Positions 1 through 27,237 of a DNA stretch of 27,237 bases are shown here, in pieces. Source of the stretch: a virus (taxonomy: Duplodnaviria > Caudoviricetes). Within the stretch, counting starts at the first letter, position 1. Every line of letters begins with the position of its first letter. The notes under the pieces were generated by a model. The model searched no databases, was not told the DNA's origin, and saw nothing but the letters and a program-made list of their open reading frames with translations. The stretch lies in the IMG/VR virus record IMGVR_UViG_3300007778_000327, positions 1 to 27,237 of that record. One strand, written 5' to 3'. Both the position numbers and the translations under genes were made by a program.

Positions 1-8
1 AAAAACGC

Positions 9-37
9 TTTACTTTCCCATTTAGATAGGGTACAAT
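9..37 (+). promoter_or_regulatory. Early/middle sigma70-like phage promoter for gp44
   Basis: TTTACT-N17-TACAAT; the same motif recurs about 12 times in the window. Confidence 0.75.
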
Positions 38-71
38 ACCCTTTCTAATCTACTATATTATGAGGTGCCAA

Positions 72-1010
72 ATGGCTGATGAATTTCTCTTCGTTGAACG
101 CTACCGTCCAAAAACTATCGACGAGTGTATCCTTCCTAACTCCCTGAAGCAAACGTTTAAGTCTATCGTGAATGGCGGTGAACTGCCTAACATGATGTTC
201 GCTGGTTCGGCTGGTGTTGGTAAGACTACTGTAGCAAAAGCGTTATGTAATGAGCTTGACCTAGATTACATCTTGATCAACGCTTCTGAAGACGGCAACA
301 TTGATACCCTGCGTACCAAAATCCGTCAGTTCGCTTCCTCCGTTTCTCTGTCTGGCGGGTACAAAGTTGTTATCCTCGATGAGGCTGACTACCTTAATGC
401 TCAGTCAACGCAGCCTGCTCTCCGTGGGTTTATCGAGGAGTTCTCTAATAACTGCCGATTCATTCTAACCTGTAACTTCAAGAACAAGATTATTGAACCG
501 CTCCACTCTCGTTGTTCGGTTTATGAGTTTGCTATTCCTAAGGATCAGAAACCTAAGATTGCGGCTCAGTTCTTTAAGCGCCTCCAGGAAATCCTCAATA
601 TCGAAAACATTGAGTTTGACCAGAAGGCACTGGCTGTACTGGTTGAGAAGCATTTTCCTGATTGGCGTCGAGTGTTGAATGAAGTTCAGCGTCACTCTAT
701 TACGGGCAAAATCGATGCTGGCTCTATTGTTGACCTGTCTGATGACAACTTCAATGTACTGACCAATTCGCTGAAGGACAAAGACTTTAAGGTGATGCGC
801 AAGTGGGTTGCTGACAATATTGACATTGAACCACAGGCTATCTTCCGTAAGATTTATGACACGATGTACGATAAGATTGAACCGCAATCTATCCCTCAAA
901 CCGTTGTAACCCTTGCCGAGTACCAGTACAAAAACGCATTCGTTGCTGACCATGAATTGAATGTTGTTGCTTGTATGACTGAACTTATGTCTGATGTAAG
1001 GTGGAAGTGA
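72..1010 (+). CDS. 44: Sliding clamp loader large subunit, AAA+ (T4 gp44)
   Basis: ERYRP, Walker A GSAGVGKTT, Walker B ILDEAD, SRC motif; ATG at 72 follows GAGG. Confidence 0.96.
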   Translation: MADEFLFVERYRPKTIDECILPNSLKQTFKSIVNGGELPNMMFAGSAGVGKTTVAKALCNELDLDYILINASEDGNIDTLRTKIRQFASSVSLSGGYKVVILDEADYLNAQSTQPALRGFIEEFSNNCRFILTCNFKNKIIEPLHSRCSVYEFAIPKDQKPKIAAQFFKRLQEILNIENIEFDQKALAVLVEKHFPDWRRVLNEVQRHSITGKIDAGSIVDLSDDNFNVLTNSLKDKDFKVMRKWVADNIDIEPQAIFRKIYDTMYDKIEPQSIPQTVVTLAEYQYKNAFVADHELNVVACMTELMSDVRWK

Positions 1011-1615
1011 TGGACTTAATATATGATTATGAGACCCTCTCAGCTAAAGTTGAGTCGGTTCCGGTGGTTACGCTGGCGACACTAAAGTTCGACAGGGAAA
1101 GGTTCAAAACCAATCCGTATACTTTCCCTGAGCTAGTAGAGTCATGTGTTCTGTACAAGTTTAATGTTGCTGAACAAATTGAGCGATACAAAAGGGTTAT
1201 TGATAAAGAAACGTTAGACTGGTGGCAGAACGTCCCTAAGGAAGTCCGCGATGCTCAGTTAAAACCTAGCCAGGATGACTTATCGGTTTCTAATATACCT
1301 TCGATTTTTAATTCGTTAGTAGATAAGAAAACAACTATATGGACTCGAGGAAATACTTTCGATCCTGTTATCACTGATATTTACTTTCGTCAATTAGAAG
1401 AGTATAATTACCCTTACAGCTGGTGGAATATTCGGGACACCCGTTCGTTTATAGACGGGCTGACATACGGTTCTGATATTTCAAATAGCTTTATACCCGA
1501 TGACCTGAAAGAAAAGTTTGATGCGCATGACCCTCGTCACGATATCTCTATGGACGTTATGCGTATGCAATACATTATTCGGTTGTTGTATTCTGATGAA
1601 CCACCTTGGGATTGA
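1010..1615 (+). CDS. dexA: DexA-like DEDDh 3'-5' exonuclease
   Basis: DYETL, WTRGNTFD, IRDTRS and HDPRHD motifs; TGATG overlap with the gp44 stop (alternative GTG start at 1001). Confidence 0.8.
   Translation: MDLIYDYETLSAKVESVPVVTLATLKFDRERFKTNPYTFPELVESCVLYKFNVAEQIERYKRVIDKETLDWWQNVPKEVRDAQLKPSQDDLSVSNIPSIFNSLVDKKTTIWTRGNTFDPVITDIYFRQLEEYNYPYSWWNIRDTRSFIDGLTYGSDISNSFIPDDLKEKFDAHDPRHDISMDVMRMQYIIRLLYSDEPPWD
1380..1408 (+). promoter_or_regulatory. Internal promoter within dexA, serving gp62/regA
   Basis: TTTACT-N17-TATAAT. Confidence 0.6.
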
Positions 1616-1617
1616 TT

Positions 1618-2001
1618 ATGGCATATTCACCTTTTGATTTTTTGAACGCAATAAACTACAGCAAAGAACAACTTATTGTTGATGCTGAAACCGAGAAACA
1701 GTACGTCCCCTTCAAGGTTAATATGGGGTTGTCGTACTTTGATGACACTGTTAGGCTCGCTAATGTTATGAACATGCACCACAAAATAGATAAGAAACTT
1801 CAGAACGATTTTCTTATAAATATTATTAGGAAACGGAAGAGATTCTCTAAATGGTTTAAACCTGAGAAGTCTTCCGACCTTGAAGTGGTCAAAGAATATT
1901 ATGGATATAGCACCGAAAAAGCTCGTCACGCTTTGACCTTACTAACTAATGAACAAATTGAAGAGTTAAAGAGAAGGACGTATAAGGGTGGAAGAAAATA
2001 A
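1618..2001 (+). CDS. 62: Clamp loader small subunit (T4 gp62)
   Basis: SPFDFLNAIN, RKRKRFSKW, VKEYYGYS; synteny with gp44 and regA. Confidence 0.92.
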   Translation: MAYSPFDFLNAINYSKEQLIVDAETEKQYVPFKVNMGLSYFDDTVRLANVMNMHHKIDKKLQNDFLINIIRKRKRFSKWFKPEKSSDLEVVKEYYGYSTEKARHALTLLTNEQIEELKRRTYKGGRK

Positions 2002-2401
2002 AACAATAGAATGGTCTCCAGCCATGTTACTTGAAGTAACACTAAATGAGCCGGATGACTTCCTTAAGGTTCGCGAAACCTTAACCCGAATTGGCGTAGC
2101 ATCCCGCAAAGACAATAAACTATATCAGTCATGCCATATCCTACATAAGCAGGGCAGGTACTTTATTGTTCATTTTAAGGAACTATTCTTGCTAGACGGA
2201 AAGCCGAGCAACTTACTAGAGAATGATGTTCAGCGAAGAAACACTATAGCTACGCTTTTGAGTGATTGGGGTCTTATTGATGTGGTAGATAAAGAGCAGT
2301 CTAAAAATGTTGCTCCGCTTCGCCAGATTAAAGTGATCTCATTCAAAGATAAACATAACTGGGAACTATGCCCAAAATATAATATTGGAATTGCGAAATG
2401 A
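1988..2401 (+). CDS. regA: Translational repressor RegA
   Basis: DDFLKVRETLTRIG, LYQSCHILHKQGRYFIVHFKELF, WELCPKY. Confidence 0.96.
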   Translation: MEENKTIEWSPAMLLEVTLNEPDDFLKVRETLTRIGVASRKDNKLYQSCHILHKQGRYFIVHFKELFLLDGKPSNLLENDVQRRNTIATLLSDWGLIDVVDKEQSKNVAPLRQIKVISFKDKHNWELCPKYNIGIAK

Positions 2402-2652
2402 AACCTACATATGATAATTTGTTTATCGCGGAAATGAAAAAGGATACCACTACAGCAAGCGGTATCGTACTGTCTCGAGATATTGAGACAGGTAATAAAC
2501 CAGCAGTTGTACTGGCTGCTGGTCCGGACGCTAAAGGCGTCAAAGCTGGTATGAAGTGTTACGTCAAATGGTCTGACGCTGTACCAGTGACTCACGAAGG
2601 ACAAATTGGAGCATTTATTTCAGAAAAAAGTGTTCTAGCATACTTCGATTGA
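2398..2652 (+). CDS. GroES/Cpn10-like co-chaperonin
   Basis: MKPTYDNLF, mobile-loop-like TTASGIVL, VLAAGPD, ISEKSVLA. Confidence 0.8.
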   Translation: MKPTYDNLFIAEMKKDTTTASGIVLSRDIETGNKPAVVLAAGPDAKGVKAGMKCYVKWSDAVPVTHEGQIGAFISEKSVLAYFD

Positions 2653-2653
2653 G

Positions 2654-2661
2654 TATAAATA
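2654..2661 (+). promoter_or_regulatory. T4-type late promoter upstream of hsp20
   Basis: Exact TATAAATA in the intergenic region. Confidence 0.7.
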
Positions 2662-2663
2662 AA

Positions 2664-2734
2664 GGTGAGTGCGGAATAGTCCGGCTCACCATTTAAAATT
2701 AAATTCTTGCTTAATAAAAGGAGAATGTCTTATG
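2664..2734 (+). promoter_or_regulatory. ROSE-like RNA thermometer in the hsp20 5'UTR
   Basis: 5' hairpin at 2664-2690; TTCTTGCTT (2704-2712) pairs with the SD region AAGGAGAA (2718-2725) leaving a bulged G. Confidence 0.7.
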
Positions 2735-3184
2735 ACAATCAATCACCCATCATTCGTTGGCTTCGAAACTCTGTTTGACAAAATTGACCGTATGGCTCAT
2801 CAGCAGAATCCAGGCTACCCTCCACACAATATCCTAAAGTTTGACGACAATGACGAAGACTTCGTTCTTGAGCTCGCGCTTGCTGGCTACCGTCAAGAGG
2901 ATATTGAAATCGTTCTCGAGAAAGATACCCTAACCGTTCAAACAACTAAGGACTACGGTTCAAATGTTGACGGTGTGGTATTCCTACACAAAGGCGTATC
3001 GACTAAGAAGTTCCGCAAAACGTTTACAATTGCTGATAACATCGAAGTTATCGGTGCCAGCATGACAAACGGTATGCTTCAAATTGAACTTCATAAGTTT
3101 GTACCGGAAGAGGACAAGCCTCGATACATTAGTATAAGTAATGATGTAGATAAGAAAACAGAATCAATATATCTCACTGAATAG
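2732..3184 (+). CDS. Small heat shock protein (Hsp20, IbpA-like)
   Basis: GYPPHNI, LELALAGY, LHKGVS, NGMLQIEL, PEEDKPRYI; ATG at 2732 follows AAGGAG. Confidence 0.95.
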   Translation: MTINHPSFVGFETLFDKIDRMAHQQNPGYPPHNILKFDDNDEDFVLELALAGYRQEDIEIVLEKDTLTVQTTKDYGSNVDGVVFLHKGVSTKKFRKTFTIADNIEVIGASMTNGMLQIELHKFVPEEDKPRYISISNDVDKKTESIYLTE

Positions 3185-3195
3185 TTATACTAAAG

Positions 3196-3203
3196 TATAA
3201 ATA
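3196..3203 (+). promoter_or_regulatory. T4-type late promoter
   Basis: Exact intergenic TATAAATA. Confidence 0.7.
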
Positions 3204-3218
3204 ATTTTATCGTAACGA

Positions 3219-3238
3219 ACACAACACACAAGGAAACT
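3219..3238 (+). repeat. CA-rich leader plus SD, copy 1
   Basis: ACACAACACACAAGGAAACT, near-identical to 3592-3613. Confidence 0.7.
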
Positions 3239-3242
3239 CAAA

Positions 3243-3434
3243 ATGTTCGGTAAAATTAAACGCAGTGTTAAACACACTATCAAACGGGCTGCTATTGCGG
3301 CAGTCCGTTCTAGAAAAGAAGAAGCCTACTTTAAACTAGCGCATTACATGGCTCATGAATATCCTTCTGATTGGTCTCTGCACCAGATTGTAGCAGACAT
3401 CAAAGTCAAACAGAAAGAAGGGGCACTGAAATGA
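3243..3434 (+). CDS. Small basic hypothetical protein
   Basis: 63 aa ORF with AAGGA SD downstream of a late promoter. Confidence 0.75.
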   Translation: MFGKIKRSVKHTIKRAAIAAVRSRKEEAYFKLAHYMAHEYPSDWSLHQIVADIKVKQKEGALK

Positions 3435-3583
3435 ACTGGTTGAAAGCTGTTCTTAAAGAATTGAGCAAAGATTCATACGAGCGCTATCGCGACCGTGTTG
3501 AAGAATATCTTGCTTCCTCGTCATCTATGGTTGAACTGGAAAACAGAATACGTCAGATTGAACGCGGCGAAGTAAAACTTTAA
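3431..3583 (+). CDS. Small protein resembling DUF3563
   Basis: EEYLASSSSMVELENRIRQIERG; ATGA overlap with the upstream stop. Confidence 0.7.
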   Translation: MNWLKAVLKELSKDSYERYRDRVEEYLASSSSMVELENRIRQIERGEVKL

Positions 3584-3591
3584 TATATAAT

Positions 3592-3613
3592 ACACAACAC
3601 ACACAAGGAGACT
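3592..3613 (+). repeat. CA-rich leader plus SD, copy 2
   Basis: ACACAACACACACAAGGAGACT. Confidence 0.7.
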
Positions 3614-3616
3614 AAT

Positions 3617-3823
3617 ATGTCAACTAAAAACCCGTTTGAAATTCGTACAGAAATCCTAGCAATGGCTAAGGATTACATGGACAAACAGTATGCCCTCAAC
3701 CTTGAGGTGGCGCAGAAGATGAGCGAAGCAGTCGGCTCTACTGCTATGCCAACAATGTATACTGTTGAAGACCTCATGGAAAAGGCTAAAGAGTTCTATT
3801 CTTTCGTTTCTAAGAAAGACTAA
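3617..3823 (+). CDS. Phage hypothetical protein
   Basis: 68 aa, strong AAGGAG SD, NPFEIR...KAKEFYSFVS. Confidence 0.85.
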   Translation: MSTKNPFEIRTEILAMAKDYMDKQYALNLEVAQKMSEAVGSTAMPTMYTVEDLMEKAKEFYSFVSKKD

Positions 3824-3840
3824 TAAACCCTTAAACCCAC

Positions 3841-3861
3841 ACCCCGCCAAGCGGGGTTTTT
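3841..3861 (+). terminator. Rho-independent terminator
   Basis: ACCCCGC-CAA-GCGGGGT followed by a T tract. Confidence 0.85.
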
Positions 3862-3868
3862 ATTATAG

Positions 3869-4387
3869 GTGAATAATATGCTACTACCTGATGTGACTTT
3901 TTATATGCGTGAACGTGATGAATCCATTGGCGGTGAAAACCCGTTCAAGTGGGTTTACAAAACAACCAAAGACCTATTTGCTAATAAGAAAGTAGTAATC
4001 TTTGGACTCCCTGGAGCATTTACCCCTACCTGTTCCAACTCACAGCTTCCTGGCTATGAAGAAATGTACGATGAATTTACAGCAAAGGGTGTAGATGAAA
4101 TCTGGTGTACCTCAGTAAACGATGCGTTTGTTATGTACCAGTGGGGAAAGGCTCAAGGGCTAGATAACGTTAAGCTGCTACCAGATGGCAATGGTGACTT
4201 TGCTGATGGGCTGGGTATGCTTGTGGATAAAACTAATCTTGGGTTCGGTAAGCGCAGCTGGCGTTACGCTATGCTCGTAGAAGATCTAGAAATTAAAAAC
4301 ATTTGGCAAGAAGCCGATATTATGGATAACTGTCCAATCGACCCATATGACGTATCTTCGCCTGAATATGTAATTGAACGACTATAA
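3869..4387 (+). CDS. Peroxiredoxin (Prx5/redoxin family)
   Basis: LPGAFTPTCS, SVNDAFVM, PDGNGDF, GFGKRSWRYAM. Confidence 0.95.
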   Translation: MNNMLLPDVTFYMRERDESIGGENPFKWVYKTTKDLFANKKVVIFGLPGAFTPTCSNSQLPGYEEMYDEFTAKGVDEIWCTSVNDAFVMYQWGKAQGLDNVKLLPDGNGDFADGLGMLVDKTNLGFGKRSWRYAMLVEDLEIKNIWQEADIMDNCPIDPYDVSSPEYVIERL

Positions 4388-4396
4388 GGAATTATT

Positions 4397-4678
4397 ATGA
4401 CAACTAAAGTAATCCGCTTGACCACTGGTGAAGAAATCATCGCGAAAGTTAATGCTGTTGAGGGTGTTAATCTAAACATTGAATCCCCGCTAATTCTCCT
4501 CCCCACCGAGGACGGAAAGCTGACCTTTGCGACTTGGATCCCGTACATGCGCGATAAGACGCTTGACATTAACTTGAATACTGTTATGTTTATGTTCGAG
4601 CCAGTCACTGAGATGGCTGACCACTACCGTGAAGCCACTACTGGTATCAAGGTTCCGGACAAGAAAATAATTGTATAA
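4397..4678 (+). CDS. Hypothetical protein of the type found upstream of gp43 in T4-like phages
   Basis: IRLTTGEEIIA, beta-rich; AAGGA SD. Confidence 0.8.
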   Translation: MTTKVIRLTTGEEIIAKVNAVEGVNLNIESPLILLPTEDGKLTFATWIPYMRDKTLDINLNTVMFMFEPVTEMADHYREATTGIKVPDKKIIV

Positions 4679-4683
4679 AGTGC

Positions 4684-4712
4684 TTTACTTTTGAACTCAA
4701 TGGGCGTATACT
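4684..4712 (+). promoter_or_regulatory. Promoter for gp43
   Basis: TTTACT-N17-TATACT. Confidence 0.7.
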
Positions 4713-4732
4713 TATCGGTATATGCCCTTTTT
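4702..4732 (+). terminator. Terminator-like hairpin overlapping the gp43 promoter -10 box
   Basis: GGGCGTATAC-TTATCG-GTATATGCCC followed by TTTTT. Confidence 0.65.
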
Positions 4733-4750
4733 CATTATGGAGATAAAACA

Positions 4751-7285
4751 TTGTCTGAATTTTACACATCAGTTGAACGCTTTGGTAATTCCCTTCTCTA
4801 CCGAGGATACAAGAACGGTCAGCGTGTACAGGATAAGATTAAGTTCAAGCCGACCCTATTTGTCCCAGACGCGAAGTCTAGTACTTTCGCCCTAGATGGT
4901 TGCCCCGTATCTCACGTGAACTTTGACTCTATGCGAGACGCAAAAGAGTTCATGGAGCAGTACCGTGATATGCCTAACTTTAAAGTCTATGGCAATACAA
5001 ATTACGTTGTACAGTATATCCAAGAGAAATTCCCAGGCAAGAACATTGCGTTCTCTCGTGAAGATATTGACGTTGCCTCAATCGACATCGAGGTCTACTC
5101 AGCAGATGGGTTTCCGGAACCAGATGAAGCTGCTTATCCTGTAACCGCAATTTGTATGAAATCTTCTAAGGATGACACATATATCGTTTGGGGTACTAAG
5201 GACTATGACTACAGCAAACGTCACGAAGACCTGAAAGACGTGAAGATTGAATACCGCCAGTGTAAAGACGAAGCAACCCTACTTATGCAGTTCGTGTCGC
5301 ATTGGTCATCCCCGCTACATTGTCCAGATGTAGTGACTGGTTGGAACACCCGTTTCTTTGATATTCCGTACCTTGTGAACCGTATAGGCAAAGTCCTCGG
5401 TTCAGACATGGTGAAGAAACTAAGTCCATGGGGGTTAGTCAACGAGCGTAATTCTAAGATCAACGGTCGCGATGTACAGCGATACGAGCTCTCTGGTATC
5501 GCCGAGCTAGACTTCCTAGAACTGTTCAAGAAGTTCACATACTCAGCCCAGGAAAGCTACAAGCTTGACCACATTGCTCACGTAATCCTGGGCGAAAAGA
5601 AACTGAGTTATGAAGAGTTCGGTAACTTGTTCAACCTATACGTCGAAGACCATCAGCTGTTCATTGACTACAACGTCAAGGACGTGCTCCTTGTTCAGCG
5701 ACTTGAAGATAAGATGGGCTTGATTACCCTAGCTATGACACTGGCTTATCGCGGTGGCGTGAACTACTCCGAAACGCTCGGGACTACTGGTATTTGGGAC
5801 TCTATCATATACCGAGACCTTCACGACAAAGGCGTTGTCCTTCAGCCCAACGAAGAGAAGTTCAAGACTGAATTTGCGGGTGGTTACGTTAAAGCACCAA
5901 AGGTTGGTCTACATAACTGGGTCGTTTCTTTTGACTTGAACTCTCTGTACCCCCACCTTATCATGCAGGGCAATATGTCTCCCGAGACTATTCATGATGG
6001 TACGATGGGGTCGATCAGCGTAGAAAGCTGCCTCGACAAAGTTGAGATGAACCCAGGAGAGTATGCCGTTGCCCCTAATGGTGCGATGTTCCGGAAGGAT
6101 CAGCGTGGCGTTATCCCTACAATAATCGAAGAGATGTACGCTGAACGTAAAATGGCTAAGAAGGAAATGCTTCGCGCTGAGCAAGAATTGGTTGACCTTA
6201 AACAAACGAGCGGATATACGAAGGATGACGTGTACCAACTCGAGAAAAAGATATCGACTCTGAATAATAAACAGATGGCTATTAAGATCTTGATGAACTC
6301 ACTTTATGGCGCATTGGGCAACCGTTACTTCCGTCACTTTGACCTGCGTATGGCGGAGGCGATTACGTTGTACGGTCAGCTGGCTATCAAGTGGGCTGAA
6401 AAGGCATTTAATGGCTTCATGAATAAAGTCGTGGGGACTAAGAATTATGATTATGTCATCGCTATTGATACTGATTCTAACTACGTTGACTTTGGTCCTC
6501 TGGTTGAGAAGCTTGGTTACAAAGACAAACCAGTCAAAGAAACAGTCGCGCTGATCGATAAGATTTGTAAAGATCAGTTTGAACCAATGATTGCGAAGGC
6601 ATACAAAGAGCTCGCCGAGTACATGAACGCTTATGAAGATAAGATGGTTATGGAACGTGAGGTAATTGCCGACCGTGGTGTATGGGTAGCCAAGAAACGT
6701 TATATCCTGAACGTTCATAACTCTGAAGGCGTCGAGTACAAAGAACCTAAACTTAAGATGATGGGTATTGAGGCGGTCAAGTCTTCGACCCCAGGGATTT
6801 GTCGCGATGCTATGAAGGAACTATTCAAAGTCATCATGACAGGCTCCGAGAGCAATACTCAGAAGGCGATTGCTCAGTTTAAGGGTTACTTTACGAATCA
6901 GCCGCCAGAGTCTGTAAGCTTCCCTCGAGGCGTCTCTGACGTTATTAAGTGGCGCGATCGTAGTAATATCTACAAGAAGGGCACTCCGATCCACGTTCGC
7001 GGTGCTTTGATGTATAACCATACGCTTGAGCAAAAAGGGTTGAAGGTTTATCCAAAAATACAGAATGGCGATAAGGTCAAGTTCTGTTACTTGAAGAAAC
7101 CAAACCCGATAGGCGAGAACGTTATCTCTTATCCTGATTACTTGCCCGAAGAGCTTCAGCTTCACAAGTATGTGGACTATGAGACGATGTTTAACAAAAC
7201 GTTCCTCGATGCGATTACTCCGATTCTAGATGCGATTGGCTGGTCTGCTGAAGAGCGTGTAAGTATTGAGGATTTCTTTGGATGA
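4751..7285 (+). CDS. 43: Family B DNA polymerase (T4 gp43)
   Basis: Exo I DIE, FDLNSLYP, KILMNSLYG, IDTDS, KKRY; C-terminal clamp-binding tail SIEDFFG; TTG start at 4751 follows GGAG. Confidence 0.97.
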   Translation: MSEFYTSVERFGNSLLYRGYKNGQRVQDKIKFKPTLFVPDAKSSTFALDGCPVSHVNFDSMRDAKEFMEQYRDMPNFKVYGNTNYVVQYIQEKFPGKNIAFSREDIDVASIDIEVYSADGFPEPDEAAYPVTAICMKSSKDDTYIVWGTKDYDYSKRHEDLKDVKIEYRQCKDEATLLMQFVSHWSSPLHCPDVVTGWNTRFFDIPYLVNRIGKVLGSDMVKKLSPWGLVNERNSKINGRDVQRYELSGIAELDFLELFKKFTYSAQESYKLDHIAHVILGEKKLSYEEFGNLFNLYVEDHQLFIDYNVKDVLLVQRLEDKMGLITLAMTLAYRGGVNYSETLGTTGIWDSIIYRDLHDKGVVLQPNEEKFKTEFAGGYVKAPKVGLHNWVVSFDLNSLYPHLIMQGNMSPETIHDGTMGSISVESCLDKVEMNPGEYAVAPNGAMFRKDQRGVIPTIIEEMYAERKMAKKEMLRAEQELVDLKQTSGYTKDDVYQLEKKISTLNNKQMAIKILMNSLYGALGNRYFRHFDLRMAEAITLYGQLAIKWAEKAFNGFMNKVVGTKNYDYVIAIDTDSNYVDFGPLVEKLGYKDKPVKETVALIDKICKDQFEPMIAKAYKELAEYMNAYEDKMVMEREVIADRGVWVAKKRYILNVHNSEGVEYKEPKLKMMGIEAVKSSTPGICRDAMKELFKVIMTGSESNTQKAIAQFKGYFTNQPPESVSFPRGVSDVIKWRDRSNIYKKGTPIHVRGALMYNHTLEQKGLKVYPKIQNGDKVKFCYLKKPNPIGENVISYPDYLPEELQLHKYVDYETMFNKTFLDAITPILDAIGWSAEERVSIEDFFG

Positions 7286-7527
7286 ACGTAGAAGATGAAT
7301 TAATGATTATAACCATGGAGGAGTGCGCCGAGCTACAAATGGCGCTCTCCAAACGTATGCGCTTTGGCGGTAATATGGATAACATCAAACAGGAGCTAGG
7401 TGACGTTGCTGCTATGTTGGGATTGTTCCTTGAGTGTGGGTTGATCACGGACGAAGAGCTACAGGCAAATGCTCATAAGAAATTGCTGAAACTCCGGAAG
7501 TGGTCAAACTTGCCTATCCCTAAATAG
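7282..7527 (+). CDS. MazG-like NTP pyrophosphohydrolase
   Basis: MEECAEL...QELGDV all-alpha motif. Confidence 0.75.
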   Translation: MNVEDELMIITMEECAELQMALSKRMRFGGNMDNIKQELGDVAAMLGLFLECGLITDEELQANAHKKLLKLRKWSNLPIPK

Positions 7528-7555
7528 GGAATGTACCGTATCTGAATTAAGGGCA

Positions 7556-7792
7556 TTGAAAATGTACATAGTTGAGAGTCGATTCACTCACATAGAAACA
7601 AAAGAATCCACCGAAATCCACAAAGAAAATGATGTATACCAATACTCATACGATTCCCCTCCCATCCAAGAATGTAAACTAAGGTTAGATAACGAAGTCA
7701 TAGAAGTTGATGAGATTATCTCTGTCACCGAAGATGTCGTCGAGTTCTATGACCCTAACCATATTAGGTACAAATGGTATAAAAGAGAATAG
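7556..7792 (+). CDS. Hypothetical protein
   Basis: ORF fills the intergenic space; start uncertain (7556 or 7562). Confidence 0.6.
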   Translation: MKMYIVESRFTHIETKESTEIHKENDVYQYSYDSPPIQECKLRLDNEVIEVDEIISVTEDVVEFYDPNHIRYKWYKRE

Positions 7793-7821
7793 ACATATTC
7801 TAAATTGATATAACAAAAAGC

Positions 7822-7850
7822 TTTACTTTTTATCGATCAATTGCTATAAT
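7822..7850 (+). promoter_or_regulatory. Early promoter
   Basis: TTTACT-N17-TATAAT with an AT-rich upstream element. Confidence 0.8.
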
Positions 7851-7880
7851 ACATGTATAAATTGATTGAGGAACTTTGTT

Positions 7881-8288
7881 ATGACTATGAAAATTACTAC
7901 CCCAGCAATGTCCCACGCTCGTATTGCTGAGATGGAGGATATCTGCTTCTCTGACTTCCACAAAGATGTCTACGGATACCGTCCTCGTGGTGTTGAGTGG
8001 GATTCTTGGGTGAACATGAGCGAGTGGGGTTTCAACAATGCGCTTGATAGAATGATGGATAAGATGCAAGCCGACATTGCCCTTGAAGAACAGCGCGAAG
8101 CTGAAGCTCTTGAATCGTTCAAGGCTGACCTCCAGAATCTGATGGCATCAGGTGTGGGTGATTGGAAAGCAGCACTTCGTTGTATGATGAAAGAAACTGA
8201 AGAAGACAACGTCGAATACTTCCTCTGGAGTTTGGGTATCGGTTATGCCAAACGCGAAGAAATCGTGAACAAATTTTTTAATCTTTGA
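7881..8288 (+). CDS. Early hypothetical phage protein
   Basis: FSDFHKDVYGYRPR motif; GAGGA SD. Confidence 0.85.
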   Translation: MTMKITTPAMSHARIAEMEDICFSDFHKDVYGYRPRGVEWDSWVNMSEWGFNNALDRMMDKMQADIALEEQREAEALESFKADLQNLMASGVGDWKAALRCMMKETEEDNVEYFLWSLGIGYAKREEIVNKFFNL

Positions 8289-8302
8289 GAAGGTATAATA
8301 TT

Positions 8303-8764
8303 ATGAAAATCGAACTCGGTAAAACCTACTCTGTATCAAACAAATACAAAAAGACTTTTGTTGAGGATAACTTCCTCACCTCAACGATGGAAGGCATGCC
8401 GTCATTTGACCGAATTACTGTATGGCGTTCAGGCACAATTAAGGTGACGCCAATACACGAGTATGAAGTTGAATATCTACAAGAGATGTTAGATGCTGGT
8501 GATGATTGCGACAACTTTGATTTTGATGAATTCGAAGAGGTTGAGTTCGATTCATCATGGGATGGCTATTCGGAAGAGTATGAATCTGGTGATGCGGAAA
8601 ATCTGGCAAAGGTCGAAGAACTAATCGAAGAATATGAGTCGCTAGAAGAAGACGATTATTTTGACTTTATTAGTTACGCTGAAGAGAAATATGAATACGA
8701 CTATGAAGAAGTCACATACTGTATTGAAGGACCGATTGTGGTAGAACTAGTGGAGCTAGATTGA
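8303..8764 (+). CDS. Highly acidic hypothetical protein
   Basis: About 30% D/E by hand count; AAGG SD. Confidence 0.8.
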   Translation: MKIELGKTYSVSNKYKKTFVEDNFLTSTMEGMPSFDRITVWRSGTIKVTPIHEYEVEYLQEMLDAGDDCDNFDFDEFEEVEFDSSWDGYSEEYESGDAENLAKVEELIEEYESLEEDDYFDFISYAEEKYEYDYEEVTYCIEGPIVVELVELD

Positions 8765-8964
8765 TGAAAAACGTGATTAAATCTTTGACTCATCCTGATG
8801 TTCTATGGTTCGTTTCAATAGTTGTGATCGGATCAACTATCGTCGATCGCCTCAAAAACCCTGTGGCTGAACCTATATTTGTTTTGCTGTCGCCAATATG
8901 TTTGATGTATTTGGCGTATGACGCGAGGCGGGTTTTCTACAAATTCAAACCAAAACGGGGGTAG
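8764..8964 (+). CDS. Small membrane protein with two predicted TM segments
   Basis: Two hydrophobic stretches; TGATG coupling. Confidence 0.65.
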   Translation: MKNVIKSLTHPDVLWFVSIVVIGSTIVDRLKNPVAEPIFVLLSPICLMYLAYDARRVFYKFKPKRG

Positions 8965-8967
8965 GCA

Positions 8968-9150
8968 ATGTATGTTGTCCAGATATACACTGAGGCTGGT
9001 TGGCAAACTTACTGCGACGATCGAGGTAATATAATCCGATTTGCTGATTTAGATTTCGCTGAACTTTACTTTAATGATAAAGCAGAGTATAATAAACTTT
9101 GTTATCGCGCAATTGATGAAAGAGATATTGACAATGAAGAAGCCTTCTGA
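8968..9150 (+). CDS. Hypothetical protein
   Basis: 60 aa ORF packed between its neighbours. Confidence 0.6.
   Translation: MYVVQIYTEAGWQTYCDDRGNIIRFADLDFAELYFNDKAEYNKLCYRAIDERDIDNEEAF
9065..9093 (+). promoter_or_regulatory. Promoter for DNA ligase, embedded in the upstream ORF
   Basis: TTTACT-N17-TATAAT. Confidence 0.65.
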
Positions 9151-10420
9151 CTACATTATTGAACTTTGTAAAACCAACTCCCGTCTTGAGAAAGAGTCTA
9201 TCCTAGCTGACGCTATGTCCAACAATGAGTTTGTTCGCGGATTTAAACGAGCTCTGGACACCTTCGAAACATTCGGAGTCAAGAAAGTTGAAGAAGTCTA
9301 TCACGATAACGATACCCTTGACATCGAATCCTACTACCATATGCTTGATAATCTTGCGGCAAGACGTTTGACTGGTAACGAAGCCCGAGATAAAATCAAG
9401 GCGATGTCTACCTCAATAGATGACGTTGAATGGAATATGTTCTATCGACGTGTTCTACTAAAAAATATGGACTGCGGTGTTAACGTTACCACTTGGAATA
9501 AGGTCGCAAAAAAGGTGGATAAATCTTTAGTGGTTCCGGTGTTTTCTTGTCAACTAGCGTATGATGGCGCGAAAGTCGATAATATGTCTGGCGAAAAACT
9601 CGTTGAAATCAAGCTTGATGGTGTGCGTGTTATTGCTATTGTGTACAGCGACGGTCGCGTTTCCCTACACTCAAGGAACGGAAAGCGTTTGGAGAATTTC
9701 CCTAAAATAGAAGAAGCTTTGTCTAAATATGCTGTAGAAAGTTGCCCCCTTGTTTTTGACGGTGAGGTGATGAGTTCATCATTCCAAGACTTGATGAAGC
9801 AAGTACACCGTAAGGATGATGTACAGACTGACGATGCTGTCCTATATCTGTTCGATTGCGTATCTCTTGATGAGTTCACGGCAGGGTATTCGTCCACACC
9901 CCAGCGTGTACGTTCGGAACTCTTGCGTAACACCGTACAACCTGAATATTGTATTCGAGTAGTAAACCAAACGCCTATTGACTTAGATACCGATTTAGGT
10001 CAGAAACACTTTGCGGAAATTAATAGAATGGCTATTAAAAATGGCTACGAAGGTGTGATGATCAAAGATCCCGAGGCTCCATACGAAACCAAGCGTACCA
10101 AGTCTTGGCTAAAAATTAAGCCATTCATAGAAGTAACATTAACAGTAACAGATGTTCAAGAGGGGACTGGTAAATATGAAAACAATACGGGAGCTCTTGT
10201 ATGCGCTGGTCGAGATGCCGGAAAAGACATTCTGGTCAATGTCGGTAGTGGTCTATCTGATGCTATGCGCAGTGATATATGGGCTGACAAAGATTCTGTG
10301 GTAGGTCAGCTGGTTGAGATAAAAGCGGACGCTGTAACCCAAAACCAAGACGGGACATACTCACTAAGATTCCCACGATTTAAATCATTTAGAGGCTTTG
10401 AGCCAGGAGAAAAGTTGTAA
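9134..10420 (+). CDS. ATP-dependent DNA ligase (functional equivalent of T4 gp30)
   Basis: EIKLDGVR, FDGE, YEGVMIK, WLKIK, SLRFPRF; the start at 9134 lies downstream of the promoter. Confidence 0.95.
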   Translation: MKKPSDYIIELCKTNSRLEKESILADAMSNNEFVRGFKRALDTFETFGVKKVEEVYHDNDTLDIESYYHMLDNLAARRLTGNEARDKIKAMSTSIDDVEWNMFYRRVLLKNMDCGVNVTTWNKVAKKVDKSLVVPVFSCQLAYDGAKVDNMSGEKLVEIKLDGVRVIAIVYSDGRVSLHSRNGKRLENFPKIEEALSKYAVESCPLVFDGEVMSSSFQDLMKQVHRKDDVQTDDAVLYLFDCVSLDEFTAGYSSTPQRVRSELLRNTVQPEYCIRVVNQTPIDLDTDLGQKHFAEINRMAIKNGYEGVMIKDPEAPYETKRTKSWLKIKPFIEVTLTVTDVQEGTGKYENNTGALVCAGRDAGKDILVNVGSGLSDAMRSDIWADKDSVVGQLVEIKADAVTQNQDGTYSLRFPRFKSFRGFEPGEKL

Positions 10421-10809
10421 TGACTAATTTTGATAAAGTTGTAAAATTCATGAACACATTCGGTCAGGAAGTTAAGCCTCAACCTGAGCTACCTTCTATT
10501 GACATTCAGGCTCTTCGAGTAGACCTGATTAAAGAAGAACTCGATGAATTGATTGAAGCCCTAGCCGATAAAGATATCGTTGAAGTTGCGGACGCTCTGA
10601 CTGATATTCTTTATGTAACATACGGTGCTGGCGCTGCGTTTGGTATTGACCTTGACGCTTGCTTCGATGAGGTTCAACGCTCTAACATGAGTAAACTTGG
10701 CGCTGACGGAAAGCCGATGTATCGTGAAGACGGTAAAGTAATGAAAGGTCCAAATTATTCAGAGCCAGACTTAAAAAGTACTTTACAAACCCAGGAAGAT
10801 TTAGTATAA
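10420..10809 (+). CDS. MazG/PRA-PH-like NTP pyrophosphohydrolase
   Basis: LIKEELDEL, EVADALTDILYVTYG, SNMSKL, DGKVMKGPNY. Confidence 0.9.
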   Translation: MTNFDKVVKFMNTFGQEVKPQPELPSIDIQALRVDLIKEELDELIEALADKDIVEVADALTDILYVTYGAGAAFGIDLDACFDEVQRSNMSKLGADGKPMYREDGKVMKGPNYSEPDLKSTLQTQEDLV

Positions 10810-10810
10810 T
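10782..10810 (+). promoter_or_regulatory. Promoter for the modification cluster
   Basis: TTTACA-N17-TATAAT upstream of 10857. Confidence 0.7.
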
Positions 10811-10856
10811 ATTCGGAACCTTCGGGAGATTTCGTAAACTATTAGGATCTAAAATT

Positions 10857-12305
10857 ATGGAAAAAGTTACAATTAACGGTCGGCAATGGCAAAAGTATAT
10901 CGGTGACGAAGGGCAAGATGTTTATGTTGCCCTCTTCGTTGAAGACCAAGAGAACCTCATCGGCAAATACGCTGATGAGGATTCATTCGATATTCTCATT
11001 GACAAAGACGCTGACTTTTATCTACCGCCATCGTGTGATGTAGTCGCTTCTACTGACTGCGATAAGCAATGTATCAACTGTATAGGTGAAGACCGTGTTG
11101 CGTTCAAATTCCGTAAGAACGTATTCACGCAGGAAGAACAAGACGGTGCTTATGCTGGTCTTTACAGCGCTGCTGCTGAGTCTAACAACCGTGGTATGGC
11201 TGCTGGTCCTCGAGCCGAAACAAGTCAGGGTCGCGAATGGGTTACTCCGTTCCAGCGCGATATCCTGGACTTCTTTGCTAAGGGTTCTCCGCAGAACGTT
11301 ATGGGTACTGACCCAGTTGAGGACATTATCAAGAAACATGAAACCAAGCAGTACGAAACACGTGGCGAAGTTTGGTTGGTTCAAAAGGTCGAGAAAGAAT
11401 ATGAGGATTACCGCAATTTCTTTGATCAGTGCCTAGCCAAACTCCGTTCCCTTCCGGTAGATGAAGCTCGGGAATATGCTATACACGTTCGCGATACGAT
11501 GATCAGCGGAACTTCCTACGCTACTCCGCTGTGGTCCGGAATCACTGGCTTCTATGGACGCTACCCTCGTATCCCTTATGGTCGTGCTACTAGCCATGTA
11601 GAGCATAACCGAGAAGACTTTGAGAAGTGCTACCCGTTTGCCCGTAAACTCGACCAAGAGTTTGCTCGCTTACTTCCGCAGCGTTATGCGTACCAAAAAA
11701 GATGTGCTGACAGTATCGACCCTAAATTCTTGATTGGCGAGGATACTACCTTTACGACCGTTACAGTCAATACAACTCAGTCTGACCGAAATGCTCGTAT
11801 GGCTTGTCATAAGGATGCTGGTTCATTAAATGAGGGTTTCTCTAACCTTACTGTAATTGCTCCGAAAGGTAAATCATGGAAGGGCGGATACCTTACTGCT
11901 CCGGAAGTTCGCGCAGCTATTGATGTTCGACCAGGAGATCTACTCCTTATTGATAATATGCGAATAATTCACGGCAATCAGCCTATTGAAGCCCCTGACT
12001 CTGGCGAAGAAGACCTACTTCGTATGTCCCTTGTTTTCTACTTCCGTGAGGATATGTTACAACTAGGTTCTTGGGATTATGAGGCGCTGCGTCGTAAGTT
12101 TGTTGACGATCGTCGAACCAACAAAGAACATCCGTTATGGAAAGAGCGATGGAATGGCGTGAGTCCTGGTTTTATGAACGATAATTCAGAAGAATGGTAT
12201 CAATACCTTTTAGAACATGGAGGCGAAGAGTTGATGAAAGAAAACCAACCAGGGTTATGGGATCATTTCAACAACTCTAATGATTTAGAATCATTTTTCT
12301 CTTAG
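10857..12305 (+). CDS. TET/JBP-like 2OG-Fe(II) nucleic-acid dioxygenase
   Basis: FTTVTVN, RMACHKDAG (HxD), GGYL, PGDLLL, IHGN (distal His), RMSLVFYFRE (2OG-binding Arg). Confidence 0.82.
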   Translation: MEKVTINGRQWQKYIGDEGQDVYVALFVEDQENLIGKYADEDSFDILIDKDADFYLPPSCDVVASTDCDKQCINCIGEDRVAFKFRKNVFTQEEQDGAYAGLYSAAAESNNRGMAAGPRAETSQGREWVTPFQRDILDFFAKGSPQNVMGTDPVEDIIKKHETKQYETRGEVWLVQKVEKEYEDYRNFFDQCLAKLRSLPVDEAREYAIHVRDTMISGTSYATPLWSGITGFYGRYPRIPYGRATSHVEHNREDFEKCYPFARKLDQEFARLLPQRYAYQKRCADSIDPKFLIGEDTTFTTVTVNTTQSDRNARMACHKDAGSLNEGFSNLTVIAPKGKSWKGGYLTAPEVRAAIDVRPGDLLLIDNMRIIHGNQPIEAPDSGEEDLLRMSLVFYFREDMLQLGSWDYEALRRKFVDDRRTNKEHPLWKERWNGVSPGFMNDNSEEWYQYLLEHGGEELMKENQPGLWDHFNNSNDLESFFS

Positions 12306-13031
12306 GGTTTTACAATTGTCGAAGTGGTATCTATTCATGTTACCTTTGTGTTTGGATACCACTCCGCAATGAGGGCAAGTTATATCTTCTCTGCTGTTGA
12401 AAGTTCCTCTATATTTCTGTATTCGGGCTAAACGTTTATCTTTGTCATTATAGAAATCTTTCATAGATTGCTTGTGTGTTTCCCTAGCTTCTTCTGTGTG
12501 CATATGATGGTAGTTTAATTTACCGCTTTCTGAAAATTTATCCCTTGCTTCTTCAGATAGGTTTTTATTTGATAATCTTTGTTTTCTTGTCTCTTCGTCG
12601 TAGGCAGCCCAACCCATTTTAGATTTAGATTCTTCATTGTGAGTTTTGCCGAAGAATGGATTATTCTCTCCGGACATCCTTTTAGAATGTAGAGAATTTT
12701 TCCTACTGACATAAGATTCGTACAATTTAGAGTTTATATCTTTTCTAAAGAACTTGACTGCCGAATACGATTGCGATAATACATCAGGAAACGCTTTAGC
12801 GAGTATTAAGTGGGCTAACCTATGCGCCCTAGTTGGGAGCAATATTTTGTTCCAAGGGTTTTCCACTAAGTTTGTGTATTCTGGGAACATATCCTTAGCC
12901 TTTGGACATATGTGGTGCTTCTCGCCTTCGGTAGAGTCATTGTAAGCCTCTATTAACCGAATGTATCTTGACATGTAATGTTTGTTGTGAGGTTTTGATG
13001 CTAATATTGAATAAATAAGTTTGCTGTCCAT
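12291..13031 (-). mobile_element. Free-standing HNH homing endonuclease with NUMOD3 and a C-terminal Zn-ribbon
   Basis: EKHHICPK, NKILLPTRAHRLAH, NUMOD3 GENNPFFGKTH, CPHCG...HFDNC; AT-rich, antisense to its neighbours, AAGGAG SD. Confidence 0.85.
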
Positions 13032-13059
13032 TTACTTTCTCCTTAAGTTGTAGTATAAT
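13031..13059 (+). promoter_or_regulatory. Promoter for the GATase-amidoligase-GNAT genes
   Basis: TTTACT-N17-TATAAT overlapping the HNH start codon and SD on the opposite strand. Confidence 0.65.
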
Positions 13060-13099
13060 AACGGATAGAGTGGTTGGGGCGACCCGCGAACCATACCTT

Positions 13100-13107
13100 T
13101 ATTTATA
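13100..13107 (-). promoter_or_regulatory. Late promoter for the HNH gene
   Basis: TATTTATA on + equals TATAAATA on -, about 70 nt upstream of the HNH ATG. Confidence 0.65.
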
Positions 13108-13161
13108 ATTTTGCGATTTTCAGGGGTTAGCCCTGACATGTGGTTTAGAGGATTTCTTTTA

Positions 13162-13776
13162 ATGTGCGCAGTAATGGGATTTGAATTAAAAAACGTAACA
13201 AGAGATGATATAAGTGCTATCCGCACCCTATTCTTTGAATCACAAATCCGAGGGAGGCACGCTACTGGCGTGTCTTTCCTAAAAGAGGGTAAGATACATA
13301 CGATAAAGGAAGCTGTTGAGGCATCTGAATTTATAAAACATCATCCACCAATCGACTGGGTTGACGAGAACGGTAACATAACAGCTATCGCTCATTGTCG
13401 GTACAGTACTTCTGACTTGCGTTTTAATCAACCTATTGCTGACGAAAAGTTATCTGTTGTTCATAACGGTGTTATTTCGCAAGAACTTCCGGAGAATTGG
13501 TATAGACTCTATGGAATCAAATGCGAAACCGCTAACGACACCGAACTTCTTTTCCATCGCCCTTCTTTAAATGAGTGGGCAAATTCTTCAATTTCCGCTT
13601 TACTTTTGACAGTAAATGGAATAGAATATATGCGTAATGGTAAAAGACCATTATGGTGTGCTGACATTGAACACGGTCGTATATTTGCTTCGACTTCTGA
13701 CATTATAAGTAGAAGTCAATTCAAAACTAAATCAAAAAACCGAGTTAGTTTTGCTGGTATAGACTTACAACCATAG
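13162..13776 (+). CDS. Class II (Ntn) glutamine amidotransferase
   Basis: Starts MCAVMG (catalytic Cys2); RGRHATG, HCRYSTS, NQPI, HNGVI, NDTE; GAGGA SD. Confidence 0.9.
   Translation: MCAVMGFELKNVTRDDISAIRTLFFESQIRGRHATGVSFLKEGKIHTIKEAVEASEFIKHHPPIDWVDENGNITAIAHCRYSTSDLRFNQPIADEKLSVVHNGVISQELPENWYRLYGIKCETANDTELLFHRPSLNEWANSSISALLLTVNGIEYMRNGKRPLWCADIEHGRIFASTSDIISRSQFKTKSKNRVSFAGIDLQP
13599..13627 (+). promoter_or_regulatory. Internal promoter upstream of the amidoligase
   Basis: GC-TTTACT-N17-TAGAAT. Confidence 0.5.
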
Positions 13777-13784
13777 GATACATT

Positions 13785-14657
13785 ATGTACAATAAAGATG
13801 ATTTTACTTGGGGCTACGAGATTGAGTGGGGCGATATTGACCGTCGCCTAGAGATTCCGGAGCATCTAGGTTCTTGGGAATATTCAGAGACTGACGTAGT
13901 AAACCTGCGTCCACCATACAAATACGTTGCTTGTGATCCGCTCGGCGAAGACCCTCCGTTCGGGGGAGAGGTCAATACTAAACCGACCAAAACCTGGGAA
14001 GAACAGGTAGATCGAATCCAAGAGATTAAACAGTGGTTTACTGATCAGGGATGCGAGCCTACTTCAAACTGCCTAAGCCATTCGCATCTACACGTGTATG
14101 TGCCTGAGCTAACTAAAGATCTAGATGCCCTTAAGCGTTTGATCAAATACATTAAAGCGAACCAAGCTGACGTTGTAGAGAACTGCGGTCTATTCCATGA
14201 AGCGGCTTCCATGAAGAAAGCGAAAGGCGCTACCATGTATATGAAATATGACGGTGGACGCCAGATGCCTGATTACATGGCTGACAATATTATTAATCTG
14301 GCTAAAGACTTTGATCACTTCATCAAGCTCCATGCTGCTGGCAAGGACGGTGTTTCGATGGGTCGCCCTTTCCGTTACGCGATTAACACCTACTGCCTAA
14401 AACATACTGGAACAATCGAGTTTCGGTGTTTTCGGGCTACCACAGAACGTAAGCATATGGAATCTATGTTCCGTTTCGTTGAGGCGTTTATTGATGCTGC
14501 CCTAAACGATGGTCCGAGCGTTAAAGAAATTTTGGCTGATGGCGACTATGAGTTTCCGCCATTCCAGTGGGACTTGAATCAGTGGATAGGGCACCAAAAG
14601 ACAAAGTGGGACAAAGACCGTGGCAAAAAACAGCGAGCATACATTGAAGTTGCGTAG
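13785..14657 (+). CDS. Putative amidoligase (COOH-NH2 ligase, glutamine synthetase/GCS fold)
   Basis: TWGYEIEW (ExE), GEVNT, HLHV, RYAIN, TIEFRCF. Confidence 0.82.
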   Translation: MYNKDDFTWGYEIEWGDIDRRLEIPEHLGSWEYSETDVVNLRPPYKYVACDPLGEDPPFGGEVNTKPTKTWEEQVDRIQEIKQWFTDQGCEPTSNCLSHSHLHVYVPELTKDLDALKRLIKYIKANQADVVENCGLFHEAASMKKAKGATMYMKYDGGRQMPDYMADNIINLAKDFDHFIKLHAAGKDGVSMGRPFRYAINTYCLKHTGTIEFRCFRATTERKHMESMFRFVEAFIDAALNDGPSVKEILADGDYEFPPFQWDLNQWIGHQKTKWDKDRGKKQRAYIEVA

Positions 14658-15177
14658 CACGACAGCGGAGGAGTTTACCTCCGCTATATCTGATGACCCT
14701 GCGGATAAGTTCGCCAATACCTTTATTGCGAAGGCGAACATGCAGGGGTTATGGGATAAGTGTATAGGGTTATGGGATGGCGACCAGCTTGCTGGCGCTA
14801 TCATAACGACTGTGTCTAAACGTTCACCAAAAGTAGCAAACCTACAACTCCTCCATACGTTTGCGGCTCATAGGGGTAAGGGTGTTGCCCGAATCCTTTG
14901 CGAAGATTCTCTTGAGCGAGTAAAGGGGCAGGCGACATACTTCCGTGTGTCCTCTGAAATCCCTGCTATTAAGTTCTACGAGAAGATCGGCTTTACTTTC
15001 CAAGGTAAACAGAAAAGTGGCTGCCAGCTATCTATCTTCCGCATAAACAATACTTTCGCTGATAGCTATTATCAGCTAGACGATCCTGTCATCTACTCCG
15101 CAGTACACAAGAAAGGCAAAGGCGGTTGCGTCGAAGTCTTTCTTGAATCACCAAAAGGGTTAGAAGATTTCTTCTGA
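14644..15177 (+). CDS. GNAT acetyltransferase
   Basis: Motif A HRGKGVA, motif B AIKFYEKIGF; start at TTG 14644 or GTG 14620. Confidence 0.88.
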   Translation: MKLRSTTAEEFTSAISDDPADKFANTFIAKANMQGLWDKCIGLWDGDQLAGAIITTVSKRSPKVANLQLLHTFAAHRGKGVARILCEDSLERVKGQATYFRVSSEIPAIKFYEKIGFTFQGKQKSGCQLSIFRINNTFADSYYQLDDPVIYSAVHKKGKGGCVEVFLESPKGLEDFF

Positions 15178-15207
15178 TCCTTATTCCTATTTGATATAAT
15201 AATTTCC

Positions 15208-15236
15208 TTTACTTTTATCCCAGATCCACCTATAAT
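15208..15236 (+). promoter_or_regulatory. Early promoter
   Basis: TTTACT-N17-TATAAT; upstream element shared with the 7822 promoter. Confidence 0.8.
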
Positions 15237-15265
15237 TACCTTGTATTGAGATCGAGGACTATATC

Positions 15266-16573
15266 ATGGCTAAAAAAAATCAAGCGTTCGTATACGGTTG
15301 GAATAATATTCAGAACAAAAAGAAATACGTAGGATTTCGTAAGAGTAGCGAAATCAACGACGGCTACAAATTTTCATCAGAAGACAAAGAGCTTAAAAGG
15401 GATTGGTCAAGAGGTTTACTACACAGGTCAATCCTTTTTGTAGGTACACCCGAAGAAGCTATAAAATACGAAAGCAAACTACTACACCACTTTAACGCAC
15501 GCACCAACGGGCAGTTTTACAACAAGTCAAACGGAGGCGGAGTAGGTTGTAAAGGTTGGGAGGAACTTTCAGAGAGCGTAATTCAGGGAGGAATAGATTG
15601 GGTTGAGAAGGGTATAGAGCCAATCACAGAATCAAAAGACACTTACGATGTAATCGATACAAAACTAGTTAATCGGATTTGGAAAAACTGCCAAGAGGGG
15701 AAATACCAAGTAGTTGAAACTAATATTGAGGAAATTCGTAAATTTGATCACAACCAGGTTCGTTTAGTATTATTAGACCCGAAACACGTACAAGCTATTG
15801 CGGAGAAGATGGAAGACGACCCAGCAGAGGCTCGTACTAACGTTTCTCCAATTATAGTTTGCGTCAGCCCAGACGGTACACGAACTATACTAGACGGAAA
15901 CCACACTTCCAGGGCAGTAGATGTAGCTAATTGGCAATCAGCGCCAGTTATATACTTAAATTCTTCGGAGTTTAATGATAGCCAGTCGAATATGGATAAG
16001 TTTGGTAACGTTGCTAATCACAACCCTAAATTGAAGAAACCAAATAGTTCACGTGATTGCCAGAGAGCTATCACAAACTTATGGGCGAACAACTTTAGGG
16101 ATAATGACCCAAACCTTGAGATCCTACAAAGTGAAAAATTTAAAAACACTTGTTTAGAAGTTTTTTACCCACTTTGGTCGCTAAGGGAGATCGCTTCTAA
16201 CTACAGTAAAGCAGTCATTAACGTAAAAACAGATAAGGCGACAGCTGACCTTAACTTTATTAAATACAGTTCAAAGGAGCTTGACGCTATCGCTAAATCT
16301 GTTAGAGACCGCAACCCTGATTTGGCAGTGATTACGGTATCTTCTGGCGCTTGTTACAACTCTGGTATTGGTGGGGTTCTTAACAAGATGGGCGGTATGG
16401 ATAATTGGAATGGAATGCTTATTATTCACCACGGCAACATTAATGAATACGAGCTTTGGACGGAATCTGAAGCCAAGCTACATAAAGCTTTAAAACGTGT
16501 TCACCCCGATTGCGATATAAAGATTCGAATTCTTAAAGCATTCGAGACGAAACAAAAACGAGTAAATCTTTAA
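15266..16573 (+). CDS. GIY-YIG-like N-terminal domain fused to a ParB/Srx-like domain
   Basis: FVYGW..KKYVG..GYKFSS..E..FYN (Seg-like); SPIIV...ILDGNHT (ParB/Srx motif). Confidence 0.7.
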   Translation: MAKKNQAFVYGWNNIQNKKKYVGFRKSSEINDGYKFSSEDKELKRDWSRGLLHRSILFVGTPEEAIKYESKLLHHFNARTNGQFYNKSNGGGVGCKGWEELSESVIQGGIDWVEKGIEPITESKDTYDVIDTKLVNRIWKNCQEGKYQVVETNIEEIRKFDHNQVRLVLLDPKHVQAIAEKMEDDPAEARTNVSPIIVCVSPDGTRTILDGNHTSRAVDVANWQSAPVIYLNSSEFNDSQSNMDKFGNVANHNPKLKKPNSSRDCQRAITNLWANNFRDNDPNLEILQSEKFKNTCLEVFYPLWSLREIASNYSKAVINVKTDKATADLNFIKYSSKELDAIAKSVRDRNPDLAVITVSSGACYNSGIGGVLNKMGGMDNWNGMLIIHHGNINEYELWTESEAKLHKALKRVHPDCDIKIRILKAFETKQKRVNL

Positions 16574-17586
16574 TGAACTATAACGAAAACCGAAGAGAGG
16601 CTTTCATTAAGTGGTATGCGTGGTCCTTGGAATTCAAGGACTGCGACCCCGCTGTTTGGATGACCAATTACCTTAATGATAGATTTGAACATAACTCAGA
16701 GCAGCGTATCTGGCTGTCTTGGTTGTATGGCAATACATACTACCTACCAACCGCTTGGGTTCTTATTAATGAGTTCCCTGACTTTGAGTTGGCTACCTAT
16801 GACCGAATGAACCAATGGAACACGGAGAACTATAAACGTCTCCGCTACCAAACGGACACAAAATGGTCTAAGGGACACTTAGCCGATATGTTCAAATCCT
16901 ATCATGCTTTCGTTGGAGATAAAACCCAGCGCGAAGTATTTGAGCAGTATATGGGGGATAACGAAGAACAAAATTTCGATAAACTATATGAAGTCGTCAA
17001 AGATAAGTTCTACAAGTTCGGACGCTATTCTACTTGGTTCTTTCTACAGCACCTAAATCATACCGCCAATATCCCAAACGTACCAGATAGTTTATTGCTA
17101 GATGACTTTAGCGGTTCTCGCTCTCATCGTAATGGCTTATTGCTGGCGCTCGGTAAGGATGATCAGTACGATGTACGTCAGACTATTGGGGAATATGCTT
17201 GGCTCGAAGCAGAAGCAAAAAGTATAATGGAAGAGATGAAAAGTCGCTTCCCACACTTGACTTCTGAGATAAATCCGTTTACAATGGAAACCTGTCTCTG
17301 TTCATTTAAGAAGATATTCCGAGTGCGTCATGGCAGATACTTGGGGTATTACAATGACAGGGTCGCAGAGGAGATCTCTAAGGTTGAATCTGATGGTTGG
17401 TATGGTATTGAGTGGCGTGTACTTTGGGACGCTCGTAGAGAAACTCTTGATGCTAGGCTGTATGATTCAAACGTTATCCAAAAGGGTAAGATGGCTGAGT
17501 TCGTTGAAACTAATAATATTGACCGACTAGACTGGATGTTCAAAGAAGACGAACCAGTCTCAATGGGTCTTGATGCTTTTATGTGA
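16573..17586 (+). CDS. Amino acid:DNA transferase (aGPT-Pplase2-like, HhH glycosylase fold)
   Basis: DCDP, WLYGNTY, HhH-like KFGRYSTWF, SRSHRNGL, METCLCSFKK, RYLGYY. Confidence 0.78.
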   Translation: MNYNENRREAFIKWYAWSLEFKDCDPAVWMTNYLNDRFEHNSEQRIWLSWLYGNTYYLPTAWVLINEFPDFELATYDRMNQWNTENYKRLRYQTDTKWSKGHLADMFKSYHAFVGDKTQREVFEQYMGDNEEQNFDKLYEVVKDKFYKFGRYSTWFFLQHLNHTANIPNVPDSLLLDDFSGSRSHRNGLLLALGKDDQYDVRQTIGEYAWLEAEAKSIMEEMKSRFPHLTSEINPFTMETCLCSFKKIFRVRHGRYLGYYNDRVAEEISKVESDGWYGIEWRVLWDARRETLDARLYDSNVIQKGKMAEFVETNNIDRLDWMFKEDEPVSMGLDAFM

Positions 17587-17593
17587 GGATATT

Positions 17594-18139
17594 ATGAAAC
17601 TAATTTATTTGATTGGCGTGCCAGGAACAGGTAAGTCTACAATCATGAAAGAATTTATGAGCAGATTCGATGGGTGGAAAACCGACCGTCCGATTGACCT
17701 GCTAGACACGCACGTGAGCGGGAACGTGCGCGTGCTCGGGAAATACGAAGAAGGCGAAACGTTCTCAGGGACAGACCGTTTGTCTATGGCTGTCGCGCCA
17801 AAAGCAATTGAATACTTTACTTCTAACCCAGAAGAGGTTATAATAGGTGAAGGTGATAGATTGAATAACAAAGGCGTTTTTGAATCTGTTGAAGATAAAG
17901 TCATAATCCATCTAACGGTCTCGGATAAAGAACGTCAACGTCGATACGATGAACGTGGCTCGGAGCAGAGTGATAAGTTCATCCAAACAGTAGCAACTAA
18001 ATGTAAAAATATAGTAGAGGCTTTCGGCGATCAGCAAACCCTATTCGGCGAAGAAGAGGGATGTATTGTTGAGTTCAAACACGAGACTCCTGAGGATACG
18101 CAAAAAGTCGTGGAGTATATGATGTCATGTATTCGCTAA
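17594..18139 (+). CDS. P-loop nucleotide kinase associated with base modification
   Basis: GVPGTGKST, GTDRLS, EGDRL, RYDERGS; adjacent to the transferase; GAGGA SD. Confidence 0.82.
   Translation: MKLIYLIGVPGTGKSTIMKEFMSRFDGWKTDRPIDLLDTHVSGNVRVLGKYEEGETFSGTDRLSMAVAPKAIEYFTSNPEEVIIGEGDRLNNKGVFESVEDKVIIHLTVSDKERQRRYDERGSEQSDKFIQTVATKCKNIVEAFGDQQTLFGEEEGCIVEFKHETPEDTQKVVEYMMSCIR
17816..17844 (+). promoter_or_regulatory. Internal promoter upstream of the primase-like gene
   Basis: TTTACT-N17-TATAAT. Confidence 0.6.
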
Positions 18140-19062
18140 CAATTTTCAAGAATCGTTTCGATAATAAGACAAATAAGCGCATGGACTTCGAGACCTGGGA
18201 ACAGTTCGAAGAACTCTTGTATAAGCTTGCCTCGCAGCCCCTAGCAGGTAAAGAGGCTGCTCAACTAATTTCGCCAGCAGTATATTTGGAAGGCGAGAAA
18301 CGTCGAAATGCGAATGTTATAGAATGGGCTGGTTGGGCTGCTGTTGATGTTGATGAACATAAGTTCGAGGGAGACTTAGAAAATGAACTTAGATCTAAGT
18401 TTGGTTCTTGGGATTTTGTCTGTTACAGTACTGCTAGCAGTAGCGCTGATCATCCAAAGTTTAGGTTGGTCTTCCCACTTAAATCAGGAGTTAAAGCGGA
18501 TAAGATTAAAGCATTCTGGTTTGCGCTCAACACCGAACTCGATTCAATTGGAGATAAACAGACTAAAGATTTGTCTCGGATGTATTACATACCTGCGGAG
18601 TATGCTGGCGCTAACAACTTCATCTTTAGTAATCGCGGTGATTACATTGATCCCGATGAGTTGATAAAGAAACACCCCTTTATCCAGAAACAATCAAACA
18701 ACTTCATCGACAATCTTCCGGAGGCTATGCAGAAAGAGATTATTGCTCATCGTAAAGCTAAACTTCCCAACCGTGAAAAATTTAAATGGAGCAGTATTCA
18801 TGATTGTCCGTTTGTCAATAAGAAAATGCTGGTTGAATACCGAGCTATTTCTGAGACTGGTTGGTATCATAAGATGTATCAATTTATGGTAGCAGTTGCA
18901 TTTAATGCGATTAAAAGTGGATACCCGATATCCGGAAACGAAATTGAAATGATGGCGAGAGAGCTTGACCGAGAAACTGGCAATTGGTATGAGAAAAGAC
19001 CTTTACTGCTTGAGGCAAATTCTGCGCTTAATTATGCTTATAAGAACAGTGAGGTTTTATGA
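18127..19062 (+). CDS. AEP/PrimPol-like primase
   Basis: AVDVD (DxD), YSTAS, PKFRLVFPL, DLSRMYYIP; helical C-terminal domain. Confidence 0.7.
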   Translation: MYSLTIFKNRFDNKTNKRMDFETWEQFEELLYKLASQPLAGKEAAQLISPAVYLEGEKRRNANVIEWAGWAAVDVDEHKFEGDLENELRSKFGSWDFVCYSTASSSADHPKFRLVFPLKSGVKADKIKAFWFALNTELDSIGDKQTKDLSRMYYIPAEYAGANNFIFSNRGDYIDPDELIKKHPFIQKQSNNFIDNLPEAMQKEIIAHRKAKLPNREKFKWSSIHDCPFVNKKMLVEYRAISETGWYHKMYQFMVAVAFNAIKSGYPISGNEIEMMARELDRETGNWYEKRPLLLEANSALNYAYKNSEVL

Positions 19063-19514
19063 ACGAATGGGACAAAAGGTTTATTAGACAAGCCAAAGAA
19101 ATATCAACGTGGTCAAAAGACCCAAGAACGCTAATAGGCGCAATCGCTGTTAAAGACCGAAGAATACTTTCTACCGGATATAATGGCTTCCCTCGAGGCG
19201 TAGCTGATGATGAGAGGCTAGATGTTCGGGAAATTAAACATAAGTATGTCGTCCATGCCGAAGCTAATTGTATTTACAACGCAGTTCATCATGGGGTATC
19301 GTTAGCAGGTTCAACCTTCTACGTTTATGGCTTGCCCGTCTGTAATGAATGCGCTAAGGGTATAATTCAGTCAGGGGTTACTAGAGTTGTTATGCAGCTA
19401 CGCGAACTGCCTACCAATAAGTGGCAAGATTCGTATCAGATAACGAAGGAAATGTTTAGGGAAGCAAAAATAAGTTTTGAAATGTATTTACTTGACAACG
19501 AAATTAGTTTATAA
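19059..19514 (+). CDS. cd: dCMP deaminase
   Basis: SKDP, GYNGFPRG, VHAEAN, PVCNECAK. Confidence 0.92.
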   Translation: MNEWDKRFIRQAKEISTWSKDPRTLIGAIAVKDRRILSTGYNGFPRGVADDERLDVREIKHKYVVHAEANCIYNAVHHGVSLAGSTFYVYGLPVCNECAKGIIQSGVTRVVMQLRELPTNKWQDSYQITKEMFREAKISFEMYLLDNEISL

Positions 19515-19515
19515 T
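19487..19515 (+). promoter_or_regulatory. Promoter for uvsX
   Basis: TTTACT-N17-TATAAT. Confidence 0.65.
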
Positions 19516-19544
19516 ACACCTGTATTTAAAAATGAGGAAACATT

Positions 19545-20612
19545 ATGGGTTTAATGGATAAATTGAAGAAGAACTCGAAGATTGAAGATACTTCGATTCT
19601 TAACGAATCTAAACTATTCTCTGATAAGGATATGGTGGTCACCGAAGTACCGATGATCAACGTTGCGTTATCTGGTCGATTGGACGGTGGGTTGACCCCA
19701 GGACTAACTGTTTTGGCTGGTCCATCTAAACACTTTAAAACATCGTTCGCGCTGCTTATGGCTTCGGCGTATTTGAAGAAATATCCTGACGCAATCATGC
19801 TGTTCTATGATAGCGAGTTTGGTTCTCCTCAGGCATACTTTGAGACGTTTGGTATCGACACTGGTCGTGTACTTCACACTCCAGTTATGAACGTCGAAGA
19901 ACTTAAATTTGATATGATGTCTCAGCTAGAAAACATCGACCGTGAAGATAAAGTCATTGTTGTAATAGACTCTATCGGTAACTTGGCTTCCAAGAAAGAA
20001 GTTGAAGACGCTATCAACGAGAAGTCCGTTGCTGACATGACTCGAGCTAAGTCTCTCAAAGCACTGTTCCGTATGGTCACTCCATACCTAACTAAGAAGG
20101 ATATCCCCCTACTAGCAATCAACCACACGTATATGGAAATCGGTCTATTCCCGAAAGCTATTGTTGGCGGTGGCACTGGTATCTACTACAGCGCTGATAA
20201 TATCTGGATCCTTGGTCGCCGTCAGAACAAGACGGGCACTGAGATTACGGGTTATGACTTTGTAATCAATGTAGAGAAATCGCGTTACGTTAAAGAGAAG
20301 TCTCAAATCCCAATTAGCGTATCATGGGATGCTGGTATTGAGCGATTCTCTGGTATGTTTGACCTTGCCCTAGCACTAGGATATATCACTAAATCTGGCA
20401 GTCGATATCAACTAACTGACCTTGAAACAGGTGAGATTGACGATAAGAAAATCTGGCGCAAAGATATCGGTGATGACTTTTGGACTAAACTGATTGAACA
20501 TAAACCATTTGCTGAAGCGATTCAGAAACAGTATATGATTGGATATAAAGCTGAACTCGGGGAAAACTTTTTAGAAGATATTCCTTTACCTGACGAGGAA
20601 GAAGAGGTATAA
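19545..20612 (+). CDS. uvsX: UvsX RecA-like recombinase
   Basis: AGPSKHFKT, YDSEFG, DSIGNLASKKE, GGGTGIYYSAD. Confidence 0.96.
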   Translation: MGLMDKLKKNSKIEDTSILNESKLFSDKDMVVTEVPMINVALSGRLDGGLTPGLTVLAGPSKHFKTSFALLMASAYLKKYPDAIMLFYDSEFGSPQAYFETFGIDTGRVLHTPVMNVEELKFDMMSQLENIDREDKVIVVIDSIGNLASKKEVEDAINEKSVADMTRAKSLKALFRMVTPYLTKKDIPLLAINHTYMEIGLFPKAIVGGGTGIYYSADNIWILGRRQNKTGTEITGYDFVINVEKSRYVKEKSQIPISVSWDAGIERFSGMFDLALALGYITKSGSRYQLTDLETGEIDDKKIWRKDIGDDFWTKLIEHKPFAEAIQKQYMIGYKAELGENFLEDIPLPDEEEEV

Positions 20613-20613
20613 T

Positions 20614-20928
20614 ATGTCGTACGAGTTGATTGAAGACAAAGATAATTCTTTCTACTCTGTCAAGATTACTGATGGACCATACTCCGGTGTGGTCTATGAG
20701 TACGGTAGAGTTTCGCTTAAACACATAGAAGAAACAGACGAAGCCCAACTTTCATATAGCTATGAAGTCATTGAAGGTGATAATACTTTAGAGGGCGATG
20801 TTGACTTCGAGAATTATATTGGCGATATCCTTTCTGAAATATTGGTTGAAGCGTTCGATACAGGCAATTACAAAATAGGTGGTAATGATGGCAAATCTGG
20901 AAACAACAATTCTAAGGAATCTGATTAA
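20614..20928 (+). CDS. Acidic protein in the T4 gp40 syntenic position
   Basis: Lies between uvsX and gp41; GAGG SD; homology to gp40 not confirmed. Confidence 0.7.
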   Translation: MSYELIEDKDNSFYSVKITDGPYSGVVYEYGRVSLKHIEETDEAQLSYSYEVIEGDNTLEGDVDFENYIGDILSEILVEAFDTGNYKIGGNDGKSGNNNSKESD

Positions 20929-22273
20929 CGAGGAATCGTTCACCAGACAAGTTGTTCCTTTTTTGAAATCTGAATACTTTGACGAATCTCATCGGTTCGT
21001 CTTTGATCAGATAGTTAAGTTCGTCAACAAGTATAATAGTCTCCCCTCGCGGGAGGCTTTTCTTATTGATGCTGGCGAGGCATTGACTGGCGCAGTAGAT
21101 GCTGCCGAAGTCACTGAGATTGTTGGCGAAATCTTTGAACCTCAAGAAGTAGATCGCAAATGGCTTATGGATTCTACTGAGAAGTGGTGTCAGGATAGAG
21201 CTATCTTCCTGGCTATCATGGAAGGTATTTCTATCATTGATGGTAAGCATAAGACCCTAACCAAAAACGCATTGCCTGACTTATTGTCTCAGGCTTTGGC
21301 GGTTACGTTCGATCATCGCGTTGGTCACGATTACCTTGATGAAGCAAAATCTCGTTATGATTTTTACCATATGGAAGAGAAGCGGATGCCGTTTGACCTT
21401 GAGTTGTTTAACGACATTACGAAAGGCGGACTGCCGAATAAGACTTTGAACGTGGCTCTTGCTGGCACTGGTGTTGGTAAATCTTTGTTCATGTGTCATT
21501 GTGCTGGCGCTAACTTATCTGCCGGAAAGAATGTGCTATATATTACTATGGAGATGGCTGAAGAACGTATTGCTGAACGTATTGACGCCAACCTCATGAA
21601 CGTCACCATTGACCAGCTTGAGACGTTGCCTCGTGAGATGTTCGAAACTAAGGTACAGAAGATTGCCAACAAGACTAATGGCAAACTTATCGTCAAGGAA
21701 TATCCAACTGGCTCGGCTCATACGGGGCACTTCCGTGCTCTACTGAATGACCTAAAACTTAAGCGAAACTTTGAACCTGATATCATTTACATTGACTATT
21801 TGAATATTTGTTCATCTTCGCGTATGAAAGGTCTTGGTGGCTCGGTTAATACCTACTCTCTGATTAAATCTATTGCGGAGGAAATACGTGGTCTCGCAGT
21901 TGAATTCGATGTCCCAATCGTCACCGCCACCCAAACTACTCGAAGCGGATATGGTAACACTGACGTTGGACTTGAGGACACGTCTGAGTCTTTCGGGCTT
22001 CCTGCTACTGCTGACTTTATGTTTGCGTTGATAAGTAACGAGGAACTCGAGAAGCTTGGTCAGATTATGGTTAAGCAGCTGAAGAACCGATACAATGACC
22101 CAGGACATAACAAGCGATTTGTTATCGGGGTTGACCGAGCTAAAATGAAACTGTACGATGTAGAAGCTAGTGCTCAAAACTTAATCGGCGGCTCTGCGCC
22201 TCAACAGGATACTGGACCGATTAACAGCTTTGTGTCAAACGAAAAGAAAGATTACACTGATTTTAAATTTTAA
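20888..22273 (+). CDS. 41: Replicative DNA helicase (T4 gp41, DnaB-like)
   Basis: AGTGVGKSL, ITMEMAEE, IDYLNIC, TATQTTR, SESFGLPATAD, QLKNRY. Confidence 0.96.
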   Translation: MANLETTILRNLINEESFTRQVVPFLKSEYFDESHRFVFDQIVKFVNKYNSLPSREAFLIDAGEALTGAVDAAEVTEIVGEIFEPQEVDRKWLMDSTEKWCQDRAIFLAIMEGISIIDGKHKTLTKNALPDLLSQALAVTFDHRVGHDYLDEAKSRYDFYHMEEKRMPFDLELFNDITKGGLPNKTLNVALAGTGVGKSLFMCHCAGANLSAGKNVLYITMEMAEERIAERIDANLMNVTIDQLETLPREMFETKVQKIANKTNGKLIVKEYPTGSAHTGHFRALLNDLKLKRNFEPDIIYIDYLNICSSSRMKGLGGSVNTYSLIKSIAEEIRGLAVEFDVPIVTATQTTRSGYGNTDVGLEDTSESFGLPATADFMFALISNEELEKLGQIMVKQLKNRYNDPGHNKRFVIGVDRAKMKLYDVEASAQNLIGGSAPQQDTGPINSFVSNEKKDYTDFKF

Positions 22274-22282
22274 GGTGAATGA

Positions 22283-22972
22283 ATGAAAAGTTATAATGAA
22301 ATAGCTAGTGCCCGTCTTGTTAGCTACTCTCAGGCGACTGAAGAGTTTAAGGACATGGGGGTTGATGGTGTTCAAGAATTGATCGCTTATTGTGCAAGGG
22401 TTTCTAATCCAAAGAATCAAGTAAACAATGAGACAGCAGAAAAGTTGATCAATTATTTGATTAAACACTCTCACTGGTCACCGTTAGAAGTCGTGAGCGC
22501 AAACATTGAGATTGTGACTACACGCGATATTGCTCGTCAGATTCTACGCCACCGCTCGTTCTCTTTCCAAGAGTTCAGTCAGCGTTATGCCGATCCTTTC
22601 GAGCAGTTTGATGAAGCGTTCTGTTATCGTGAAGCGCGTATGCAGGACGAGGTGAATCGTCAGAACTCAGTCGTATCTGACGACCCTAAGATTCAGGAAG
22701 AATGGATGCGTATTCAACAGCGTGTACTAAACTTTGTTAAGAAAGAGTACGGATATGCGCGTGAACTTGGTATCGCTAAGGAACAACGTAGAGCCTTGCT
22801 GCCTGAAGGTAATACCCTCTCATACCTTTACATGAACGGCACTATCCGCAGCTGGATTCACTTCATTCAGTTGAGGGCTGGCAACGGTACTCAGAAAGAA
22901 CATCAGATGATCGCAATTGAGTGCGCAAAGGCAATCAACAAGATCTTCCCCTATGCGGCAAAATTAATTTAA
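22283..22972 (+). CDS. thyX: Flavin-dependent thymidylate synthase
   Basis: ThyX motif RHRSFSFQEFSQRY, HWSPLE, TQKEH. Confidence 0.95.
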   Translation: MKSYNEIASARLVSYSQATEEFKDMGVDGVQELIAYCARVSNPKNQVNNETAEKLINYLIKHSHWSPLEVVSANIEIVTTRDIARQILRHRSFSFQEFSQRYADPFEQFDEAFCYREARMQDEVNRQNSVVSDDPKIQEEWMRIQQRVLNFVKKEYGYARELGIAKEQRRALLPEGNTLSYLYMNGTIRSWIHFIQLRAGNGTQKEHQMIAIECAKAINKIFPYAAKLI

Positions 22973-22979
22973 AAATCGC

Positions 22980-23008
22980 TTTACTTCCCTCAACGTATGT
23001 ACTATACT
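22980..23008 (+). promoter_or_regulatory. Early promoter
   Basis: GC-TTTACT-N17-TATACT. Confidence 0.75.
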
Positions 23009-23036
23009 AAGTAGTATTGAAATTGAGGGAAGTTTA

Positions 23037-23441
23037 ATGTTAGAAGTTTACGCATATTCAGACAATACAGAAATTACCAGCAAAGTAGAAAAGGCAGTTT
23101 ACTACGCGATTTCAGTATTACTACCTAAGACTAGAGCACTCAGCGTAGAAGTAGAAATAGAACCGATGGGCGAATGGGAACACGGTTATTGCCACGGAGT
23201 AGGCGGCAAATACTACGAAATATCAGTCAACTCAGACCTCAGCGAAGAAGATATTATTAAAACCGTTCTTCACGAAATGGTACACGTTAAACAGTACCAT
23301 AAGGGCGAACTCAGCCTTAAGAAACAGGAAAAAGTTTGGCGAGGAGCCAAGTGGGAAGGCGAAGACTACAGGGAGTTTCCTTGGGAATTAGAAGCGTACG
23401 AACTAGAGGAGGAATTATACCTTGGATTTATTAACCAGTAA
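23037..23441 (+). CDS. Zincin-like metallopeptidase domain protein
   Basis: LHEMVHVKQ (HExxH) and PWELEAY. Confidence 0.85.
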   Translation: MLEVYAYSDNTEITSKVEKAVYYAISVLLPKTRALSVEVEIEPMGEWEHGYCHGVGGKYYEISVNSDLSEEDIIKTVLHEMVHVKQYHKGELSLKKQEKVWRGAKWEGEDYREFPWELEAYELEEELYLGFINQ

Positions 23442-23682
23442 AGAACTTTTTGGGGCATTTATCCTAGCGGTATTTGGACTCGGTTTGTATTTTATGTACA
23501 TGAAAGGTTCTCATTATGGTGCTCGGGTTGGAGCCAGGATCGGGTTCAATAAAGGTTTAGAAGAAGGATTCAACAAAGGATTGGAAAAAGGGACTTATGT
23601 TAGTATAGAACTATTACAGAAACATGGTATTTTAGACTATACTATGGAAGAGATTGACGAAATATTAAAGGAGAAGTTGTAA
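23422..23682 (+). CDS. Membrane-anchored hypothetical protein with GxxxG repeats
   Basis: N-terminal TM segment; GFNKGLEE-GFNKGLEK. Confidence 0.65.
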   Translation: MDLLTSKELFGAFILAVFGLGLYFMYMKGSHYGARVGARIGFNKGLEEGFNKGLEKGTYVSIELLQKHGILDYTMEEIDEILKEKL

Positions 23683-23683
23683 T

Positions 23684-23845
23684 ATGAGTCATATGGGAAA
23701 ACATATAGTAGAAGTTGTAAACATGTACGAGAGCGGTAGAAATGTCAACCAAATTTCTAAGGCTCTTCATATTCCGGTCGAAATCGTAGACCAGATCATT
23801 GAATCTAACTTTGGGGTGAAACCTCAACAGTTTTTAACGGAATAA
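23684..23845 (+). CDS. Small HTH-like protein (53 aa, absent from the ORF track)
   Basis: MSHMGKHIVEVVNMYESGRNVNQISKALHIPVEIVDQIIESNFGVKPQQFLTE; AAGGAG SD. Confidence 0.7.
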   Translation: MSHMGKHIVEVVNMYESGRNVNQISKALHIPVEIVDQIIESNFGVKPQQFLTE

Positions 23846-23857
23846 TTCCTCCAGTTT

Positions 23858-23879
23858 GGCTCCTTCGGGAGCCTTTTTT
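23858..23879 (+). terminator. Rho-independent terminator with a UUCG tetraloop
   Basis: GGCTCC-TTCG-GGAGCC-TTTTTT. Confidence 0.92.
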
Positions 23880-23882
23880 GTT

Positions 23883-23890
23883 TATAAATA
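23883..23890 (+). promoter_or_regulatory. T4-type late promoter
   Basis: TATAAATA immediately after the terminator. Confidence 0.8.
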
Positions 23891-23921
23891 ATATATAATT
23901 TGTATTTAAATGGGAACCCTG

Positions 23922-25193
23922 ATGCTACATTTCAATCAATTTTCTAAGCTCAAAGAAGCCACGATAGTCAATCAAACGACTTATACGACTGGGCATAAAC
24001 TCGAGTTGCGCAAAACCGCAAAGGACGTATTGAAAGACGCCCTTAAAGGCGATATAGAATTGGCTGACCCGCAAGAGGCAATTGAACTTGTTATCGGTAA
24101 GGGCACTGCTTCTGTATACGTTAAATCTGGTGGACAAGTATATAAGATTGTTGGTTCGGAATCGGGCATCAACGGTTCGTTCAATCACGCTGGTGGCGGT
24201 AAATCAGATACCCATAAAAAGACTCGTTGTAAAGAAGCAATGAGCGTTATTGTATTCAAGCATTGGCAAGAGACTGGTTCACTTATCGACGAAGATAGCG
24301 CGATTAAAGAACTAACTAAGTGGGGTGCCGACCCATCTGTATATGGTTCAACTTACTACACAAGCGCCAAACTACAGCTTGAATCGTTTAAGAAAATCAA
24401 GCGTATGGGTACTATGCACTTCGAGTTTCAGGGCGACACCTATTCGGCTCCCATCTACGCTAAAGCAAAAGCATTGGGTGGACCTAAGTCTGCGGACAAC
24501 TGGAACCCTGCGGATATCTGGCTATTCAACGATTCTTGGAAAGGTAATCTGAAAACTGAACTGGATAAGATCGAACACATTCAAGAACTGAACCTTTGGA
24601 TTCGTCGCCATTACGTTAAGAAAAACATTGTCCCTATTTCCCTCAAACAAGCTTCCGGAAAATCACACATCGAACTAATCGAACCTATCAAATACAAAAA
24701 CCGCCAGCTTGATTATGACTTTACTTTGAACCGTATCATTATTGCTGGTTCTTGTAAGTCCGTATTCGTTGAGACTAACTCAGGCTTCCAGTTTAAGGCA
24801 AACGCTCGCGCTGCTAAGGATAATCCAAACCTATTCTACGAAGGTACTATGAAGAAGGAAAACTTCTCTATGGGCGCTATTGATAAACCTGAGTGGGATC
24901 GTTTCTCTCGCGGTGAAGTTCCGGCAGGTAAGACTATCAAGCCAACTGACGGTTTGTTGAGCCGCTCGCTTGCCACGTATACTAAGTACAAAGACGTTAT
25001 CCTACAAAAAGATAATGAGAACCTATGGGCTCCAGACTTTAATTCTATGGATAACCTAGCCAAGCAGCGCTACATTCACTGCGCGGACTTCCTTAAGTTC
25101 GTTATGGAAAATTACGAAGAAACTATTCGCTTCGGCTTCTTTGCCTCTATGAAAGTTTCAGACATTAACTCAATGTACCTGAAGATTAAGTAA
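23922..25193 (+). CDS. Late protein with a PD-(D/E)xK-like nuclease motif and a capsid-targeting-like leader
   Basis: MLHFNQFSKLKE; E...DNWNPADIW...PISLK. Confidence 0.6.
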   Translation: MLHFNQFSKLKEATIVNQTTYTTGHKLELRKTAKDVLKDALKGDIELADPQEAIELVIGKGTASVYVKSGGQVYKIVGSESGINGSFNHAGGGKSDTHKKTRCKEAMSVIVFKHWQETGSLIDEDSAIKELTKWGADPSVYGSTYYTSAKLQLESFKKIKRMGTMHFEFQGDTYSAPIYAKAKALGGPKSADNWNPADIWLFNDSWKGNLKTELDKIEHIQELNLWIRRHYVKKNIVPISLKQASGKSHIELIEPIKYKNRQLDYDFTLNRIIIAGSCKSVFVETNSGFQFKANARAAKDNPNLFYEGTMKKENFSMGAIDKPEWDRFSRGEVPAGKTIKPTDGLLSRSLATYTKYKDVILQKDNENLWAPDFNSMDNLAKQRYIHCADFLKFVMENYEETIRFGFFASMKVSDINSMYLKIK

Positions 25194-25194
25194 T

Positions 25195-25791
25195 ATGAAA
25201 AAGTTTAAAGATTTTATCTCTGAAGAGAAAGACGGCAACCCTTGCTGGAAAGGTTACAAGCAGCTTGGTATGAAGAAGAAAGGCGACAAAGAAGTACCTA
25301 ATTGTGTGCCTGAAGAGAATGAACTTGAAGAACGTTCTACAGGTCAACAAATTAAAACAATGGTCGGTAAATTCTTCAATAAGAAAAATTATAAAGCAGC
25401 GGCTGAATATGCTAAGAAATCTGGTAAAAAGGCAGCTGACGTTGCTCGTATGTATAAGGGTGTCGATGCCAGAGAATTAGCTTCTATGATCGGCGAAGAT
25501 ACTGAACTTGAAGAGTCTGCTGAATACCAAGGTAAGAAAGTGACCCTTAACAACCCATTCCGATTGCCCTCTGGTTCTAAAAAGAAGTTTGGCGTGTACG
25601 TAAAAAACGACAAAGGCAATGTCGTGATGGTTAAGTTTGGCGACCCTAATATGGAAATAAAACGTGATGACCCAGAACGTCGCAAGTCATTCCGCGCTCG
25701 TCATGGTTGTGATACAGACCCTGGTCCAAAATGGAAAGCAAAATTTTGGAGTTGTCACCAATGGAGAGCTGGCGCAAAGGTGGATAATTAA
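25195..25791 (+). CDS. Modular internal-head-like protein (DUF6321-like C-terminus)
   Basis: MKKFKDFISEE leader; CWKGY...VPNCVP module; two ELEE linkers; FGDPNM...RKSFRARHGC...WSC. Confidence 0.75.
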   Translation: MKKFKDFISEEKDGNPCWKGYKQLGMKKKGDKEVPNCVPEENELEERSTGQQIKTMVGKFFNKKNYKAAAEYAKKSGKKAADVARMYKGVDARELASMIGEDTELEESAEYQGKKVTLNNPFRLPSGSKKKFGVYVKNDKGNVVMVKFGDPNMEIKRDDPERRKSFRARHGCDTDPGPKWKAKFWSCHQWRAGAKVDN

Positions 25792-27237
25792 TGAAAGGCT
25801 TCACTCAGTTCCTAAACGAGACTATAATTAAAAAGGATGGTAAGTATCGTCTGGTGTCAAAGTCAGGTAAGAACCTTGGTGAATTTGATACTAGAGATGA
25901 AGCCGAGGAGCGCGAGCGCGAGATTCAATACTTTAAAAGTAAAAATGAAGAGCATGGCGCAGGCGAAGAAGGCACACCGGAATTATTAAGGAAGTATAAA
26001 AAAGATACCCCAATGGAAGGTTTCGATGCTTTCAGTTCTTTACTCACCGAAGAAAAGAACACCCATATGACGCACATCGAAGATCAGGTTATCTATGGTG
26101 GTGTTAACGGAGCGCGGGAAGCCATCCTAGCTCTCAGGTCCCTCCGCGATATGCTCGCAGGTAATAGTAAAGGATCGACTGACGTAACTGTTAAATGGGA
26201 TGGCGCTCCTGCCGTTTTCTGTGGTATAGACCCTGAAGACGGTAAATTCTTTGTGGCAAAGAAAGGTATCTTTAATAAGAACCCGAAAGTCTATAAAACT
26301 AAACAGGATATCTACGACGACATAGATAATGCAGAGTTGGCTCAGAAGATGCTTGTTTCTCTTGAAGAGCTATCTAAACTAGGAATTAAAGGCGTTGTTC
26401 AAGGTGACATCATGTTTACTGACGACGTCAAGGAAGAGACAATTGACGGCGAAAAATATCTTACTTTTCATCCTAATACTATTGTGTACGCTGTACCTAG
26501 TGAATCAGAAGCCGCTCGGAGTATTCGTAAAGCCAAAATCGGTGTCGTGTTCCATACAGCCTACAATGGGTCTTCCTTCGCCGACATGCGAGCGAGTTAT
26601 GGAGTAGACGTAAGTAAGTTCAAATCAGTTCCTACAGTATGGGCGGAAAGTGCTACGTTGAAAGACTTATCGGGCACTGTAACTCTAACGCAAAAAGATA
26701 CAAAAGAAGTTACTGATGCGCTGTCAACCGCAGGTAAGATTTTCTCGCGAATATCTGGTTCTACGTTAAGAGAACTAGAAGCTCATCCTGATTTACCACG
26801 TTTGATTGAGACTTATAATAACTCCTTTGTACGCAAGGGTGAAGTCATCAAGGATACCAGAAATCACGTTGAAGGTTTGATCAAATTCATTGAAGAACGT
26901 TACGCAAAAGAAATTGATAAGCGCAAGTCTGAGAAAGGTAAGCAGGCTCAACGAGACAAGTTGGACACTATCCTTGAATTTTTTAATCGTAAAAACAAGC
27001 CATCTTTGGTCCAGATTTTTGAATTACAGAAGGCTATCGTCAACGCCAAGATGATAGTTATTAAGAAACTAAATAAGCTAAATAATATAAATACTTTTGT
27101 TAAGACCAAGAATGGCTTTAAGGTTACTGGCGCAGAAGGGTTTGTTGCTATAGACCATATGAAAGGTGGAGCGGTTAAGCTCGTCGATCGTATGGAGTTT
27201 TCAATGAACAACTTTGATCCAGATATTGTGAAAGGTT
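25791..27237 (+). CDS. DUF6267-like protein with ligase-type nucleotidyltransferase motifs; 3'-truncated and absent from the ORF track
   Basis: Frame read by hand from ATG 25791 and in phase at the window end: MKGFTQFLNE, KNTHMTHIED, VKWDGAPA, QGDIMF, PNTIVYAVP, EGFVAID, AVKLVDRMEFS. Confidence 0.8.
   Translation, partial: MKGFTQFLNETIIKKDGKYRLVSKSGKNLGEFDTRDEAEEREREIQYFKSKNEEHGAGEEGTPELLRKYKKDTPMEGFDAFSSLLTEEKNTHMTHIEDQVIYGGVNGAREAILALRSLRDMLAGNSKGSTDVTVKWDGAPAVFCGIDPEDGKFFVAKKGIFNKNPKVYKTKQDIYDDIDNAELAQKMLVSLEELSKLGIKGVVQGDIMFTDDVKEETIDGEKYLTFHPNTIVYAVPSESEAARSIRKAKIGVVFHTAYNGSSFADMRASYGVDVSKFKSVPTVWAESATLKDLSGTVTLTQKDTKEVTDALSTAGKIFSRISGSTLRELEAHPDLPRLIETYNNSFVRKGEVIKDTRNHVEGLIKFIEERYAKEIDKRKSEKGKQAQRDKLDTILEFFNRKNKPSLVQIFELQKAIVNAKMIVIKKLNKLNNINTFVKTKNGFKVTGAEGFVAIDHMKGGAVKLVDRMEFSMNNFDPDIVKG

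Follow-up and report, generated by a model that had tools for sequence, protein, structure and literature searches.

In what order do the enzymes of this locus act on thymine, and what base would they leave in the DNA? The window (the whole 27,237-nt stretch of viral DNA that was analysed) carries, at positions 10857..18139, six co-oriented enzyme genes, for a TET/JBP dioxygenase, a glutamine amidotransferase (GATase), an amidoligase, a GNAT acetyltransferase, an aGPT-Pplase2 DNA transferase (AADT) and a P-loop kinase (Table 1). This part of the preliminary description was borne out, with the same coordinates and with the catalytic residues kept; the clamp-type tails described below had been overlooked. 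The run was not contiguous, two passenger nuclease genes (12291-13031, minus strand, and 15266-16573) sitting inside it. HMM searches with each ORF gave family matches for TET, GATase, GNAT, AADT and kinase; the amidoligase matched weakly by itself and was backed by its homologues.

We lean, modestly, towards the view that this is a conserved cassette of an uncultured T4-like phage that converts thymine post-replicatively to 5-hydroxymethyl-dU (5-hmdU), its phosphate, 5-aminomethyl-dU (5-NmdU) and finally an acylated base, probably tethered to the sliding clamp. The chemical steps that we infer from the observed gene content, conserved catalytic residues, co-occurrence and fusions would be as follows. 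TET would oxidise thymine in already copied DNA to 5-hmdU, the kinase would phosphorylate it, and the AADT would swap the phosphate for ammonia from the glutaminase to give 5-NmdU. The ligase would then activate a small carboxylic acid with ATP and couple it to the amine on the DNA as an amide. Glutamine-synthetase-fold ligases habitually act on the glutamate gamma-carboxyl, and for this reason our best guess is that the acyl donor is perhaps glutamate, joined via that carboxyl. The GNAT would acetylate the free amine of the acid, or 5-NmdU directly. The predicted nucleosides are 5-NmdU (257 u), 5-AcNmdU (299.11), gamma-glutamyl-NmdU (386.14) and its N-acetyl form (428.15). In a variant with the same product, the AADT would take glutamine and the Ntn hydrolase would trim it.

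Table 1. Features of the cassette and its context (positions in the window)
Feature	Positions	Strand	Evidence and remarks
Family B DNA polymerase (context)	4691..7285	+	C-terminal tail SIEDFFG, the reference motif
TET/JBP 5-methylpyrimidine dioxygenase, 482 aa	10857..12305	+	PF12851 E 1.3e-12; long insertion and C-terminal extension
Polymerase-type C-terminal tail of TET, DLESFFS	12282..12302	+	predicted sliding-clamp (gp45) binding motif
Homing endonuclease (NUMOD3), passenger outside the pathway	12291..13031	-	phrog_655 E 5e-26; NUMOD3
Stand-alone class II (Ntn) glutamine amidotransferase, 204 aa	13162..13776	+	GATase_6 E 3.5e-10
Amidoligase_2 (predicted glutamine-synthetase-like carboxylate-amine ligase), 290 aa	13785..14657	+	Atlas 0.96-0.98 to Amidoligase_2 clusters
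GNAT acetyltransferase, 185 aa	14620..15177	+	Acetyltransf_10 E 8e-11; overlaps ligase stop; tail GLEDFF
GIY-YIG-like N-terminus and ParB-like middle domain, 435 aa	15266..16573	+	phrog_314 E 3e-11
aGPT-Pplase2 / AADT DNA transferase, ViI-related subfamily, 337 aa	16573..17586	+	PF18724 E 9e-22; weaker tail GLDAFM
P-loop nucleotide kinase 3	17594..18139	+	PF18751 E 3.9e-17; probable ATG 17594, longest ORF from 17570
ThyX thymidylate synthase (context)	22283..22972	+	Thy1 E 2.8e-37; RHR...S.R motif intact

The TET protein scored 47.7 bits against PF12851 (cut-off 34.9), and its iron triad HxD...H and 2OG-binding Arg (H318, D320, H372 and R389) were invariant in 47 of 47 relatives. By eye its motifs were like those of clade C1 T-dioxygenases, in a comparison with the Dataset S11 motifs of O'Toole et al. 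(PNAS 2026, PMC13229309) that was not tree-based; in the available text of that paper, similar clade C1 enzymes oxidise T. TET likely oxidises T to 5hmU in DNA. The tested enzymes in Dataset S11 are about 210-340 aa long (as far as the available text goes). Shorter TET homologues, when sought, were 264 aa long at most; many of these are probably fragments, and they were of no help in placing the protein. The intact ThyX fits the incorporation of unmodified dT as the first stage. Five relatives, two of them at least 90% complete, yielded no match to the ThyA family or to C5-methyltransferases. The intact ThyX and the two near-complete relatives lend support to the earlier proposal that T is oxidised post-replicatively; phosphorylation and AADT-catalysed substitution are likewise supported.

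The kinase, whose gene adjoins that of the AADT, matched PF18751 at 62.8 bits against 27, and its Walker A and EGDR motifs were invariant in 36 relatives. It is likely a 5-hmdU DNA kinase.

The AADT reached 78.4 bits with PF18724 against 26.2, and D25, Y56, D95, E239, T240 and C243 were invariant in 34 of 34 relatives. With the metal-binding E-T and the catalytic Cys kept throughout, it is not a repair glycosylase, the identity that the preliminary description had named as fatal to its proposal; assignment to the HhH repair glycosylases was ruled out, the sole Pfam match being ADDT. ViI gp247 was the nearest characterised AADT (29%, E 6e-27). The YuA, PaMx11, PhiW-14 and 15599 enzymes gave no significant match, and PDB sequence searches with the AADT returned nothing meaningful. 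The pocket residues S244, K247, R255 and Y256 (the alignment is uncertain near 255-262) fitted no known donor class, be it the glycine (K248/Y257), diamine (G227/H230/D238) or ViI serine type. The closest pocket was that of the ViI serine:DNA transferase, which has K247 and R255 in common with it but differs at positions 18, 25 and 244.

Linkage of the genes in relatives, on which the earlier proposal also depended, was confirmed: all six were present in 28 of 28 wide loci anchored on the ligase, in identical order in 26 (loci not dereplicated). Anchoring on the AADT gave a different picture. In 30 wide loci the GATase was found 30 times, TET and kinase 29 times each, the ligase 18 times and the window-type GNAT 17 times. 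The slot beside the GATase varied, holding nothing, a GNAT, ligase and GNAT (as in the window), or ligase and phosphatase with or without a glycosyltransferase. In the 21 loci without the window-type ligase and GNAT pair, there was a different GNAT alone (14), another GNAT alone (1), glycosyltransferase, ligase and phosphatase (4), ligase and LMW phosphatase (1) or nothing (1). Natural minimal variants were also seen: L216 has the core and a GNAT, and L212, whose AADT is 74% identical to the window's, has the core only (TET-GATase-AADT-kinase), the GATase directly adjoining the AADT. We conclude from gene content that TET, GATase, transferase and kinase form the core, and that ligase and GNAT are one of several exchangeable tailoring modules.

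The true start of the GATase is the ATG at 13162, which gives Cys2, and the class II motifs (N-terminal Cys, HxRYST, HNG and Asp) were all present and conserved. It was fused to an AADT in three proteins: P0320 and P0321 (37% to the window AADT, same pocket) and L284. No genomic locus was found for P0320. Other fusions join the GATase to the ligase (P0318, P0216) or to a GNAT (P0319; P0317 has a similar domain), so that fusion alone cannot single out its partner. Taken with its presence in every AADT-anchored locus, as against the patchy amidoligase, the fusions to the transferase suggested that the ammonia likely goes to the transferase, yielding 5-NmdU. The AADT would thus likely install NH2 from ammonia.

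This departs from the preliminary description, in which ammonia from the GATase could serve the amidoligase for amidation of an amino acid already on the DNA. Across loci it is the transferase, not the ligase, that the GATase accompanies, and that step order is probably wrong. No AADT using ammonia was found in the searches made, and with small monoamines 15599 Pplase2 yielded no more than traces of product (PMC13458397). Related AADTs also occur in mycobacteriophage Mudslide and Cr30, where the stretch shown has no annotated GATase, a point against the ammonia model.

Amidoligase_2 / COOH-NH2 ligases have the signature ExE, E, HxH, R, ExR. The window's ligase displays this pattern, its E12, E14, E62, H101, H103, R197, E212 and R214 each being kept by no fewer than 90% of 100 homologues, and its family match comes through homologues and the Atlas. 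Direct matches were weak (phrog_7469, E 3e-4; no Pfam match above cut-off for the window protein), the homologues matched PF12224, and profile searches gave no PDB match. Homologues were fused to GNAT, 5-hmdU kinases, TAGT, LMWPc or GATase. By its distribution over the AADT-anchored loci, the amidoligase is an optional tailoring enzyme. As for the GNAT, that of PaMx11 (gp48) acetylates 5-NmdU and not the N-glycyl precursor, according to the available text of PMC8989533.

The C-terminal tails bear on where the enzymes might work. The window's GNAT tail scored 25.8, compared with 29.4 for the polymerase and a background maximum of 14.8; the AADT tail scored 9.3, below the 99th background percentile (12.4). 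Tails above the background maximum were found in 34 of 35 TETs, 8 of 34 AADTs and 5 of 38 GNATs, the tail being missing from the GNAT of many relatives. The GNAT of the loci with a different GNAT alone carried a clamp-type tail in 14 of 14. None was found in 22 ligases of the survey or in 36 GATases, and the kinase had no C-terminal tail; one divergent ligase, L267, ended in such a tail. The kinase does have an internal clamp-type motif (TLFGEE), but this was confined to the window's subclade and was not counted.

Across lineages, changes in the tail went together with changes in that of the polymerase (permutation 1/5040), and lineage-matched tails occurred also in ViI, PhiW-14, C48C1 and Vibrio D506/K444. 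In a structural model, a relative's TET tail docked on its own gp45 (0.63, best control 0.00), a result for which likeness to solved clamp-peptide complexes is possibly responsible. No gp45 was seen in the window. Judged by these sequences, the predicted clamp-binding tail of the phage polymerase recurs at the C-terminus of TET and GNAT and, less clearly, of the transferase. From the observed tails we infer clamp binding, and the cassette probably works tethered to the gp45 sliding clamp. The gp45-binding motifs of T4/RB69 gp43, gp33 and DNA ligase are likewise short hydrophobic L-x-x-F-F-like peptides, as in the phage's own polymerase, whereas in the window the motif lies on base-modifying enzymes (PMC6212786, available text). 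The single earlier clamp claim found for a base-modifying enzyme concerns T4 alpha-glucosyltransferase; a 2025 preprint did not detect its binding to gp45, and this failure to reproduce it speaks against the clamp idea.

Other step orders were considered. The AADT might add a serine-like amino acid via its side-chain oxygen, after which the free carboxyl would be amidated by the ligase using GATase-derived ammonia and the free amine acetylated by the GNAT, to give a doubly capped product (386.14 u for serine). The AADT does group with the ViI-type serine transferases, with D95, K247 and R255 shared, and the GATase adjoins the ligase in all wide ligase-anchored loci and is fused to it in the two proteins mentioned. 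Those loci had been selected on the ligase, and so that survey could not expose a failure of this model. The GATase persists without a ligase in 12 of the 30 AADT-anchored loci; this, its position in L212, its three fusions to the AADT and the dissimilar ViI pocket make the doubly capped amino acid unlikely. We regard as decidedly unlikely that ligase, GATase and GNAT make a soluble amine donor off the DNA, for transfer by the AADT in one step. The tailless ligases and GATases would suit such a route, and known AADTs accept free small molecules (PMC8989533, available text), but the GNAT here, the alternative GNAT and the L267 ligase do have tails. The AADT pocket residues, moreover, were constant whatever tailoring genes were present, a constancy hardly to be expected if the donors differed.

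The TET itself might act on 5-methylcytosine, or take T on to a 5-carboxy-dU that the ligase amidates. In the available text of PMC13229309, the phage 5mYOXs that were tested act on T as well as on 5mC and, in vitro, proceed to carboxy forms. A C5-methyltransferase was matched in 0 of 5 relatives, however, and kinase and AADT, both in the constant core, require the hydroxymethyl stage; this reading receives the least weight of all, and very little. It is also very unlikely, to our mind, that the 435-aa ParB-like protein and not the clamp activates TET, as in the ParB-dependent T-dioxygenases. One homologue of the 435-aa gene passed ParB_N (33.2 bits, cut-off 26.3), the Atlas structural rows for the protein were ParB proteins (TM 0.34-0.37), and the C1-like TET motifs point the same way. 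On the other hand, the cognate ParB of about 200 aa (NBD and CTD) that marks ParB-dependent T-dioxygenases was not found beside TET, and the 435-aa protein has a GIY-YIG-like head and double the length of the tested ParBs. Of 68 loci, 35 had its gene between GNAT and AADT and 33 lacked it there; two near-complete relatives had no match to it, nor to ParB_N. Its identity was also out of line with that of neighbouring genes (26% where the ligase is 90%). The 435-aa gene is an optional passenger, probably a mobile endonuclease. As for the NUMOD3 gene, only copies identical to the window had it between TET and GATase.

This type of cluster is already in print (PMC8989533, PMC13229309, as far as their available text goes); no characterised product for it was found in the literature searched. 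Lee et al. (NAR 2021, PMC8989533) described metavirome contigs with TET_JBP, 5-HMUDK and aGPT-Pplase2 together with amidoligase and glutamidotransferase. Like the window, these have the same enzyme families and no dUMP hydroxymethylase, and T oxidation in DNA was predicted. In the available text the amidoligase and GATase have no assigned function, no product is named and no step order is given; the word 'clamp' is absent from the main text.

The clade C1 T-dioxygenases of O'Toole et al. resemble the window's TET in their linked GATase, P-loop kinase and AADT, their catalytic motifs and their C-terminal extension, but the window's TET is longer (482 aa against about 250-340 aa), has no short cognate ParB and bears a polymerase-type tail (available text, PMC13229309). 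The same text describes a lack of activity in E. coli, left unexplained there, for part of the ParB-less C1 members; for some of these, absence of the phage clamp could be the cause.

The PaMx11 pathway to 5-AcNmdU (gp49, gp46, gp47, gp48) also passes through 5-aminomethyl-dU to GNAT acetylation, but starts from incorporated 5-hmdU and makes 5-NmdU via glycine and an FAD enzyme, whereas we propose a direct ammonia route with a ligase added. ViI gp247 shares catalytic residues with the window's AADT, and its tail likewise matches its own polymerase's. ViI differs in using serine, joined through oxygen, and a PLP decarboxylase on incorporated 5-hmdU, besides the pocket differences given above.

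By analogy with known thymidine hypermodifications, the purpose is likely protection from host nucleases. A bolder extension can be offered only tentatively. In a widespread group of aquatic T4-like phages, a clamp-borne line with a glutamine-dependent 'ammonia:DNA transferase' may aminate T in nascent DNA, with 5-aminomethyl-dU as the universal anchor to which exchangeable tailoring enzymes add acyl, phospho-acyl and glycosyl groups. Here the product would be an amide-linked, N-acetylated glutamyl thymine, which was not found in the literature searched. The clamp would replace ParB as dioxygenase activator, and tethering would extend to the ViI and PhiW-14 enzymes. If our preferred reading is right, it would give a published, unsolved class of phage DNA modification a testable step order, and would extend the known AADT activities to direct amination, besides adding a ligase that writes amides onto DNA. 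A primary amine placed enzymatically on DNA thymine would lend itself to labelling. Tethering to the clamp would link 'post-replicative' modification to the replisome and could account for the silence of some ParB-less phage dioxygenases in E. coli. The whole cassette was not found in cultured phages, 50,697 records yielding 2 distant ligase matches; the cultured C48C1, DLP6 and Cr30 carry a long TET with other partner genes.

The window covers part of a T4-like replication module, with clamp loader subunits, RegA, a family B polymerase, ligase, UvsX, helicase, dCMP deaminase and ThyX. The arrangement is no assembly accident, because two IMG/VR contigs encode its proteins at 100% identity.

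All six cassette enzymes of the preliminary description were found by family searches and conserved residues. The TET/JBP dioxygenase (TET) matched PF12851 above the cut-off, and its H318, D320, H372 and R389 were kept in 47/47 relatives. The GATase opened with Met-Cys and kept the class II motifs. Direct family matches of the amidoligase itself were weak; its Atlas neighbours and homologues were Amidoligase_2, and the ExE/E/HxH/R/ExR residues were kept in at least 90% of 100 homologues. The GNAT, the aGPT-Pplase2 transferase (AADT) and the kinase each scored above their family cut-offs. Residues D25, E239, T240 and C243 of the AADT, positions of metal binding and catalysis according to the available part of PMC13458397, were kept in 34/34 relatives.

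Features with coordinates in the window and in surveyed relative loci (L-numbers)
Locus	Position	Feature
Window	13162	ATG start of GATase
Window	15266-16573	435-aa gene; GIY-YIG-like head, ParB-like middle
Window	18038-18055	TLFGEE motif in a kinase loop, seen in the window's subclade alone
Window	18127-19062	Primase-polymerase-like gene after kinase
Window	23910-27236	Three genes of unassigned function, one DUF6267, at the window's end
L028	13743-14168	Thr/Ser-rich gene between AADT and kinase
L086, Vibrio phage 2.275.O	7866-13074	Distant amidoligase homologue beside 7-deazaguanine genes (QueF, QueC-like, FolE) and Ntn hydrolase
L094, phage C48C1	7001-10448	TET, glycosyltransferase-like gene, UDP-galactopyranose mutase
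L096, Caulobacter phage Cr30	6995-12158	Long TET, related AADT (gp123), TAGT-like glycosyltransferase, inositol-1-phosphate synthase close together
L223	8710-10137	Radical SAM gene between AADT and kinase (Pfam-confirmed)
L248	9002-10507	Gene between AADT and kinase with N-terminus similar to that in L223
L284	5975-8576	GATase-AADT fusion beside TET-like ORF and integrase-like gene

A survey anchored on the amidoligase gave 80 loci (four window-identical copies excluded, not dereplicated), of which 28 were wide enough to judge. All six genes were linked in 28/28, as predicted, and their order was kept in 26. The six were also co-oriented, but the run itself was broken by two other genes. A minus-strand homing endonuclease between TET and GATase occurred only in window-identical copies. 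Of 68 loci, 35 had the 435-aa gene between GNAT and AADT, 16 a different gene and 17 none. The 435-aa gene was 26% identical in a relative whose amidoligase was 90% identical, and had no match in two near-complete relatives. Both genes are treated as passengers. At its site, the phage family of the 435-aa gene, in which the nuclease-like head is joined to the ParB-like domain, alternates with an HNH-like gene. Another gene, of 120-145 aa, recurred across many relatives and was seen in L028, with similar ones in L058, L216, L239 and L273.

The window's ThyX was intact. No ThyA-family enzyme, C5-methyltransferase or over-cut-off ParB was matched in five larger relatives (two at least 90% complete), in a search that a divergent enzyme could escape and that did give matches in control genomes. 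Because ThyX was intact and the first two were unmatched, plain dT is most likely incorporated first and oxidised afterwards.

The AADT was closest to the ViI-type serine transferases (29% identity, E 6e-27), with no significant match to glycine and diamine enzymes; its tree had long branches and an open fork at this point. This likeness first suggested that an amino acid is attached through oxygen, with the amidoligase amidating and the GNAT acetylating it, a reading that lost favour after a survey anchored on the transferase. That survey started from 520 confirmed metagenome relatives; the best 80, minus two window-identical copies, plus four from genomes made up its 82 loci, of which 30 had at least 7 kb upstream. 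Among these 30, GATase was present in all, TET and kinase in 29 each, amidoligase in just 18 and window-type GNAT in 17. This argued against the earlier proposal that the GATase feeds the amidoligase.

The GATase-AADT gap was read in the 21 loci without the window-type amidoligase and GNAT pair. It was empty in one (L212, AADT 74% identical). In 14 it contained only a GNAT unlike the window's, in one only a further GNAT, in one a divergent amidoligase with an LMW phosphatase, and in four a glycosyltransferase with both a divergent amidoligase and a phosphatase. GATase was fused to an AADT of the window's subfamily in three cases (proteins P0320 and P0321, and L284). Since it was also fused to amidoligase and to GNAT, co-occurrence was given more weight than fusion. 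The GATase was retained with the transferase after amidoligase loss, and its simplest role is therefore to supply the transferase's nucleophile. L284 lies in a bacterial metagenome-assembled genome and is perhaps a prophage.

In the chemistry that we propose, GATase-derived ammonia would be the nucleophile for the AADT and yield 5-aminomethyl-dU. The GNATs and amide ligases of the slot are of the kinds that act on a primary amine; the available part of PMC8989533 provides a precedent, acetylation of 5-aminomethyl-dU by PaMx11 gp48. The window's amidoligase would link an ATP-activated acid to the amine as an acyl group, and its GNAT would cap that acid or compete for the amine. In the phosphatase/glycosyltransferase variants, a phosphorylated acid might be used, its hydroxyl unmasked and then glycosylated. 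Judged from gene content, glutamine-dependent amination of thymine is fairly probable, and the whole chain of amination and exchangeable acylation, acyl identity aside, has slightly better than an even chance. Glutamate, the favoured candidate for the acyl group from family chemistry, has a less than even chance.

The cassette is real and of a published kind. In the parts available, Lee et al. 2021 (PMC8989533) described contigs with TET_JBP, kinase, aGPT-Pplase2, amidoligase and glutamidotransferase, leaving the last two without explanation, and Burke et al. 2021 mentioned kinase and aGPT-Pplase contigs. The accessible text of O'Toole et al. 2026 (PMC13229309) demonstrated phage T-dioxygenase activity, linked clade C1 to GATase, kinase and AADT, and reported some ParB-less members inactive in E. 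coli. Our literature search, beyond which other texts may differ, returned no product for this enzyme set, no ammonia-using AADT and no clamp tails on thymine-modifying enzymes.

In the window, C-terminal tails of this predicted kind are SIEDFFG on the polymerase, DLESFFS on TET, GLEDFF on GNAT and GLDAFM on AADT. A pattern defined after the data were seen matched TET in 33/35, AADT in 20/34, GNAT in 3/38 and background ORFs in 0/427. A score derived from polymerase tails alone exceeded the background maximum in 34/35 TET, 8/34 AADT, 5/38 GNAT, 0/22 amidoligase, 0/36 GATase and 0/25 kinase ends. In a second, partly overlapping set the unchanged pattern gave 36/38, 23/63, 0/22, 1/20, 0/50 and 0/58, respectively. 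The alternative GNAT carried an L-[ED]-[ED]-F-L tail in 14/14 loci.

In cultured phages the modifier tail tracked the local polymerase tail: VNLLSMM (polymerase) and VNLMSLL (AADT) in ViI, LGAFFV and LGSFFR in PhiW-14, and KARKLW, KTRKLW and, for the kinase, KTKKLW in Vibrio D506. For 22 modifiers in seven tail groups, set after viewing and including close kin, the true pairing was the top of 5040 permutations. The Cr30 TET and AADT and the window AADT ranked low against their own polymerase tails. YuA, Mudslide and HTVC112P had no gp45 (sliding clamp) match and, by eye, no clamp-type tail; in the latter two ParB adjoins TET. Against a general rule, the available part of a 2025 preprint, in which C-terminal tags were used, gave no binding of T4 glucosyltransferase to gp45.

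Own-polymerase-like tails were seen on the studied AADT or 5-hmdU kinase of ViI, PhiW-14 and SH-Ab 15599 (weaker in the last) and in Vibrio D506 and K444, whose common tail, K-x-[RK]-K-L-W, is of quite different type. The kinase loop motif is a possible internal site of clamp binding.

A relative's gp45 trimer, modelled with the C-terminal 35 residues of the same relative's TET, scored 0.63 (best control 0.00); this mark was attained by 116/157 solved and 2/215 mismatched pairs, counts that apply only roughly here. Runs shared at least 88% of contacts, partner pLDDT was at least 43, and the interface was the last ten residues. The predicted complex may have passed through likeness to solved clamp-peptide complexes (available part of PMC6212786). 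The window begins at the clamp loader, and no gp45 match was found on the identical 41-kb contig; relatives do have gp45. It is predicted with good confidence that the dioxygenase, at least, is tethered to the clamp.

A divergent amidoligase accompanied by an LMW phosphatase was carried by L214, L215, L219, L226 and L267; four of these five loci also had a GT-B glycosyltransferase, and in L267 the amidoligase had a clamp-type tail at its C-terminus. The radical SAM genes belonged to GNAT-only variants, where a further tailoring step is possible. The C48C1 TET and the window TET had 63% identity and a common tail, and the genes that follow the former would predict a galactofuranosylated base. 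Cr30, whose TET is annotated 'SNF2 DNA repair protein', is cultured, and its virion DNA is open to direct analysis.

Follow-up and report, generated by a model that had tools for sequence, protein, structure and literature searches.

The window analysed here, a 27,237-nucleotide stretch of DNA from an uncultured T4-like phage, encodes the clamp loader, a family B DNA polymerase and a base-modification gene cluster (Table 1). Three enzymes of the cluster, a dioxygenase, a GNAT acetyltransferase and an amino acid:DNA transferase, belong to unrelated folds and end in short peptides similar to the C-terminus of the polymerase gp43. Re-reading of the sequence confirmed these four termini, which had been noticed in a sequence-only reading, and likewise the absence of the tail from GATase, amidoligase, ligase, ThyX and dCMP deaminase. 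The P-loop kinase and the GIY-YIG/ParB-like protein, omitted from that list, are also tail-less.

Table 1 Features of the window and C-terminal residues of the tail-bearing proteins.
Feature	Coordinates	Strand	Assignment	C-terminal residues (coordinates with stop)
gp44 clamp-loader large subunit	60..1010	+	Pfam Gp44_lid E 1.7e-11; PHROG 168 E 2.5e-120	
gp62 clamp-loader small subunit	1606..2001	+	Pfam Phage_clamp_A E 2.9e-11	
gp43 family B DNA polymerase (reference tail)	4691..7285	+	Pfam DNA_pol_B; PHROG 262	SIEDFFG (7262-7285)
TET/JBP-type 5-methylpyrimidine dioxygenase, 482 aa	10857..12305	+	Pfam Tet_JBP E 1.3e-12	DLESFFS (12282-12305)
NUMOD3-bearing homing endonuclease	12291..13031	-	PHROG 655 E 5e-26; Pfam NUMOD3	
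Class II glutamine amidotransferase domain	13111..13776	+	Pfam GATase_6 E 4e-10	no tail
Amidoligase-like protein (weak assignment)	13785..14657	+	PHROG 7469 E 3e-4; TIGR02050 E 0.06	no tail
GNAT acetyltransferase	14620..15177	+	Pfam Acetyltransf_10 E 8e-11	GLEDFF (15157-15177)
GIY-YIG-like N-terminus and possible ParB/Srx-like domain	15266..16573	+	PHROG 314, residues 2-117	no tail
Amino acid:DNA transferase (ADDT)	16573..17586	+	Pfam ADDT E 9e-22, residues 40-250	GLDAFM (17566-17586)
P-loop kinase, likely 5hmU-DNA kinase	17570..18139	+	Pfam Ploopntkinase3 E 4e-17	no tail

The dioxygenase contains an HxD motif at residues 318-320 and H372. Its final 15 bases are overlapped by the homing endonuclease ORF, which is a passenger and is missing from L004, L006 and L007. 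The 435-residue GIY-YIG/ParB-like protein has no match in Pfam or NCBIfam; Atlas features and a TM score of about 0.45 to ParB proteins are a lead only. The Tet_JBP, Ploopntkinase3 and ADDT domains together provide the combination of a 5hmU source, a P-loop kinase and an AADT that marks post-replicative thymidine hypermodification (PMC8989533). The same set, with amidoligase and amidotransferase, makes up the thymidine-hypermodification clusters described in passages of PMC8989533 and PMC13229309; a clamp link is not mentioned in the passages and supplements searched. The M6 thymidylate-synthase-like protein has no match among the 69 ORFs of this phage or the 143 of its relative G001, both partial genomes. 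The 49 tested enzymes in parts 1-2 of Dataset S11 are far shorter than the dioxygenase of the window, and none of them, read by eye, ends in the motif defined below. At 482 residues and with an acidic-hydrophobic tail, the window enzyme also differs from ParB-dependent T-dioxygenases, which have about 300 residues and a short basic C-terminal extension (PMC13229309).

The cognate clamp and its loader are encoded by the same genome, as gp44 and gp62 lie within the window and gp45 (P0361) is encoded together with gp55 on contig L031, which shares 10,100 bases with the window at 99.99% identity. The family profile of P0361 matches the solved gp45 chains 1b77, 1czd and 6drt. gp33 was not found in the available genome fragments of this phage. 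The upstream DNA of the window had no match in a scan of viral contigs, and a metagenome scan found one. A trend in the charge of the clamp connector loop is a lead only, since the segment was picked after the alignment had been viewed, G001 breaks the trend, and related phages share states.

We defined the tail motif as [LI]xxF[FLM] within three residues of the stop codon, a pattern chosen after the tails had been seen and one that the SLDFLF register of T4 itself does not fit. The motif ends four of the 40 ORFs of the window and five of the 69 ORFs of the window and its matching flanks (L031 and L022), the fifth being gp55 with its tail GIELFMGGY. Six of the 143 ORFs of G001 end in it, five of which are gp43, gp55, the dioxygenase, the GNAT and the transferase. 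The background is below 1%, with matches at 244 of 85,926 internal pseudo-termini (0.28%) and in 16 of 2,157 other ORFs of 12 phage proteomes (0.7%). At an assumed rate of 1%, the probability of at least three matches among eight cluster genes is 5e-5, for a pattern that is post hoc. In several genomes, the baseplate protein gp26 has a similar C-terminal motif, a false positive, and the motif by itself is therefore not diagnostic. The transferase tail has the weakest likeness to that of the polymerase (score 8, below rank 9 of 69) and is closer to the GIELFM of gp55.

The motif is retained in most homologs of two of the three enzymes. The strict tail is present in 115 of 119 dioxygenases; for gp43, 23 of 23 distinct termini have the tail. 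An initial, stricter pattern caught 55 of 120 transferases, an undercount caused by variation of the last position; the looser pattern G[LF][DEV]x[FWL] ends 119 of 119. The GNAT is patchy: 30 of 119 homologs have the strict tail (19 of the 30 closest and 11 of the 89 others), that of G001 ends EPEGLTEFF, and 33 stop directly after the fold, some of them in loci with a tailed dioxygenase and transferase. The expected conservation thus holds for the dioxygenase and, under the looser pattern, the transferase, but only in part for the GNAT. No tail was found among distinct termini of the within-cluster GATase (0/78) and amidoligase (0/57) or of the control proteins UvsX (0/28) and gp41 (0/33). The core motif is also absent from all 67 termini of the kinase of this lineage; an internal QQTLFG insert, at about 18032-18049 in the window, occurs in 12 of the 67.

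In the dioxygenase alignment, the motif columns are conserved at L 0.98, F 0.96 and F 0.96, compared with 0.28-0.62 in the linker, which also contains indels; the transferase columns reach G 1.0, L 0.98, E 0.90 and F 0.94. Retention of the motif behind a variable linker is clear in the dioxygenase and GNAT, and the linker of the transferase varies in sequence but little in length. Homologs from M6 (a siphovirus with a family A polymerase), Magpie and HTVC112P have no tail, and gp45 was not found in Magpie or HTVC112P. In Cr30, the transferase and kinase are tail-less and the dioxygenase has only GATLF.

The best evidence for a clamp link is that the tails of polymerases and modification enzymes appear to change together between lineages (phiW-14, Ackermannviridae, D506 and YC). 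As a control of the method, ranking of the T4 termini by likeness to the polymerase tail placed gp43, gp55 and gp33 as the top three of 254. In phiW-14, the polymerase ends KLGAFFV, the gp37 kinase GLGGFFKG and the gp109 transferase GLGSFFR. The polymerase and transferase of phiMAM1 end VNLLSMMGKR and VNLLSMLGGKK. In Vibrio phage D506, the polymerase has KKARKLW, gp33 KTRKLF, and three enzymes KTKKLW, KTRKLW and STKRLW, a pattern that ends six of its 201 ORFs; in Vibrio phage YC, the polymerase has AARRLF and the kinase KTNRLF. The enzymes of phiA8-29 end TK[KR]LW, like their own gp33 (KTARLF) and unlike their own polymerase (NVLKFFK). Overall, 32 of 41 modification enzymes score best against the tail class of their own lineage, two of the 32 (T4 beta-gt and Dam) being low-score accidents, and nine miss; the matching rests on four or five independent lineages and on classes drawn after the tails had been seen. 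Two tail-bearing LIMEstone ORFs, initially read as homing endonucleases, contain 5-hmdU kinase domains according to Pfam.

Several clamp-bound proteins provide precedents. T4 gp43, gp55 and gp33 bind gp45 by C-terminal epitopes, and a structure of the RB69 polymerase peptide with the clamp exists, according to passages of PMC2988020, PMC9690074 and PMC6212786. The tails described here share with these epitopes the extreme C-terminal position, the acidic-hydrophobic character, the variable linker, the occurrence on several proteins and the presence of genes for gp45 and gp44/62. As predicted clamp-binding peptides, they differ in being carried by base-modifying enzymes of three unrelated folds and in their LxxFF rather than LDFLF register. 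A peptide of T4 DNA ligase, KKEPEGLDFLFDA, binds gp45 with a Kd of 10.7 uM; it is a GLDFLF-type peptide of a non-polymerase enzyme in the gp45 pocket, but unlike the tails it is an internal loop (PMC6212786). The ligase of the window lacks a tail, and none of the patterns tried matched within it. The interaction of T4 alpha-glucosyltransferase with gp45 (Sommer 2004, as cited) was confirmed in vitro (PMC13216743), although an earlier preprint had failed to detect it (10.64898/2025.12.06.692756). As proposed for the enzymes here, it is a post-replicative DNA-modifying phage enzyme on the phage clamp, thought by its authors to modify alongside replication. It is, however, a single enzyme without a polymerase-like tail and bound gp45 with a C-terminal His tag, and its gp45 interface therefore differs from the tails; the authors attribute modification levels mainly to expression and activity (PMC13216743). 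DNMT1-PCNA is a further case of clamp-guided base modification of newly replicated DNA, as outlined in part of PMC9690074, but it concerns eukaryotic maintenance methylation by one enzyme with a PCNA-binding motif and not several steps of an anti-restriction pathway. No publication on the polymerase-like tails of these modification enzymes was found in the literature searched.

We consider it improbable that the tails form a common docking code addressed to some protein besides gp45, for example the host β clamp, the ParB-like protein of the cluster or another part of the replisome. The bacterial β-clamp binding motif is of the QLxLF type, with a glutamine before the hydrophobic core; such a glutamine is not conserved in the tail columns of any of the three enzyme alignments. 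The ParB-like ORF lies between the GNAT and transferase genes, and published ParB-dependent dioxygenases require a C-terminal extension (PMC13229309, in part), but the extension of 5mYOX176 is without such a motif. The two tail classes present at once in phiA8-29 would also suit another partner. Against this stand the tails that C48C1 and DLP6 carry on a Dam-type methyltransferase and a TET-associated glycosyltransferase. The tail is also common to gp43 and gp55, joined by gp33 in D506, and in T4 these three proteins are known to share gp45 as a partner (PMC2988020).

It is similarly doubtful that the conserved termini, above all the GLxxF of the transferase, are the last structural element packing on the enzyme itself, as perhaps in gp26, where a similar end recurs in most genomes. 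In the transferase tail, an invariant glycine, a linker of near-fixed length after a conserved WMF and a poor match to the polymerase tail would all fit such packing. Yet in all three enzymes the Pfam domain ends far short of the tail (ADDT 40-250 of 337, Tet_JBP 248-398 of 482 and GNAT 22-132 of 185 residues), and tail-less GNAT homologs and transferases of clamp-less phages exist. Moreover, the transferases of Ackermannviridae, which are orthologous (one clade, 96/99), swap the tail wholesale in step with the clamp partners. A sequence search for a solved relative of the transferase gave no match, and those of the dioxygenase and GNAT are distant and uninformative on the tails. Chance, by which a pattern fitted afterwards would pick up common short hydrophobic termini, has in its favor the 16 unrelated matches in the 12 proteomes. 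It is highly unlikely given the low background and the improbability of three hits among eight cluster genes, and is already largely refuted by the proteome counts and by retention of the motif in more than 100 homologs while the linker drifts.

We propose that the dioxygenase, GNAT and transferase probably use their tails to dock on the phage gp45, in its hydrophobic pocket, and would work from clamps on newly replicated DNA. Such recruitment appears well supported by the conservation of the tails, their proteome-wide rarity, the cognate gp45, gp44 and gp62, and the lineage-matched tail changes. gp44/62 would load gp45 only on phage replication intermediates, and clamps at the fork or left behind it would recruit the dioxygenase to convert T to 5hmU. 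The tail-less kinase would then act freely or via a partner, the transferase would swap the phosphate for an amine donor, and the GNAT would cap the amine on DNA. With the tether, modification may be faster and more complete by the time the DNA is packaged or meets restriction, and the first step may favor phage DNA, because its substrate is probably plain thymine. The tether is probably not needed for catalysis. A point against the proposal is that the ViI and phiW-14 kinases are active in reactions described without a clamp in passages of PMC8989533.

The sequence-only reading had gone further in two respects. With ordinary thymine as the probable substrate, confinement of modification to phage DNA is plausible in this phage. 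It cannot be the general purpose of the tails, which in phiW-14 and Ackermannviridae sit on enzymes with a 5hmU substrate that is already specific to the phage. The division into tailed enzymes acting on DNA and tail-less enzymes acting on soluble substrates fails as a rule: the kinase, although expected to act on DNA, is tail-less, T4 ligase binds gp45 by its internal loop (PMC6212786), and the tail-less T4 alpha-glucosyltransferase co-purifies with gp45 (PMC13216743). The prediction that the GNAT acts on DNA has a precedent in PaMx11 gp48, a GNAT described in part of PMC8989533 as acetylating a base in DNA, and is weakened by the tail-less homologs.

We speculate, on evenly balanced grounds, that in T4-like phages the clamp serves as a tool-belt for DNA hypermodification, with an address code specific to each lineage. 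Unrelated enzymes would have repeatedly gained the tail of their own polymerase or gp33, the code would have been rewritten several times (LEDFF, GLGxFF, NLLxMM-K, KxxKLW), and the charge of the clamp connector loop would have co-changed. If this were true, the tail alone would suffice to recognise, from sequence, enzymes that act on DNA and new partners of the clamp. Clamp recruitment also predicts that enzyme activity is underestimated in E. coli assays that lack gp45 and the clamp loader, or that use C-terminally tagged enzymes. It offers testable answers to how post-replicative phage enzymes complete genome modification ahead of restriction or packaging, and to how an enzyme oxidising ordinary thymine could favor phage over host DNA.

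The window is the part of a T4-like genome that encodes gp44, gp62, RegA, gp43, UvsX and gp41, as judged from profile matches. Its modification cluster is composed of a dioxygenase, an antisense homing endonuclease, a GATase, an amidoligase-like protein (a weak assignment), a GNAT, a GIY-YIG/ParB-like protein, an amino acid:DNA transferase and a P-loop kinase, in this order. The gene of the sliding clamp gp45 is located upstream, outside the window, on the matching flank of the same phage (L031). A 10,100-base stretch of this flank matches the window at 99.99% identity, and the flank carries the gp55 gene as well, whose product has the C-terminus GIELFMGGY. The C-terminal tails of gp43 (SIEDFFG), the dioxygenase (DLESFFS), the GNAT (GLEDFF) and the transferase (GLDAFM) are those described in the sequence-only reading. 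The homing endonuclease shares the last 15 bases of the dioxygenase gene, which are its tail codons. The dioxygenase tail is intact despite the overlap, and the endonuclease is missing from loci L004, L006 and L007.

Such termini are rare in the window's phage. Among ORFs predicted by a simple codon-trained caller, the strict pattern [LI]xxF[FLM], positioned at most three residues from the stop, ends 5 of the 69 available, all of them gp43, gp55 or one of the three enzymes. The same five proteins and the baseplate protein gp26 account for the matches in the relative genome G001 (6/143). In 12 proteomes (2,177 ORFs), we tallied 36 matches, of which 20 fall on polymerases, gp55 or modification enzymes and the remaining 16 on other proteins. 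At a 1% background, matches in at least three of eight cluster genes have P = 5e-5, for a pattern that was itself fitted to the tails. T4's own SLDFLF is not matched by the strict pattern; as a control, when the 254 T4 ORFs are ordered by similarity to T4's own polymerase tail, gp43, gp55 and gp33 take the first three places. In the window's phage, this ranking places the GNAT second and the dioxygenase third, and the transferase among ties below rank 9. The fourth rank belongs to an ORF of 103 aa that ends LYEDLFG and is located two genes downstream from that of gp45; from its position, we take it to be perhaps a DsbA-type dsDNA-binding protein.

Conservation was assessed in the best 119 non-self homologues per enzyme, of 1,405, 1,953 and 478 found for the three enzymes. 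Among these, the tail is conserved in dioxygenases (strict motif in 115/119) and, by the looser pattern G[LF][DEV]x[FWL], in transferases (119/119; strict motif 47/119), but is patchy in GNATs (strict motif 30/119, including 19 of the closest 30), 33 of which terminate directly behind the fold. When each distinct terminus in 149 viral loci is counted once, with the own phage's included, the core motif ends 23/23 gp43, 63/74 dioxygenases, 69/86 transferases and 32/47 GNATs, and none of the 78 GATases, 57 amidoligases and 67 kinases. The dioxygenase and transferase misses are mostly near-variants, such as LEDMF and GLEALW. Pfam domains end far before the tails, and alignment conservation is maximal at the motif and falls in the linker. 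A longer amidoligase-like paralogue in two loci (L089, L093) has the tail-like ends EESFFG and QESFFE in an otherwise tail-less family.

If the tails dock on gp45, enzyme tails are expected to change together with the polymerase tail, and such lineage matching is the strongest sequence-based evidence for the predicted clamp recruitment. The phiW-14 polymerase ends KLGAFFV, and gp37 and gp109, by accessions in Table 1 of PMC8989533 the characterised kinase and the putrescine transferase, end GLGGFFKG and GLGSFFR. Polymerases of LIMEstone1, Sa157lw, phiMAM1, Madison and Bue1 end in NL[LM]xM[ML] with basic residues, as mostly do their kinases and transferases. The Vibrio phage D506 polymerase gained an extension terminating in KKARKLW; its gp33 ends KTRKLF, and the termini of three hypermodification enzymes are KTKKLW, KTRKLW and STKRLW, a pattern found at the end of 6 of 201 ORFs. 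In phage YC, the polymerase ends AARRLF and the kinase KTNRLF. A Dam-type methyltransferase, dioxygenases and TET-associated glycosyltransferases have the termini closest to each polymerase tail in C48C1, DLP6 and Cr30. When 41 modification enzymes from 15 genomes are scored against the tail classes, with tail-less enzymes kept in the set, the own class is best for 32; among 120 class relabellings, no other reaches this number (next best 31), a result for four or five independent lineages and classes drawn after the tails were seen. Homologues from M6, Magpie and HTVC112P are tail-less, and no gp45 was found in the Magpie and HTVC112P genomes. The net charge of the gp45 connector, presumably T4 residues 102-118, tends to oppose that of the tails (Spearman coefficients of -0.67 for 11 polymerases and -0.71 for 10 tail-bearing enzymes; -0.41 for the gp26 control), with G001 as an exception; we regard this trend as a lead only.

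Further proteins were noted in these genomes. The phiW-14 exonuclease gp32 and NrdA.1-like gp98 (DUF4326) end GLGxFF, as the polymerase does. A small cysteine-rich protein encoded near the ligase gene in three Ackermannviridae-type phages, with no Pfam match in the two examined, is possibly a ligase adaptor or a new partner of the clamp. In LIMEstone1 ORF186, which is annotated as homing endonuclease F-LimXI, the endonuclease part is followed by a complete 5-hmdU DNA kinase domain (HMUD2, residues 236-530). Public annotation is misleading for the DLP6/Cr30 dioxygenase homologues ('SNF2 DNA repair protein') and for the kinases phiW-14 gp37 and M6 gp54 ('terminase small subunit').

Coordinates of features in the window, compared loci (L) and compared phage genomes (W)
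Feature	Sequence	Position (strand)	Remark
TET/JBP dioxygenase	window	10857-12305	first gene of modification cluster
Homing endonuclease	window	12291-13031 (-)	directly after dioxygenase
Kinase insert	window	about 18032-18049	
103-aa ORF	L031	10890-11201 (-)	
gp26	L021	4777-5481	PF12322
DLP6/Cr30 dioxygenase homologues	L011; L012	11962-13308; 11995-13323	
Kinases phiW-14 gp37, M6 gp54	L349; L351	5848-6633; 16686-17249	
phiW-14 gp32, gp98	W09	26496-27356; 81188-81487	
LIMEstone1 ORF186	W04	144332-145927	
Small cysteine-rich protein	W04	26219-26443	own polymerase-type tail
Small cysteine-rich protein	W06	55591-55890	own polymerase-type tail
Small cysteine-rich protein	W08	67069-67290	own polymerase-type tail

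Several observations argue against recruitment. The kinase is tail-less in the window's lineage, though its expected step on DNA comes after that of the dioxygenase and before that of the transferase, and the proposal that tailed enzymes act on DNA and tail-less ones on soluble substrates or through partners therefore holds only partly; the missing tail of the GATase and amidoligase does not imply action on soluble substrates. The Cr30 transferase likewise lacks a tail, T4 alpha-gt, beta-gt and Dam have none, and the phiA8-29 enzymes resemble its gp33 tail (KTARLF), not its polymerase tail (NVLKFFK). The motif recurs as a false positive in gp26. The G[LIM]xxFF-like end of gp26, conserved in most T4-like genomes (homologues in nine other genomes), does not clearly track the polymerase tail, and gp26 is either a false positive or an unexplained partner of the clamp. 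Inside the window's kinase lies an insert of 8 residues, QQTLFG. Of the 67 kinases, 12 have a TL[FW]G insert, which resembles the short tail variants QQITLF and QQVTLF of some GNATs; by analogy with T4 ligase, QQTLFG could be an internal clamp-binding loop. The suggested confinement of modification to phage DNA stands in part. phiW-14 and Ackermannviridae encode thymidylate-synthase-like proteins, and according to PMC8989533 their enzymes modify 5hmU already in phage DNA and their kinases show activity in assays whose descriptions include no clamp. The tails are kept in these phages, yet cannot serve there to tell self from host.

Clamp-bound DNA modification enzymes are already known in kind, from T4 alpha-gt on gp45 (PMC13216743) and DNMT1 on PCNA (PMC9690074). 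We found no description of polymerase-type tails on hypermodification enzymes in the full-text literature, a coverage that excludes most subscription journals, including the accessible parts of PMC2988020, PMC9690074, PMC6212786, PMC3201878, PMC8989533, PMC8256090, PMC11472151, PMC6024577, PMC13216743, PMC13229309, bioRxiv 10.64898/2025.12.06.692756 and 10.1101/2023.12.21.572611; 'clamp' has 0 occurrences in the accessible text of 12 supplements of PMC13229309. The window's putative 482-aa dioxygenase differs from the 49 enzymes of Dataset S11 (PMC13229309, parts 1-2 of 4), which are far shorter and, on visual inspection, have no such tail.

We consider it probable, from the sequence comparisons, that the dioxygenase, GNAT and transferase are recruited to the clamp by their tails. 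The loader would put gp45 onto phage primer-template junctions, and the three enzymes would be held by clamps at or behind the fork, in the pocket used by gp43 and gp55. Each of the three gp45 subunits can take a peptide independently (PMC6212786). Thymine would be converted to 5hmU, followed by phosphorylation, displacement by an amine and acetylation, as inferred from PMC8989533 and PMC13229309; the amine may come from the GATase and amidoligase or be extended by them. The phage clamp would most likely act as a tool-belt for modification enzymes.
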